This document shows positions 1 to 64,000 of a stretch of DNA of 64,000 bases, piece by piece. Positions within the stretch are counted from its first letter, which is position 1, and every line of letters begins with the position of its first letter. The notes under the pieces were generated by a model. That model was not told the DNA's origin. It did no database searches and saw nothing but the letters and a program-made list of their open reading frames with translations. Location: the NCBI GenBank assembly GCA_044070495.1, contig JBIPSI010000013.1:64001-128000 (forward strand), given 5' to 3'. The position numbers were made by a program, and so were the translations under genes. This DNA is from Spirulina sp. Its GTDB lineage: Bacteria > Cyanobacteriota > Cyanobacteriia > Phormidesmidales > Phormidesmidaceae.

Positions 1-77
1 TCGATCAAGAGATTGCCAACAAAGACAAAATCGACGAAGAATGGCAACGCCTTATTGAACGAAGACAGTCTTCTTGA
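1..77 (+). CDS. Probable 3' end of a CDS entering the window
   Basis: Open frame from nt 3 reads DQEIANKDKIDEEWQRLIERRQSS then TGA; product unknown. Confidence 0.4.
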   Translation, partial: DQEIANKDKIDEEWQRLIERRQSS

Positions 78-146
78 AGGCTAAGTGTTTAGGCAATGAA
101 TGGCTACTTTACGAGTAGGGTACTAAAGACATTTATGGGGTCAACG

Positions 147-746
147 ATGGGAAGAAACCATCCTCCGCTCATGCTCAACGTCCCTGATCAGCTTGCGCTT
201 CAGGTCACTCCGGCTCAGTTTGAGGCCCTAGCCGCAGCGAACCGTGAGCTTCGTCTAGAACGCACTGCCACCGGAGAATTAGTTGTGAACCCACCCACAG
301 GAAGTGAGACAGGATATCGAAATTGGAATCTTTCTGGAGAGTTGTATCTCTGGTGGCGAAATGCTGGAGAACCTGGGAAAGCCTTCGATTCTTCGAGCGG
401 CTTTGAGTTGCCCAATGGGGCTAACCGATCCCCCGATGCCTCATGGGTTAGCCAAGATCGCTGGGATGCCCTAACCCCAGATCAACGCAAGGGTTTTGCC
501 CCCCTTTGTCCTGATTTTGTAGTGGAATTACGTTCTGAAGGCGACACCCTCAAAGACCTCCAAGCCAAGATGGCCGAATACATCGAGAACGGGGCGAAGT
601 TGGGATGGCTCATTGACCCGAAACATAAACGAGTAGAAATTTACCGTCCTGGTAAAGCGGTTGAAATTTTGGAGCATCCGAGTACCGTATCTGGGGAAAC
701 CGTTTTACCGGGCTTTACGCTCAATCTGAAGCGAGTCTGGGCTTAA
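147..746 (+). CDS. Uma2 family (DUF820) putative endonuclease
   Basis: FDSSSGFELPNGANRSPDASWV, PLCPDFVVELRS and LGWLIDP motifs; start uncertain (96/147/171). Confidence 0.93.
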   Translation: MGRNHPPLMLNVPDQLALQVTPAQFEALAAANRELRLERTATGELVVNPPTGSETGYRNWNLSGELYLWWRNAGEPGKAFDSSSGFELPNGANRSPDASWVSQDRWDALTPDQRKGFAPLCPDFVVELRSEGDTLKDLQAKMAEYIENGAKLGWLIDPKHKRVEIYRPGKAVEILEHPSTVSGETVLPGFTLNLKRVWA

Positions 747-839
747 GGGGATTGCTAGCACCGTGCCCCTCATCGCTCTGTTGCTCCAGAATAGAGGCTA
801 CGGGCTAAAACCAAATTTGGCATTAAAAATCGTCAATTT

Positions 840-882
840 GTAGTCAGGGCTACTTATGTTGTCTATGGCAACCCGCTAGCCT
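840..882 (+). promoter_or_regulatory. NtcA-activated promoter of xdhAB
   Basis: GTA-gtcagggc-TAC at 840-853 and TAGCCT (TAN3T -10) at 877-882, 23 nt downstream; upstream of purine N-scavenging genes. Confidence 0.75.
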
Positions 883-945
883 CAACGGTTATAGCGACAA
901 CGATGATGGACGAACGAATGCTGTCTCGTTAGCTTCCTCAACAAC

Positions 946-980
946 AGCCGGGTTAGATAACGTTTCTTACCCGGTTTTCT
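946..980 (+). terminator. Terminator-like hairpin in the xdhA leader
   Basis: AGCCGGGT..AGA-loop-TCT..ACCCGGTT followed by TTCT. Confidence 0.4.
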
Positions 981-985
981 GGTGT

Positions 986-2524
986 ATGGCGGTTAGCAAG
1001 GGCTCATTCCCGCATCGAAGGCGGCGCTGTGCAAGGTTATTCCCTAGGCGAAGCAGCTCTGTGACTCAGCAATCTGTGACTCAACAACTCGACACCCAAC
1101 TCACCCTGACCATTAACGGAGAGCCTGTCTCCGTCGAAGCCCTGTCTCCGGCGATGACCTTGCTGGAATATCTTCGCCTGAGCGGACGGGCGGGCACCAA
1201 GGAAGGCTGCGGCGATGGCGACTGTGGCGCTTGCACCGTGGCCATCATTGGCGAAGGGGCCGACGGCAAACCCCACTACCAGGCGGTGAATAGCTGCCTG
1301 ATTCCCATCGGGGCGGTGGCGGGGCGGCAGGTGTATACGGCGGATGGCATTGCTCAGTGCCGCATTCCCAAAAGTCCCCTCGTCAAAGAACCCGTCACCG
1401 TCGAGCAGTTGCACCCCGTCCAAGCGGCGATGGTGGAAACGGGTGGCTCCCAGTGCGGCTACTGCACTCCCGGCTTCATCATGAGCCTGTTTGCCGCCTA
1501 CTACAACGGCGGGCCAGATGACCTCTCGGTGGAGGGCAACCTCTGCCGCTGTACAGGCTATATTCCCATCCGTCGCGCCGCTGAAATGGTAGCCGCTGAC
1601 ACTCCCCAGGACAGCTTTTCGGCACAGTTGGCCTCGGCCTCTACGGATCTGTTGCCCCTGGCCTACACCGGCCACGAAGAGCAGTTCTACCGTCCCGATT
1701 CCCTCGCTGAAGTGTTGACCCTGCTACAACAGCACCCCAACGCCACCCTGGTCGCCGGAGCCACGGATCTCGGCCTAGAGATGAGCTGGCATCGGCAGCA
1801 TTACCCAATTCTGATTTCCCTAGAAGCCGTCACGGAACTCAAACAGATGCAGAACACGGCGGATTTTGTGGAAATCGGCGCTGCCGTGCCCCTCAGCCAC
1901 ATCGAAACCAACCTGCACGGCATCTTCCCCAGCATGGACGAGATGATCCACTGGTTTGCGGCGCGGCAAGTTCGCAATCGGGCCACCCTAGGCGGCAACA
2001 TCGGCACCGCCTCCCCCATTGGCGACCTGCCCCCGGTGCTGCTGTCGCTCGATGCCACCCTCAAACTGGCTGGCCCCAGCGGTGAACGGGTGATGCCCCT
2101 GGCGGATTTCTTCCTCGGCTATCGCCAAACCCAGTTGCAAGCTGGCGAGGTGATTGTGTCGGTGACGATTCCCAAGGCCACCACTCCCGGCACAGATCGC
2201 CGCCTCGCCCAGTCCTACAAAATTGGCAAACGCGGCACCGACGACATCAGCATCGTCGCCGCCGCCTTTTTGGTGGATGTGGATGCCAACAACCAAATTC
2301 TCCATGCCCGTCTGGGCTACGGGGGAGTTGCCGCCACCCCCGCCCGTGCCACCGAAGCCGAAGCCTTCCTAGTCGGCAAACCCTGGAACCACAGCACCAT
2401 CCAAGCCGTAAAGCCCATCCTGCAAGATGCCTTTACGCCGTTGACCGACCTACGAGGCAGCGCCGACTACCGCAAGCGCCTAGTCGTGAACTTGTTCGAG
2501 AAATTCTTCTCCGAATTCCCGTAG
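986..2524 (+). CDS. xdhA: Xanthine dehydrogenase small subunit (2x[2Fe-2S] + FAD)
   Basis: GTKEGCGDGDCGAC, QCGYCTPGF, GNLCRCTGY, AGATDLG, QVRNRATLGGNI; true start may be GTG 1061 or 1076. Confidence 0.95.
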   Translation: MAVSKGSFPHRRRRCARLFPRRSSSVTQQSVTQQLDTQLTLTINGEPVSVEALSPAMTLLEYLRLSGRAGTKEGCGDGDCGACTVAIIGEGADGKPHYQAVNSCLIPIGAVAGRQVYTADGIAQCRIPKSPLVKEPVTVEQLHPVQAAMVETGGSQCGYCTPGFIMSLFAAYYNGGPDDLSVEGNLCRCTGYIPIRRAAEMVAADTPQDSFSAQLASASTDLLPLAYTGHEEQFYRPDSLAEVLTLLQQHPNATLVAGATDLGLEMSWHRQHYPILISLEAVTELKQMQNTADFVEIGAAVPLSHIETNLHGIFPSMDEMIHWFAARQVRNRATLGGNIGTASPIGDLPPVLLSLDATLKLAGPSGERVMPLADFFLGYRQTQLQAGEVIVSVTIPKATTPGTDRRLAQSYKIGKRGTDDISIVAAAFLVDVDANNQILHARLGYGGVAATPARATEAEAFLVGKPWNHSTIQAVKPILQDAFTPLTDLRGSADYRKRLVVNLFEKFFSEFP

Positions 2525-2675
2525 GGTGGGCACTGCCCACCATCCCCCTGAATTCCCGTAGGGTGGGCACTGCCCACCATCCTCCCTTGGCCCTCACCCC
2601 CAGATCCTCTCCCTGTGGGAGAGGAGAGCCGGAAATAACCATCATCCTCTGTACGGGCGCACCGCAGTGCGCCCC
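2513..2675. repeat. REP-like cluster between xdhA and xdhB
   Basis: Tandem copies of GAATTCCCGTAGGGTGGGCACTGCCCACCATCC (2513, 2550), a CCCTCACCCC..CTCTCCC..GGGAGAG hairpin (2591-2625) and GTACGGGCGCA..TGCGCCC (2651-2674). Confidence 0.85.
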
Positions 2676-2722
2676 AACCCGGCCCCAACCCCTTGCCCCA
2701 TTCGCTTAAGAGGTAATCCCCC

Positions 2723-5047
2723 ATGAGTCCAGTTGGTCAGCGTAAGAGCCACGAAAGCGCCGCCGCCCACGTTAGCGGCACAGCGGTGTATACCGACGAT
2801 CAGCGGGAACCGTTGGGGATGTTGTCGCTGTTTCCGGTGATTTCGCCCCACGTTCACGCCACCATCACCAAGCTAGATCCCAGTCCGGCCCTAGAGGTCG
2901 AGGGTTGCGTGACGGTGCTCACCGCTGCCGATGTGCCGGGGGAGAACAACACCGGGGTAATTGTCCACGACGAAATTTTGCTGCCCACCGATGAGGTCTA
3001 CTACTACGGTCAAGTCGTGGTCTGGGCGGTGGGGGAAACGGAAGCCGCTGCACGGGAAGCGGCGGGTAAGGTGATCGTTGAGTATGAACCTCTACCTGCT
3101 TTAAAGACCGTACAGGAAGCCATTGCCGCCAGCAGCTACCACAACGATGCCCAGTTTATTCGCCGGGGGGATGCCGATGCCGCCATGGCGACGGCACCCC
3201 ACACCTTCTCTGGTGAAGTTGAGGTGGGTGGACAGGATCACTTTTATCTAGAAACCCAGACCAGTTGGGTGGTGCCCGATGGCGAGGGTAATCTTCAGGT
3301 CTTCGCCTCCACCCAACACCCAACCGAAACTCAGGAAATTGTGGCACGGGTACTGGGCTTGTCGAAAAACCAGGTGGTCTGTACCTGTCTGCGAATGGGC
3401 GGGGCCTTTGGCGGCAAGGAATCCCAGGCCAATCCCTTTGCGGCGGCGGCAGCCTTGGCCACCTACAAAACGGGGCGTCCGGCCAGGGTGCGGCTGCGGC
3501 GGCACCACGATATGTTGATCACCGGCAAGCGCCACGGATTCTTGAACCAGTACGAGGTCGGGTTTGACAACGAGGGCAAAATCCTGGCCATGAAAGCCCT
3601 ACTGGTGGCCGATGGCGGCTGGAGCCTCGACCTCTCGCCTCCGGTGCTGGCGCGGGCCATGCTCCATGTAGACAACGCCTACTACATCCCCAACCTGGAG
3701 GTAGAGGGGCGCATCGCCAAGACGAATCGAGTTTCCAACACCGCCTACCGGGGCTTTGGCGGGCCACAGGGGATGATCGTCGCTGAAGAAGTGGTAGACC
3801 GCATTGCCCGTACTTTGAACCTGCCGCCGGACGTGGTGCGCGAACGCAACTTCTACCACGGCACCGGGGAAACCAGCACCACCCACTACAGCCAGGAAAT
3901 CGTCGATAACCGCATCGCCCGCGTCTGGCAGGAGGCCAAGGCCAATTCCAACTACGAGGCTCGACAGGCGGAAATCGCCGCCTTCAACGCCAGCAGCCCC
4001 TACAAAAAGCGAGGGCTGGCCATCACCCCGGTCAAATTCGGCATCTCCTTCAACAAGGTGATGTACAACCAGGCTGGATCCCTAGTGCTGATCTACACCG
4101 ACGGCAGCATTCAGCTCAACCACGGCGGCACCGAGATGGGTCAGGGGCTCCACACCAAGATGATCCAAGTCGCCGCCAAAGCCCTTGGGGTCAGCATCGA
4201 CCGCATTCGCATGATGCACACCAGCACCGACAAGGTGCCCAACACCTCGGCCACAGCGGCCTCCAGCGGATCAGACCTGAATGGCCAAGCGGTGAAAAAT
4301 GCCTGCGAAATTCTGCGGGATCGCATGGCGGCGGTGGCGGTGCGAATGCTGAATCTGGACGCCCCCGAAGACATGGTGTTTGAGGACGACTGGATCTACT
4401 GCCGCACCTACCCCAGCGCCCGGATTTCTTTCGATGAGGTGGTGAAGCAAACCTACAGCGAACGCATCAGCCTCGCCGCCACGGGCTTCTACCGCACCCC
4501 CAACATTTTCTGGGATCCCAAGCTGGGCAAGGGTCGCCCCTTCTACTACTTCGCCTACGGTGCCGCCGTGTCTGAGGTAGAAGTAGACGGCTTTACGGGC
4601 ACTTTCAAGCTGCGCCAGGTAGATATCGTCCACGATGTCGGCGAATCCCTCAATCCCTTGGTGGATAAGGGACAAATCGAAGGCGGCTTTGTCCAAGGTA
4701 TGGGCTGGCTAACCATGGAAGAACTGGTGTGGGATGGGGAAGGTCGCCTCCGCACCTTTGCCCCCAGCACCTACAAAATCCCCACCATCAGCGAAATCCC
4801 CGAAAACTTCACTATCCATCTGCTAGAACGCGCTTCCCAAGACGGTGTCATCTACGGCAGCAAAGCCGTGGGGGAACCCCCCTTCATGTTGGCCATGTCT
4901 GTGCGGGAGGCGATCCGTGCCGCCGTGGCTGCCTTTGGTGATGCCGATTATGTGCCCTTGGGTCTCCCCGCTACTCCAGAGGCGACCCTGTGGGCCATTG
5001 AGGGAGTGCGCGACACGAGTCGGGAAGCTCAGCCTGTGGGTGTCTAA
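2723..5047 (+). CDS. xdhB: Xanthine dehydrogenase molybdopterin-binding subunit
   Basis: QDHFYLE, MGGAFGGKESQ, AYRGFGGPQG, TAASSGSDLNG, SKAVGEPP motifs; follows xdhA. Confidence 0.96.
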   Translation: MSPVGQRKSHESAAAHVSGTAVYTDDQREPLGMLSLFPVISPHVHATITKLDPSPALEVEGCVTVLTAADVPGENNTGVIVHDEILLPTDEVYYYGQVVVWAVGETEAAAREAAGKVIVEYEPLPALKTVQEAIAASSYHNDAQFIRRGDADAAMATAPHTFSGEVEVGGQDHFYLETQTSWVVPDGEGNLQVFASTQHPTETQEIVARVLGLSKNQVVCTCLRMGGAFGGKESQANPFAAAAALATYKTGRPARVRLRRHHDMLITGKRHGFLNQYEVGFDNEGKILAMKALLVADGGWSLDLSPPVLARAMLHVDNAYYIPNLEVEGRIAKTNRVSNTAYRGFGGPQGMIVAEEVVDRIARTLNLPPDVVRERNFYHGTGETSTTHYSQEIVDNRIARVWQEAKANSNYEARQAEIAAFNASSPYKKRGLAITPVKFGISFNKVMYNQAGSLVLIYTDGSIQLNHGGTEMGQGLHTKMIQVAAKALGVSIDRIRMMHTSTDKVPNTSATAASSGSDLNGQAVKNACEILRDRMAAVAVRMLNLDAPEDMVFEDDWIYCRTYPSARISFDEVVKQTYSERISLAATGFYRTPNIFWDPKLGKGRPFYYFAYGAAVSEVEVDGFTGTFKLRQVDIVHDVGESLNPLVDKGQIEGGFVQGMGWLTMEELVWDGEGRLRTFAPSTYKIPTISEIPENFTIHLLERASQDGVIYGSKAVGEPPFMLAMSVREAIRAAVAAFGDADYVPLGLPATPEATLWAIEGVRDTSREAQPVGV

Positions 5048-5106
5048 ACCATTATTCACACATTCTTGGAGCAACTTCCATTAGACTGTGATAGTCATCG
5101 AATTAA

Positions 5107-5237
5107 GAGGGCGTTTGAAAAGGGTTGCCTCAGGTGCGATTGGTCGCTAGATCGGTGCAAATCTACGGGATTTTTGACGACTGAGGCTGACCTCATCGGT
5201 ATAACTTGGGACGAGCTTCGGCTTTTCAAACGTCCTC
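5107..5237. mobile_element. MITE with IS5-like GAG ends
   Basis: TIRs GAGGGCGTTTGAAAAG / CTTTTCAAACGTCCTC, flanked by TAA on both sides (5104-5106, 5238-5240); related partial copy at 38700-38768. Confidence 0.8.
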
Positions 5238-5569
5238 TAAGGGATAAAGCGACAGCAAGCCTTAATCTCTTCTGACTGGTGCCATCATTAATCTCGGCAG
5301 AGTCTGAACACAATCTTGACTAAATGAAATGAAGGTTTATCTAGCCAAGATTGTGCTCGGCATCCGTTTGAGTGACAGGGTGCTCTGTGACGCTTTGGCC
5401 AGGGAAATCGGCAATAGGTCAATCCATCAAATACAGGCTAACTTTGTTCAGGGTAAAGATAGATTAAGCCCCATCGAGTTTTAGTGATATTTGATGATCT
5501 ACCTAACGTTAAACGTTGTCAGATAGGGATCTAAGACCTTTGCCTTTTAGATCGTCTTTGGGGTGAGCT

Positions 5570-7525
5570 ATGTTACACCGTATAGCCAAATTTTTGCCCA
5601 TCGGGAAACCTCAGCAACGGCAGCCGAAAAATATCTTTTACTACCTTCTCATACCGACCGATCAGCCAATTGATCTAACAGAACATCAGTGTCAGATTCA
5701 TAATCCTATACTCCGCAATTCCCTTCAGCATGCGCAAAATCTATTTAATGCTCCAGTAGATCTGTTATGGTTTAATTCTCGTCTTAATAGACTGTGGAAT
5801 CTACATAGCAATCAAGAGATCTCAGTAACAAAATTTCAGAAAAACGGCATTCATTTTCTCATTAACCTTGGCTTTCTCTGCTCCGACAATCCACCTATTC
5901 AAGAAATGTTGACTGGCGTCAACCACCATAAAATCGTTTGGTGTGGATTGCAGAGCAGTCGAGATATTTACGGCTGCGCTTTTATCAAGGGAAAACATAG
6001 GCCAGCCCATTCCATAGCGTTACTAAAGCAGATTATTCATAGCATCACGATAACCATTGATGAGAATATCGAGAATAGCTGGCCCCAAATATGCCAACAT
6101 CTTTTTCTGACGCCTAATACTTCATGTTTTGAGCACTCTCCAGCCCTGAAAGAAATATCAGACTTGCGCAGCAGATCGCTGGCCAATGCTCCTAAGTTTC
6201 TCAATACGGCTATACAAGAACTTCTTTCCTCTTCGCAACCCACACCTGAAACTGACATTAACGCCATCAAGCAAAGATTGCATGGACAGCGATTAAGTTC
6301 TAAAGTACCCTGGATCTTTAATACGCTTCTAAATGAGATTGAATATTATACGGGTTCTGTAGATGTTCAAAGTTTTCCGCCAGAAGTACATCTTTCAACG
6401 ACTGGCTTTTGCAATATAGAATGTCGCTTTTGTACCTATACTCGTTCTGTCGGTCGATTTGAATTTGTTGACGTAGAAAGAGTTTCAAGCCTTGACTGGT
6501 TAAAACAGGTTCAAACGCTAAGACTTCATAGTGGCTTAGGAGAACCTACAACAAATAAAAACCTTGGAGATATCATTGGTTATGTTGCACAAAACTACCC
6601 CCACGTAGGCATTAATTTTTTCACGAATGGACTTAACTTAAATCGGCCAGGGCTGATTGATGCATTAGTCGGCAATGTGCGTTGGATTAATGTTTCGCTT
6701 AATGCGTCAAACCGTGAATCTTGGAAACAGCAATGTAAGATTGATCAGTTTCATCGTGTCTGCCATAATCTGACAGCCTTACTGAATGCGAAGAAGGCTC
6801 GAAAATCGCTCTGGCCTGTTGTCTTTGGTTCTATGGTTATCAACAAGGATAACGTGACAGACCTGCCAGAGATGCCAGCGCTATGCCATCAATTAGGCAT
6901 TGATCGCTTTACCGTCTTTCCATTTTTTGCCTTAGGCTATGGAGGAGACAGTAAATATGGGGCAGAGATGACCCTAGCAACCTGTCGGCAAACCTATGAT
7001 GAACTTTACTGGCCGACCATTGAAGCCGCTCAAAGATATCAGATTTCCATTGAAATGCCGCCCCCCAGCGACCATGCTAAAACGGCTTTTGGTGTAGAAA
7101 TAAGACAGTTTAATGATTTTGCTAGAATCGAGACCAACGAATGGCCAATGGCACGATTTCTCGCTGATTTTATTCCGTTAGAATCTCCTAATCGTTACTG
7201 CCACTTCCTGTGGAGACAGGTTGGAATTGGTAGCACTCATAACTGTGGCCACTCTGAAGAAGAGACCCATTATTTATATCCCTGCATAGGGCCGTTGTCT
7301 GGCTTAGATTTTTCTCGGAAAACTAGCTTTAGATTTCCAGACTCTGATGGTTTTATCGCCCTTTGGAATAACCCTATATTTTCACACCTTCGTAAGGCTC
7401 AACATCAACGGGATGTTTGTCAAGTCTGCGATCTGTGCCAAGCGAAGGACACTCGCGACCCGAATGAATTCCAGTGTTTAGAGGTTGCCACCAAGCAGTT
7501 TAGTCATCAGCACTTAGATCATTAG
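5570..7525 (+). CDS. Radical SAM protein with long N-terminal extension and Cys-rich SPASM/twitch-like C-terminus
   Basis: CNIECRFC (CX3CX2C), GLGEP, FTNG; C-terminal YCHF..YPC..CQVCDLC; AT-rich. Confidence 0.88.
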   Translation: MLHRIAKFLPIGKPQQRQPKNIFYYLLIPTDQPIDLTEHQCQIHNPILRNSLQHAQNLFNAPVDLLWFNSRLNRLWNLHSNQEISVTKFQKNGIHFLINLGFLCSDNPPIQEMLTGVNHHKIVWCGLQSSRDIYGCAFIKGKHRPAHSIALLKQIIHSITITIDENIENSWPQICQHLFLTPNTSCFEHSPALKEISDLRSRSLANAPKFLNTAIQELLSSSQPTPETDINAIKQRLHGQRLSSKVPWIFNTLLNEIEYYTGSVDVQSFPPEVHLSTTGFCNIECRFCTYTRSVGRFEFVDVERVSSLDWLKQVQTLRLHSGLGEPTTNKNLGDIIGYVAQNYPHVGINFFTNGLNLNRPGLIDALVGNVRWINVSLNASNRESWKQQCKIDQFHRVCHNLTALLNAKKARKSLWPVVFGSMVINKDNVTDLPEMPALCHQLGIDRFTVFPFFALGYGGDSKYGAEMTLATCRQTYDELYWPTIEAAQRYQISIEMPPPSDHAKTAFGVEIRQFNDFARIETNEWPMARFLADFIPLESPNRYCHFLWRQVGIGSTHNCGHSEEETHYLYPCIGPLSGLDFSRKTSFRFPDSDGFIALWNNPIFSHLRKAQHQRDVCQVCDLCQAKDTRDPNEFQCLEVATKQFSHQHLDH

Positions 7526-7574
7526 AATGGGCTGATTTCTAATCGATTCACACAAAAAGACAGTCTTGAAAGAT

Positions 7575-9443
7575 TTAGAGAAGAGGAATTTCAATTCTTC
7601 TGTGAAAGTCTTGTTTGCTTGTAGCATGGCAAACTTGATCGAGTGCCATCTCAATGCCATGAACCGTTGTGTGAAACGTTGCTTCGTTATGGGCATAGCT
7701 GGGCAGCATAATACCATTATAGGTAACGATACCTGCCTTAAGGAGTTCTTGATAGTAGAGGGTACGCTTAAGTCTGAGTAGCTCTGGAGAGGGTTCATCA
7801 AACACTAATCCCATCCGAAAGGGCGGTCCAAGGCACTGAGCGCCTACACTACGCTCATAACAGAGAGCGTTAATTCTTGTTTGCAGCTTTTTCCCATAAT
7901 CCCAAATGAAGTCGGCTATGGGCTCTGAACGATAGATTTCAATAGCAGCCTTGGCCGCTGCAAAGGAATACATCTCGCCCTTAAAGGTAGGTCCATAGTG
8001 GGTTTGCCCCATGCTTTTACGAAAAATTTCTGCCCTTCCCACTAGCGCCGAAAGCGGCATACCAGAGGCAATCGCCTTTCCTAGGCAAGCCAAATCGGGT
8101 ACTACACCCGTTGCCCGTTGCACACTTCCCCCTGGATAGCGATAGCCCGTAACGATTTCATCGAAAATGAGAAGGGCACCCGCTTGACGAGTTTTCTCGG
8201 CAATGGTCTGGAGGAACTCGGTGCTAGCATCTTGGAAATGTCCCTGTATTGATTGAGCTGGGCCTGCGGGTTCCAGCATGACCGCCGCTAGGTCATCTCG
8301 ATAACGTTCATAGAGGCAATTGAAATCCTCTAGGTCGTTGAATTTAAAGGCATGGATTAAGGCTTCAGGTCGATCTGGAATACCCGTAAACTCAAAGCCC
8401 ATACGCTCTACCCAAAAGTCTTGCCAGCCGTGATAACCGCTACAGAGAATAATCCTTTTGCCGGTATAAGCCCTCGATAAACGAGCTGCGACTGTACAAA
8501 CATCGGAACCATTTTTCCCAAATACAACCATTTCTGCACAGGGAAAATCATCTATGAGCATTTGGGAAACTTCCATTTCCAGACCATAGGGAAATGGCGT
8601 CACGGCACCCGTATCTAAAACTGATCGAATTGCATCCTGTATGCGCTGATCAGCATAGCCTAAGAGATAGCACCCCCAACCCATGACGTAGTCAATATAG
8701 GTCTGATTTTGAGAATCCCAGATATGACATCCTTGAGCTTTGGAGACAAAGACAGGAAAGGTATTTCCTGATCGTCCTTGCCAGATACCCCCAGTGGGTT
8801 GGTAAAACCACGGGTTGACCTGCCTTGATAGGCTGACTAACATTGAGGTTTCACTCGGATTGCCTTGGGTCACCCATACCGAAATTCTCAGCGGATCTGC
8901 CCCCTGGTCAGAAAATCGAGTAACGTTTTGCTGAACTAGATCAACAATTAATTCGTGGTCGCCCACTACATTGGGAATCGTTATTGAAAAATAAATCTCC
9001 ACACGCTCTCCTGGAAGAACTTGCCCTCGGGGAAAAGGAAGGGTCAACAGGACTTGGCGATCAAATTGAACAAATACATTCACTGGCTGGGTAGCATCTG
9101 TGGATAGCCAGGGAAAATTACCCTTATTTTCTAGGGCAACCCAAGCGCCATAGGTTTGACCAGCCATCACCTGATCTGGGATATCACTATCGATGAAATT
9201 AACCCTGTAACGATTCTGTCTAGATGGCGACTCCGCAACGCTTTCAAAGCTATCGATTTGAATCGGGCTTTCGATCAAGTTTTTCCTAAAATTATCTGGG
9301 TTTATTGCCGCTAGTTTTGTGACAACAATTTTAGACCTAAAGGCTTTTATGATTTGCTCAAAAAAAGAATGCTTCATGATCGGCCCTTCAGTTTGGTTAA
9401 CAGCAAGCCATGACTTCCATTGAGGGCAGCATAATATCACCAC
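7575..9443 (-). CDS. Class III PLP aminotransferase (GSA-aminomutase-like) with N-terminal Ig-like domain
   Basis: YIDYVMGWG, FGKNGSD, GYHGW, LIFDEIVTGYR, PDLACLGKAIASG; alternative ATG at 9377. Confidence 0.9.
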   Translation of the reverse strand: MVILCCPQWKSWLAVNQTEGPIMKHSFFEQIIKAFRSKIVVTKLAAINPDNFRKNLIESPIQIDSFESVAESPSRQNRYRVNFIDSDIPDQVMAGQTYGAWVALENKGNFPWLSTDATQPVNVFVQFDRQVLLTLPFPRGQVLPGERVEIYFSITIPNVVGDHELIVDLVQQNVTRFSDQGADPLRISVWVTQGNPSETSMLVSLSRQVNPWFYQPTGGIWQGRSGNTFPVFVSKAQGCHIWDSQNQTYIDYVMGWGCYLLGYADQRIQDAIRSVLDTGAVTPFPYGLEMEVSQMLIDDFPCAEMVVFGKNGSDVCTVAARLSRAYTGKRIILCSGYHGWQDFWVERMGFEFTGIPDRPEALIHAFKFNDLEDFNCLYERYRDDLAAVMLEPAGPAQSIQGHFQDASTEFLQTIAEKTRQAGALLIFDEIVTGYRYPGGSVQRATGVVPDLACLGKAIASGMPLSALVGRAEIFRKSMGQTHYGPTFKGEMYSFAAAKAAIEIYRSEPIADFIWDYGKKLQTRINALCYERSVGAQCLGPPFRMGLVFDEPSPELLRLKRTLYYQELLKAGIVTYNGIMLPSYAHNEATFHTTVHGIEMALDQVCHATSKQDFHRRIEIPLL

Positions 9444-9448
9444 AAAAC

Positions 9449-11017
9449 CTAAGATGCTGGACTTGCTACAGTCAAATCATCTGTGACCTCGATGATCGAT
9501 GAGTCAATTTGAGTGGAGCCTATAGGATGCTCATGGGAATCATCAACGTTTACCAGAACAAATTGAACTTTATATAATCCTTTAGGCCAGCTTGGAGTAA
9601 GATCGAAGGTGAGATGCGTTCGCGTTCCGGGATGAACATCGTGGCGTAGAGAGACGGATTTCTCTAGTTGTCCATTGATGAGAATATTTAATCTTGTTTT
9701 TGGGAACGTACTTTTGAGCCAGGTTTCTTGCCCAGCATTATGGAGATAAAATTGACAGGAAACAGGGTTAGAAACCGAGACGTGTTTCGGAATAGATCGA
9801 CTAACAACCTGAACTCTAAAGTCTCCATCAATCAAACTCGTGTTTAATTCTGCTGGGAGTTTTGGAAGAAGTTTTTTATTCCTCAGGTCTTGCATGTGGC
9901 TGTGAATATCAATCAAGCTATTAGGAATATTTATGCCATAGGGACAGTGGCAGGTCTGCTCTTCGCACGTACGACAAACGGCTGAATCTTGAGGATGGAG
10001 GTGAAAATACCGACATTCATCGATGGTTTCAAAGGTTTCTGAAGGGTAGTGGTTTATGTAAGCGTCACGAAATAGCCAAGATACGGGCAGAGATTGACTA
10101 CATAATGTATCGCAGTAACCGCAGCGACTACATAGGGAAGTCTGCATTTCCTGAACGCTGGTTTGCACAACCAGGTTGCTCTCTAAGGGGTCGCTTGAAG
10201 TTTCATAACCAGCCAAGGCGTTCTCTTCTGCTTCAGTGATGGAGGCTGTCCCTGGTACAACCCCACAAACTCCAGGTTGGTTGAGGATAAATCGTAAGAC
10301 TTGACTAGCGCTTAGGGGCGTAGACTCCGTTGAGAATCGATGCCTGGAAGGAAAGGCTTTGCCTGGAACTAGCAAGCCTCCGGCCAAGGGCTTCATGATT
10401 AAGAGACTAATCTGATGTTGTTGCGCTAGGGGAAAGATATCACGGCGAGTTTCAGGGATATTTTCAAAGGCTTTGCTGCTGTCAGGATGGTAGGACAGCA
10501 GGTGAAAGCCAAGGGGATTGTAGGCCAACATTAGTGCATCAAAAACACCTGATTTTATTAATTTCTTCAGGTAGTCTGGATTGCCATGGGTCGTACAAAA
10601 GATACTACCTAGTCTTCCCTCTTCTTTCTTAGTAATCAGAAAATCGATAATGCCGTCAGGCTCCCACACGGGTTCTTGAAGATACTCACGGTCATCAATA
10701 CAGGCAATGCCAAACACCTCAAGTCGATCTTTCTTGAATTTTCGACAGGTTTCCTCAAATAAGTACTCAAAATGAGGGCGATCCCCATAGCCCTGGGTAA
10801 ATACTAGAACCGATTTCTGAGCTTCAGCAATGGCTTGGGCAACTAGGTCGTCAGTCCCTTCATAATCTGGGGCGGTATGAACCCAATTAACTCCTAACTC
10901 AAAGCCTCGCTTGAGGGTGTCGATGGCCTGCTGTTCTGGTACTAAACGTAGCTGACAGGTGCCAAAACCAACGGTGCTGATCCAAAGATCTGTTTTTCCA
11001 AGGCGACGATACCGCAT
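9449..11017 (-). CDS. Aldo/keto-reductase-fold protein with two Fe-S Cys clusters and C-terminal Ig-like domain
   Basis: MRYRRLGKTDL..VGFGT, IMKPLAGGLL, CSRCGYCDTLC, CRTCEEQTCHCPYGINIP. Confidence 0.88.
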   Translation of the reverse strand: MRYRRLGKTDLWISTVGFGTCQLRLVPEQQAIDTLKRGFELGVNWVHTAPDYEGTDDLVAQAIAEAQKSVLVFTQGYGDRPHFEYLFEETCRKFKKDRLEVFGIACIDDREYLQEPVWEPDGIIDFLITKKEEGRLGSIFCTTHGNPDYLKKLIKSGVFDALMLAYNPLGFHLLSYHPDSSKAFENIPETRRDIFPLAQQHQISLLIMKPLAGGLLVPGKAFPSRHRFSTESTPLSASQVLRFILNQPGVCGVVPGTASITEAEENALAGYETSSDPLESNLVVQTSVQEMQTSLCSRCGYCDTLCSQSLPVSWLFRDAYINHYPSETFETIDECRYFHLHPQDSAVCRTCEEQTCHCPYGINIPNSLIDIHSHMQDLRNKKLLPKLPAELNTSLIDGDFRVQVVSRSIPKHVSVSNPVSCQFYLHNAGQETWLKSTFPKTRLNILINGQLEKSVSLRHDVHPGTRTHLTFDLTPSWPKGLYKVQFVLVNVDDSHEHPIGSTQIDSSIIEVTDDLTVASPAS

Positions 11018-11290
11018 GGCAGGAATCCCATCGACGCTGCTATCAATACCCTAGACACTTTGCTAGGTAAGTGCTAAAGCCCTTGATCTCTCATTGACTA
11101 GATCAGGGCTAAATATGCCTGAGATTTGGATTTTACTGTTGTTCCTCAAAAAACTGACTGAGGTGTTGTTTTCTGTAACATTGCTGAGCAGAACTTAACA
11201 GCTTTACATGGCAATTGTCCATGCCACTCCGTCGGTGGGACGAATTAGAGCCTGTGATCCAAGGTGTATAGCCGATTAGTGTGATTAATT

Positions 11291-11439
11291 TATAGCGGTT
11301 CTCGATAGCATGAGATACACCACTGCTGAGTTCTAGATCCCCCCAGTGCCTAGTAGTCTAAGTTCACGCTATCCCCCCCTTTTTAAGGGGGGCAGGGGGG
11401 ATCATCGCCATGTACTTGACCCGTGTGAAATCCGCTATA
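11291..11439. mobile_element. TA-ended MITE (IS630-like ends) containing a CCCCCCTTTTTAAGGGGGG palindrome
   Basis: Ends TATAGCGG / CCGCTATA; closely similar copy at 39155-39302. Confidence 0.8.
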
Positions 11440-11526
11440 GTGCGATTAATACTAATGAGATTCATCTAAACGGTATTTCCCCGAAGGGGTGAAGGGCCGT
11501 AATCGGGATAGAATCTGGGCCTTGAC

Positions 11527-12345
11527 CTAGAGGAGTTGGTGGGCCAAGATCACCGCCCAGATGAGCACCAACACCTCTGTCCACTCTACGGTGGCTCCAT
11601 AGGTATCCCCCGTATGACCACCCAGGCGACGATTCAGATCAAACCCTACCAGCATGGCTAGAACTAGTCCCCCAGCCCAAACCCCCAGCGCCAAGAAGCC
11701 CTGATCGGGGTCGATCCCGATCCATAGGCCCAGGGCTAATACAGTCGCTCCTAGGCCGCTCATCACCGCTGGGAGTGGTTGCAAATGGGGTTTGTGGAAG
11801 GCTCCCTTGCCTGCGGCTTTGAGGTAGGAATAGCGAAGGATAGCCACCACCTGCCCCCACCGTCCCCAGAGGGCCGCTAGGATGATGCTTCCCGGTCGCC
11901 CTCCGACTAAATCGGCTAGGGCTAGGGTTTTGAGCCCCAAAATGGCAATGGCTGCCATGACTCCAAAGGCTCCGCTGTGGCTGTCGGCCATCACCGCTAG
12001 CCGCCGGTTGGGATCTTGTACGGCTAGCCCATCGGCGGTATCCATGGCCCCATCCAGGTGCAGCCCGCCCGTCAGCCACAGCCACAGCCCCACCACCAGA
12101 GCACTACACAGCAGGGTTGACAGTCCGAGGCGTTGCAAGGCCCAGTCTACTCCGGCGAGACCTAGGCCCAGCCCCAGGCCAATCCACGGTGCTAGGGCGG
12201 CAATGCCTTCAAACTGGGGCTTCCACCACCGAGGCAGGGGCAGAATCGTATAGAAAATAATGGCCCCTCCCAACTGTGCCCATCCACGGGCTAGGGCGGC
12301 CAAGACTGAGCGGTGACGGGACTTCAAGGACAGCGCTCCTACCAA
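11527..12345 (-). CDS. cobS: Adenosylcobinamide-GDP ribazoletransferase (cobalamin synthase)
   Basis: TGGLHLDGAMDTADG, MADSHSGAFG, GGHTGDTYGA; multi-TM. Confidence 0.95.
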   Translation of the reverse strand: MVGALSLKSRHRSVLAALARGWAQLGGAIIFYTILPLPRWWKPQFEGIAALAPWIGLGLGLGLAGVDWALQRLGLSTLLCSALVVGLWLWLTGGLHLDGAMDTADGLAVQDPNRRLAVMADSHSGAFGVMAAIAILGLKTLALADLVGGRPGSIILAALWGRWGQVVAILRYSYLKAAGKGAFHKPHLQPLPAVMSGLGATVLALGLWIGIDPDQGFLALGVWAGGLVLAMLVGFDLNRRLGGHTGDTYGATVEWTEVLVLIWAVILAHQLL

Positions 12346-12573
12346 AGTGGGCTTACGGCTACAGGCCTATGGTGCGTTAGATCGGCCTAGGGTTAGCGCT
12401 ATCCGTGGCCCCCGATCCTGATGAATCGGGATGCAGGGGATGAGGTGGGGCCAGCCCTAGTTGCGATCCGATGATCCCCTAACCGATTCCCTTCGGAGAA
12501 CTCCGGTTTATGGGGGGCTGCTTTATGGATGAGACGCCCTATATGGGAAGCCTGTATGGGACTCTAATTTGTG

Positions 12574-12609
12574 CAACTCTGCCGCCTAAATCAACTCTGC
12601 CGCCTAAAT
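12574..12609. repeat. Perfect 18-bp tandem duplication
   Basis: CAACTCTGCCGCCTAAAT x2. Confidence 0.9.
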
Positions 12610-12848
12610 GACGACGCCGGAAAATTCCTAGGTATAACAAAATATTTCAGCACAATTACGTAGATACCGATGGCCTGCCAAAATTCCCTCTGGAGGCGGC
12701 TTTTGCCCTAATAAACCCACCCTTGGCCCCAGGAAACGCTAGAAAGGGCAGATCATTCCCAGAGATATCGAGTATCGTGGATGTAGAGCGGCGGGGGCAA
12801 AGCTTGCTCAACCTGCTCCACGGATTGCCGTAGCGTGGTTAAAAATCT

Positions 12849-13304
12849 ATGAGTCACGAGCGTGTTAGAGACCTAGGCACCCTCGCACCCTGCTTGGTAG
12901 ACACGGGCATGGTGGTTAATAAGGCCGATATGCTTAGGTTGCTCCAAGATCTCGGCCAGGTAAGCTACAGCCATCTTGAGGATGATCGGATTCTGTCCGC
13001 CGATCAAGGGTTGATCATGGAAGTTTTTGCCGATCCTCAGCAGGCCACCCTCGTTGCTAACCATACGCTTTATATCAACGTTCACAGTTTCGATTACCTC
13101 GAAATGGGGAAAAGTGACGGTGAACAAAGCCACTTCGACCTCGTTCAAGACAACCGACGGCTGCGATTGGTTCCCCTATCTGACCCCATGAAGGAGCACA
13201 TCACTCGCTCCGTCAACACTGCCGCCCTGGAGGCCATGGTGGCAGATGCCCTGTCGGCCAGTTGGGATGCCTGTCTGGATGACGACCGTAATTTCCTCGA
13301 CTAG
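12849..13304 (+). CDS. Conserved cyanobacterial hypothetical protein
   Basis: 151 aa ORF with normal composition and an acidic C-terminus (WDACLDDD). Confidence 0.8.
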   Translation: MSHERVRDLGTLAPCLVDTGMVVNKADMLRLLQDLGQVSYSHLEDDRILSADQGLIMEVFADPQQATLVANHTLYINVHSFDYLEMGKSDGEQSHFDLVQDNRRLRLVPLSDPMKEHITRSVNTAALEAMVADALSASWDACLDDDRNFLD

Positions 13305-13611
13305 CGGGGGCTGCGCTGGGCCGTGGCGGTAATGCGGTTAGATTGTACCGGAGGTTTCAAAAAACGGATCACTTTTTTGCGGCTATTTTGCAGAATTTAG
13401 TTTGCAGAATTGATTCGCCCTAGGGATCAAGACGCCACAAAAAATTCCCTAGGTATCCCCAGGGGTGGTGATATGCCAAAACTGGCCATACCCAATCCGA
13501 GGCCAAACACCCTGAGGCCCAACCCGAAAAACCTTAGGGATGAGGTCTTCTCGCCCACACTATCGAGGATAACGGGGGTAAGCAAGCCGGACTTAGCATC
13601 ATCTCCTAGGG

Positions 13612-15279
13612 CTAGTCGGAGTTGATAAGCGCTTCGACGGTAGGGGGCAGGGTTCTGACCTGGTGTCGGCGGAAGGGATCGGCACTCACGGCTTCGACGT
13701 AGCTGGCTTGGAGGAAGGGGGCATAGGCTTGGTTGCCAGCACCGTAGACCTGGGTAAACGCCACAATCAAGGATCGGTTGACCCCTCGCGTCATGCCGAG
13801 GGCTTCATCAATGCCCTGCTCTAGATTTTGGTCGAAGTCGAGGAGTTGGCTGAGGGATCGGGTAAATTCGGGGCCGTGGGAGGTGTTATCCGCCAGGTAG
13901 AGGTAGCGGTCGGGGGTGGTGAGCCAGCCAAAGGCCGCGACCTGCTGGGGTACCACGGGGGCTACCACGTCTAGGGCACCGCCGGAAATCACCACGGGGC
14001 GCTGAATGGCGGCCATCCCCTGGGGGCCAAACAAATTAGAGACGGTGGCGAAGGCCATCACCAGGGCCACTCGGTCATCCTGAACGCCCGTTTCGCCAAG
14101 TTGTTGGATCACATCGGGCTGCGACCGTAGCTCTAGGGCACGACATTCCAACAGCAGGGCCGCATCGGCCAGGAGATTGGCCTCGAGATCGCAGCGCTGG
14201 GCCAAGCGCTCGAAGTCGATGGTGGCTCCGGCCAGGGCGAGGGCCGTGTAGCCACCGAAGGAGTGGCCTGCGACCACCACGCGATCCAAGGCAAGGCGAC
14301 CGCCAAAGTCGGAGGCATTGCGGCGGCTGAGTTCATCTAGCAAAAACCGAATATCCAGGGGCCGATCTAGAAATTCCTGGGGACTAAAGCTTTCTCGCAC
14401 CAGCCCGCTCAGCATGGCCTGCTGCTGGGCATAGTTGCTGCCAATGTGTTCCGGTAAGGCCACCACAAAACCATGGGAGGCCGCGTGGGTGGCGATATCG
14501 AGAAAGCTTTGGGGCCGATCCCCCAGCCCGTGGGAAAGCACCAGCACGGGGATGGGGCCGGGAAGATTGGCGAGATCCTGGGGCACGACCACTTCCACGG
14601 GGTAGGTGCGATTGCGGGAGGGATCGGTGAGGCTTAGGGAAAGCTGACGACTACCGTGGGGGCCGGGTTGGATGATGTCGGGCAGGCGGCTGAGGTCGAT
14701 GGGCTGCTGGGCGGCCTCCTGCCGCGCCTGGGATCGCACCGCCTCCACCACCACCTGGGTAGTTTCGGCTTCGTCGAGGGTTTGCTGGGCATTCCGCAGC
14801 AGTTGGGCCAAGTCTAGGCGCAGGGTGCCGGTGGGAAAGTGGCGGATTACGTCTAGGAAGGAGAGGGTGCCATCCTCGGCGGCGGCGGCAATCAGGGCGG
14901 ATCGGAGGGCCTGCTGGCCGTTCAACCGAGCATCCGTGCGAACCACCTTGCCCAAAAACAGCAGGGATCGTTCCCCCATGGGATCGTGGAACCACTGACT
15001 GAGGGGAATCAGATCCACCTCTCGGCTAGCGTTGAGACCCGCCCGAAACCCCTCTTTCTGGTCGGCACTGAGGCGACGCAACAGCGGAGCTAATTCAGAA
15101 TTGGCCTCATTGCCCTCGGCAAACTCCACCAGGGCCGATACGGGCACCGAACGACTAAAGGGGCCGAACTCCAAAACGACGGTTTCCGCCGCCTGGATGG
15201 CAGCCTGTCCCCCTAGCCCCACGCCCACCGTTGCTGCCAGCGTTCCCAAAACAGACTTGCCCAGCCGCCCTATGCCCAT
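13612..15279 (-). CDS. Secreted alpha/beta hydrolase with N-terminal DUF1400-like domain
   Basis: Signal peptide, VLSHGLG, GHSFGG nucleophile elbow. Confidence 0.9.
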   Translation of the reverse strand: MGIGRLGKSVLGTLAATVGVGLGGQAAIQAAETVVLEFGPFSRSVPVSALVEFAEGNEANSELAPLLRRLSADQKEGFRAGLNASREVDLIPLSQWFHDPMGERSLLFLGKVVRTDARLNGQQALRSALIAAAAEDGTLSFLDVIRHFPTGTLRLDLAQLLRNAQQTLDEAETTQVVVEAVRSQARQEAAQQPIDLSRLPDIIQPGPHGSRQLSLSLTDPSRNRTYPVEVVVPQDLANLPGPIPVLVLSHGLGDRPQSFLDIATHAASHGFVVALPEHIGSNYAQQQAMLSGLVRESFSPQEFLDRPLDIRFLLDELSRRNASDFGGRLALDRVVVAGHSFGGYTALALAGATIDFERLAQRCDLEANLLADAALLLECRALELRSQPDVIQQLGETGVQDDRVALVMAFATVSNLFGPQGMAAIQRPVVISGGALDVVAPVVPQQVAAFGWLTTPDRYLYLADNTSHGPEFTRSLSQLLDFDQNLEQGIDEALGMTRGVNRSLIVAFTQVYGAGNQAYAPFLQASYVEAVSADPFRRHQVRTLPPTVEALINSD

Positions 15280-15482
15280 GATGTTCCTTGCCCAGGTTGC
15301 ATGAAGTGCTAACTGAGTGTAGTCGGCCTCAGGCTATCCGTAAATGACTCAATCCGCCCGCAGAGGGATGCGATTCCACGCAAAACCTTTATGCATTGCT
15401 CCAAAGGAGAAACGTTCTGCCCCAGTTGGCCCAAACCTTGGCATGATGGGAGGGACTTTATTGCGAAACCGTCGATTGCCCC

Positions 15483-16880
15483 ATGTTGACCTCCCTCTGG
15501 CAGCAGTTAACCCTTTCCACCTTTGCCTTCGACCAGTGGCGACAGGTGAGCCTCATCCATCGTTTACTAGCCCCGCTGCGGCAGTGGCGACAGGGAAGTG
15601 GGCTGCTGCCCTGGGGAGACTGGATTGGGCTGGCCCTGGTGGCGATTATCTATATTCTGGCCCCCTACGTTTCTACGACGTTGATTGGCGTGCTGCTGTT
15701 GGCGGTGGCGGCCTTTTGGGTGTTGCTCACCCTCACCGATGAGGCCGGGGTGGGGATGACGCCCATCCATGTCACGGTTGCGGTGTTTTGGGGGGCGATG
15801 GCCCTAGCTACGGCGCTGTCTCCAGTGCGGGGGGCGGCGGTGAGTGGGTTAATTAAGCTCACCCTCAATATCCTGCTGTTCCTGCTGATTGCCCGGGTCA
15901 GCCGCCAACCCAAGGTCAGAAGCCTCTTAATTTTGTCCTATCTGTTCACCACCCTGCCCGTGGCCATCTACGGGCTGCGGCAGTATTTCTTTGGGGCTAC
16001 GGCCCTAGCCACCTGGGTCGATGCCAATTCCACCCTGGCCAATACCACCAGGGTCTACAGTTTTTTGGGCAACCCCAACCTGCTGGCGGGCTATCTCATT
16101 CCCGCCGTCATGTTTTCGGTGATGGCGGTATTTGCTTGGCCGCGCTGGGTGCCCAAGGGCTTGGCCGCTCTGACGGCGATGATCAACACCCTGTGTCTCA
16201 TCCTTACCCTGAGCCGGGGGGGCTGGATTGGCTTTTTGCTGGGCGGTTTTGTACTTTTGGCCCTGGCGGTGCAGTATTGGAGTCTGTGGTTTACCCCCTT
16301 TTGGAAACGCTGGGCCTTACCCCTGCTGTTGGGTGGTTCGGCGGCCTTTGTGGTGCTGGCAGTGATTTCCGTCGATGCCCTACGGGCGCGGGTGCTGAGC
16401 ATGTTTGTGGGGCGGGCCGACAGCAGCAATAACTTTCGGATGAATGTGTGGGCCGCCGTGCTAGAGATGATTCGCGACCGCCCTATCCTCGGCATTGGCC
16501 CCGGTAATGATGCCTTCAACGCCGTCTACCCCCTCTACCAACGCCCCCGCTACACCGCCCTCAGCGCCTACTCTGTCTTTTTAGAGGTGCTGGTGGAGGG
16601 CGGCATCGTGGCCTTTACCGCCTTTCTGTGGATGCTGTTGGTGGTGTTTCAGCAGGGCTGGGTGCAGCTCCAAAAACTGCGGGAAACCCAGGCTATCCAA
16701 GGCTATTGGCTGATGGGTGCCATCGCCTCCATGGTGGGCATTCTGGGCCAGGGCATCGCGGATACGGTGATGTATCGTCCCCAAATTAGTACGCTCTGGT
16801 GGCTCTCCATTGCCATTGTTGCCAGCTACTACCCCACCCTGCGCCAGGGCAAAGGGCAAGATTTTCGGTTAGATAGCTAA
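15483..16880 (+). CDS. ictB: IctB family membrane protein (O-antigen-ligase-like)
   Basis: RVYSFLGNPNLLAGY, DSSNNFRMNVW, GIGPGNDAFNAVYPLYQ. Confidence 0.93.
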   Translation: MLTSLWQQLTLSTFAFDQWRQVSLIHRLLAPLRQWRQGSGLLPWGDWIGLALVAIIYILAPYVSTTLIGVLLLAVAAFWVLLTLTDEAGVGMTPIHVTVAVFWGAMALATALSPVRGAAVSGLIKLTLNILLFLLIARVSRQPKVRSLLILSYLFTTLPVAIYGLRQYFFGATALATWVDANSTLANTTRVYSFLGNPNLLAGYLIPAVMFSVMAVFAWPRWVPKGLAALTAMINTLCLILTLSRGGWIGFLLGGFVLLALAVQYWSLWFTPFWKRWALPLLLGGSAAFVVLAVISVDALRARVLSMFVGRADSSNNFRMNVWAAVLEMIRDRPILGIGPGNDAFNAVYPLYQRPRYTALSAYSVFLEVLVEGGIVAFTAFLWMLLVVFQQGWVQLQKLRETQAIQGYWLMGAIASMVGILGQGIADTVMYRPQISTLWWLSIAIVASYYPTLRQGKGQDFRLDS

Positions 16881-16925
16881 CCTCAGGAGAGCCAAAGGTT
16901 GTGTCGCCCTGATCGTACCGCTGAC

Positions 16926-18266
16926 CTAGGGCGCAACATTGCGGCGGGGATCGCCGTAGCGATAGTCCTCAGTTTGCATTCTGACCTTGGTGGTCATGGT
17001 GGCGGGGACGGTAGCGGTGCCCCAGTGGGCCTGAATGGCCTGCACCAACTGATCCTGCTGCACCCGCAGATCGGGGATAGCCCAGCCTCGGTTGATGATG
17101 GCAAACCACACCGGGCCTTTGTCGGCGGTGGGCACCATGCCAGCCAGGGCGCTGACTTCGGCTAGGGTACCTGTTTTGACGGCGGCGGTGGCGGGCAGGC
17201 GACGGTCAATTAGGGTACCCACATCTTCCCCGGCCACGGGCAACACATCGGCCACGGAATAGCCTTGGCGTTCCATTTCACTCTGGAGGGCTAGGGTCAT
17301 GGCTACGGCGGCGCGGGCCGACATTTTGTTGTCTACGCCCAAACCCGACCCATTGATCAAGCTCAATTCTCCCGGCGGCAGATCGGCCATCACCGAGGCG
17401 GTTTCCGTCACCACCCTAGCCCCCCCCACCAGGGTCGCCATCTGTTCCGACATGACGTTGTTGCTATAGATATTCATGGCCTTGAGGATAGCCACCAGGG
17501 GCAGGGATTGGTGGCGCACCAGCCAGGTGGTGTCGGCAGGTAGGGCGGTGGTAGGGATACGGCGGACGGTGCCCTCGATGGCGAGGCTGGGCTGGGCGGT
17601 ATTGGCCTCTAGGTTGCGGTAGGCGGATCGAATGTCGTTATTCCAGGTGTCGGTGTGCATCACCCGCTTCAGGTTTTCCGCCGACCCATTGGGATCCTCG
17701 GCAAAGTTCATGGTGAACCCATCGACAATCACCAAATCCCCCGTCACCCGCTGCACCCCTAGGGCCTGAAGGTGATTGGCCAGGACGATCCCCTCCTCCC
17801 ACACAAACAGCGGGTCGCCGCCCCCCTGCACGATCAAGTCTCCTTGCAGCACACCGTTTTCTAGGCGACCCTGCATTCCCACCAGGGTATCGAAGCGGTG
17901 ATCCAAGGGCCAATTCTTCAGGGCCGCTAGGGTGGTAGCCAACTTGGTCAAGGAAGCCGCTGACATGGGCACCTGGCCCTGGTGCTGGGTCACAGCACTG
18001 CCCCCCGCATGGATCCAAATCCCCTGATCTGGAATCGACCAACCCTGGCGCTCCAGCCCAGCTAGATATTGGGCCAAAATTTGATCCACAGCGGCATCGG
18101 GGGCCAGCCCCACCACCCAGGGGGATTGCCACTCCGCCACTAGGGCTTGGCCCTGCAACCCCGTCGTTTGCAGCGGTTTAGATTCTCCCATGTTGAGCAG
18201 CACCGACAGCACCCCAAGGGGAGCCGCCATCAGGGAAACAACAGGAAAAAGGAGACTTAGACGCAC
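16926..18266 (-). CDS. dacB: D-alanyl-D-alanine carboxypeptidase/endopeptidase (PBP4, S13)
   Basis: ASLTK (SxxK), SNN (SxN), KTGTL, NGSGL. Confidence 0.9.
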   Translation of the reverse strand: MRLSLLFPVVSLMAAPLGVLSVLLNMGESKPLQTTGLQGQALVAEWQSPWVVGLAPDAAVDQILAQYLAGLERQGWSIPDQGIWIHAGGSAVTQHQGQVPMSAASLTKLATTLAALKNWPLDHRFDTLVGMQGRLENGVLQGDLIVQGGGDPLFVWEEGIVLANHLQALGVQRVTGDLVIVDGFTMNFAEDPNGSAENLKRVMHTDTWNNDIRSAYRNLEANTAQPSLAIEGTVRRIPTTALPADTTWLVRHQSLPLVAILKAMNIYSNNVMSEQMATLVGGARVVTETASVMADLPPGELSLINGSGLGVDNKMSARAAVAMTLALQSEMERQGYSVADVLPVAGEDVGTLIDRRLPATAAVKTGTLAEVSALAGMVPTADKGPVWFAIINRGWAIPDLRVQQDQLVQAIQAHWGTATVPATMTTKVRMQTEDYRYGDPRRNVAP

Positions 18267-18599
18267 AACAACCCGTCCTTAAGATCACCATATTAAATGA
18301 ACGCATCCCCCGGCCATGGGGTCTTTAGCCAATGCCCTCAGGCTATCAGGGCTTAAGCATAGCAGGGCTTTAGGTCTTTGCGGAGAGGGTTGTACCGCCG
18401 CCCCCTGGTCTCCATTCGTCACCCCGTTGTGATGGGCTTCCCAAATTCAAGGCCCGACTTCATGGTAAAGGGGGTCATTTTTTTAATTTTCGAGATCGGT
18501 ATGTACACTGGAAATGAAAGTGTCCGCCAACTTGGTAGAGTAAAGCCATTCTGCTGAGCCAAACGTACGACCGACCCTGGGGATCTCGGAGTGTTGCCG

Positions 18600-19208
18600 A
18601 TGAGTGATCAAAATTCCTACGAACTACTAGGGCTAACCGAAGCGTCTACCTTCGAGGAGATTCAGGCGGCTAGAGATCGCCTGATTGAAGCCTGTGGCGA
18701 TGAACCGCAGCAAAAGGCCAATATCGAAGCGGCCTACGATGCCATCCTCATGGAACGGCTGCGGCTGCGCCAGGAGGGCAAAATTAAGGTGCCCGACCGC
18801 ATCCGGTTTGCGGAAAATACCCCAGAACCCGCTCCAGCGACCAAGGCTCCCCCCTCTATCCCCCGACCCGATTGGCTTTCTGGCCTGGTGGATACTCCCA
18901 GCCGCGACGATATTCTCTGGCCTGCCATTACCTTTGCGGGGTTGGCCCTGCTGGGGTTTGCGGCCCCGTCGTTGTCGTTGGCGGTGGCCTTGGGGGCGGC
19001 AGTCTATTTCCTCAACCGCAAGGAAAATAAATTCTGGCGCTCGCTTCTGCTGACCATTGCAGGTTTAGCGGCGGGTCTAGCCCTAGGGCTAACGGTGGGC
19101 CAGTTGCTGATTCCCCAAGGGGCACAGTTTGCCTGGGCTACCCCCGATGCCCTGGCCGCCGCCATCACCTGTCTGGCGCTGTGGGTGGTGAGTAGCTTCC
19201 TGCGCTAG
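18600..19208 (+). CDS. CPP1-like (DUF3353) J-like membrane protein
   Basis: YELLGLTEASTFEEIQ..IEAAYDAILMERLRLRQEGKIKVPDRIRF; C-terminal TMs. Confidence 0.9.
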   Translation: MSDQNSYELLGLTEASTFEEIQAARDRLIEACGDEPQQKANIEAAYDAILMERLRLRQEGKIKVPDRIRFAENTPEPAPATKAPPSIPRPDWLSGLVDTPSRDDILWPAITFAGLALLGFAAPSLSLAVALGAAVYFLNRKENKFWRSLLLTIAGLAAGLALGLTVGQLLIPQGAQFAWATPDALAAAITCLALWVVSSFLR

Positions 19209-19251
19209 GCGGATCGGCTGAACTGTGGGGCGGCCAATAGCTTGATTTCTG

Positions 19252-19336
19252 GTAGGTTGGGTGGCGCGATAGCAGAACCCAACAAGCCTAAAATCCTTGG
19301 CGAGTGTTGGGTTCCGCTTCGCTGCACCCAACCTAC
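19252..19336. repeat. Inverted REP doublet (REPIN-like)
   Basis: GTAGGTTGGGTG..GAACCCAACA / TGTTGGGTTC..CACCCAACCTAC; related half near 29926-29958. Confidence 0.8.
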
Positions 19337-19389
19337 TTTAGAGATGCGTCAGGCAATCAGGTCACACCCTTTAAAACCGACGTTCTACA

Positions 19390-19426
19390 AAAATACCCTA
19401 GGAATTCTAAACCCTGGGGTATTTTT
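19390..19426 (+). terminator. Intrinsic terminator, possibly bidirectional
   Basis: AAAATACCCTAGG..CCTGGGGTATTTTT. Confidence 0.6.
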
Positions 19427-19504
19427 ATGGGGTGAATGGATGGAACCAATGTGACTAATGATAACCCTGAGACCTGAATCCCTTCAATCGGTGGTAGGAT
19501 GAGT

Positions 19505-19682
19505 AGCACTGTCGGTTCTGGTGGGGATCAGCCACTAGAGGAAACGGGGAAAGAGCAGTGAAAATCTGCCGCTGTCCCGCAGCTGTAAGCTAGGTTTGAA
19601 CTCCTTAAGAATTCAGCCTCAGTAAGTCAGAATGCCCGCCGATAGATGTTCTCTACATAATCCATCTGCGAGGTACGGATGC
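19505..19682 (+). ncRNA. Cobalamin riboswitch
   Basis: CGGTTC..AACGGGGAAA..GTGAAAATC..CGCTGTCCCGCAGCTGTAA..AAGTCAGAATGCCCGCC (B12 box), then CATCTGCGAGGTACGGATG hairpin; upstream of btuB-like operon. Confidence 0.93.
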
Positions 19683-20306
19683 TGTCCTTAGCGTTAGGGC
19701 AATCGCACATCAGGCGATTGCAGCTTTTGAATTTAAAGTATTCCTACAAAATTGCCGCCGAGGCAAGCATCAAGGGATCTAAGTCTGCTTCACGTAAGGG
19801 GCTTCGGTTACTTGATGGTGGTTCTATGAAACGATGAAAGCCCCTCCTGGCAAGGGTTTTTTGAGTTTCAGTATGGGGATGAGATTCGGCTCATACCGCT
19901 AATCATTCCCATAAATCCATCGAAACTTGGCTGAGGGAGGGGTCTACCCTGCTGCCCTCTAGGGAAATTTAGGATCACTATTCCAATGGCGAGATGGTGC
20001 GTTGTGGATTTAACTAACGCACTGGGTTTTCCTTTGGATTTTTCCTACGCAATAGCGCTAATTTCACGTTTTGATTCGTTCATGGCAGGGAGAAAGACTC
20101 AGGTTTTTTGCAAGGTTAACGATAGATTTCACAACCAACGTCATGAAGGCAATTGGGTTGAAGTCGAGGGATTGATTCATTCAATTTTGAGCATCAGTTT
20201 TGAGTATCAAATAGCCGTCTTCCCCTGTGGTTAGTTGAGAGTAGCAGCGGCCCAAATATTGACCCAAATATTGAATTGAGTTGTTGAGGAGTATTGAGGA
20301 GAAACC

Positions 20307-22637
20307 ATGGTAAGACAATTGCGGTGGATGAAGACTTCGAGGTGGGGGCTGGCGCTGCTGCTGTGGAGCGCAGGGCTGGGGGTTGCCCAGGCGGAAACAA
20401 CGACATCTGAGGAATTTTCCCAGGATGAGATGGCCGAGGTATCCGTGACGGCAGCAGATTTGGTGGCTGTTCCAGGCTCTGAAGATCGCGATTTAGGGGA
20501 GTCGTCGGACAGTGTTCTGGCTCAGCAGGACGTTCAGGATAGTGCGACCCAGAGTCGCCCGACCTCAGCCCCCCTAACCCCAATGCCGTCGGTGGCCAAC
20601 CCAGAGGACTTCTATGGCCAGGTCGATAGCTCAGACCATGCCCAGGTCGATGATGCCGGGGATGTCCAGATCGATGACGCTGGGGAAGACTTGGGAGATA
20701 CCGAACCCACCGATGGGGCGGCAGGGGAGGACGAAGAACCCCTGATTCGGATCAACGTGACGGGGCAAATTTTGGATCAGCCCGTCTTCTCCCCCTTTCG
20801 GCGGGAGGGCACAGTGCGGGAGGCCAGCCAGCCCGTCTACGTGATCAACCGTGAGCAAATGGAGGCCCAGGGTGCGCGTACGGTGAATGAGGCCCTGCGT
20901 TACCTGCCTGGTGTGCTGAGCGAAAGCACCAGCGGCGGGCAGTTGGGGACGCAGAGCGGGCAGTTCATTCGGGGGGGCAGTTCAGCGCAAACCCTGATTT
21001 TGCTGGATGGTCGGCCCCTCAATCAGATCGGTTCCTTTGGGGCCTTCGACCTGTCTACGCTGACGGTGGATGCCATTGAGCAGATTGAGGTGCTGCCGGG
21101 GGGAAGTTCGGTGCTGTATGGGTCTAGCGCCATTGGCGGCGTGATCAACATCATCACCCGCCGACCGGGGGAAAATACCTTTGAAACTTCGGCTTCGGCA
21201 GCGGTGGGCAGCTTTGGCTTTAATGACCAAATTCTCCAGGCCCGGGGCAACAACGACGGCCTGAGTTGGGTACTGGGCTACAACCGCACGGCCTCGCGCA
21301 ACAATTTCCCCTTTAGCCTCACCAGCACGAATGTTGACGGGGTGCGCACCAATGCCGATGTGCTCTACAACAACGTCAACTTCAATGCCACCACCGAGTT
21401 GAGTGATCGCAGTCGGCTGCGGCTGGGGTTGCTCTACCTCAGCAAGGATTTGGGGGTACCCGGTGCGGTGCCCGTCCCCGGTAGTATCGCGGGCGGGTTC
21501 AACAGCCTCTCCGCCGATGATCGCAGCTACAGCGAAAACTGGCTGCTAGATCTGGCCTACGAAGCCGACCTGGGCCAAGGGGATGACTCGCGGCTAACGG
21601 CGCGGCTCTACGGCGACCTGCTGGGGCTAACCTTCAACCGCCCTAGCCCCAGCTTTGGCGACCCCACCCGCGACCTAGTGGATCAAACCTCCGTGGGTGC
21701 CCAGGTGCAGCACAACTGGCAGTTGGCCAGCAACCAAAACCTCACCTACGGCGTCGATTTTCGCCAGGTGAACGCCGACAACCGCACCCTCAACCTATTG
21801 ACCAACGACCTCACGGAAAACTACGCGGATTCTCTGCGGCAGACGGGGTTGTTTGCCCGATACCAGGCGGAAATTACCCCCCGCTGGAGCGCCAATGCCG
21901 GGATTCGGCAGGACTTTAACGACCTCGCCGATGGATCCTTCACCTCCTTCCACCTGGGCAGCCGCGTGCAGGTGACCGACACCACCAGCCTGCGGGCCAA
22001 CTTTGGCCGCAACTTCCGGGTGCCCACCCTCACCGACCTGTTTTTTGCCCCCTTCAATAACCCCAACCTGCGCCCCGAATCGGGCTGGAGCTTTGATGTG
22101 GGGGTGGATCAGCAGATCGGGGATCGGGGGCTGGCGCGGCTCACCTTCTTCCGCAACGACATCCGCGACGCCATCAACTTTGATTTGGCCACCTTCACCC
22201 CCCAAAACATTGGTCGGGTGCGGTCGCTGGGACTAGAGGCCGAGGTGAACTATCAAATCCTCGACAACGTCTTTGCCTTTGCCAACTACACCTGGAACGA
22301 CCCCAAAATTCTGGCCGGATCCTCCCCCAGCGAAGAGGGTAACCTACTGCCCTTTACCAGTGCCGATACCTGGAACCTGGGCCTCGCCTACGAAACGCCC
22401 CAGGGCTTTTACACGGGGCTGTTTGTCCACTCGGTCAGCTCGGTGTTTGTGGATCGGGCCAACCGGGAAACCCTGCCCGGACGCACCGTGGTTGATCTGA
22501 AGCTGCGATCCCCCATCAGCGATGTTTTGGTGATCAATGCCAGCCTCAACAACCTGTTCGACACCCAATTCGAGCAGTTTCCAGGGGTGCCAGGGCTAGG
22601 ACGCAATTTCCAACTGGGGGTAAGCCGCACCTTCTAG
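20307..22637 (+). CDS. btuB: TonB-dependent receptor, probably cobalamin
   Basis: Signal peptide, plug motifs TLILLDGRP and SVLYGSSAIGGVINIIT, NPNLRPE, C-terminal Phe; downstream of B12 riboswitch. Confidence 0.88.
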   Translation: MVRQLRWMKTSRWGLALLLWSAGLGVAQAETTTSEEFSQDEMAEVSVTAADLVAVPGSEDRDLGESSDSVLAQQDVQDSATQSRPTSAPLTPMPSVANPEDFYGQVDSSDHAQVDDAGDVQIDDAGEDLGDTEPTDGAAGEDEEPLIRINVTGQILDQPVFSPFRREGTVREASQPVYVINREQMEAQGARTVNEALRYLPGVLSESTSGGQLGTQSGQFIRGGSSAQTLILLDGRPLNQIGSFGAFDLSTLTVDAIEQIEVLPGGSSVLYGSSAIGGVINIITRRPGENTFETSASAAVGSFGFNDQILQARGNNDGLSWVLGYNRTASRNNFPFSLTSTNVDGVRTNADVLYNNVNFNATTELSDRSRLRLGLLYLSKDLGVPGAVPVPGSIAGGFNSLSADDRSYSENWLLDLAYEADLGQGDDSRLTARLYGDLLGLTFNRPSPSFGDPTRDLVDQTSVGAQVQHNWQLASNQNLTYGVDFRQVNADNRTLNLLTNDLTENYADSLRQTGLFARYQAEITPRWSANAGIRQDFNDLADGSFTSFHLGSRVQVTDTTSLRANFGRNFRVPTLTDLFFAPFNNPNLRPESGWSFDVGVDQQIGDRGLARLTFFRNDIRDAINFDLATFTPQNIGRVRSLGLEAEVNYQILDNVFAFANYTWNDPKILAGSSPSEEGNLLPFTSADTWNLGLAYETPQGFYTGLFVHSVSSVFVDRANRETLPGRTVVDLKLRSPISDVLVINASLNNLFDTQFEQFPGVPGLGRNFQLGVSRTF

Positions 22638-22705
22638 TAGGGTGGGCACTGCCCACCAATCTCCCTTCCCGCCTCCCAATTCCCGACTCCCAATTCCCGA
22701 TTCCC
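22637..22705. repeat. GTAG-REP plus TCCCRAY heptamers
   Basis: GTAGGGTGGGCACTGCCCACC at 22637-22657; TCCCAAT TCCCGAC TCCCAAT TCCCGAT. Confidence 0.8.
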
Positions 22706-22706
22706 C

Positions 22707-23933
22707 ATGACCTCACCCCCCTCCTACCACCATCTTCGCCCCTGGGCTGCGGGTCTCCTGGGGCTGGTGCTCGTACTCACCAGTTGCCAACGGGTGTCTT
22801 CCCCGACAGGATCGTCCCCAGAGGCGGGTGATCGGGAGGGGTGCGTAGCCGAGTACAGCGAGACGGAGGATTACTTTCCGGCCAAGGCCCAGGTGGACTA
22901 TGCCACGGGCTTTACGGTGGAGTATCACCGCCACTACAAGGTGGTGACGGTGGCCATGCCCTGGCAGCAAAATCAGCCGCCGCTGCGCTACGTGCTGGTG
23001 CAGTGCGGCACTCCGGTGCCGGAGGTGCCGGGGGCAACGACGGTGATTGAAATTCCGGTGCAGCGAGTGGTGGCGCTGTCTACCACCCATCTGCCCTACC
23101 TAGACGAACTGGGCCAGGTGGAGGCCCTGGTGGGGGTGGGGCAGTTTGCCTTTGTTAATAATCCCAACGTGCGCCGCAAGATTGACCAGGGCGATCTGGT
23201 GGAGATAGCCAGCGGTCAGTCCCTCAATCTGGAGCAGCTTTTGCTGGCGGAACCGGATTTGGTGATGGCGATTGCGACAGGCAATACCGAGGCCGATAGT
23301 CCTCAACGATTGCAGCAGGCGGGGTTACCCGTGGTGGCGGTGGCGGAATTTCAGGAGACCCTGCCCCTAGGACGGGCGGAGTGGCTGAAATTTACCGCCC
23401 TGTTTTTCAATCAGGAAGCCCTCGCCGAGGAGCGGTTTGCAGCCATTGCTGCGGAATACCAAGACCTGCGCGAGCTAACAACCACCCTGACGGATCGGCC
23501 AACGGTGTTTTCGGGATCGAGCTATGAAGGCACCTGGTATGTACCAGGGGGCAAAAGCTATGCGGCGCAACTGTTTCGGGACGCTGGGGCCGATTACTTG
23601 TGGGCCGATCTCGACCAGGCCAATAGCCTGCCGCTGGATGTGGAAGCGGTCTATGATCGGGCAGCGATGGCCGATTTTTGGCTGAATGGCGGCCTAGATT
23701 GGCAAACCCTGGGCGATGCCCTAGCCGCCGATGCCCGCCACGGCAAGTTTCGAGCGCTGCAACAAAACCAAATGTTCAACAACAACGCTCGTCTCAACGA
23801 TGGCGGCGGCAACGACTATTGGGAAAGCGGTTCCCTCTATCCCCACTGGATTTTGGCCGACCTCATCCACATTTTTCACCCCAACCTTTTGCCCGACCAC
23901 CAACTGATCTACTACCAGCGCCTAGAACCCTAA
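22707..23933 (+). CDS. BtuF-like ABC substrate-binding lipoprotein
   Basis: Lipobox LTSC, RVVALSTT, PLGRAEWLKF, NDYWESG. Confidence 0.9.
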   Translation: MTSPPSYHHLRPWAAGLLGLVLVLTSCQRVSSPTGSSPEAGDREGCVAEYSETEDYFPAKAQVDYATGFTVEYHRHYKVVTVAMPWQQNQPPLRYVLVQCGTPVPEVPGATTVIEIPVQRVVALSTTHLPYLDELGQVEALVGVGQFAFVNNPNVRRKIDQGDLVEIASGQSLNLEQLLLAEPDLVMAIATGNTEADSPQRLQQAGLPVVAVAEFQETLPLGRAEWLKFTALFFNQEALAEERFAAIAAEYQDLRELTTTLTDRPTVFSGSSYEGTWYVPGGKSYAAQLFRDAGADYLWADLDQANSLPLDVEAVYDRAAMADFWLNGGLDWQTLGDALAADARHGKFRALQQNQMFNNNARLNDGGGNDYWESGSLYPHWILADLIHIFHPNLLPDHQLIYYQRLEP

Positions 23934-24014
23934 CCGTTAGATTAGGGCGAGGTGCCCTCGCCCCTAACCCTAACCCTAACCCCCTAACGAAAAGGGGACT
24001 TAATGCTCCTATCC

Positions 24015-24091
24015 CCAACAACCAACAACCAACAACCAACAACCAACAACCAATAACCAACAACCAACAACCAACAACCAATAACCAACAA
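24015..24091 (+). repeat. Heptamer tandem repeat (CCAAYAA)x11, STRR-like
   Basis: Nine CCAACAA and two CCAATAA units ending 4 nt before ATG 24096. Confidence 0.95.
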
Positions 24092-24095
24092 CGCC

Positions 24096-24863
24096 ATGCC
24101 CCTAACCCTCGCCCAACTCAGCGATACCCATCTGCTAGCCCAGCCCACCGATTGCCTGCGCGGCCTCAACCCCTGGCAGTCGTTCCAGGCGGTGCTGGCG
24201 GCGGCCCTAGAGTACCAACTCGATGGTCTTTTGCTGACAGGGGATTTGGCCGAGGAGGATAGCCTAGAAGCCTACGAGCATCTGCGAGCGGCAACGGAAT
24301 CCCTAGATCTCCCCATCTACTGGATTCCCGGCAACCACGATAATCCGGCCCTGCTACACCAGGTCTTTACCGATGTTCCTTACCATGGCCCCAACCAAAG
24401 CCTCGACCTAGGCCACTGGCGGCTGATTTTGCTCGATTCGGTGTTGCCCACAGCTCAGTTTGGCGAGGGACATCTTTCCCCAGACACCCTCACCTGGCTA
24501 GAGGACACCCTGGCCCAGCACCCCGCTCAGCCCACCGCCGTTGCCCTGCACCATCCCCCGGTTTCCACGGGCATCGACTGGCTGGATCAAATTCAGCTTC
24601 AGCGGGCCGACGATTTTCTGACGCGGCTAGAACGGTTTGAGCAGGTGAAGGTGGTGACCTTTGGCCATGCCCACCTAGAGATTGATCAACGGTGGGGCGA
24701 GGTTTGCTACTACGGCTGTCCCTCCACCGTGCACCAGGTGACGCCCACCCAGCCCAGCCCCAACCACGATCAACCGGGCTTTCGGCTGATCACCCTCCAT
24801 CCCAACGGCCAGCACCAGACCGAGGTGCGGCGGGTGGCCCTTACGGTTGCGGTGGGGGGCTAG
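24096..24863 (+). CDS. Metallophosphoesterase, CpdA/Icc-like
   Basis: SDTH, TGDL, PGNHD, LHHPP, FGHAH motifs. Confidence 0.9.
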   Translation: MPLTLAQLSDTHLLAQPTDCLRGLNPWQSFQAVLAAALEYQLDGLLLTGDLAEEDSLEAYEHLRAATESLDLPIYWIPGNHDNPALLHQVFTDVPYHGPNQSLDLGHWRLILLDSVLPTAQFGEGHLSPDTLTWLEDTLAQHPAQPTAVALHHPPVSTGIDWLDQIQLQRADDFLTRLERFEQVKVVTFGHAHLEIDQRWGEVCYYGCPSTVHQVTPTQPSPNHDQPGFRLITLHPNGQHQTEVRRVALTVAVGG

Positions 24864-24867
24864 GGCT

Positions 24868-25962
24868 ATGGTGCTAAAACTGACGCTGCCCAAACTAGCT
24901 TCGGCCAAATCCCTTTGTCCCCCCGTCAGCCCGATTCCCGCGCCCAGACCTAGCCATTACCTGGGACTATGGGGGCTGCTGGGGGTTTTGCTGTTCGCCT
25001 TTTTGGTCAGCTTGGCCCTGGGGTCGGTAACGATTCCCCTGTCGGAGGTGGTCACCATTCTGCTGGGGGGAGAACCCAGCCGTGCCCCCTGGCGCGACAT
25101 TGTGCTGAACTTTCGCCTACCCCGATCCCTCACCGCCATGGCCGCCGGATCGGCTCTGGCCGTCAGCGGGTTGCAGCTTCAGGCGCTATTTCGCAATCCC
25201 CTGGCGGGGCCGTCGATTCTGGGCATCAACGCTGGGGCGAGTTTGGGCGCGGCCCTGGTGGTGCTGACTGGGGGCCTAACGGGTTGGGCGGCGGTGGGTT
25301 GGCTGGGGCAGTTTAGCCTGGTAGGGGCCGCCAGCCTCGGTGCCGCCGCCGCCATGGTGTTGGTGATGGGGGTGGCCCACCGTGTCCGCAATTCCCTGGC
25401 GCTGCTGATTTTTGGCCTCATGTTGGGCTATGTCACCACCGCTCTGGTCACGATTCTGCTGCACTTCAGTTCTATCGACCAAACCCTGGCCTACCTAAGC
25501 TGGACCTTCGGCAGCTTTGCGGGCGTCACCTGGGCGCAGATTCCGGTACTGGTGACGATTATCCTGGGCGGGCTAGGGCTGGCCTACCTGACGGGCAAAC
25601 CGCTCAACCTACTACTGCTGGGGGAAGAACAGGCCCTTAGCCTCGGTCTTTCCCTCAGGCTAACGCGGCTGTATTTGATCCTCAGTTCCTCGCTGCTAGC
25701 GGGTACCGTCACGGCCTTCTGCGGCCCCATTGCCTTTTTGGGGGTGGCCGTTCCCCACCTGGGTCGCAGCCTGTTTCGCACCCTCGACCATCGGGTGCTA
25801 ATTCCCGCCTCCATCCTCATCGGTGCCCTGTTGGCCTTGGTGGCCGATGGTATTGCCCAACTGCCCGGTAGCCAGGTGATGCTGCCCCTCAATGCCGTTA
25901 CCGCCCTGATTGGTGCCCCGGTGTTGATTGGTCTCATGCTAAAACGTCAGGGTCGCCTGTGA
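24868..25962 (+). CDS. FecCD/BtuC family ABC permease
   Basis: RLPR, FRNPLAGPSILGI, GPIAFLGVAVPH. Confidence 0.93.
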   Translation: MVLKLTLPKLASAKSLCPPVSPIPAPRPSHYLGLWGLLGVLLFAFLVSLALGSVTIPLSEVVTILLGGEPSRAPWRDIVLNFRLPRSLTAMAAGSALAVSGLQLQALFRNPLAGPSILGINAGASLGAALVVLTGGLTGWAAVGWLGQFSLVGAASLGAAAAMVLVMGVAHRVRNSLALLIFGLMLGYVTTALVTILLHFSSIDQTLAYLSWTFGSFAGVTWAQIPVLVTIILGGLGLAYLTGKPLNLLLLGEEQALSLGLSLRLTRLYLILSSSLLAGTVTAFCGPIAFLGVAVPHLGRSLFRTLDHRVLIPASILIGALLALVADGIAQLPGSQVMLPLNAVTALIGAPVLIGLMLKRQGRL

Positions 25963-25995
25963 TCCTGAATCTTGCGTGCGTGCCCCGGCATTAGC

Positions 25996-26018
25996 GGGCG
26001 AGGAGACCTCGCCCCTAC
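25996..26018 (-). repeat. REP family GTAGGGGCGAGGTCTCCTCGCCC
   Basis: Copies at 25996-26018, 29987-30009 and 49341-49363; degenerate copy near 23944. Confidence 0.85.
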
Positions 26019-26068
26019 GGTTGGTTGGGTTGGGTTAGGAATTGGGACTATGGAATTCGGCTTTGGGG

Positions 26069-29000
26069 TTAGATCACAACGGCTCCGAGGGATTTCAGGA
26101 TAGCCATTTCCGACGGTGAAAGCCCCTTGGCATCGCGGATGTTGGCTCCGGCGTAGGGGCGGTCGGGATGAAAAACACGCTCACAATGGCCGAGGGCCAG
26201 GTTCCAGAGGCGTATTTCATGGTCTTGGCTGGCGGTGGCCAAATGGGTACGGTCGGGACAAACTAGGGCCGTCCAGGGGGGCTGACTATGGCCCCTGAGG
26301 GTGTAGCGCAGACGGTGGGTTTGCACCTCCCAGATGGCCAAGTCGGCGGCTTGGCTGGTGATGGCGAGGACGACACCGCTGGGGTCTACGGCAACACTGT
26401 GAACCCAGTGGCCATCGGGGGGAGACCAGATTCCCAGGGTGCGGCCTTGGGCCACATTCCACCAGCGCACGGTGCCATCGTGGCTGGCGCTGACGAGAGA
26501 TTGGCCATCGGCCCCCACCCCCAGGCTATGAACTAGGCGCTGATGCCCGGTTAGCAGTTGAGGAACAGAGGCAGCGGCTGACTGGGGCCAGATTTCGATA
26601 GTGCCATCCCTAGCCCCGACAATCAGGGTCGGGTTGTCGCTACCCTCCCCAAAGGTCAGGGCCATCGGGGGTACAGGGCGACGGATCCCTTCGTGTCGTC
26701 GTTGACCATCCGCCACCGACCACAGGTGAAGGGTATCCTCTGGGCCAACCGTGGCAAGGGACTGGCCATCGGGGCTGAAGGCGATCAGATGAACAGGAAC
26801 AGAAACCGACCAGCGGCATTCTCCGGTGGGGATGTGCCACAGGCTCAGGCCAGAATCGGCGGCGGCCCTGGCGCACCACTGGCCATCGGCACTCAGGGCA
26901 ACGGCCTGAAGAGGGCTGTGGGGACTAGGACTGGCTGCACTGAGAACCTGGGGTACAGGGCTTTGGGAGGATCTGCGATCCCCTGTTGCCTGAGGCCACA
27001 GTCGCAGGCGAGCGTCTCGGTGCCCCGTGAGCACCTGATTCCCCTGGGCACTCACCGCCAGGTGGCTGACGGGGTGAGCCTGACTGAGGAAACGCCGCAG
27101 TTCTGTGCCGGTATTGGCCTGCCACAGGTGCAGCCGATAGTCGCCGCCCGTCACCAAATAGTCGCTATCGGGGCTAAAGTCTAGCAGCCACACGGGGGAA
27201 TCCGCCGGAGGCAAGGTGTAGCAGAGGGATCGGCTGGGAATATCCCACACGACGACGCTAAAGTCTTGGCGGCTACAGGCCAAATACCGACCATCGGGGC
27301 TGAGGGTGAGGGCAGGCAGGGTGCGCACGTCGGCGGGGAGCATCCAGCAAGAACGCCCGGTTCGCACATCCCAAAGGGTGAGGCAGTGCTCGTCGTAGCC
27401 CGCCGCAAAGGGCATCGGGGGCAGGGTGGGATCGTTGGGGTCGGGCAAAAAACCAGCGGATCGGACAGTAGCGGTGACCGGAGCCTGAAATGCTGTAATC
27501 GGGCTGTCCTGGGTTTGGCCGCCCTGGGAGAGATCCCACAGACAGGTAACCTGGTCATCCCCTCCGCTGACGAGGCGATCCCCCGCCTCGTTAAAGGCGA
27601 TGCTGTGGATGGCTCCCTGGTGTGTGTTCCAACAGACCCAACACCGCCCTGAAGCCACTTCCCATAGCCGCAGTTCGCCGTTACGGTCTCCAGAGGCCAG
27701 CCAAGCCCCATCGCCGCTGAAAGCCACCGTCTGCACCGCTGCCCCGTGGCCGCTCAGGGTGTCGGATCGGGCCTTGCCCCCCATCGGCCACAGCCAAATT
27801 TGTCCGGTATCGCTGCCAATGGCCAGGGTGCCACCATCGGGGCTAACGGCGAGGGACTGAACCGCCAGGGCTTCGCCGTCATCCATCACCTGCACCAGTC
27901 GCCCCCGATTCACCTCCCACAGCAGCAGGCGACCATCCTGATCGCCCGTCACCATCAGCCGCTCGTCGGGCTTGGGGGCAGCCTTAGACCGAGGAGAAGG
28001 GAGCGGACAAAAGGCCACCCTGGGGCTGCGACCGAGGGCGGTGGCCAAGGCGGTTTCGCGAAACTGCACCTGGCTGAGGTTGGCCCCCTGCAAACTTACC
28101 TGCCGCAGGTCGGCCTGCCACAGGGCTAGATCAGAGAAATCGACCCCACTGACGCTGACGCCCAGGGCTTGGCAGAGATGCAGCCAGTTGGCCGCCCCAA
28201 ATCCGGGTTGGCCCCGATACCGCTGGCGCAGGGTCTGCAACCGTTGATGGCAGGCCTGCACCAAATCCGCCTGATGCGGAAACTGGCGCTGCAACTGTTG
28301 AGCCAGGGGCACCACGTAGGCCGCCCGCTGGGCCTCCTGCACCGCTTCCTGGGCCGCCATCGTCACTAGGGGCAACCGCTGAAGCCAGTGGAACTCCCCG
28401 GCCAAAAGTTCCTGGGTCAATTGCGTCAGAAGCTGATCCTTAACCAGGGCACGTACCAGGGGTGGCAGGTCAATGAGGGGTTGGGTTGGGGCCGATGGAA
28501 TGGCGGACGCCGGGGTTTGGGCTTGGCAAAGGCATCGATCCACGAGGGACTGCACCACCGCTGGCTCTGGGCGATTCGGCATTGCCGTTTGCAGATCCGC
28601 CAGGGCCATGGGGGCATGGGCGAGGGCTACCCAATACAGCAGGGTTTCTTCCTCAGGGGTGAGCCGTTGCAGCAGAGCGGCTAGGTCCCGACGCACAGCG
28701 TCGGGGATAGGGTGCTGGGTTTGGGCCAACAGGGGGGATAGCTGGCCCTGGTAGACCGTCTGTAGAGTGGTGGCCACACTACGCAGAAACATCGGATTGC
28801 CGCCGTAGCGCTGCCAGAAGGCTTCCCCTTGGTCGGGCGTGGCGGGTAGCACCCCCTGTCGCTGAAGTAAGGTCTGGGTATCTGCCGCGTCCAAGTCTTG
28901 TAGACGGTAGTCCCGCGCCCGTGGCCCCATCCACTGGAACCGATCCGCCGGAGGTTCGCGACCCATGAGGACGACACAGCCGGGGTGTTGCCCCGTCGCC

Positions 29001-29803
29001 CAGCGCTGGATGAGCTGCTGAAGGGCCTCGGTGTGGAGTCGATAGTGGCCCGCTCGCTGGTGGGGGACAAAGCACCCCTCTAGGTGATCCACCACCAGCA
29101 GACAGCGCTGGCGGCTAAACTTTGCCATCACCCCATCCACCGAAACCGTCTGGGCAACTTCCCCAGGAGACAACCAGGTGGCTAGGGCGGTCAACAGCGC
29201 CTCATCGCCGGGGCAATCCGCCATGTCTAGATAGCCACAGCGCTCCACAGTGGGGCCAAGGCGCTGGAGAAGCTGCCCCGCCAGGGCGGTTTTACCCAAA
29301 CCGGGCAATCCCCACAGCAGCACTAGCCCACAGGAACCATCGGCCATCCCCTCCCCGGTAATCCACTGGGTCAGGGTAGCGAGTTCCTCGGCGCGACCGC
29401 AAAAACCTGCCACCTCCACCGCAGGGGCGACCTGCACCGAAGTCGTTACCGTCGCCCCCACCGTCCTTGAGGAAGCTGAATTGACGGGTGGCTCAGCATC
29501 GCGAGGTTGACTAGATTTCCGCTGCTTGGCCCAGGTACGCAGCACATTTTGCAAATTGCGCTTCGTGACCTTAATGCCCTGGTGATTGATGTCCACCAAT
29601 TTCGACAGCAGATGCCACAGATTGGGGCCAACATCCTTTTTTAAGTAATCTTCGGAATAGCCCACCGCCTGCTTGGCTATGGCCCCGTAGGTTTGGTTCT
29701 CCCAGGCCCCCTTCAGCACCAAACGCTCAACGTCCCTAAGGGGGCGTCCGATTTGCTCTAGGGCCACCTGATTGATCAGCCCTGCAATATCCTCAAAGTC
29801 CAT
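26069..29803 (-). CDS. STAND NTPase (NB-ARC/NACHT) with N-terminal HTH, pentapeptide linker and WD40 repeats
   Basis: LKGAWENQTY..GPNLWHLLS HTH, Walker A GLPGLGKT, Walker B LLVVD, many GH..WD/WE repeats, DRPYAGANI tail. Confidence 0.92.
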   Translation of the reverse strand: MDFEDIAGLINQVALEQIGRPLRDVERLVLKGAWENQTYGAIAKQAVGYSEDYLKKDVGPNLWHLLSKLVDINHQGIKVTKRNLQNVLRTWAKQRKSSQPRDAEPPVNSASSRTVGATVTTSVQVAPAVEVAGFCGRAEELATLTQWITGEGMADGSCGLVLLWGLPGLGKTALAGQLLQRLGPTVERCGYLDMADCPGDEALLTALATWLSPGEVAQTVSVDGVMAKFSRQRCLLVVDHLEGCFVPHQRAGHYRLHTEALQQLIQRWATGQHPGCVVLMGREPPADRFQWMGPRARDYRLQDLDAADTQTLLQRQGVLPATPDQGEAFWQRYGGNPMFLRSVATTLQTVYQGQLSPLLAQTQHPIPDAVRRDLAALLQRLTPEEETLLYWVALAHAPMALADLQTAMPNRPEPAVVQSLVDRCLCQAQTPASAIPSAPTQPLIDLPPLVRALVKDQLLTQLTQELLAGEFHWLQRLPLVTMAAQEAVQEAQRAAYVVPLAQQLQRQFPHQADLVQACHQRLQTLRQRYRGQPGFGAANWLHLCQALGVSVSGVDFSDLALWQADLRQVSLQGANLSQVQFRETALATALGRSPRVAFCPLPSPRSKAAPKPDERLMVTGDQDGRLLLWEVNRGRLVQVMDDGEALAVQSLAVSPDGGTLAIGSDTGQIWLWPMGGKARSDTLSGHGAAVQTVAFSGDGAWLASGDRNGELRLWEVASGRCWVCWNTHQGAIHSIAFNEAGDRLVSGGDDQVTCLWDLSQGGQTQDSPITAFQAPVTATVRSAGFLPDPNDPTLPPMPFAAGYDEHCLTLWDVRTGRSCWMLPADVRTLPALTLSPDGRYLACSRQDFSVVVWDIPSRSLCYTLPPADSPVWLLDFSPDSDYLVTGGDYRLHLWQANTGTELRRFLSQAHPVSHLAVSAQGNQVLTGHRDARLRLWPQATGDRRSSQSPVPQVLSAASPSPHSPLQAVALSADGQWCARAAADSGLSLWHIPTGECRWSVSVPVHLIAFSPDGQSLATVGPEDTLHLWSVADGQRRHEGIRRPVPPMALTFGEGSDNPTLIVGARDGTIEIWPQSAAASVPQLLTGHQRLVHSLGVGADGQSLVSASHDGTVRWWNVAQGRTLGIWSPPDGHWVHSVAVDPSGVVLAITSQAADLAIWEVQTHRLRYTLRGHSQPPWTALVCPDRTHLATASQDHEIRLWNLALGHCERVFHPDRPYAGANIRDAKGLSPSEMAILKSLGAVVI

Positions 29804-30057
29804 GGGTACAAGGCCCGCTAGCAACCCCTGATGGTTAGGGCCTAGTCTAACCTGAATAATTCAGAACTTTCCAGAACTTGCTAACGTTAACCCCTGGCGA
29901 TCTGATCGCCGAATACATCGCCCCTGTGGGTTAGGGGCAGCGCAGCAGAACCCAACACCCGCCAGTAGGTTATCCCCAGTTTAGGTGGGCGAGGAGACCT
30001 CGCCCCCACGTAGGGTTAAACGGATCGGGAATCGGGGTATGGAATTTGGATGGAGAA

Positions 30058-31134
30058 CTAGTAGCGTAGGGTTAGGGCAATGCGCTGAGCATTGGGCAGA
30101 GAGCCGTCCTCCATCAGCATCACGTCGCCACCCTTGGCCAGAACCGCTTCGATGATTTCGTCTACGGCGTCATCCATTACGTCCGTGCCACCCGGTTCAG
30201 CTACGGTTTCGAGGCCACCCTTTGCGGTGACGATGGCGGGAACGTGGTAGCCCTTTTCCACCAGCAGCAGTTTGCCTCGTCCATCGTTGGCCAGTCGCCA
30301 GACTTCCTCGATGGTGGAAACCACTTTACCTTCGCCCGTGGCGGTATCGAGGTCTTGGAGGGCGGCTTCCCGCTGTTGGGTGCGTACGCCTTCGATCATC
30401 GGCCACACCTGCGGCGCTAGCTCAGACAGCGTGGCTTTGTCAAAGTTGCCCGTTAGGGTACCCGCCACCAGGTTGGTGTATTGAGACACCTCCTGGAAGA
30501 AGGAAATTTGTCGCACCACGCCACCGAGCACGATGGGTAGGCTGTCATCTTCGGCATAGGCGGTGAAGGCTTGATCCACCTGCTGGAAGAAACGGCGGTG
30601 ACGGTCGTCTACATAGGCGGAATCGGCGCTGTCGGGTAGGGCGGTGGTAGCACCGGGGCCTTCCATCGCCATCGGGAATTGGCCATCGGTAACTTCCTCT
30701 AGGGTGTCCCCGGTTCCGGCCAGCAGGCGGGTTAGCCCTTGGCTCAGCAAAAAGACCCAGTAGCGCTGGGCGCGGTGCAGACCGTAGACCAAATCCCGCG
30801 TGGCAAAGGTTTGATCAATCACCACCCGATGGGGCACGGTGAAGGGCAGGTAGAATTTCTTAGCAATGTCGTGGCTGACGAACAGGGCCAAGCCATCGAG
30901 GGCGTAGGTGTAGTCAATATCGTTGACGAGATCGTCTAGGTTTTTCAGCAGCGGCTCTAGGTCGCGGGTAGAAAACTCCTGGGAAAGCCGATCCTTAGCC
31001 TCGTTCACCAGGTTTTTGACGAGGATGGGATCTTGTTTGTTGTCCGGTGACGTGCGGTGGGTAGGCAGCAAAATCGACAGAGCAGGAACTTTTGTCAGTG
31101 CTTGCAGTTCCTTGACATCATGGCGGGTAATCAT
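30058..31134 (-). CDS. Bacterial archaeo-eukaryotic release factor-like protein (baeRF3-like)
   Basis: SILLPTHRTSPDNKQDPI, DGLALF, GRGKLLLVE, DAVDEIIEAVLAKGG, C-terminal LRY. Confidence 0.8.
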   Translation of the reverse strand: MITRHDVKELQALTKVPALSILLPTHRTSPDNKQDPILVKNLVNEAKDRLSQEFSTRDLEPLLKNLDDLVNDIDYTYALDGLALFVSHDIAKKFYLPFTVPHRVVIDQTFATRDLVYGLHRAQRYWVFLLSQGLTRLLAGTGDTLEEVTDGQFPMAMEGPGATTALPDSADSAYVDDRHRRFFQQVDQAFTAYAEDDSLPIVLGGVVRQISFFQEVSQYTNLVAGTLTGNFDKATLSELAPQVWPMIEGVRTQQREAALQDLDTATGEGKVVSTIEEVWRLANDGRGKLLLVEKGYHVPAIVTAKGGLETVAEPGGTDVMDDAVDEIIEAVLAKGGDVMLMEDGSLPNAQRIALTLRY

Positions 31135-31345
31135 TCACTCGTTCCTATGGATGGGCTTGGGACACACAGCTTTGTGCAGGCCTTCTTTTACAAGCAGTTC
31201 TGTACAAACTGAGGGCCACCAGCCCATACCTCGCCACAAACCTGTAATGCCCCTAGCAGCCTAAGCCGTAACCCTAGGAAACCCATAGGAAAAGCGGATA
31301 AAGTTCACAATGACGGGCCTAGGGAAAACCTTGTTGAGGCGAGGG

Positions 31346-32323
31346 CTACGGTTCTGAGATCGTGCCACCGAGATTTTCCACAATGGCGCGGGTATTAGCG
31401 GCCATCATCCTGAGATAGCTGTCGCCCTCACTGCCGGGGACACCGATGGAGTCGGCGTAGAGTTCCTGTTCAGCTAGGGTCACTCCAGCTTCCTGGGCCA
31501 CGGTGCGAATTAACTGAGGGTTGAGGGTGGTTTCGGCAAAGATGGCAGGCACGCCCAAATCCTGAATTACCGTCACCAACTGCTGCACGGTTTGGGCGCT
31601 GGGCTGTTCCTCGGTGCTAATGCCGATCAGGGTTCCGGCCACCGTGAGGCCATAGGCGTTGGCGTAGTACTGAAAGGCATCGTGGGTGGTCACAAGCTGG
31701 CGCTGATTGGGGGGAATGGTGGCGGTTTGCGTTCCAATCCAGTCGTGCAGTTGGTTGAGTTCTTCAATGTAGTCGGCGGCGTTGGCGGTGAAGGTGTCTG
31801 CCTGATCAGGATCTAACTCAATCAGCGCATCCCGAATCGCTTCCACCATGGGCACCACATTACTCACATCGCCCCACACATGGGGATCCGGTACCGATTG
31901 CCCCTCCTCTTCCAAATTCAAGGGCGGCACCACTTCCGCCACCGCGAGGTGCTGGGCATTGGCTCCGGCGGCGGTCAACAGGCGAATCAGCCCTGGCTCT
32001 AGGTTGTAGCCGTTGTAGAGAATCAGGTCGGCCTGCTCGAAAGCCACACTGTCGGCGGGGACGGGTTCGTACACATGGGGATCGGTACCGGGCTGGAGAA
32101 TGCTGGTGAGTTCAATCTGGTCGCCGCCAATCTGCTCGGCCCAGTCGGCAATGAGGGTACTGGTGGCCACCACGGCGGGCCGCTCCTCCGAGTCAGACCC
32201 GCTAACGCCAGAACTCCCCTGTTCGACGGAGTCACAGCCCGCTAATCCTGCCCCAACGACCGATAACAACAGGACAAAGGCTCGATAGCGTGGGGATAGG
32301 GAGAAGTTCATCATTCGTTGCAT
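31346..32323 (-). CDS. mntC: Mn/Zn ABC substrate-binding lipoprotein
   Basis: Lipobox LAGC, DPHVYEP, DPHVW, TTHDAFQY, STEEQPS. Confidence 0.88.
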   Translation of the reverse strand: MQRMMNFSLSPRYRAFVLLLSVVGAGLAGCDSVEQGSSGVSGSDSEERPAVVATSTLIADWAEQIGGDQIELTSILQPGTDPHVYEPVPADSVAFEQADLILYNGYNLEPGLIRLLTAAGANAQHLAVAEVVPPLNLEEEGQSVPDPHVWGDVSNVVPMVEAIRDALIELDPDQADTFTANAADYIEELNQLHDWIGTQTATIPPNQRQLVTTHDAFQYYANAYGLTVAGTLIGISTEEQPSAQTVQQLVTVIQDLGVPAIFAETTLNPQLIRTVAQEAGVTLAEQELYADSIGVPGSEGDSYLRMMAANTRAIVENLGGTISEP

Positions 32324-32331
32324 GGGCTACA

Positions 32332-32382
32332 TTTCATATTCCTTTCATTTTTACGGTACAATATTTTTCATAATCGTTTCAT
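32332..32382. promoter_or_regulatory. Two ManR-like direct-repeat boxes
   Basis: TTTCAT at 32332, 32343, 32366 and 32377, i.e. ATGAAA-N5-ATGAAA twice on the minus strand. Confidence 0.65.
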
Positions 32383-32434
32383 TTTTGAAAAACCTCGTTT
32401 CTGGCCCTCACCCCCAACCCCTCTCCCAGGGAGG

Positions 32435-32600
32435 CTACTGCTTATACACATCTTGCTTTTATGCCACAAGTCCTTGGAGATCCCCCTAAATCCCCCTTGA
32501 AAAGGGGGACTTTGATTCCGGTTCCCCCCCTTCCCAAGGGGGGCTAGGGGGGATCATCTCTAGGAACCCAGCGGAATAGCGACTTGTGTATAAGCGGTAA
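32435..32600. mobile_element. MITE (Nezha-like) with 10-bp target duplication
   Basis: TIR TACTGCTTATACACA / TGTGTATAAGCGGTA; CCCAGGGAGG at 32425-32434 and 32601-32610. Confidence 0.85.
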
Positions 32601-32648
32601 CCCAGGGAGGGGAGGGCCACCCAGACTCGGCTATCCTTGGAAACTCCT

Positions 32649-33425
32649 ATGGCACCCCGTTCTAACCGCATCCCCAATCCTGCCGCCCCAGGCACCCCCA
32701 TCATCACCGTGGATCACCTCACGGTGAACTACCGCGACACCCAGGCGTTGCGGAACATCAACGTAACGGTGCGGCCTGGTCGGTTGGTGGGCATTTTCGG
32801 CCCCAATGGCGCAGGCAAAAGCACCCTGATGAAGGCCATGCTGGGGCTAATTCCGGTGGTGACGGGGATGGTGACCTACGGCGACGACACCCTAGCGCAT
32901 CAGTTGGATCGGGTGGCCTACGTGCCCCAGCGATCCCAGATTGACTGGACGTTTCCCGCCACGGTGTGGGATGTGGTGATGATGGGTCGGGTGAAGAAAA
33001 CCGGTTGGCTGAACCGCTTTTCCGTCACCAGCCGCCAAATTGCTAAGGATGCCCTGGATCGGGTGGGGATGCTGGAGTTTAAAGACCGCCCCATTGGTGC
33101 CCTTTCGGGGGGACAGCAGCAGCGGGTATTTTTGGCCCGTGCCTTGGCCCAGGAGGCAGATATTTTCTGCTTTGATGAACCTTTTGTAGGGGTGGATCAA
33201 AAAACGGAAGCGGTGATTTTCCAGATTTTCCGTGAGTTAGCCGACGCTGGGAAAACTGTCCTGGTGGTGAACCATGACCTGGGCGAATCCATCACCAATT
33301 TTGATCAGATTATTCTGCTCAACAAAGAACTGATTGCCGCTGGCCCCCGCGACTGGGTGCTCACCCGCGATAACATGACCCGTGCCTACGGTGGCCACAT
33401 TGGTTTCTTTGGCCATGTTGCCTAG
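32649..33425 (+). CDS. mntA: Mn/Zn ABC ATPase
   Basis: GPNGAGKST, AYVPQRS, LSGGQQQR, FDEPF. Confidence 0.9.
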   Translation: MAPRSNRIPNPAAPGTPIITVDHLTVNYRDTQALRNINVTVRPGRLVGIFGPNGAGKSTLMKAMLGLIPVVTGMVTYGDDTLAHQLDRVAYVPQRSQIDWTFPATVWDVVMMGRVKKTGWLNRFSVTSRQIAKDALDRVGMLEFKDRPIGALSGGQQQRVFLARALAQEADIFCFDEPFVGVDQKTEAVIFQIFRELADAGKTVLVVNHDLGESITNFDQIILLNKELIAAGPRDWVLTRDNMTRAYGGHIGFFGHVA

Positions 33426-33444
33426 TGGGGCTATTGATATCGCG

Positions 33445-34365
33445 ATGCCGCCTAGTTTGGCCCTCCTGAATTGGTTCTATGAACCCCTGCAATTTGCCTT
33501 CATGCAGCGCTCCTTGGCGGTGGCGATTATGGTGGGGATCATCTGCTCGGTGGTAGGCAGCTATTTAATGGTGCAGCGCCTTGCCCTGCTGGGGGATGCC
33601 ATTAGCCATTCGGTGCTGCCCGGATTGGCCATTGCCTTTTGGCTGGGGGTAAATATCTTTGTGGGGGCGTTCATCGCTGGGGTGCTTAGCACCGTTTTGA
33701 TAGCCTGGATTCACCGCCGATCTCCCATCAAAGAAGATGCGGCCATGGGGATTGTGTTTTCGGCCTTTTTTGCCCTTGGCATTACGTTAATTACTACTAT
33801 TCAAAAAGACAACAAAATTGACCTCAATCACTTTCTGTTTGGTAATATTCTGGGCGTTACGGCGGGGGATGTGCGGGATACGGCCATCATCGCGACCCTA
33901 GTGTTGGTGGTGGTGCTGCTGCTCTATAAAGAACTTCTTTTCTACAGCTTTGATCCCCTCGGTGCCCAGGCCAGCGGATTGCCCACGGGCTGGCTCAACA
34001 CCGGGCTGATGGTGCTGATTGCCCTCACCGTGGTGGCCAGCATGAAGGTGGTCGGCGTTATCCTCGTGTTGGCGCTGCTGATTACCCCCGGTGCAGCGGC
34101 CTATTTGTTGGTGCCCCGCCTGCACCAAGTCATGGTTCTGGGGGCGGGGATTGGGATAATCTCCAGCATCAGCGGCATGTACCTGAGCTACTACTTCAAC
34201 CTGCCCTCTGGCCCCGCCATTGTGCTGGTGGTGTCGATTTTCTTTGCCCTGGCGTTTCTCTTCAGCCCTCGCCATGGCGTGTTGACACATCGACCCCGCC
34301 GCCCAAGGCCGTCCCCAACATCCATGGATGGTCTTGGGCGGGAAGACGAGAGCCTTGAACCCTAG
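33445..34365 (+). CDS. mntB: Mn/Zn ABC permease
   Basis: GDAISHSVLPG, KEDAAMGIVFS, DLNHFLFGNIL; start uncertain. Confidence 0.9.
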   Translation: MPPSLALLNWFYEPLQFAFMQRSLAVAIMVGIICSVVGSYLMVQRLALLGDAISHSVLPGLAIAFWLGVNIFVGAFIAGVLSTVLIAWIHRRSPIKEDAAMGIVFSAFFALGITLITTIQKDNKIDLNHFLFGNILGVTAGDVRDTAIIATLVLVVVLLLYKELLFYSFDPLGAQASGLPTGWLNTGLMVLIALTVVASMKVVGVILVLALLITPGAAAYLLVPRLHQVMVLGAGIGIISSISGMYLSYYFNLPSGPAIVLVVSIFFALAFLFSPRHGVLTHRPRRPRPSPTSMDGLGREDESLEP

Positions 34366-34392
34366 ACTCAGTAGATCACAAAGTCCCCGCAG

Positions 34393-34486
34393 CCCTCACC
34401 CTAAATCCCTCTCCCTGGGGGAGAGGGACTTTGAAGGCCATTTCCGGCTCCCCTCTCCTCGTGGGAGAGGGGTTGGGGGTGAGGGC
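34393..34486. repeat. Inverted REP doublet of the CCCTCACCC family
   Basis: CCCTCACCCTAAATCCCTCTCCC..GGGAGAGGG ... GGGAGAGGGGTTGGGGGTGAGGG between convergent genes. Confidence 0.8.
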
Positions 34487-34534
34487 TGGATCGTGGCCAA
34501 AGAGCACGTTTATGATCTACTAAAACTCCTAGAC

Positions 34535-36172
34535 CTAAATCAGGCAGCTTAGATCCTTGGTCTTTTGGCTGAACAGCAGGTTTTCCCGATAGTCTACGGG
34601 GCAGTCGATCACGGCGGGGACGTTGTCCTCCAGGGCCATCTTCAGGGTCGGGATCAGGTCTTCGGTGGATTCTACCCGATAGCCCTTCAGGCCCATGCTT
34701 TCCGCCAGTTTGACGAAATCGGGGTTGCTGAAGTGGATGAAGGCCGACTCGCCGTAGTAGTTCATCTGCTTCCACTCAATCAGGCCGTAGCCGCCATCGT
34801 TGAAGATCACCGTCACAAAGGCGGTGCCAATGCGGAGGGCAGTTTCGAGTTCCTGGCAGTTCATCATGAAGCCGCCGTCCCCCGTCACCGCCACCACCTT
34901 GCGGTTGGGATGCACCAATTTGGCCGCTAGCCCCCCCGGAATAGCGATGCCCATGGCGGCGAACCCGTTGGAAATCAGGCAGGTGTTGGGCCGCAGACAG
35001 TGGTAGTTGCGGGCCATCCACATTTTGTGGGCACCCACATCAGAAATCACGATGTCGTCGGGGCCAAGCACCTGGCGCAGGTCGTGGATCAGCTTTTGGG
35101 GCTTGACGGGGAAGCCGTAGTCGTCGGCGTACTGTTCGTAATCGGCCCGAATTTCGTCGCGAATTTTGAGGGCGGCGGGTTCAGGATAATTCTGGCGCTT
35201 CACCCGCTGCAAAATTTCGTGGAGGGAGTCGGAAATGTCGCCAATCACCTCCACTTTGGGGATGTAGCTGCTGTCGATTTCGGCGTGGGTGAGGTTGATG
35301 TGGAGGATGGGCAGCTTGCCGTCGGGGTTCCAGCGTTTGGGAGAATATTCCACCAGGTCGTAGCCCACGGCGATGATCAAGTCCGCCGCCTCCATGGCGC
35401 AGGTGATGAAGTCCCGCTGCTGGAGGCCGAAGGTCCACAGGGCCAGGGGATGGGTGTAGGGAATCACACCCTTGCCCATAAAAGTGTTGGCCACAGGGAT
35501 ATTGAGCTGGGTGGCAAACTCGGTGAGGGCTTCGCTGGAGCGGGAACGGATGGCCCCATTGCCCACCAAAATCATCGGGTTGCTGGCCTGGGAGATGGCC
35601 ACCGCCGCCTGCTGAATGCTCTGCAAGGAGGCGTAGGTTTTTTCCTGGCTGTCCCGCCGCAGGGGTAACCCCTCCACGTCCATCTCAGCAATGTTTTCCG
35701 GCAGATCGATGTGAACCGCACCGGGCTTCTCCGACTGGGCCAGCTTGAAGGCTTTGCGAACAATTTCCGGCGTGTTGCTGGGCCGCACAATTTGGGCGTT
35801 CCACTTGGTTACCGGGGCAAACATCGCCACCAGATCAAGGTACTGGTGGGATTCAATGTGCATCCGATCCGTCCCCACCTGGCCCGTAATCGCCACCAGG
35901 GGAGCGCGATCCAGGGTCGCATCGGCCACCCCAGTCATCAAATTCGTGGCCCCCGGCCCCAGGGTAGACAGACACACCCCCGCCTTGCCCGTCAGCCGTC
36001 CGTAGACATCGGCCATAAACGCCGCCCCCTGCTCGTGGCGGGTGGTGATGAACTGAATCGACGACCGCCGCAGGGCTTGCAGGAGTTGGAGATTCTCCTC
36101 CCCCGGCAGGCCAAAAATGTACTCCACACCCTCATTTTCCAAACACTGAACCAACAATTCCGCAGTATTCAT
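34535..36172 (-). CDS. ogdA: ThDP enzyme of the acetolactate-synthase fold; most likely 2-oxoglutarate decarboxylase
   Basis: FGLPGEEN, RHEQGAAFMAD, GDGGFMMN; directly downstream of SSADH as in the cyanobacterial TCA shunt. Confidence 0.85.
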   Translation of the reverse strand: MNTAELLVQCLENEGVEYIFGLPGEENLQLLQALRRSSIQFITTRHEQGAAFMADVYGRLTGKAGVCLSTLGPGATNLMTGVADATLDRAPLVAITGQVGTDRMHIESHQYLDLVAMFAPVTKWNAQIVRPSNTPEIVRKAFKLAQSEKPGAVHIDLPENIAEMDVEGLPLRRDSQEKTYASLQSIQQAAVAISQASNPMILVGNGAIRSRSSEALTEFATQLNIPVANTFMGKGVIPYTHPLALWTFGLQQRDFITCAMEAADLIIAVGYDLVEYSPKRWNPDGKLPILHINLTHAEIDSSYIPKVEVIGDISDSLHEILQRVKRQNYPEPAALKIRDEIRADYEQYADDYGFPVKPQKLIHDLRQVLGPDDIVISDVGAHKMWMARNYHCLRPNTCLISNGFAAMGIAIPGGLAAKLVHPNRKVVAVTGDGGFMMNCQELETALRIGTAFVTVIFNDGGYGLIEWKQMNYYGESAFIHFSNPDFVKLAESMGLKGYRVESTEDLIPTLKMALEDNVPAVIDCPVDYRENLLFSQKTKDLSCLI

Positions 36173-36225
36173 AGCCCCTCGTAATGTGTTCTCAGACAAT
36201 TGCGCTGTACTCGAAAGCTCTCCCA

Positions 36226-36471
36226 GTAGGGTGGGCACTGCCCACCTTCACCCTCCTTAATTCTCGGAATCCCTCACCCTAACCCTCTTCTAGAGTTGAT
36301 CCCCCTAATCCCCCTTGGAAAGGGGGACTTTGACTTCAGTTCCCCCCTTTTTAAGGGGGGCTAGAGGGGATCAGCCCTCATTGCCAATTCTTGGAGATCC
36401 CCCTAAATCCCCCTTAGAAAGGGGGACTTTGACTTTAGTTCCCCCCTTTTTAAGGGGGGCTAGGGGGGATC
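36226..36471. repeat. GTAG-REP plus two tandem GATCCCCC..AAGGGGG hairpin elements
   Basis: REP at 36226-36246; about 75-bp units at 36298-36372 and 36396-36471, same family as the core of the 32435 MITE. Confidence 0.88.
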
Positions 36472-36476
36472 AGCCA

Positions 36477-37868
36477 TCACTTCACCCAAACCGTCTTGGT
36501 ATTGACGAATTCCAGGATGCCCTCGCGGCCCAGTTCGCGCCCATAGCCGGATCGTTTGATGCCGCCGAAGGGCAAGCGTGGGTCAGACTTGACAAAGCTG
36601 TTGATAAACACCGCCCCCGCCTCCAGTTCGTTAATCATCCGCTCCTGTTCGGCGGGGTCTTGGCTCCAGCCGCTAGCCCCCAGCCCTAGGGGGGTGGAGT
36701 TGGCGATCTGGATGGCTTCGTCCAGGCTGCTGACCCGGAACACCAGGGCCACGGGGCCAAAGAATTCCTCCTGGTCTGCCGGGGTGCCGGGGGGAATTTG
36801 GGTCAAAATCGTGGGCGGGAACCAGTTGCCGCTTTGGAATTCGGCGGGTAGGGTCGCCTTCAAGGCCGCGACATCACCGCCGATCAACGCCGTTGCCCCC
36901 TGGGCTAGGCAAGCCGTTACCTGCTGCTCCAATTCCTCACAAATCGAAGGCGTCGCCAGCGGCCCCACGGTGATGTCCTCGGCCATGGGGTCGCCCACGG
37001 TCAGGGCCGCAAACTTGTCCCGCAGTCCCGCTTCAAAGGCATCGGCAATCGCTTCGTGAACCAGGAACCGCTTGGCGGCAATGCAGGACTGGCCATTGTT
37101 CAGCATCCGGGCGGTGGCGGCGGCGGCAATGGCTTCCTCCAAATGGGCGCTGGGCATCACCACAAAGGGGTCGGTACCCCCCAGTTCCAGCACGGTCTTT
37201 TTGATCTGGCGACCACAGGCCGACGCCAAGCTAGCCCCAGCGGGTTCGCTCCCGGTCAACGCCGCCGCCTTAATCCGGTCATCGGCCACCAGCTTTTCAA
37301 TGCGAGATGCCCCCATCAGCAGAGTTTGGAACGCCCCAACCGGAAAGCCCGCCTTTTGAAACACCTCCTCAATCGCCAAGGCGCACTGGGGCACATTGGA
37401 CGCGTGCTTCAGCAACCCCACATTCCCCGCCATCAGCGCTGGGGCCGCAAAGCGAAACACCTGCCAAAAGGGGAAATTCCAAGGCATCACCGCCAGGATC
37501 GCCCCCAACGGCTGGTAGCGCACCAGGCTACGGCTGGCATCGGTGCTGGCGGGTACATCGGCCAGAAATTCCTCGGCGTGATCGGCATAGAACCGACAGA
37601 CCCAGGCGCTTTTTTCCACCTCCGCCACCGCCGCCAACCGGGGCTTGCCCATTTCTAGGGTCATCAGCTTAGCGTAGGCTTGCTTGTTGGTCTCTAGCAC
37701 CGTCGCCGCCCCCCGCATCCACTCCGCCCGCTGACTGAAGGGGGTGTGGCGATAGGTCAAAAAAGTCTCCGCCGCCTGGGCGAGGTTGGCCTCCAGGTCG
37801 GCATCGCTGATGTCATCAAAAACCTGAATCGTGGCTCCGGTGGTTGGATTAATGCTGGCAATTCCCAT
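36477..37868 (-). CDS. gabD: Succinate-semialdehyde dehydrogenase
   Basis: MPWNFP, LKHAS, LELGG, NNGQSCIAAKR, EEFFGP, PFGGIKRSG. Confidence 0.92.
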   Translation of the reverse strand: MGIASINPTTGATIQVFDDISDADLEANLAQAAETFLTYRHTPFSQRAEWMRGAATVLETNKQAYAKLMTLEMGKPRLAAVAEVEKSAWVCRFYADHAEEFLADVPASTDASRSLVRYQPLGAILAVMPWNFPFWQVFRFAAPALMAGNVGLLKHASNVPQCALAIEEVFQKAGFPVGAFQTLLMGASRIEKLVADDRIKAAALTGSEPAGASLASACGRQIKKTVLELGGTDPFVVMPSAHLEEAIAAAATARMLNNGQSCIAAKRFLVHEAIADAFEAGLRDKFAALTVGDPMAEDITVGPLATPSICEELEQQVTACLAQGATALIGGDVAALKATLPAEFQSGNWFPPTILTQIPPGTPADQEEFFGPVALVFRVSSLDEAIQIANSTPLGLGASGWSQDPAEQERMINELEAGAVFINSFVKSDPRLPFGGIKRSGYGRELGREGILEFVNTKTVWVK

Positions 37869-38313
37869 CCTTCGACCTCTGAAGTAGTGCGTAATGAGGT
37901 CAGCAACCCAGCACTGAACATCTCCCCGACAAACGGCGACCCACCACGCGCATCCAGACCCAAAAGACGACAGGGGAATCCCCCAAGGCTTGGCCCCGGC
38001 AGCGCCACAGTTGGCGAGTGCTGCCTTGCTGGTTCAGTGTTTAGCCGTCAACCTCTAATGTGTCGCTCAACAAAGAAATGTGCTTAAAAACACGGTTTCC
38101 CCTCATCCATCCTAGATCGGGTTTTCCCCAACTCGTGTTAAGCAATGATGACGGAAATTACGGAAAATCAACGAATTTGAGCCGCAATTTATCATTGTAT
38201 ACAACCTGAAAACCCTTGCCTAGATAGCCATTACGCCTATTCCTAAGCCTCGGTCTTGTCATTCTGTCCGCCAAAAATGATCCCGAATCATCCCCAATGC
38301 CTGGTCTGACAGG

Positions 38314-38667
38314 GTGAGGTCAGCCCAACTGGATCGAGAGACCCTGGGCTGCGATGTTGAACCCTTTCGCGCCGCCGTCCACCAGGGCGACTGGAAACTG
38401 GTTTGCCAAATTACCATCCCCTCCAAGACTAAACTGTTTAACATCGCCCAGGATCCTAGCGAGGAAACCAACCTGGCGGATCGCAACCGCCGCATGGTAA
38501 ACAAGCTCAAGCAACGGGTCGAAGCCGCATCCCAGGAAGCGGGATTTCCCCTAGTGCTTACAGCAGATCTAGGAACGGCGAAGAGTGCGCTGTTTTCCGC
38601 CGTTGCCACATCCAAGGAAGCGGCGGCCATCGATAACCTGCCATACCCCCTACTCCCGCTGGCCTAA
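38314..38667 (+). pseudogene. C-terminal fragment of an arylsulfatase
   Basis: VEPFRAAVHQGDWKLV..LFNIAQDPSEETNLAD; catalytic CxPxR N-terminus absent. Confidence 0.75.
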
Positions 38668-38699
38668 TATAGCCCGCAACGCTAGCCGCTAAAATCCGC

Positions 38700-38768
38700 T
38701 TTTTAACGACTGAGGCTGACCTTATTGGTATAGCTTTGCACATACCTCAGCCTTTCAAACGTCCTCTC
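38700..38768. mobile_element. Right-end remnant of the GAG-ended MITE
   Basis: ACGACTGAGGCTGACCT..GGTATA..CTTTCAAACGTCCTC matches 5171-5237. Confidence 0.75.
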
Positions 38769-38815
38769 AGATCCGTTTTTTAGACACCACGTCCAAGGAG
38801 CACCAATTCATGAAA

Positions 38816-39139
38816 TCAATAAAAAATAGCCAGCCAAATGGTTTCTTCCTCTGGTGTTGTCCACTTCACACGATGTTTTTGATGAGCTTCAATGTTTAGA
38901 TGATCACCTTCTTCAAGTTCTATGATTTGATCCTCAAGCTCTAACAGTGCAGATCCTTTTAGAACCAGAATCCATTCCGATTGATCTTGGTCATACCAAA
39001 AACCATCTTCAGATTTTTGACCTTTTGACAGGATTCTTTCGATCTTGATGGTTTTGTGTTGAAGGATAGTCTGGAAAACTTCGTCTGGAAGCTGGCGGGG
39101 AATGTCAGAAAATAGGTTGTGTTTGAATTCAGAGGTCAT
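38816..39139 (-). CDS. Cupin domain protein
   Basis: IERILSKGQ..WYDQDQSEWILVLKG..AHQKHRVKWT..TIWLAIFY; AT-rich. Confidence 0.88.
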   Translation of the reverse strand: MTSEFKHNLFSDIPRQLPDEVFQTILQHKTIKIERILSKGQKSEDGFWYDQDQSEWILVLKGSALLELEDQIIELEEGDHLNIEAHQKHRVKWTTPEEETIWLAIFY

Positions 39140-39154
39140 TGCAATAGCGCCATA

Positions 39155-39302
39155 TATAGCGATTCCCAATGGAGTGAGATACACCGTTGCTGAGTTCTAG
39201 ATCCCCCCAGTGCCTAGTTGTCTAAGTCTCACGCTATCCCCCCTTTTTAAGGGGGCAGGGGGGATCATAGCAATGTACTTTACCCATGTGACATCCGCTA
39301 TA
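39155..39302. mobile_element. TA-ended MITE, second copy
   Basis: Matches 11291-11439 along its length, same orientation. Confidence 0.8.
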
Positions 39303-39340
39303 GTCCTTATCAATTAAGCTTAAGAATCCATTAGAAACGG

Positions 39341-40849
39341 CTAATCTGGCGGGTCGTTGGGTGCTCCCGTGGGCCATAGCCCTTCGTCTTCCGAGGCTTC
39401 GGCGGCGCGGGGTGTGGGGATATTTTCCGCTGCGTAGAGGGGTGGAGTGGGCACCAGTTCGAGCTGGCGGGGGCGTTGGGGCTGGGCCGATAGCTGACGG
39501 CGTTGGGAAATGGCTTCCTCGGTGGTTTCTTCGGCCACCACTTCGTAGAGGATGGCCTGTTTGTTGCCGCTGCCCTTGCGCAGAATGCGGCCTAGGCGCT
39601 GGACATATTCGCGAGTGGAGCCACTACCAGAGAGCAAAATGGCGATGCGGGCATCGGGGACATCCACCCCTTCGTTCAGAACATGGCTGACCACCAGGGT
39701 GGGGTAGTCGCCCTGTCGGAAGGCTTGCAGGATGGCGTGGCGCTCCTTCACTGGGGTTTGGTGGGTGATGGCGGGAATTAAAAAGTTTTGGGAAATGCGG
39801 TACACCGTGGCGTTGTCGTTGGTGAAGACCAGGGTGCGTTCCGGGTGGTGTTGGGCCAAGAGATCTTCCAACACCCGCAGCTTACCTTCGGTGCCAAGGG
39901 CGATGGTTTTGGCCTCTCGGTGGGCGAGCATAGCCCGCCGTCCGGCCTGGGATTGGGCACTGGCCCGCACAAACCGCTGCCAGCCCTGGGCGGAACTGAG
40001 CCAGATGTTAGCCTCCTGCAAAAAGCGGTTGCGTTGGGCGATCAGGTGATCGTAGCGGCGGCGCTCCTGGTTGGAGAGCTTCACCTTAATCGGCACAATC
40101 TCGAAGGGGGCAAGGGCTTGACCCGATAGATCCGCCGCTGATTTCTCGTAGACCACAGATCCCAGCAGGTGGGCTAGGTCTTCGTGGCGACCATCGGCCC
40201 GGTCGGGGGTGGCGGTGAGGCCCAGGCGGTAGGGGGCGATGGAATATTCCGCAATCACGCGGTTAAAGTCGCTGGGCAGGTGGTGGCATTCGTCGCAAAT
40301 CAGTAGGGCGTATTGGTTGCCCAAGCTTTCGGCGTGGATGGCAGCACTATCGTAGGTGGCGACCAAAATGGGGCTGCGATCCTTCGACCCACCACCCAAC
40401 AGCCCCACCTCCACATCGGGGAAAGCGGCCTCTAGGTGGGCATACCACTGGTGCATCAAATCCAGCGTGGGCACGGTGATCAGGGTGCTGCGGGGGGTAG
40501 CCTGCATTGCCATTTGGGCCAGGTAGGTCTTGCCGGAGGCCGTGGGCAGCACCACCACCCCTCGCCAACGGTTCCCGACCCAGGCCGCTAGGGCCTCCCG
40601 CTGGTGGGGGTAGGGCTCCATCGCCAGTTTGGGCGCTAAATCCAAGGGCTGAAAGGTTTGGGCCTGGTCGTTAAAGCTCACCTGATCTGCCCGCAGGGTT
40701 TCCACCAGGGCACGGTACTGATGGGCCGGAACCCGGAACTTCTCCACCCGGTCATCCCAATGGGCAAAATCCATCCAGCCCTTACCCCGTGGGGGCGGAT
40801 GCAAGATCAACGTGCCCCGGTCGTAGGTGAGGGTGGGGGTACGGCCCAT
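39341..40849 (-). CDS. SF2 helicase, XPB/Rad25/ResIII-like
   Basis: LPTASGKT, DECH, LTAT, EGVDVP, QRLGRILR. Confidence 0.92.
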   Translation of the reverse strand: MGRTPTLTYDRGTLILHPPPRGKGWMDFAHWDDRVEKFRVPAHQYRALVETLRADQVSFNDQAQTFQPLDLAPKLAMEPYPHQREALAAWVGNRWRGVVVLPTASGKTYLAQMAMQATPRSTLITVPTLDLMHQWYAHLEAAFPDVEVGLLGGGSKDRSPILVATYDSAAIHAESLGNQYALLICDECHHLPSDFNRVIAEYSIAPYRLGLTATPDRADGRHEDLAHLLGSVVYEKSAADLSGQALAPFEIVPIKVKLSNQERRRYDHLIAQRNRFLQEANIWLSSAQGWQRFVRASAQSQAGRRAMLAHREAKTIALGTEGKLRVLEDLLAQHHPERTLVFTNDNATVYRISQNFLIPAITHQTPVKERHAILQAFRQGDYPTLVVSHVLNEGVDVPDARIAILLSGSGSTREYVQRLGRILRKGSGNKQAILYEVVAEETTEEAISQRRQLSAQPQRPRQLELVPTPPLYAAENIPTPRAAEASEDEGLWPTGAPNDPPD

Positions 40850-40948
40850 GGGTTCATCGTTCGTCTTAGTTCATCGTAACGTTCTGCACCCAAGGCAGGT
40901 GCAACGAAGACTGTCGTGCGGTCTGGATCCGGCCCAACAGCGGAAACC

Positions 40949-41260
40949 CTAAACCCGGAACGGCTCGGATTGGGGCGTGAATTCGATGGGCAGCACCGCT
41001 TCCACGTTTTCTTGAGGATTGGGGATGATGATGTGGGTGGTCACCTCGGCGTAGCCCGGACAGGCATTGGCCGCTTCTAGCCCTGCCGCAACGGCCCGGT
41101 TCACTTCGCCGATGGGGCCACGCACCGCCACAAATTGCCGCCCACTTTCGGAACGGTCGTACTTGGTTAACGTCACCCGTCCGGCCTTGACCATGGCATC
41201 GGCGGCGGCCAAAACCGCCGGAAAGGTTTGGGTTTCAATTACGCCAACCGCAATGGTCAT
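40949..41260 (-). CDS. ccmK: Carboxysome BMC shell protein, CcmK3/CcmK6-like
   Basis: AVGVIET..AAADAMVKAGRV..VRG..EV..IPNPQENVEAVLPI. Confidence 0.92.
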   Translation of the reverse strand: MTIAVGVIETQTFPAVLAAADAMVKAGRVTLTKYDRSESGRQFVAVRGPIGEVNRAVAAGLEAANACPGYAEVTTHIIIPNPQENVEAVLPIEFTPQSEPFRV

Positions 41261-41313
41261 CAGGGGTATCCTTGGGGGGTCAAAAGAACGCTACACCCAC
41301 TATACCCTGAGGG

Positions 41314-41901
41314 CTAGACCTTAATGCCGCTGGGTTCTCCGGGGGCGGCGATGATGCGATCACAGCCTGATTCAGGTTTGGCCCAGTCGTAGTGGCAGTC
41401 CTTAGGATCGCCCCAGCAGAGGGTGAGGTAAATTTCGGTACGAGCCGCCGCAAGTTCCGCCCATTCGCAGGCGGCAATCAGGGCTTCTACTTGGTTGAGG
41501 GAGATGGGCCGGGCCGGACGACCCGCCAGCCAGAGTGTCAATTTGGGAACAGCCGCTCGCCAAAATTGAACAATGGCGGGCTTGGCGGCGGTGAGGGTGA
41601 GCTTATCGTCGGGGGTGGCAATTAGTTGGGGATGCAGTTCCGGCACCCGCAGACTTTGGCCCTGGAAATGACAGGTGTGCCACACCAAACCAGAGACCCC
41701 GTGCTGCCGCTGATAGTCGTGGATCTGCGCTCGAAAATCCTGAATCGCAAACACCTTACTGAGCTGATTGGCCCCCAACGCCTTGGCAATGACTGGGTTA
41801 TCCAGCCGCTGATCGGAGGACAGCACCACCCGTTCGCCCCGCCAGGTGGCCCGTAGTTCTTGATCTAAAAACGCCAGCAGTTGTTCGGTGGTGTAGGTCA
41901 T
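41314..41901 (-). CDS. Conserved hypothetical protein
   Basis: 195 aa ORF co-oriented with ccmK. Confidence 0.8.
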   Translation of the reverse strand: MTYTTEQLLAFLDQELRATWRGERVVLSSDQRLDNPVIAKALGANQLSKVFAIQDFRAQIHDYQRQHGVSGLVWHTCHFQGQSLRVPELHPQLIATPDDKLTLTAAKPAIVQFWRAAVPKLTLWLAGRPARPISLNQVEALIAACEWAELAAARTEIYLTLCWGDPKDCHYDWAKPESGCDRIIAAPGEPSGIKV

Positions 41902-42065
41902 AGTTGGCCTTTGCCGTAGGGATGCCCGCTCAGCGATAGACCCATCCTAGCAAGGGGGCTAGGGCAATTTTGTGGCCCACTATAGTTTTATGGCCTCAGT
42001 AGATCGTAAACAGGCTCTTCGTGTCGTAAGGACTTTGTGATTCCCACCGTACCCAACCCACGCCT

Positions 42066-43001
42066 CTACAGCCTGGCCAGTCGCTCGGTTAACATCTGGT
42101 AGAAAGCGGGGGCGTTGGGCGTCTCGATGACCGTAGCATTGGCGGGTCTGTCCTCAGCCAGGTGGGGATCGGCGACGGTACGGCCCAGACAGAGGGAGCT
42201 ATCGGTTTCGATGGCCAGGTGCATCGGGCGACCTGCAAAGAGATCGGGCTGAAGCAGGTAGGCGATCACGCAGGGATCGTGGAGGGGCGCACCCGCTAGG
42301 CCGTAGCATTCGCCCTCCCGCTGGCCGTAATGGCGCAATAGTCCAGAGGCGGATCGGCCTACGGGGGTGCCCAAGGCTTCCAGGGCTGCGAGGCGTTCGG
42401 AAGTAGTAATCACCTGATGGGTCACGTCGAGGGGAATCAGCGTGAAATTTAGCCCCGCTTCCACCACCACCCTAGCGGCGTGGGGATCGGCATAGATATT
42501 GAACTCGGCGTTGGGGGTGACGTTGCCTCGGCCCAGGGCACCCCCCATGGCCACCACCTGATCAATCGTTTGGGCAATCTCAGGGGCCTGAATCAGCGCC
42601 ACCGCCAGGTTGGTGAGGGGGCCAAGGGTAGCCAGGGTGATTGGCTCCTGGGCCGCTTTGCACTGGTCAATTAAGAAACCAACGGCATGCTGGGGCTGCA
42701 AGGGCTGGGTCGGTTCCAGCAATTCAGCCCCATCCAAACCCGTTTGGCCATGGACATGCTCGGCGGTGACGGGGGCGCGTAGGATGGGTCGAGGACATCC
42801 GGCATAGATAGGCACCTCCTGTCGCTGGGCCAGTTGGCAAACGCGACGGGCGTTGTACTGGGTCAAATCTAGGGGAACATTGCCAGCCACGGTGGTAATG
42901 CCCAGTAGGTTGAAATCCTCAGGGCTGGCCAAGGCGAGGAGGAGGGCAATGGCATCGTCAACGCCAGGGTCGCAGTCAATGATCAGGGGTCGCCGTACCA
43001 T
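42066..43001 (-). CDS. Inosine-uridine preferring nucleoside hydrolase
   Basis: DCDPGVDD, GPLTN, AEFNIYADP, LHDP. Confidence 0.95.
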   Translation of the reverse strand: MVRRPLIIDCDPGVDDAIALLLALASPEDFNLLGITTVAGNVPLDLTQYNARRVCQLAQRQEVPIYAGCPRPILRAPVTAEHVHGQTGLDGAELLEPTQPLQPQHAVGFLIDQCKAAQEPITLATLGPLTNLAVALIQAPEIAQTIDQVVAMGGALGRGNVTPNAEFNIYADPHAARVVVEAGLNFTLIPLDVTHQVITTSERLAALEALGTPVGRSASGLLRHYGQREGECYGLAGAPLHDPCVIAYLLQPDLFAGRPMHLAIETDSSLCLGRTVADPHLAEDRPANATVIETPNAPAFYQMLTERLARL

Positions 43002-43114
43002 GGGTTGGCTCCAAGGTTGAATAGTGGCTCAGGCGGAAATCGTCCGTCGGCAATAGTCGGTCTTCCGCCCTCTGCAACGGTACTGGACGGCTGCTAACGT
43101 AAGATTATCCTACG

Positions 43115-44233
43115 TTGCGTTGGGGTATCGCCTTGGCCTGGATTGCGTCGTCTCGTTCCGTCTGTCTTGCGTTGGCCAGTGCGCTTTTGGCCACGGGTTG
43201 TGCTGGCGGTTCCTTTGGAGATGCCGTCCAGCAATCCCTGGAGGCCGATCCCCAACTGCAAGCCCAATTTCCCGCTGATGACGAAGCTGCCCAGGAAGAA
43301 TCGACCTCGGACGATTCCGCCCCTCCAGGGGTCACCGATGTAGACGGGGCGGCGGATGGGGCTAGCGCCGATTCGTTAGCTTCCACCGGATCCGCGTCTA
43401 ATCAGGATTCAACGAATACTAGGCCAATACCGGGCGATCCGGCCTTCATTGGCCCTCCGCCCCCAGCCAGTTGGGGGGAATCTAAACCCGATGGTGCAGC
43501 GGAGAGCGCAGGGGAACCGCCAACCCAGATTGCCGATGCCAACACCCTCCTTGCCGAAGTACCCGCCGATCTCAAACCCTACGTGCAGGACTGGCTGACC
43601 CTGGGGATCACCGCTGGGGAGGGCTTTGCAGATATTCCCTTTCAGCCCAGCCGCACCATTACCCGTGGGGAATATGCCCACTGGCTGTTTGCCGCCAATA
43701 ATCAGTTTTATCGCGATCAGCCCACCAAACGAATTCGTCCCGGTTCGCCCAACAGCACCCCCGCCTTCCAGGATGTGCCCCCCGGTCATCCCTATTTCGC
43801 CGCCATTCAGGGGTTAGCCGAAGCGGGGATCATTCCCAGCGCCCTCAGTGGCAATGCCGTCGCCGTTACCTTTCGCCCCGACGATACCCTCACCCGCGAA
43901 AGCCTGCTGCTGTGGAAGGTGCCCCTCGATACCCGCACCGTGCTGCCCGTGGCCACGGTGGAGGCGGTGCAAGCGGCCTGGGGGTTCCAGGATGCTGCGG
44001 AAATCGAACCCCTAGCCCTACGCGCCGTCCTGGCGGATCGCCAAACCGGAGACTTTGCCAACATTCTGCGGGCCTTTGGCTTCACAACGCTCTTTCAGCC
44101 GAAGCGAGCCGTTTCCCAGGCCGAAGCCGCCGCCGTGCTCTGGCGATTTGGCCACCAAACCGAGGGGGTCTCGGTTCAGGATGTGATCCGACGGGGCTCC
44201 GCCGCCGAAGCAACCAGCCCAGACCAGCGCTAG
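43115..44233 (+). CDS. S-layer homology domain lipoprotein
   Basis: Lipobox LATGC, acidic linker, SLH motifs ITRGE, FQDVP, LTRE. Confidence 0.85.
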   Translation: MRWGIALAWIASSRSVCLALASALLATGCAGGSFGDAVQQSLEADPQLQAQFPADDEAAQEESTSDDSAPPGVTDVDGAADGASADSLASTGSASNQDSTNTRPIPGDPAFIGPPPPASWGESKPDGAAESAGEPPTQIADANTLLAEVPADLKPYVQDWLTLGITAGEGFADIPFQPSRTITRGEYAHWLFAANNQFYRDQPTKRIRPGSPNSTPAFQDVPPGHPYFAAIQGLAEAGIIPSALSGNAVAVTFRPDDTLTRESLLLWKVPLDTRTVLPVATVEAVQAAWGFQDAAEIEPLALRAVLADRQTGDFANILRAFGFTTLFQPKRAVSQAEAAAVLWRFGHQTEGVSVQDVIRRGSAAEATSPDQR

Positions 44234-44459
44234 GCAATCTTTTAGCCGTGCGGTGTAGCGCAGGATCGCAAGCAAAGTATACGGGGTCACCCAGCAGCAA
44301 GGAAGGTAGGTCAATCTCCCAGCCGATCCATCCTGCGGGCATCCAGGGAGAACCCTATTCCGCCCCCCGAACTTAGTTGATGGTCTGAATCTTTACCCCA
44401 ATCATCCCTTCTGACCACGGATTAACGATTAATTTATCTTCGCCAAAACTGAGCCACAA

Positions 44460-44517
44460 AAAACGAACTTCTCTGACCTTGGGATGGCCCCTCGACTACG
44501 TCAGAAAAGTTCGTTTT
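44460..44517 (-). terminator. Terminator downstream of psaK
   Basis: AAAACGAACTTCTCTGAC..GTCAGAAAAGTTCGTTTT inverted repeat. Confidence 0.7.
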
Positions 44518-44578
44518 GGGAGTATTTTTTGTCAAAAGGTCTGTTAGACGAACTTTCGCAAATTAAGTTCCCTAGTTG

Positions 44579-44839
44579 TTACAAAGCACCCAAGTTGGCG
44601 AGGCCCAAAATGACCCCAGCCCCCAGCAAATGGCCAAAGCTGGTGGTGCCCAGCACCGCACCCACCCCAAAGCCGCCAAACAGGTTGGAGGAGGGCATGG
44701 CTGGCCCCACACTGGGATACTTAATGGTGAACTTACCAATGGCGATGGCCAGGATATTGCAGACAATCATCACCGCTGCCACCTTGGGGCTCCAGGTGAG
44801 GGTGGTGGGAACAGCCGCGAGAACAGGTAGGAATGCCAC
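44579..44839 (-). CDS. psaK: Photosystem I subunit PsaK
   Basis: WSPKVAAVMIVCNILAI..LGTTSFGHLLGAGVILGL; GTG start after GGAGG. Confidence 0.93.
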   Translation of the reverse strand: MAFLPVLAAVPTTLTWSPKVAAVMIVCNILAIAIGKFTIKYPSVGPAMPSSNLFGGFGVGAVLGTTSFGHLLGAGVILGLANLGAL

Positions 44840-44999
44840 AGGAATAACCTCCAAAACACAATCGAGATGAAAGGGCGGCGATCACCCCAAAGGGCGGAAG
44901 GCCAATGCGCCGAACCGCTACCCCCAAGCCTCTCTAGCCGGATGGGGCGCGTCCGTTAGGCTTACTTTTCCACGGGGTTGTAGATTTCGGTGAAGGACT

Positions 45000-45017
45000 G
45001 TTGCAAGAATTTACAAT
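45000..45017. promoter_or_regulatory. HLR1-like (RpaB) site upstream of psaK
   Basis: GTTGCAAG-AA-TTTACAAT resembles (G/T)TTACA(T/A)(T/A)-N2 direct repeat. Confidence 0.5.
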
Positions 45018-45042
45018 CTTGGAAAGTAACGACGGTAGATCT

Positions 45043-45472
45043 AATGGAACATGCCTTAACCTGGTTCCCTTTGCTAGGGACGTTTATCTGGCTGGCCTGG
45101 GCGGGCTGGAATGAGTATCAAAAGGTGCAAACCTACGAGGCCTGGGCCACCGGGGCCGACCGCAGCAAGTACGATATTCGCGCCGTTCTCACCCAGCGAG
45201 GCACCACCCTCACCTGGGGCAAGCCCACTCGCCAAGGCCCCATTGATCTGGCTAGCGTTGCCCTAGAGGACATTGAGACCATTGCCCTGCATGTGAACGG
45301 TGCACCCGTGCAGGCGGGCACCTACGTCAAGCGGGGGCAGCGGATTGAGATCGTTCTCACTACCCCTCAAGCCGTTGCCCACCGGATTCCATTTATTGAG
45401 TTTCCCATGGCCCAACAGTGGAAAAAAGCCTTGCAGGAATCGCTACAGGCGCTAAAATCGGCATCATCTTAA
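45043..45472 (+). CDS. Conserved membrane-anchored hypothetical protein
   Basis: N-terminal TM, WNEYQK, KYDIRAVL, WGKPTRQGP; precedes ftsQ. Confidence 0.8.
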
Positions 45473-45499
45473 TGGCCCTCAGTCCCTGCCAGCGCCGCT

Positions 45500-46339
45500 A
45501 TGTCCGACGTCCCCTCTGTTTCCCGCGACCAACTCCAGGCCCGTCGTAAAACCCTACGCCGCCGCCGTCGCCTAACCCTCAGCCAATCCCTCTGGCGTTG
45601 GTTGGCTATGGCAGGGCTAACGGGGGCGGTGTTTTGGGGAGCCACTCGGCCCATCTGGCTGATCCACAGCCCACGCCAAATCCAGGTGAGCGGCAACGAA
45701 CGGCTCAGTGATGAGGCGCTGCAAGCCCTAGTGCCCATCGACTATCCCCAGTCCCTACTAGAGGTTGAACCCGAGGACATTGCCCTGCAATTGCGGCAGC
45801 GTGCCCCCCTAGTGGAGGCCAAGGTGAGCCGCCAAATTTTGCCCCCTCGGCTCAAGGTACAGGTGCAGGAGCGGGTGCCGGTGGCGGTAGTCTTGCCCGC
45901 GAGGGGAGAAGGAGAGGAGGGGAATGGGCAGTACCTTCAGGCTGGGCTGATTGATGCCCAGGGAGCCTGGATGCCGAAGTCCAGCTTTGGCCTCCAATCC
46001 GCCAGCGATGCCCAACTGCCTACGCTGCGCCTACGCGGAATCCAATCCCAGTACCAGCGCTACTGGCCTCAGATCTACGCCACTATCCGCACCAGCCCCG
46101 TGGCGATCCAAGAACTCGACTGGCACGACCCCAGCAATCTCGTTCTCCATACGGATCTGGGCGTCGTGTACCTAGGGGCCTACAGCCCTGACCTAGAGCG
46201 CCAGTTAGCCACCCTAGACCAAATGCGCAATCTATCGGAGCAGGTAGGCAAGGCCCAGGTGTCCCACATTGACTTGACCAATCCCGACCGCCCTTCCCTG
46301 GCCCTGACCAACCCATCACAACCGGAAGACCAGCCCTAG
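45500..46339 (+). CDS. ftsQ: Cell division protein FtsQ
   Basis: Basic N-terminus, TM, POTRA (IQVSGN..V.RQILPP.L.V.V.ER); upstream of ftsZ. Confidence 0.9.
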   Translation: MSDVPSVSRDQLQARRKTLRRRRRLTLSQSLWRWLAMAGLTGAVFWGATRPIWLIHSPRQIQVSGNERLSDEALQALVPIDYPQSLLEVEPEDIALQLRQRAPLVEAKVSRQILPPRLKVQVQERVPVAVVLPARGEGEEGNGQYLQAGLIDAQGAWMPKSSFGLQSASDAQLPTLRLRGIQSQYQRYWPQIYATIRTSPVAIQELDWHDPSNLVLHTDLGVVYLGAYSPDLERQLATLDQMRNLSEQVGKAQVSHIDLTNPDRPSLALTNPSQPEDQP

Positions 46340-46653
46340 GGGGCCCTGCCATTATGCCGTTACCATGGCCAAGGTCATGGCAGCACCATCCCCATTAATC
46401 CGCAGATAGGTTCCCCTCCAAACTGGCTGACTGTCCTCATATCCAGGACATTTTTCGGGTCTGCGTCGCCGGGAACCGAAGGCTTAAGGGGGGGGCATTT
46501 TTAGATTTTCTTTAGAAATACGGACAAAGGATTCCATTTTTAGATTTCGTTTGTTTTTTTCAACTGAAGTAATCTATAGTTGTCTAGAATCAGCCAGGGT
46601 TAGCCAGAACAGTGCTTAGTGCTATTGTTCATAACCTGTATTAACGATTGCCT

Positions 46654-47970
46654 ATGATTTTTGAGCCCCCAAATTCTGGCGATTTCCCCAGTGCCGATCC
46701 CCGTTCTAACTCCGTTCACTCCGATAACCACGTGGTCCCTCCCTCGGGCGACGCTGTAGCTTCGGTTAATGAACATCCCGGCTCTGATCTCAATACCTTC
46801 CACCCTATCGGACGTCAGCCCAGTCAACCTAACGATGCTACCGCTATGCCCGGAGATACGTTAAACCACAACACCGCATTGCCCAGTAGCGTTGCCCGTA
46901 TCAAGGTGATTGGGGTGGGAGGTGGCGGCTGTAATGCCGTCAACCGCATGATCCATAGCGGCCTAGCTGGCATCGAATTTTGGTCTGTGAACACTGACGC
47001 CCAGGCCCTAGAAAACTCTGCCATTTCTAACACGCTCCACATTGGTCAAAAGTTGACCCGTGGCTTGGGGGCAGGCGGGAACCCCGCCATTGGCCAAAAA
47101 GCCGCCGAGGAATCCCGTGAGGATATCGCAGCGGCCCTAGAAGATTCTGACCTCGTCTTTATTACGGCGGGGATGGGGGGAGGCACCGGAACCGGAGCCG
47201 CTCCCATTGTGGCGGAGATTGCCAAGGAAGCTGGAGCCCTCACCATCGGGGTTGTCACCCGTCCTTTTACCTTTGAGGGGCGTCGTCGCATGACCCAAGC
47301 CGACGAGGGCATTGCCGCCCTCCAGGGCCGGGTAGACACCCTGATTGTGATCCCCAACGACAAGCTGCTGTCGGTGATTTCCGAGCAAACCCCCGTCCAG
47401 GAAGCCTTCCGCACCGCCGACGACATCCTGCGCCAGGGCGTTCAGGGTATTTCCGACATCATTACTATCCCCGGCTTGGTGAACGTAGACTTCGCCGACG
47501 TGCGGGCGGTGATGGCGGATGCGGGTACGGCGCTGATGGGGATTGGCGTTGGCTCCGGCAAGTCGCGAGCCAGGGAAGCGGCCATTGCGGCCATTTCCTC
47601 ACCCCTGCTAGAGGCGTCCATTGATGGCGCGTCCGGTGCCGTCTTTAACGTCACTGGCGGCACCGACCTCACCCTCCATGAGGTTAACGCAGCGGCGGAA
47701 ATTATCTACGAAGGGGTCGATCCCAACGCCAACATTATCTTTGGGGCCGTTATCGATGAACGACTGCAAGGGGAAGTGAGAATCACCGTCATCGCCACGG
47801 GCTTTAATACCCGACCGGGGGTGCAGCCCGTCGTAGAAGCCGAGCGAGTCACGCCCTTCAAGCGCAACCTGACGCCACCCCCTCCCACGTCCCCCGGCGG
47901 TGGAGGAGGGTTAGGTGCAGGACTTGATATCCCTGAGTTTCTGCAACGACGACGCCCCAACAATCGTTAG
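46654..47970 (+). CDS. ftsZ: Cell division protein FtsZ
   Basis: [30 protein letters not shown]. Confidence 0.98.
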
Positions 47971-48019
47971 TGGCCCATCCTAGGATCTACCACCGACTCA
48001 TCCATCCGACCGTAACACC

Positions 48020-48832
<813 letters not shown>

Positions 48833-48842
48833 AGCGTCTGCC

Positions 48843-49169
48843 CTAGGACTCAACACCCAACAGCCGCGCCACCACGGTTTCGATGGCAGGGGCCAAGGCT
48901 TGCAGCACAGGGGACAGGATGACGACCGTGCCCGCAGTGATAATAATGGTGCGGGCAATCATCAGGTTATCCCGCAAAAGCTGAAAGAACCGATCATCCC
49001 AGCGCTTAATCTCCTCGGCCAACTGCTGATCTCGGCGTTTGCCGTCCTCCGCGAGCTGGTTCACGTCAGCGGTGATGCGGTCTACAGTGAGACCAATGCG
49101 ATCAATGGTCTCACTGTTTTTAGCCACAAGGGCTTCAATACGGTCTAGACGGTCGTTGCTTTGGGTCAT
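48843..49169 (-). CDS. Coiled-coil protein with C-terminal TM
   Basis: DRLDRIEALV.. heptad pattern then hydrophobic segment. Confidence 0.75.
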   Translation of the reverse strand: MTQSNDRLDRIEALVAKNSETIDRIGLTVDRITADVNQLAEDGKRRDQQLAEEIKRWDDRFFQLLRDNLMIARTIIITAGTVVILSPVLQALAPAIETVVARLLGVES

Positions 49170-49229
49170 GGGTCAATGTGGGCGAAACCCTGTGCCTACA
49201 GTATGCCAAAGGAATAGCCTACCAAACCA

Positions 49230-49261
49230 AAGACCCCGGAGTGCTGAACTACCGGGGTCTT
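49230..49261. terminator. Terminator hairpin
   Basis: AAGACCCCGG..CCGGGGTCTT. Confidence 0.6.
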
Positions 49262-49429
49262 CGTAATTTTGAGAATGAGTAATTTGGGAAATGAATCAGG
49301 ACTAGATACCAAATCCTGGTTGGCTATCCCCGGATTGGATGGGCGAGGAGACCTCGCCCCTACGCACGGTTGGGCGAATTTGAAATCGGGGATGCGGAGT
49401 TCGGATTTGGCATGAAGACGAGCCTGGCC

Positions 49430-50080
49430 CTAGGCTTTTTCGATCAGGGCAATGTTCGAGAACACAAAGTCCTGCACTTGGGGGCCATTGGGGGTCACCG
49501 TTTCAATGTGGCGGTGGGAGAGGATGTAGTAGCCATCCACGGATTCGTAGTTGTCCTCAAAGGTGCTGAGGCCACCTTTTTGCTCGCCGGTTTGCGGATC
49601 GTGGTAGACCGAATCGTAGCGATGGGAGAGGTAGCCCGCCCCGGTATCGTGGCTGCTGAAGGTGTGAATGGTGACCACTACGCCATGGATGTGGCGATGC
49701 ACCATAGACACTTCATTGTCGCGAACGTGGTACTTGTCGCCCTCGGCTTTGCCCCCCATCAGGATTTCCACCCCGCCCTCGGCTAGGGTTTCGCCATAGC
49801 GGAAGGTGTTGGCCCCGTGGCTGTCTTCAAAGCTACGGCGGATGCGGTGAATGGCTACCTCAAACAACTGGCCGTGGATGGCTTTTTGGGCGGCGTCATC
49901 GTCTACCCCGGCTACCTCTGGCTTCAGGTCAGCGCTAACCTTGGCCTTGCCCGTGTAGATTTTGCCGTTGTCGGTGTAGGTCACATCGGCGGTGTAGCCT
50001 GGAAAGTCTCGATCCCAGGTGTAGCGGTTTTCGTAAGCGGCGCGAAATAAATCCTGGGCCGCGATCTGGGTTCCAACCAT
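49430..50080 (-). CDS. DUF3386 family protein
   Basis: LFRAAYENRYTWD.DFPGY, VHRHIHG. Confidence 0.88.
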   Translation of the reverse strand: MVGTQIAAQDLFRAAYENRYTWDRDFPGYTADVTYTDNGKIYTGKAKVSADLKPEVAGVDDDAAQKAIHGQLFEVAIHRIRRSFEDSHGANTFRYGETLAEGGVEILMGGKAEGDKYHVRDNEVSMVHRHIHGVVVTIHTFSSHDTGAGYLSHRYDSVYHDPQTGEQKGGLSTFEDNYESVDGYYILSHRHIETVTPNGPQVQDFVFSNIALIEKA

Positions 50081-50267
50081 GAATTCTCTCCGGTTAAGGT
50101 TTTGGCTTATCTAAATAGGAAAAATTCCTATTTAGATAAGCCTGTTTTCTTAGCATAGCGAGATTTGGCCCATCCTGCTGTCCTTGGAGAGAGCCAAAAT
50201 CGCTGTTCCCACAGATCGGGACAAGGGGGATGGGCCAAGGAGGCTATCCATAACCGCTGAACGGGGC

Positions 50268-51015
50268 CTAGCGGGAGGAGTAGGTGAGCGAACGCCAAGC
50301 AAACTTGGGCAGGGCCAGCATTCGTCGCCAGCGCCAAGGTTCTTGGTAAAGGCGATAGAGCCATTCCAGGTGGTTTTTGCCCATCCATTCGGGGGCACGG
50401 GTTTTAACGCCCGCCCAAATATCAAAGCTGCCACCCACACCAATCCAAACGCTGTTGGGGCAAAGATGGCGATGGTCACGGATCCACATTTCCTGACGAG
50501 GTACGCCCAGACCCACCAGAATGACGCTCGGTTGCAGGGTCGCTAGCCGTTGCAGGAAGGCAGGTTGATCCTCAGGGCTGAGGAAACCGTGCTGGTTGCC
50601 CACAATTTGAATCCCTGACGCTTGGCGCTGCCAGTACAGGGCGGCATGATCGGTGATACCGGGGGCACCACCATAGAAAAAGACCGTCTCCTGGGGGGTC
50701 AGCCGTTGCAAGACCTGGGCCGCTAGCTCAATACCGGGAGTGCGCTCAATCCGTTTGCCCTTGGCCCGAAAGTAGAGCACCACCCCTGCACCGTCGGGAA
50801 TGACCAAATCGGCTCCCAGAATAATGTGGCGCAGGGCCAGGTTACGATCCGCCTGCATCGCCATTTCCGCATTTAGCGTTACCACATGGGCACCCACCCC
50901 GGCCCGATACTGGGTCAATAGCCAACCTGCGTAGTCCACACCCACATGGACAGGTAGCCCCATTACCTTCAAGGTTTTTATCGCATCCGACCGATTTGCC
51001 AAGACCATGGCCATC
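50268..51015 (-). CDS. WecB/TagA/CpsF glycosyltransferase
   Basis: VVTLNAE, PDGAG, VGLGVPRQE, GVGGSFD, EWLYRL; start uncertain. Confidence 0.93.
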
Positions 51016-51233
51016 CTCCTCAATCTGCCAATGTTATCATCGCAAGCTACCCCCAGAAGCGTTGGGAGTACCCTTGACACCAAGTCGCTTAACCATAGAG
51101 ACCATACCCCGGAACCGGCTGATTTTGTTGCATTTCTCAACCATTTTCTGAGAAGTTCATCCTAGCCATGGGGCGGCTCAGGTTAGGATGAATTCAAGAG
51201 ATTTAACCCTTGCCAGAAGAGGTTTTTAGGCCG

Positions 51234-51590
51234 ATGACGGAACCCATTGCCCCCATTACCCTGCCCCTGCCCGACGATGCCCAGCAGGAGGGCGAGTGGT
51301 TGCGGTCGGTGCTGCTGCGGTGGCTGAATGCCGAATATCTGCCGGAACCCGCCAACGAAGCCATTGCAGAACGGGCAGCCCAGGTGTTTACCCGGCAGCG
51401 CATGGAGGGCGAAGACGATCTGGGTTCCCTGGTGATGGCTATTTTGACGGAGTTGCAATCCTTCGATTTTTCCCAGAGCTTCTATGGCGAGTTTGCGGTG
51501 GCCAATGCGGTGGGGGATTTAATCTGTGATCGTCTGGGCATTGATCGCTGCTGTGGGCGCTCCAACACCCTAGACACAAAGGAGGTGTGA
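51234..51590 (+). CDS. Conserved hypothetical protein
   Basis: WLNAEYLPE..RQRMEGE..F.VAN motif typical of cyanobacterial/plastid proteins. Confidence 0.8.
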   Translation: MTEPIAPITLPLPDDAQQEGEWLRSVLLRWLNAEYLPEPANEAIAERAAQVFTRQRMEGEDDLGSLVMAILTELQSFDFSQSFYGEFAVANAVGDLICDRLGIDRCCGRSNTLDTKEV

Positions 51591-51859
51591 GTAACCCCAC
51601 ACCCCCTGAGTTTGTTGCCCAATGGGCTTAGTTCTACCGCTTTTCCGACACCCATTTTTGAAATAGCCCTAGGGTGTGTCATCAATTCCAGCCAAAACCT
51701 TTGTAGGACAAGCCTTGCCACGCTCGATTATGGGAAGCAGGCTAGGGGCTGTAACCATTGATTTCTGGGCTATCAGCGATTGATTGATGACAGGCCCTAG
51801 GCTTGCGATGGGCAAACCCTAGGCAAAAAAGCGACCGAAAAACCCTCAGCCTCAGAAAA

Positions 51860-52162
51860 TTACCAGCTCGACTTAACCACACCGGGGAGCAAGCCCTGGT
51901 GGGCCATTTCTCGCAACTTGTTGCGGCAGAGACCGAAATCACGGTAGTACCCACGGGGGCGTCCGGTCATCCAGCAGCGGTTGTGCAGACGGGTGGGGGC
52001 GCTGTTGCGGGGCAGTTGTTGAATTTTGCGGTGAATTTCAACCCGCTCTTGCTGAGACTGAGCGTTGTTAAATTCTTCAAGCAGGGCTTCCCGCTTTTTG
52101 GCGTACTTGGCCACCAGTTTTTCCCGCTTGTGCTCGCGGGCGATCATGCTTTTCTTCGCCAT
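51860..52162 (-). CDS. rpsN: 30S ribosomal protein S14 (long form)
   Basis: [30 protein letters not shown]. Confidence 0.98.
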
Positions 52163-52304
52163 GGGGTTTCTTAGCCGTAGAACCTTAGAGTACAGACACA
52201 GTCTTCTATCTTAGTGGATGAACGAGCGTTGTGTAAACTCCTAAGTTAAACCCCGGCTACCAGGGGTGAGGCGGCTGGGGCTAACGCTGCTTTGGGCTTC
52301 CTGG

Positions 52305-53795
52305 TTAACGGTTGTTTTGATCCTCCGGTGCGAGTTGGGGGAATCCCAGAGTGTCACCCAGAATGTCGTCGGTACTGGGAGGTTGCGCTGTACTAGCACG
52401 GAGGGCGGGCAGGGTGATCACGAGGCGATAACCGGCTTCGTCGTTGCCCTGAAGACGCAGGTGACCACCATGATGTTGGGCCAGGTGGTGGCAGAGGAGC
52501 AGGCCTAGCCAGTGCTTGGAGATGGCGGCAGGGGTGAGACCATTGCCGAGCAAGCCATGGTTTTCGAGGGCAATCTCTAGGTTGCGGGATCCATTGCTCT
52601 GATCTAGAGCTTGGCAAAGGTGGATCATACTGTTAGGGAGGCCTTCCCCCAGCCAAGGATTGGAAACCCACAGGGCGAGGGCGAGGGATTGGCCCTTGCG
52701 GGAGCTGTGGATGCGCAGAATGCTGTTTTCGCTGGCCATGTGCATGAGACTGAACACGGCATGGTACAAGATTTGCTTGACCGTGTGCTGATCCAAGATC
52801 CAGAGGCCCTGGTTGGGTTCCACGGTGAAATCTAGAGTTTGGGAAAGGGTTTCGGCTAGGGGGGCTAGGGTGTCGAGCGCCTGATGCCCCAGGCGGTTGA
52901 TGTCCACTGGGGCGGCGACGAGATGGGTGGATTCAGGGCTGATCAGGCCCAGATCTAAAATTTCATCCACCTGGTTCATTAAGGTTTGGCTACTGCTGCG
53001 TACAATGGCCACATACTCCCGCTGTTTCTCGGTGAGGGGGCCGTAAATCTCCCGGCTGAGCATACTGGTCATGCCGAGCACAGCGGTGAGGGGGTTACGC
53101 AGATCTTGAATGAGTTGACCAATCAAATGCAGGCGCACAGAGTCTACGGCGGCTTGTTCCGACTGCACTGTCAGGGCCTGATCCCCATGGCCAACGGCAC
53201 CCCTCTGGCGTTCGTATTCGCCTATCCCCCAGCGGGCGGCCATGGCCAAAAAGCTGACATCCTGAGCGCTAAATTCACGGGGCTGACGATCCATCACGGC
53301 CAGCACCCCAATGCACTGGTGTTGGCTGGTGATCAGGGGCACGGCACAGTAGGCCACTAATCCATAGGTGGCCATCATGGAGGTGGCACTGAGGTCAGGA
53401 CATTGGGTGACATCGGCTACAGCCCAGGGCTGCTGGCTGTCTAGGACGTAGCTACTGAGGCTATCAACCAGGGGCAGTTTTCGTCCCGTCGCCAGGGGGT
53501 TACCGATCCCCAGGTTAGACAGGCCATAGGTAGCCCTGAAAGCCTCGATGTCGTCTAGAACCACGCTGATCCAGCCCACGGCCATGCCAAAATGCTCCCG
53601 CACCAGTTGAATCGCCTCTTCAAAGGCGGGAATGCTGCGGTGTTCATCGAGGCCGAGGGCCACAATGGCCTCTAATCGAGCCTGGGATCGGTTGGCATGG
53701 GAGAGGGAGAGAGGCACATCGGAAGACCAGCTTGGGGAAGCAACGTCGGAAGGGGACGGCCCACGGGCAGAGGAAATAAGAGAACTCATGGCCAC
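52305..53795 (-). CDS. GAF + HisKA sensor kinase-like protein
   Basis: GAF (YCAVPL..IGVLAVMDRQPR), DLRNPL helix, degenerate HATPase. Confidence 0.85.
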   Translation of the reverse strand: MAMSSLISSARGPSPSDVASPSWSSDVPLSLSHANRSQARLEAIVALGLDEHRSIPAFEEAIQLVREHFGMAVGWISVVLDDIEAFRATYGLSNLGIGNPLATGRKLPLVDSLSSYVLDSQQPWAVADVTQCPDLSATSMMATYGLVAYCAVPLITSQHQCIGVLAVMDRQPREFSAQDVSFLAMAARWGIGEYERQRGAVGHGDQALTVQSEQAAVDSVRLHLIGQLIQDLRNPLTAVLGMTSMLSREIYGPLTEKQREYVAIVRSSSQTLMNQVDEILDLGLISPESTHLVAAPVDINRLGHQALDTLAPLAETLSQTLDFTVEPNQGLWILDQHTVKQILYHAVFSLMHMASENSILRIHSSRKGQSLALALWVSNPWLGEGLPNSMIHLCQALDQSNGSRNLEIALENHGLLGNGLTPAAISKHWLGLLLCHHLAQHHGGHLRLQGNDEAGYRLVITLPALRASTAQPPSTDDILGDTLGFPQLAPEDQNNR

Positions 53796-53914
53796 GGATG
53801 GAGAGGGTTAGGGAAGACCCCCTTATCGTTCCCGGATTAAGACTAATACGAACATTTTGCCTATCAAGAATGTAAACTTTTATACTGCTCTTACCCCCAA
53901 CTCCCGATGGCTCC

Positions 53915-55663
53915 CTAGGTGTGAGTTCCCCTGGTCAGCCGTTGATCGAGACGGCTAAAGAGGTGGGTTGCCCCAGCTTCTAGGTCTTGATACTCAGACA
54001 GAATTGGCTCCACCGCCTCGGTCTCGCGCTCTACGTAGTCGTAGAACTGGGTAAAGATCCGCTCCACCTCTTCGTAGATCAAATCTAGCTTTTCGTTGAG
54101 GCGGGTGGCAATGGCGGACTGAAAGCGTTGTTTTTCGCCATCGAGGGCTTGCTCAAACTTGGCGATGATGCGGCGACGCTGCCACAGAATGCCAATGGCC
54201 AGCACCACCGCCCCCACCCCAGCAAAGGCAAGTCCAATGGCGCTGAGAATCGCCTCCGCCACCGCAAACTCGATGGCGTAGAGAATCGCCCCGGAGACCG
54301 CCATCACCGCCCCACCCACAATTTCGTTGGCCATGTCTCCAGCCTGGGTGGTGAGCATTTCCCCGATGCCCTGGTTGGTGAGCAGTTTGGCCACCTTAGC
54401 CCGCACCGTTTCGATCACCTCCTGCCGCCGCTCCAAAACCGTGAGGGAAATGTGGCTACTCTGAATTTGGTGGGATTTCACGGCATCGAGATCCTGGTTC
54501 AGCCCCTCAAAAAGTTGGCGAATGCCGTCTACAAAGTGCTGCGCCCCTTCCTGGGACACCTCTTCTAGGGAATCCCGCAGGGTTTGGCTACAGTGATCTC
54601 GAAACTCATCCACCCAGGCTTGCATGGAGGCTTCCTCGTCAAACAGGCCCACAAAGGATCGGCGCATCACCATGCCCACGGACAGGCTTTTGCGAAATTC
54701 GGCCTTAATCTGGGCCGACATCACCTCATAACGGGCGGCGAGGCGATCCGCCAGGGTGTTGACCTCGTAGCGGGATCGGGCCTTCCCGGCATCAATTTTG
54801 GTGCGAAGGTTCTGGGCCGTAGTTTGGTCGATAGCCAACTGTTGACGCAGCCCCTCCACATCCCCCTGCAGCCGATCAATAATTTGCTGGGTGGTTTGGC
54901 TGACGGAACGTAGCTTGATGATGTAGCTCTCCCCAGAGGCCACCATGGTTTGAATATATTGCCGCACGGGTTCAAAACCGCTGTTTTCCCGGTCGCCTTC
55001 CTCCTCTAGAACGGCGGCGGTGGGAAAGATGATCGGTGCGGAAATGTTCTTCTGGTGAGCATATTCCCGCACCCGTTCAAGGTTGGTTTGCAGATCGGTG
55101 GGGCGCAGCAGATCCGCCTGTTGCAGGATAAACACCACTTTTTTGCGCCACTCGGCACTGACAAAATCCAGGAAGTCCCAGGCGCTTTTTTGGTAGGGAT
55201 TTTTGGCAAACAGCACGAAAAACGTGAGGTCGCTGTTGGGAATATAGCGCTCGGTGATGATCTGGTGTTCCGCAATCACCGTGTTGGTGCCGGGGGTGTC
55301 CACGATGGAAATCTCTTGCAGGATAGGAATGGGCCGCCCCACCTTCCGCAGCTTTGGCTCCACCTGATGCTCGTACTCGGTCTCGGCGTAGACAATTTGC
55401 TGAATCGTGTCGGTGCAGGGTTCAATGTCGGTGGCGCACACCTCCGCCCCCAGCAGGGCATTCACAAAGCTGCTTTTGCCCGCCTTTACCTCCCCCACCA
55501 CCACAAAGAGAAACGGCTCGTTAATGTTGTGGCGCAGGCGCTGGGTGGTGCCTTGCAGGTCGGGATTATTAATCCGGGTGGCCAACTGCTGCACCTGGGC
55601 CAGGAGGTGGTCAAGGTCATCCCGATAGGCGACGAGGGTAGGGTTAATCAGGGCACTGGTCAC
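53915..55663 (-). CDS. Bacterial dynamin-like GTPase
   Basis: GEVKAGKSS, DTPG, helical stalk, two C-terminal hydrophobic helices; start uncertain (ORF extends to 55732). Confidence 0.85.
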   Translation of the reverse strand: MTSALINPTLVAYRDDLDHLLAQVQQLATRINNPDLQGTTQRLRHNINEPFLFVVVGEVKAGKSSFVNALLGAEVCATDIEPCTDTIQQIVYAETEYEHQVEPKLRKVGRPIPILQEISIVDTPGTNTVIAEHQIITERYIPNSDLTFFVLFAKNPYQKSAWDFLDFVSAEWRKKVVFILQQADLLRPTDLQTNLERVREYAHQKNISAPIIFPTAAVLEEEGDRENSGFEPVRQYIQTMVASGESYIIKLRSVSQTTQQIIDRLQGDVEGLRQQLAIDQTTAQNLRTKIDAGKARSRYEVNTLADRLAARYEVMSAQIKAEFRKSLSVGMVMRRSFVGLFDEEASMQAWVDEFRDHCSQTLRDSLEEVSQEGAQHFVDGIRQLFEGLNQDLDAVKSHQIQSSHISLTVLERRQEVIETVRAKVAKLLTNQGIGEMLTTQAGDMANEIVGGAVMAVSGAILYAIEFAVAEAILSAIGLAFAGVGAVVLAIGILWQRRRIIAKFEQALDGEKQRFQSAIATRLNEKLDLIYEEVERIFTQFYDYVERETEAVEPILSEYQDLEAGATHLFSRLDQRLTRGTHT

Positions 55664-56286
55664 GGGCGATACCTCCCAACGGTGGTGGGCCAAAGGTGGC
55701 GGGACTAGCCCCGGAACTGCCTCAGGACACACCCCTCATTCAGTCCCAGATTATCGCACCCGTCCCATCCACCCAAGGGAGGAAAGCCAGCCCAGCCCAG
55801 GGGCAATATCCCGCCCCAACCAAGGGAACCGCCCCAAGTCTAGCGATTCCCCCAATGCCCATAGACTCAGAGACTCCGGCCACGACCACCGGGGAGTAAA
55901 CTCCCCGGCTCATTGCAGAAGTCTGCTAAAGCAGACTGGGAAACTCAGAGGCCAATCCTCTCCAGAGGATTTCGACGTTGAGCCTGGGACTTCTAGGCCT
56001 TGGCTCATCGGCCCATCCTGGGGATCGCCCTCAAAACCTGCCTCACCTTAACAAGGCTGGGTGCGGCCAGCCCGCCCACCGATACCGAGGGGCCAACTGA
56101 CCGGATTTAGCCTCCGCGCATTAGCCCTAAATCACAAAAGACCAAGATTCTTAGGGCTGCGGTCTATATAGTTTTCTTGTACTATTTCCCGAACTGCGAT
56201 ATAGTTTACTTGTACTAATTTTGTATCCGTCTTTGTCCTAATTTTTTGTGCATAGCGGATTCCTGACTTCCTAGGATCGATGTGAC

Positions 56287-56904
56287 ATGGTGGTACGGCG
56301 CAGTGTAGTCCTTGGCTGGGGCTGGATAGTTCTTTTCAGTGTGAGTTTAGGCGTGATGGTTGAGATGGCTCCCCTTCCTTGGCAATCGCTGCGGCCAGAG
56401 GTTTCGCTGGCGGCGGATGATCCTCCGCCGGAACCCCAAAACCCTTGGCAGAAGGGGGCTTCCTTTCCGGTGGAGCAATTTACGGCCTACACCTCCCCCT
56501 TTGGCTATCGGCAGCATCCCATGGGGGGCTATCGGTTCCACTACGGGCTAGATTTAGCCGCGCCCCTGGGCAGCTACATTCGCAACTGGTGGGATGGCAC
56601 CGTGATTCGGGTGGGTAGCGACAACGCCTGCGGCACCTACGTCACCGTGAAATCGGGCGATTGGACCCATGTGTACTGCCACATGCACGGGCACATTGTG
56701 GTGGAAAAGGAGGGCGGACGGGTGATGGTGGATCGACCTGGAGGCTTGGAAATTCGCCAGGGGCAGACCGTGCAATCAGGACAGCGCATTGGCCGAGTGG
56801 GGATGACCGGACGCACCACTGGGCCGCATCTGCACTGGGGCATGAAATATCAGGGGCTTTGGGTCGATCCGGCCCTGGTTTTGAAGGCCATGCAGACCCA
56901 ATAG
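56287..56904 (+). CDS. M23 family metallopeptidase
   Basis: HYGLD, YCHM, GRTTGPHLH. Confidence 0.93.
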   Translation: MVVRRSVVLGWGWIVLFSVSLGVMVEMAPLPWQSLRPEVSLAADDPPPEPQNPWQKGASFPVEQFTAYTSPFGYRQHPMGGYRFHYGLDLAAPLGSYIRNWWDGTVIRVGSDNACGTYVTVKSGDWTHVYCHMHGHIVVEKEGGRVMVDRPGGLEIRQGQTVQSGQRIGRVGMTGRTTGPHLHWGMKYQGLWVDPALVLKAMQTQ

Positions 56905-57013
56905 GCCCAATCAAGGCGGTTTTCAGGATCGTCAAAGGTTAAGATACGTAACAGCCTCGGTGTCGGTTCTGGCACGGGGCCATTCCTTTATTACGGTTAA
57001 ATTCGGTACTTTC

Positions 57014-58093
57014 GTGCAATTAGAGTCTCTTCATCTTCGACCAGAGGGGTCATCCCAAGGAAATAGCGCCGCCGATTCGGGCCTACCCTTTACCCTTCAA
57101 GACCTAAAAAACGCCATTCCAGACGCTTGTTTTCAGCCCTCCGTTGGGCGTTCCATCGCCTACTTCCTGCGGGATATCGGCTTGATTGCAGCCCTCTATG
57201 TCGCGGCCTATACCCTGGATGCCTGGTGGTTTTACCCGATTTTTTGGTTTTTGCAAGGCACCCTGTTTTGGGCCTTGTTTGTGGTCGGCCATGACTGCGG
57301 CCACGGGTCTTTCTCCAAGCTGGGCTGGCTGAATAATCTCGTCGGCCACCTGTCCCACACGCCGATTTTGGTGCCCTACCACGGCTGGCGCATCAGCCAC
57401 CGCACCCACCACGCCAACACCGGAAATATTGACACCGACGAAAGCTGGTACCCCCTCACAGAAACCCAGTATCGGCACCTGCCCACTGCCCAAAAATGGG
57501 TACGGTTCTACCTTGGGCTGTTGGCCTATCCGTTTTATCTGTTCCTGCGGTCTCCCGGACGCAAGGGGTCTCACTTTTTGCCCAGCAGCCCCCTCTTCCG
57601 CCCCTCCGAACGGCGTGGTGTCCTCATCAGCACCCTCTGCTGCGCGGCCATGGTGGCGCTGCTGGTGGGGCTAACGGTGCAGTTTGGCCTGGGCTTCATC
57701 GTCAAGTTCTACGTGATGCCTTACCTGGTGTTTGTCGTCTGGCTGGATCTCGTCACCCTGCTGCACCACACCACCCCTGAGATGCCCTGGTATCGTGGCG
57801 AAGACTGGAACTTCCTCAAGGGGGCCATCTCCACCATCGACCACGACTACGGTGTGTTCAACGATATTCATCACAACATCGGCACCCACGTTGCCCACCA
57901 CATCTTTTTGGGCATTCCCCACTACCACCTGAAAACCGCCACCGAGGCCATCAAACCCGTGATGGGGAGCTACTACCGCAAATCCAGCGACTCGATCTGG
58001 ACGAGCTTCTGGCGAGCCTTCTGGGAATGCCGCTACGTGCCCGACCAAGGTTCTCAGGTTTATTACCAACCCGATCCTCAATACCGGGCCTAG
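57014..58093 (+). CDS. desB: Omega-3 acyl-lipid desaturase
   Basis: His boxes HDCGH, HRTHH(ANTGNID), HVAHH. Confidence 0.88.
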   Translation: MQLESLHLRPEGSSQGNSAADSGLPFTLQDLKNAIPDACFQPSVGRSIAYFLRDIGLIAALYVAAYTLDAWWFYPIFWFLQGTLFWALFVVGHDCGHGSFSKLGWLNNLVGHLSHTPILVPYHGWRISHRTHHANTGNIDTDESWYPLTETQYRHLPTAQKWVRFYLGLLAYPFYLFLRSPGRKGSHFLPSSPLFRPSERRGVLISTLCCAAMVALLVGLTVQFGLGFIVKFYVMPYLVFVVWLDLVTLLHHTTPEMPWYRGEDWNFLKGAISTIDHDYGVFNDIHHNIGTHVAHHIFLGIPHYHLKTATEAIKPVMGSYYRKSSDSIWTSFWRAFWECRYVPDQGSQVYYQPDPQYRA

Positions 58094-58114
58094 GGGTTAA
58101 ACATCCCACCCTAC

Positions 58115-58161
58115 AGAACCCCGGTTTCCACCCTTGGCAAGGCCGCATCTCCTAGGCCCAC
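58115..58161. terminator. Hairpin between convergent genes
   Basis: AGAACCCCGGTTTC at 58115; complementary arm GAAACCGGGGTTCT near 58169-58182. Confidence 0.5.
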
Positions 58162-58197
58162 CGACGAAGAAACCGGGGTTCTCTCAATGGGGATGAT

Positions 58198-58785
58198 CTA
58201 CACCCGCTGGCTGAACGCTGCCTGGGCCTGTTGCAGGCTAGCCAGATGGGGCCAAGGCAGCAAATCCTCTAAGTTCGTAGCCGGAATCGAAATTTGGCAA
58301 GGCCGCAGGGAAAGGGTGAGATCCAGCGCCGAGAACGCCAGCCATTGATCCGACGAATGAACCCGTACCTGCCCCTGGGTTGCCCCTTGACACCCATGGG
58401 GAATCGTGAGCGTGGCGGACAAGCTGTAGTCTCCCGGTGGCAGATCAAAAAAGCAGTAGTGGCCATCACCCCCGGTTAGGGTTTGGTCAGGGCGGGGGGC
58501 AACCAGCCACTGGTTGCGCTCAAAGGTGTTGAACAGCACTTGGGCCAATTTGAGGGTATCGGGGGTAATGGGGCGATCACACATCAGCCGTTGATAGTTC
58601 GCCATCAGGTGCGGGTGGGGAACGAGGGATTGCCCTAGAACCTCCAAAAAAACCTGAATACATTCCATCGGGGCTTGGGTAATGCGCACTACAACTTGGG
58701 GCAATCCTTCCTGGGTGGCGGCATTGATCACCGTTCCAGCAATGGCCACTCGCTGCTGTTGGGTTTGATGGGCTGAAGTCAGCAT
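58198..58785 (-). CDS. Carboxypeptidase-regulatory-like domain protein
   Basis: VAIAGTVINAAT..T..DGHYCFFDLPPGDYSLSA; ATG 58785 preferred over 58887. Confidence 0.75.
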   Translation of the reverse strand: MLTSAHQTQQQRVAIAGTVINAATQEGLPQVVVRITQAPMECIQVFLEVLGQSLVPHPHLMANYQRLMCDRPITPDTLKLAQVLFNTFERNQWLVAPRPDQTLTGGDGHYCFFDLPPGDYSLSATLTIPHGCQGATQGQVRVHSSDQWLAFSALDLTLSLRPCQISIPATNLEDLLPWPHLASLQQAQAAFSQRV

Positions 58786-59335
58786 GTCCGGTTCTCCCTT
58801 ATGGCGTGGATACAGAACCCAGCGTCGCTGCCTGGACAGAGGGCTTTTCAGCCACGACTGCCCAAAGACCAAAGACCGACACGACACTGTTGCCCACGCA
58901 ATCGTGGGCCATGGGTGGGGGCAAATGAATAGCGGTCACACTAAATATCGGTAGCCGACACACTGAGGCGAACTCGTCTACCGTGGGAGGCCATAGCCCT
59001 ACGTCCCGCAACGGACTCCGAAGCCCCCGCAGGTTTCCTTGCCCCAGGCTCATCCTACTGCTAATTACCGGGGGGCGGTGGGATCATTGCGCGAAGTTCT
59101 CATCGGTGCAAGGGGCACTCTAGCCAGTGCGACGTAATTTGTTGTTATGTAAATCCGCCCCACCATGCCAATCCGCCCCGCCGAATCACCCTGGATGGAT
59201 CTTGACAGTTGACTTTTCAGGTAGGGGGAACAGCAACAAAGGCCCCTCTCCTTGGGGGAGAGGGGTTTGGGGTGAAGGCCCTTGGGGATGAACGATCCCC
59301 AGAGGATGCCCTCGGTATCCACTAATCGGTATCCA

Positions 59336-60382
<1,047 letters not shown>

Positions 60383-60582
60383 TTAAGGATTCTCCACGCA
60401 ATACCGCCAACTCTTAACGTTTTTTGAAATGTCGTTACATCCGACAACCTTTCTTGAGGAAGGCCGTTGGCTACCGTGCCACCTAATCTATCGATCTGGA
60501 CGCGGCTGATCGCCAAGACCACCCCTCGCACCTTCCCATCCCTGGGCCAATGGACTAGGACTGGGGCGGCAAAGGCAGTTCG

Positions 60583-60708
60583 ATGCCCAACTTGCCGCTC
60601 AGATCGGTCACGTTATCCACATTGGCCTTTGCTCTACTCATTTCAGCGGCGGTGGCGCTGGTGATAAACGCAACGGCCTTTCTGGTCAAGCTCTGGTTGC
60701 CCGATTGA
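60583..60708 (+). CDS. Candidate 41-aa single-TM small protein
   Basis: MPNLPLRSVTLSTLAFALLISAAVALVINATAFLVKLWLPD; AAGG upstream; shorter than any ORF in the track. Confidence 0.45.
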   Translation: MPNLPLRSVTLSTLAFALLISAAVALVINATAFLVKLWLPD

Positions 60709-60857
60709 GGTCGCTAAACCCATCCTGGGGCCTTCGGTTCTCACTACCCCCGATAGATGAGAGCTTAGTTAACAGTTCGTTACAATAACACCTATGGACA
60801 GGACACAAATCCTAGGATTTCACCCCCTGTCCTCAGGTTTTAAACGAGAGGTGCCCC

Positions 60858-61976
60858 ATGAACGGCAACTTACGGGTCGGGAATCTATTTGGTATTCCCT
60901 TTTATGTGAATGTGTCTTGGTTTTTGGTGTTGCTGCTGGTGACTTGGCAGTACGGCAGCGGTCTAGCCGCCGCGTTTCCCACCTTAGGTGGGACATTGCC
61001 CTGGGTGCTGGGGCTAGGTTCGGCGCTGATGCTGTTTGCCTCGGTGTTGGCCCACGAACTGGGGCATAGCTTTGCCGCAAGGCAGCAGGGCATTGATGTG
61101 AACTCGATCACACTGTTTTTGTTTGGAGGGTTGGCCGCGCTAGAGAAGGAATCTGAAACCCCAAAAGGCGCGTTTCAGGTGGCCATCGCTGGCCCGCTGG
61201 TGAGCTTTGCCCTCTTTGGTCTGTTCTCTGTGGCGGGTCTGGCCTTGCCCCTCCCTGGCCCGATGGCCGGAATCGTCGGCCTCTTGGCCTATATCAACCT
61301 AGCCCTGGGAGCCTTTAACCTGATCCCCGGTTTGCCCTTGGATGGCGGCAATGTGCTGAAGGCGGCTGTCTGGAAAATTACCGGACAACCCCACAAGGGT
61401 CTGGTGTTTGCCAGCCGCGTGGGCCAACTGCTGGGCTGGACGGCGATTGCGGTCGGTGGGGCCTCGGTTTTAAGCCTTAGCTCCGTGGGCAGTGTTTGGA
61501 CGCTGTTGATTGGTCTGTTTTTGCTGCAAAATGCTAACCGCACAGCGCAGTTTGGCGCAGTGCAAGGTCGCCTCACGGGCCTTACCGCCGCCGATGCCGT
61601 AGCGCAGGACAGCCCCATCATCGAAGCGAACGCTTCCCTACGAGAGTTTGCCGATCATGTGCTGCTAGCGGCTCCTTCGGCCTGGCGCAAGTTCCTGGTG
61701 GCCGATGAAACCGGGCTGCTGGTAGGCACGGTGCTGGTGGATGCCCTAAAGCAGGTGCCCCGCGACCAGTGGGACACCACCACCGTGGCGGACATCATGG
61801 AATCAGCGGGAGACATTCTCACGGTGGGGGTAGAGCAACCGTTGATGGAGGTGGTCAAGACCCTGGAAACCCGCCAAATCAACGCCCTAGCGGTGATTGA
61901 TAACAATGGGTCGCTGGCGGGTCTGCTAGAGAAGCGCTCGATTCAGGCGCTACTACAATCGCCCCAGGCGGCTTAA
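60858..61976 (+). CDS. Site-2 protease (M50) with CBS domains
   Basis: HELGH, FNLIPGLPLDGG, C-terminal CBS pair. Confidence 0.94.
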   Translation: MNGNLRVGNLFGIPFYVNVSWFLVLLLVTWQYGSGLAAAFPTLGGTLPWVLGLGSALMLFASVLAHELGHSFAARQQGIDVNSITLFLFGGLAALEKESETPKGAFQVAIAGPLVSFALFGLFSVAGLALPLPGPMAGIVGLLAYINLALGAFNLIPGLPLDGGNVLKAAVWKITGQPHKGLVFASRVGQLLGWTAIAVGGASVLSLSSVGSVWTLLIGLFLLQNANRTAQFGAVQGRLTGLTAADAVAQDSPIIEANASLREFADHVLLAAPSAWRKFLVADETGLLVGTVLVDALKQVPRDQWDTTTVADIMESAGDILTVGVEQPLMEVVKTLETRQINALAVIDNNGSLAGLLEKRSIQALLQSPQAA

Positions 61977-62125
61977 CTTTGGCTAGATGCTCACTAACTC
62001 AAACGCAGATCAGATTTCTCTGGTCTGCGTTTTTGCGATCAATCTCGTTTTTGCGATCAATCTGCTGATGTAAAGCTTCTCCTGATTCCCTACGATGGTT
62101 CTATAACAGCTCGGCTCTGGCAGTA

Positions 62126-62146
62126 GTAGGGTGGGCACTGCCCACC
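62126..62146 (+). repeat. GTAG-REP copy
   Basis: GTAGGGTGGGCACTGCCCACC identical to 2521, 2558, 22637 and 36226. Confidence 0.9.
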
Positions 62147-62264
62147 ATGGACTAAAGCGACGGCAGGGGTGGTGGTGGGCGATGCCCATCATTCACTTTT
62201 AGATAACCGAGATACTCGTTTTATACAGGGACAACCCACCATCCTTACTTCCCTAGGTGCAGTG

Positions 62265-62477
62265 CTAAGCGACCTTCGCAAACTTAGCCCGTAACCCAAT
62301 CACCGTTAGCCCAACAACTTCCTGGGTTGCTTCGTCATAGCGAAGTACAACCCCATCGCCAATATCAACTCCAACGGCTGGACGAGGTTTACCCACCGAT
62401 AGATATAAGACATCTGCTTCATCGTCGTAATCCCAGTTAGCTTGATTGGATGCTTGTAGAATTTTCAGCGTGTCCAT
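62265..62477 (-). CDS. DUF2283 domain protein (putative antitoxin)
   Basis: YDDEADVLYL..GVVLRYD..VVGLTVIG. Confidence 0.85.
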   Translation of the reverse strand: MDTLKILQASNQANWDYDDEADVLYLSVGKPRPAVGVDIGDGVVLRYDEATQEVVGLTVIGLRAKFAKVA

Positions 62478-62620
62478 AAAACCTCTCTTTGTTGCGACGG
62501 GCGACGGGTCAGTTAATCCGTCAACACAAAACCATCAGTAGCCTTGATTTCTCGGTAGGCGACCACAACATATTTGCGCCCTAGCTGGGTTACCTCAGAC
62601 AGCCGAATAGCCAGCAATTT
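62465..62620 (-). pseudogene. Truncated partner gene of DUF2283 with internal stop
   Basis: KLLAIRLSEVTQLGRKYVVVAYREIKATDGFVLTD*LTRRPSQQREVLWTR*, overlaps the DUF2283 start; 5' half missing. Confidence 0.65.
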
Positions 62621-62629
62621 CGGTTGTGT

Positions 62630-62923
62630 CTAGGTTGATTTATGCAGCAAAGCAGCCTGCTTCTGAGATTCGGCATAGATCCTGAGAGCCGCTGCCATAT
62701 GTTGCTCTGCGCCTTCTCCTTGAGATTGAAACCAGTTTAAGGTTTCTACATCAATGGGTACAGTCACCATAGAAACCGTTGATTGAGGCATTCTTAGCTT
62801 TGCCTTAGCAAAAAACGCTTCATCCAGCGGTGGAATGTCTGACGTGTCAATGTCGTCATCGGTCATTGCATCAATTCTGGCCCAGTCGGTCTTGGAGGTA
62901 TTGTTCATAGCGCTTTCGTTCAT
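62630..62923 (-). CDS. BrnA-like antitoxin
   Basis: TDWARIDAMTDDDIDTSDIPPLD..LNWFQSQG; overlaps brnT. Confidence 0.82.
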   Translation of the reverse strand: MNESAMNNTSKTDWARIDAMTDDDIDTSDIPPLDEAFFAKAKLRMPQSTVSMVTVPIDVETLNWFQSQGEGAEQHMAAALRIYAESQKQAALLHKST

Positions 62924-63164
62924 GGGAGAGTGCCTTTCTTAGGGAAATGACACGAATGGTATTTACCGCTGGCTCTGTAAATATGATCACGATAACGCGA
63001 CCATCCAGCCAGCCGATGCTCATCCATCGGTCTTCACCATAATCATCGCGCTCATCTAGATCGATCAACAACGGCAAGTCAAAGATTCGATATGCGTCTG
63101 CAAAGTCGAAGCCATGCTTGCCGATGTTGGTTTCATTCTTGCGGTCATCCCACTCAAACTGCAT
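62871..63164 (-). CDS. brnT: BrnT family toxin
   Basis: FEWDDRKNETNIGKHGFDF..DYGEDR..IRVISLRKA. Confidence 0.92.
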   Translation of the reverse strand: MQFEWDDRKNETNIGKHGFDFADAYRIFDLPLLIDLDERDDYGEDRWMSIGWLDGRVIVIIFTEPAVNTIRVISLRKALSHERKRYEQYLQDRLGQN

Positions 63165-63176
63165 AGGCGGCTCAGG

Positions 63177-64000
63177 TTAGGGCAGTTCGGTACGCCCCAT
63201 CAGGTAACGGTCGCATTCCCGCGCTGCGCCACGACCCTCGTTGATGGCCCACACCACCAGGCTTTGGCCTCGGCGGCAATCCCCCGCCGCAAAGACTCCA
63301 GGAATCGAGGTGGTGTATTGCTCATGCTGGGCTTTGACGTTGCTGCGGGCGTCTTTTTCCAGACCCAGGGCATCGATGAGGGGCTGTTCTGGGCCGAGGA
63401 ATCCCATCGCCAGCAGCACCAACTGGGCGGGCACCACCTTTTCAGTACCGGGGATTTGCTGGGGTACAAAGCGCCCGTTTTCATCCTTGGCCCACTGAAT
63501 TTGCACGGTGTGGACAGCCTTCACATGGCCATTTTCATCGCCCTCAAACTTGGTGGCGGTGGTCAGGTAGGTGCGGGGATCGGCCCCAAATTGGGCGGCG
63601 GCTTCCTCTTGGCCATAGTCCATCTTGTAGACCTTGGGCCATTCGGGCCAGGGGTTGTTGGCGGCGCGGGTATCTGGTGGCTGGGGCATAATTTCCACCT
63701 GGGTAACGCTGGCGCAGCCGTGGCGAATCGAAGTCCCCACGCAGTCTGTCCCGGTGTCGCCGCCGCCGATGATCACCACATCCTTACCCGCCGCCGAAAT
63801 AAAGCCGGGGGTGGGCTGGCCATCCAGGACGGTACGGGTATTTTCGGTGAGGAATTCCATGGCAAAGTGGATGCCTTGGAGGTCGCGCCCTTCGATGGGC
63901 AGGTCTCGCGGCTTGGTAGAACCCGTGCAGAGCAGCACCGCGTCAAAGTCCTGCATCAGGGTTTCGGCGGCGATGTCTTTGCCCACTTCGGTATTGCACA
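63177..64000 (-). CDS. gltD: Glutamate synthase small subunit, 3' part
   Basis: [29 protein letters not shown]; 5' end outside window. Confidence 0.95.

Follow-up and report, generated by a model that had tools for sequence, protein, structure and literature searches.

A horizontally transferred cassette for a radical SAM enzyme, a class III aminotransferase and an AKR-fold/Fe-S protein, with a possible role in modifying nucleotide-linked sugars

A three-gene cassette in an AT-rich island

A 64,000-nucleotide stretch of a Spirulina sp. genome (contig JBIPSI010000013.1, positions 64,001 to 128,000; hereafter the window) contains three genes encoding a radical SAM (rSAM) enzyme, an aminotransferase and an aldo-keto reductase (AKR)-fold protein with predicted Fe-S sites. 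A sequence-only reading had proposed that they form a mobile oxidise-transaminate-reduce module that makes an unusual amino-sugar, aminocyclitol or surface modification. This raises the questions of whether the three genes truly belong together, and of what their products would act on.

The island spans 5.05-11.5 kb of the window. In a sliding-window analysis, GC content lies at 0.39-0.50 in each 500-nt segment from 5001 to 11500 and at 0.58-0.63 in both flanks, and the trio itself has a GC content of 0.445 versus 0.583 for the remainder of the window, in agreement with the claim that the genes are AT-richer than their surroundings. The rSAM gene (5570-7525, plus strand, 651 amino acids) converges on the aminotransferase gene (7575-9377, minus strand, 600 amino acids), which is followed on the same strand by the AKR gene (9449-11017, 522 amino acids). 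The convergence had been recognised correctly, but the AKR gene had been taken for the neighbour of the rSAM gene, when it is the aminotransferase gene that abuts it. The aminotransferase frame is open up to a GTG at 9443; the most likely start is the ATG at 9377, because the homologue in a sister genome aligns from residue 23 and the Atlas record begins there.

Both sides of the island carry repeats, which had been described as bounding MITEs. The left repeat (5104-5241, 138 nt) has 17-nt terminal inverted repeats (5106-5122 and 5222-5238, 94% complementary) and at least 40 further copies in the genome at 88-99% identity. The right repeat (11291-11440, about 150 nt) belongs to a separate family, likewise with at least 40 further genomic copies (75-98% identity). 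The left repeat has the hallmarks of a MITE, a short, non-coding element with terminal inverted repeats and many copies, and the right one is MITE-like as judged by size and copy number. However, the left repeat is missing from the equivalent spacer in the sister genome (locus L002), and the spacer at 11018-11526 contains no stretch matching that genome. As both repeats occur genome-wide and are missing from the flanks of the sister island, they are not the island's ends: the repeats are real, but they do not bound a mobile unit.

The genes nevertheless form a unit. Among the 19 loci of the rSAM family in species-representative genomes, two of which end at a contig edge at the rSAM gene, the aminotransferase gene lies within 10 kb of the rSAM gene in 16 and the full AKR gene in 13, and the full trio is found in two further metagenome loci. 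Furthermore, the AKR and aminotransferase are fused into one protein in two phyla, namely in a Vicinamibacterales genome (L005, 1074 amino acids) and in a Gemmataceae genome (L063, where the rSAM gene is on a separate contig from the fusion). The identities of the three proteins to their counterparts in the window rank together across 15 loci (Spearman 0.75-0.84, with overstated p-values since the loci are themselves related). No further gene family is common to more than three loci, and no exporter, glycosyltransferase, regulator or transporter is conserved as a fourth partner. The trio is thus a conserved cassette.

Two of 53 genomes from the genus carry the rSAM gene, and none of 400 others from the phylum does. 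In a Nitrosomonas polysaccharide locus (L018), exactly these three genes stand out by composition, with a GC content of 0.59 next to 0.45-0.50 for the adjacent gmd, epimerase and PMM genes. The suspected mobility is therefore borne out as horizontal transfer of a three-gene unit. The cassette is also under purifying selection, and its function is maintained: in comparison with the sister genome, all three genes give dN/dS values of 0.11-0.17, and dS amounts to 0.58-0.91 in the trio and 0.44-0.53 in the two flanking genes. As had been supposed, the trio does not correspond to a named pathway, in that NCBIfam scores fall far under every curated cut-off and we found no literature description of a radical SAM/aminotransferase/AKR trio.

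Domain structure of the three proteins

The rSAM enzyme consists of a family-specific N-terminal domain (residues 1-265), a core (about 266-500) and a twitch-like tail (about 500-651). PF04055 covers only residues 276-435 (49.4 bits, cut-off 29.5), and the C281-x3-C285-x2-C288 motif, invariant in 73 sequences, places the protein in the radical SAM superfamily. All of these sequences also share C544, C572, C620 and C623 of the tail, and at least 90% of them have C439. SPASM domains carry a C-terminal seven-cysteine motif that binds two auxiliary clusters. A SPASM-like cysteine tail had been suggested for this enzyme; the tail is present, but with four invariant cysteines rather than the full set of seven, and all SPASM NCBIfam models score far under their cut-offs, so we rejected assignment to this subclass. 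Twitch domains are abbreviated C-terminal domains with a single auxiliary [4Fe-4S] cluster, and the four cysteines of this candidate twitch-like tail would fit one such cluster. Enzymes of the twitch type among the fold matches of the AlphaFold2 model (pLDDT 92.6) are BlsE (Z 21.5), MoaA (19.1), BtrN (12.3, rank 26) and SpeY (9.2). The nearest folds to the core in the VIA search are SuiB (Z 21.9), BlsE (over 282 residues at an rmsd of 3.4), SkfB (20.0), DesII (19.5) and MoaA, and the peptide-modifying enzymes SuiB, SkfB, anSME, CteB and PqqE equal the nucleotide-sugar enzymes in fold score. (The substrates of BlsE, DesII and MoaA are nucleotide-linked.)

The N-terminal domain (5570-6364, plus strand), modelled alone as an alpha/beta domain (pLDDT 88.2), weakly resembles a nucleotide-sugar-binding fold. 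In each of four libraries, its top matches are exclusively nucleotidyl- or glycosyltransferases (nucleotidyltransferase/GT-A fold class), with the guanylyltransferases CofC and MobA among the matches in the VIA search, and all are weak: the best Foldseek match in the PDB has an E-value of 2.6e-3, the best in the viral library BFVD 4.1e-3 and the best in the Atlas a TM-score of 0.38, while the best VIA match (Z 6.0 over 141 residues, rmsd 4.3) is at or below the noise level of that search, in which unmatched models typically reach a best Z of 7-8. The domain contains no strictly conserved DXD motif. A profile of the domain found 63 of 1.84 billion representatives, and all those of sufficient length are fused to an rSAM core; judged by this profile, the domain is unique to the rSAM family.

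In the aminotransferase, PF00202 (Aminotran_3) matches residues 225-527 (137.6 bits, cut-off 30.5), and its LGK lysine and DEIVTGYR motif line up with LGK and DEVMTGFR in solved GSA aminomutases, as expected for a class III enzyme. The closest solved relative by sequence is a GSA aminomutase (2cfb, E 3.9e-48), whose PLP lysine and Asp motif are kept, but the island enzyme has an additional N-terminal extension of about 200 residues. That it might simply be HemL is ruled out, since it scores 189-190.1 bits against TIGR00713 (cut-off 527.3) and the true hemL lies elsewhere in the genome (contig C15, 598.4 bits). The best NCBIfam match, NF004856, is also under its cut-off (233 versus 486 bits). 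Aminotransferases acting on NDP-sugars usually belong to the DegT family and not to class III. The PDB sequence matches of the island enzyme include the C-6' aminotransferases 7lm0 and 9au3, which are class III enzymes acting on sugar carbonyls. In Legionella, an O-antigen locus harbours a gene with a GSA aminomutase annotation (PMC3694923).

In the AKR-fold protein, a TIM barrel (residues 1-285) and a C-terminal, FW-like immunoglobulin (Ig) domain (about 395-500) are separated by a region that contains eight cysteines. Aldo_ket_red (PF00248) matches residues 16-267 with 58 bits (cut-off 24), which supports the AKR fold. The eight cysteines, arranged as CX2CX2CX3C (C296/299/302/306) and CX2CX4CXC (C348/351/356/358), are invariant in 35 sequences. 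In its predicted build, a barrel followed by two cysteine motifs, the protein resembles the uncharacterised COG1453-type AKRs with a 4Fe-4S dicluster, from which it differs by its additional C-terminal Ig-like domain and by a putative Fe-S domain that Pfam does not detect. A paralogue of this type in the same genome (contig C34, with Fer4_9/Fer4_17) shares 24% identity with it over residues 1-383, and the eight cysteines align with its Fer4_9/Fer4_17 region, although no Pfam Fer4 model matches the island protein. The paralogue retains Glu, Tyr, Lys and His at the positions of the catalytic tetrad. In the island protein, by comparison with 9yeb and 1ynp, an invariant H47 stands at the Asp position and an invariant Q75 at the Lys position, Tyr is retained as Y52, and A105/C106 falls where His would be. 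The canonical Asp-Tyr-Lys-His tetrad is thus absent, three of the four residues being replaced.

Both partner proteins of the rSAM enzyme carry a related, predicted Ig domain. The one in the N-terminal extension of the aminotransferase (8829-9266, minus strand; residues 60-205 in the 622-residue numbering) resembles NBR1-FW and CARDB domains and cross-matches the C-terminal domain of the AKR (phmmer E 1.1e-9 to the Nitrosomonas AKR). An Atlas feature and structural look-alikes of this domain carry PF16158, and precomputed annotation places PF16158 on 5 among the 120 AKR homologues listed. The model has no match at E 0.01 in the proteins of the window or in the whole genome, and in the two fused homologues it scores 21.5 and 24 bits, under its cut-off of 28. 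As a lead only, look-alikes of the FW domain are found fused to O-antigen ligase, DUF2079, SpoIID and galactose-binding proteins.

Gene contexts and the class of substrate

The genes around a cassette may point to its substrate. By raw count, 5 of 18 independent loci carry sugar-nucleotide or glycosyltransferase genes close to the trio, and two more carry a single such gene. Specifically, the neighbours are GT2, GT4 and methyltransferases in the Vicinamibacterales locus with the fusion; two GT1 genes in L006; an epimerase and a GT2 directly upstream in L010; a GT1, a GMD-like gene, rmlC, a rhamnosyl O-methyltransferase and a C-methyltransferase in L015; and, in the Nitrosomonas locus, gmd directly downstream, followed by the epimerase, PMM and WcbI. 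In L011, a sugar-type dehydrogenase (GFO/IDH/MocA) is encoded directly downstream of the rSAM gene. In the remaining 11 of the 18 loci, including the window (Pfam and NCBIfam annotation), the 10 kb around the trio showed no glycan gene. The proposed link to surface glycans thus has some support across the family but is not reflected in the window itself. With this context, our preferred reading, which we put forward tentatively and at a little under an even chance, is that the cassette is a plug-in module for radical oxidation or dehydration and transamination of a nucleotide-linked sugar.

The most serious alternative, though in our view an unlikely one, is that the trio acts on a small metabolite, a cofactor, or a pterin or nucleotide, in salvage, catabolism or cofactor tailoring. 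The AKR/Fe-S protein would then be a dedicated redox partner of the rSAM enzyme, with addition or removal of an amine left to the aminotransferase. The majority of loci without glycan genes fits such a substrate, as do neighbours related to molybdenum or corrinoids, which occur independently in three places: the window has xdhAB and cobS, L016 has CobO and MoeA beside the AKR, and L020 has a molybdopterin oxidoreductase. The best NCBIfam matches of the rSAM enzyme, a tungsten-cofactor maturase and MoaA, point in the same direction, albeit far under cut-off, and so does the presence of CofC and MobA among the faint matches of the N-terminal domain. However, these neighbours vary by locus without any being conserved, searches of the island and of eight related loci revealed no riboswitch, no transporter moves with the trio, and the ordinary AKR-ferredoxin paralogue of the same genome has no rSAM neighbour.

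Horizontal spread that is patchy, together with anomalous GC content, would also suit an anti-phage defence module, in which a viperin-like rSAM enzyme and its partners would turn a nucleotide into a chain terminator of the amino- or deoxy-nucleotide type. We consider this very unlikely. Viperin is a structural neighbour (Z 17.9), the N-terminal domain resembles a nucleotide-binding fold, and one copy (L017) lies inside an integrative element with prim-pol, resolvase and integrase genes. PADLOC pVip models match the rSAM enzyme weakly (34.3 and 30.8 bits), but only in its generic core, and PADLOC finds no match for the aminotransferase or AKR; identity with pVip was rejected, as the viperin NCBIfam model NF038283 reaches 24.1 bits against a cut-off of 180. 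Moreover, there are no recognisable defence genes among the Pfam-annotated neighbours, tblastn searches gave zero matches in 50,697 phage and 72,556 plasmid records, and several copies are embedded within polysaccharide loci.

Finally, that the rSAM enzyme is a SPASM/twitch maturase of the RiPP or anSME type, modifying a peptide or its own partner enzymes, is highly improbable: its fold neighbours include, besides SuiB and SkfB, anSME (Z 18.9), CteB (18.0) and PqqE (17.4), and in the same alignments its helical linker (about residues 204-262) falls on the N-terminal portions of SuiB and SkfB, but no small ORF is conserved within 1.2 kb of the trio at 17 loci (save between the window and its sister locus, where the DNA is near-identical), the four invariant auxiliary cysteines are not the SPASM set, and no protease, exporter or RRE-type Pfam match was found.

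A possible radical oxidation and transamination pathway

For a nucleotide-linked sugar as substrate, we infer the substrate class, the order of oxidation, transamination and reduction, the role of the AKR and the fate of the product as follows. An NDP-sugar, perhaps a GDP-sugar, is the most plausible nucleotide-linked substrate, and the N-terminal domain of the rSAM enzyme would hold it. The enzyme would cleave SAM and abstract a hydrogen from an unactivated sugar carbon. The resulting carbonyl could come from a two-electron oxidation of the BtrN kind, or from a radical dehydration or deamination of the kind seen in AprD4, DesII and BlsE. The class III aminotransferase would then convert the carbonyl to an amine. 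The AKR/Fe-S protein is probably physically coupled to the aminotransferase, as the fusions in two phyla show for their own loci, and FW-type Ig domains common to the two proteins probably tether the enzymes. The reductive step of the original proposal fares less well: the AKR fold is present, but plain NAD(P)H-dependent carbonyl reduction is doubtful because the canonical Asp, Lys and His are missing. The protein may instead relay electrons to or from the rSAM clusters through its two predicted [4Fe-4S] sites, or handle a second carbonyl at a non-canonical site.

Known systems resemble parts of this scheme. In butirosin biosynthesis (2-deoxystreptamine), the twitch rSAM dehydrogenase BtrN, which has one auxiliary cysteine set, as predicted for the island enzyme, oxidises a hydroxyl to a carbonyl that is then transaminated by the PLP enzyme BtrS. 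However, BtrN has about 250 residues, without the N-terminal domain, has no AKR/Fe-S partner and has no sequence-search link to the island enzyme, and BtrS belongs to the DegT family rather than class III. BlsE (blasticidin S) and DesII are among the best fold matches of the core, and the TDP-desosamine pathway (DesI/DesII/DesV) pairs an rSAM enzyme with aminotransferases. Yet the DesII NCBIfam model gives 16.6 bits against a cut-off of 450, these systems have no Fe-S AKR, FW domains or GT-A-like N-terminal domain, and the class of their aminotransferases differs from class III. In apramycin C3' deoxygenation, the rSAM diol dehydratase AprD4 (Z 9.4 to the island enzyme) acts on an aminoglycoside sugar with a dedicated NADPH-dependent carbonyl reductase, AprD3. 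AprD3 is not an AKR-ferredoxin, and the island AKR, for its part, lacks the canonical catalytic residues.

The product would diversify the surface glycan wherever the cassette lands. If this reading is true, the cassette would produce an unusual amino sugar by chemistry without prior description, carried between unrelated bacteria.

The AT-rich island and its conservation as a cassette

The sliding profile confirms an AT-rich island that had been described from the sequence alone: GC content is 0.39-0.50 in all 500-nt windows from 5001 to 11500 and 0.58-0.63 on either flank, and its three genes together have a GC content of 0.445, as against 0.583 for the remaining window. These genes are a forward-strand ORF (5570-7525) for a 651-aa radical SAM enzyme (rSAM; Pfam Radical_SAM, residues 276-435), and two reverse-strand ORFs, for a class III aminotransferase (7575-9443; 622 aa from a GTG; Aminotran_3, residues 225-527) and a 522-aa AKR-fold/Fe-S protein (9449-11017; Aldo_ket_red, residues 16-267). 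For the aminotransferase, the ATG at 9377 is the probable start (600 aa), since the protein alignment with the sister genome begins at residue 23 and the Atlas record begins there too. Pfam and NCBIfam identify the flanking genes as xdhA/xdhB (986-5047) and cobS (11527-12345, reverse strand). Two ordinary neighbours, a Uma2-family putative endonuclease (96-746) and a DUF1400 and alpha/beta-hydrolase protein (13612-15279), have no relation to the cassette. The genome also has photosystem reaction-centre genes, which among 14 control genomes only Synechococcus shares, and we therefore take the host to be a cyanobacterium.

The sequence-only reading further took the island to be bounded by MITEs. 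These repeats are real: the left element (5104-5241; 138 nt) has 17-nt inverted ends and at least 40 further genomic copies at 88-99% identity, and the right element (11291-11440), of a different family, also has at least 40 further copies. However, they are not the ends of the island. The sister genome (G465, locus L002) holds the same island between xdhB and cobS, with DNA identities of 82% for the trio, 91% for xdhB and 85% for cobS, and the spacers of the two genomes have nothing in common except 46 nt beside xdhB. Because the spacers are not kept in the sister genome, we rejected a functional part in the cassette for both the MITEs and a hairpin upstream of the rSAM gene (5306-5358; arms of 23 nt with 83% complementarity around a 7-nt loop). 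The further copies of both repeat families are spread over 74 contigs, several of them at contig ends, so that these families probably break the assembly. A promoter and terminator scan gave counts not above those in shuffled sequence. The island is present in three DNA metagenome runs, in two of them with about half its words, and no RNA run was listed for it.

A locus scan with one genome per species returned 21 loci. Two of these were rejected as unrelated radical SAM genes that match only the core, and the other 19 hold full rSAM relatives with 36-84% identity. The predicted co-occurrence of the trio held up when we searched within 10 kb of these 19 genes, using phmmer on ORFs and tblastn on DNA: the aminotransferase is present in 16 loci and a full-length AKR/Fe-S gene in 13. 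Two contigs (L010 and L019) stop at the rSAM gene and a third (L014) stops inside the aminotransferase gene, while L013 has an aminotransferase and no AKR on a 7.9-kb contig. In an Acidobacteriota MAG (L012:1251-1853; near-duplicate L031), the AKR has shrunk to a 200-aa ORF with the second Cys motif and the FW domain (an Ig domain resembling the NBR1 type, PF16158), beside intact aminotransferase and rSAM genes. The Gemmataceae locus (L011) has neither partner within 10 kb of rSAM, and the same genome encodes a fused AKR-FW-aminotransferase on a separate contig. The 1507-aa frame of this fusion is probably over-extended, with an in-frame Met before the AKR domain giving about 1090 aa; its N-terminal extension of about 430 aa, which has no family match and no similarity to rSAM, was rejected as a real domain and is probably a high-GC over-extension. 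A second AKR-aminotransferase fusion (1074 aa) directly follows the rSAM gene in a Vicinamibacterales locus (L005). A metagenome scan, in which one pattern was unspecific, returned at least 35 loci; among those listed are six family members, two of them duplicating genome loci. In addition to the genome loci above, the full trio occurs in two metagenome loci (L029 and L032).

The genes occur in two orders: rSAM is convergent with AKR-aminotransferase in the window and most loci, and a co-directional AKR-aminotransferase-rSAM operon is found in L012, L015, L017 and L018. Across 15 loci, identity to the window ranks alike for the three proteins (Spearman 0.75-0.84, with p-values that overstate the agreement because the loci are mutually related). 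Clustering of the neighbours gave no further family in more than three loci. By these gene neighbourhoods, the trio is a conserved cassette.

Within the genus, the rSAM gene is found in two of 53 genomes, namely the window's own and its sister, and it is absent from 400 other genomes drawn from the phylum and from 16 genomes of other families in the same class. The genes xdhB and cobS lie far from each other, not side by side, in five congeners with good assemblies, which places the island at a synteny break and is also why a search for the empty site in five congeners could define no clean insertion site. Relative to the sister genome, dN/dS is 0.165 for rSAM, 0.173 for the aminotransferase and 0.114 for the AKR, and dS is 0.58-0.91 for the trio, of the same order as for xdhB (0.44) and cobS (0.53). 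By these values, purifying selection maintains the trio, which was probably already present before the two species split. The island thus appears foreign to its host, and old enough for the sister genome to share it.

The transfer unit is exactly these three genes, and Nitrosomonas sp. Nm34 (L018:5375-11497) offers a clean case. There, fragments of IS transposases flank a polysaccharide locus (gmd, epimerase, PMM, WcbI, GSCFA) in which the trio lies, and the GC contents of AKR, aminotransferase and rSAM (0.589, 0.588 and 0.591) stand out from those of the genes on either side (0.37-0.52). In the window and its sister locus the trio deviates in the opposite direction (0.44 versus 0.57-0.58). 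In a Xanthobacteraceae MAG (L017:1923-17799), the trio is found among genes for a prim-pol, a D5_N/DUF5906 helicase, a resolvase, an ATP-dependent DNA ligase and a tyrosine integrase, an apparent integrative element. Judging by record titles and source names, carriers occur among Nitrospinota, Desulfobacterota/Deltaproteobacteria, Acidobacteriota, Planctomycetota, Verrucomicrobiota and Alpha-, Beta- and Gammaproteobacteria, with one other cyanobacterial MAG as well, and by record titles the trio spans at least eight phylum- or class-level groups. Cultured carriers are Variovorax rhizosphaerae, Nitrosomonas sp. Nm34, Caballeronia sp. DA-9 and Paraburkholderia edwinii.

Predicted features of the three proteins

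The rSAM family is small, with 173 proteins at E up to 0.001 in a word-indexed search, of which every one of the 120 listed reaches 474 bits or more. Clustered at 90% identity, the family comes to about 170 clusters. Seven cysteines are invariant among 73 aligned members, C281, C285 and C288 of the SAM cluster and C544, C572, C620 and C623, and C439 is conserved in at least 90%. The Cys tail had been called SPASM-like, but its four cysteines fit one auxiliary-cluster set and are not the SPASM set. Every curated NCBIfam model falls far under its cut-off (best 66.8 bits versus 380). An AlphaFold model from the 73-sequence alignment (pLDDT 92.6, pTM 0.92) was compared with 48,161 PDB representatives using VIA-align, giving Z scores of 21.9 for SuiB, 21.5 for BlsE (282 residues, rmsd 3.4), 20.0 for SkfB, 19.5 for DesII, 19.1 for MoaA, 18.9 for anSME, 17.9 for viperin, 12.3 for BtrN, 9.4 for AprD4 and 9.2 for SpeY. 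Foldseek agrees, and the matches of both tools place the modelled rSAM core in the SPASM/twitch group.

Residues 1-265 of rSAM (the N-domain) have no Pfam or NCBIfam match. Among 1.84 billion representatives, a profile built from 19 loci matched no more than 63, of which 27 have E values up to 1e-30. As the matches that are long enough are rSAM fusions of about 600-700 aa and the others are fragments, the N-domain is specific to the rSAM family. Modelled alone (pLDDT 88.2), it gave weak matches in each structural search. Foldseek against the PDB found TarI, IspD, a DUF2064 'nucleotide-diphospho-sugar transferase', ArnC/GtrB and RmlA (best E 2.6e-3). The best VIA-align match is a CofC-like protein (Z 6.0, 141 residues, rmsd 4.3), at a Z that the tool's notes put in noise, followed by further weak matches to GMPPB, glucose-1-phosphate cytidylyltransferase, IspD, MobA and CMP-sugar synthetases. 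A viral library returned glycosyltransferases and a GlmU-like protein (best E 4.1e-3), and the ESM Atlas returned CofC, DUF2064, IspD and GT2 (TM at most 0.38). Since these weak matches are unanimous, a diverged nucleotidyltransferase/GT-A-like fold is a reasonable lead for the N-domain, and no more than that. Conservation in this region is highest at A214, E217, S244, W248, N251 and E258, which lie in the helices just before CX3CX2C. Three homologues of 922-957 aa (P0083, P0087 and P0090) have about 300 extra N-terminal residues with no Pfam match, and this extension in P0087 has no similarity to the aminotransferase. In another homologue (P0243), two stretches match the N-domain profile, a hint that this domain has been duplicated in tandem.

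The closest solved relatives of the aminotransferase by sequence are GSA aminomutases (2cfb, E 3.9e-48), followed by D-phenylglycine, beta-phenylalanine, aminopentol and aminoglycoside C-6' aminotransferases, and its PLP lysine (LGK) and DEIVTGYR align with GSA aminomutase motifs. The competing identity raised earlier, a true HemL, was rejected in favour of the cassette: with the HemL model, whose cut-off is 527.3 bits, the protein reaches 189-190 bits, and contig C15 carries the true hemL (598 bits). An Ig-type domain spans residues 60-205, and its Atlas look-alikes carry PF16158 and CARDB. The FW domain of eukaryotic Nbr1 is reported to serve in protein recognition (PMC9233695). The Ig-domain look-alikes (TM 0.72-0.81 by query), which serve as leads only, are fused to O-antigen ligase, DUF2079, SpoIID, a galactose-binding domain or methyltransferases. 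The domain is doubled in some homologues (L012, L015, L017 and L018), and a PF16158 search of the genome that contains the window gave no match.

The third protein has a barrel that Pfam recognises as an AKR (58 bits) and that retains the C-terminal 'VVPGTAS..EAEEN' stretch, which we take to contact the nicotinamide cofactor in canonical AKRs. Of the catalytic positions, compared with 9yeb and 1ynp, only Tyr is kept (Y52); Asp is replaced by an invariant H47, Lys by an invariant Q75 and His by A105/C106. Because three of the canonical catalytic residues are replaced, a simple role as an NAD(P)H carbonyl reductase is doubtful, and an electron relay or a novel active site seems more likely. Eight cysteines are invariant in 35 AKR sequences (C296/299/302/306 and C348/351/356/358) and align with the dicluster domain of a canonical AKR-ferredoxin paralogue in the same genome (L064, G000:C34:3500-15500; ORF 5135-6430, reverse strand; Pfam AKR and Fer4_9/Fer4_17). 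This paralogue keeps Glu/Tyr/Lys/His and has no rSAM neighbour; next to it are genes for a CHAD-domain protein and a protein with lumazine-binding domains. The C-terminal 130 residues of the cassette's AKR are homologous to the FW domain of the aminotransferase (E 1.1e-9 for the aminotransferase query against the AKR of L018), and PF16158 is precomputed on five of 120 AKR homologues listed. A complex prediction for rSAM and the Fe-S/FW half of the AKR, run without controls, scored 0.00 and is evidence neither way.

Genomic company and candidate functions

Of 18 loci in which 169 neighbouring ORFs were annotated with Pfam, five have genes for glycans or sugar nucleotides near the trio. L005 has GT2, GT4 and two methyltransferase genes upstream and GT2 and GT4 downstream; L006 has two GT1 genes; L010 has an NAD epimerase and a GT2 immediately upstream. 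In Variovorax rhizosphaerae (L015) there are a GT1, a GMD-like gene, a rhamnosyl O-methyltransferase, a sugar C-methyltransferase, an epimerase and rmlC, and in Nitrosomonas (L018) a GDP-mannose 4,6-dehydratase immediately downstream is followed by an epimerase/reductase, PMM and WcbI. In addition, L008 has a single PMM about 5 kb away, and in L011 a GFO/IDH/MocA dehydrogenase directly follows the rSAM gene and a polysaccharide-export protein is encoded nearby. No glycan genes are among the Pfam neighbours in the other 11 loci or in the window; molybdenum or corrinoid genes take their place in three settings (the window, L016 and L020). By raw count, three to four of 18 loci have an immediate sugar-gene neighbour, which is suggestive of a link to glycans, not proof. 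The statement in the sequence-only reading that GSA-like aminotransferases occur in surface-glycan loci has an instance in PMC3694923, where a gene annotated as GSA aminomutase belongs to a Legionella O-antigen locus.

We favour, at somewhat less than even odds, the reading that the trio is a portable tailoring module. In such a module, a nucleotide-linked sugar would gain a carbonyl through rSAM, and the GSA-type aminotransferase would aminate this carbonyl. The AKR/Fe-S protein, in its remodelled form, would be coupled physically to the aminotransferase and would supply or remove electrons or act on a second carbonyl. A more specific form, which we hold only tentatively, is that the trio makes a modified nucleotide sugar (amino or deoxy-amino) by a route not yet described. 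Here rSAM, with its own nucleotide-binding N-domain, would form a carbonyl at an unactivated carbon; the AKR scaffold, having lost the hydride-transfer residues and gained two Fe-S clusters, would be an electron relay; and an FW-tethered enzyme of the GSA-aminomutase type would install the amine. The three genes would move between phyla as a plug-in that alters surface glycan chemistry. In a bolder variant, the product may be an anti-phage nucleotide analogue.

Action on a non-sugar small molecule or a cofactor is an unlikely alternative. Against a cofactor pathway under riboswitch control, Rfam has no family in positions 4800-11800 of the window at E up to 1, nor does any family reach its gathering score in eight related loci. 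It is very improbable that the cassette is a defence module: PADLOC gives generic pVip matches, but only to the rSAM core, the score with the viperin model is 24 bits where the cut-off is 180, and tblastn of plasmid and phage collections found no match to the cassette. Least probable of all is that rSAM modifies a peptide or protein; small ORFs within 1.2 kb of the trio are unconserved among 17 loci. The predicted fold of the rSAM core alone does not distinguish peptide from nucleotide-sugar substrates.

Precedents for the chemistry of the favoured tailoring module are BtrN/BtrS, DesI/II/V, AprD4/D3 and BlsE, and by all tests made the trio is a member of none of these systems. It is undescribed in the full-text literature searched, a body that mostly excludes subscription journals. 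A few antibiotic sugar pathways are known to pair a radical SAM enzyme with an aminotransferase; in this cassette, the pair is joined to a remodelled Fe-S AKR fold in a compact three-gene unit. If the proposed tailoring role is true, rSAM would represent a new subfamily of radical SAM enzymes in which a new domain holds the substrate, and the AKR would give a first function to a variant of the uncharacterised AKR-ferredoxin architecture. The cassette would then be a new, readily transferable means of altering surface sugars, with a bearing on phage receptors and serotype diversity.
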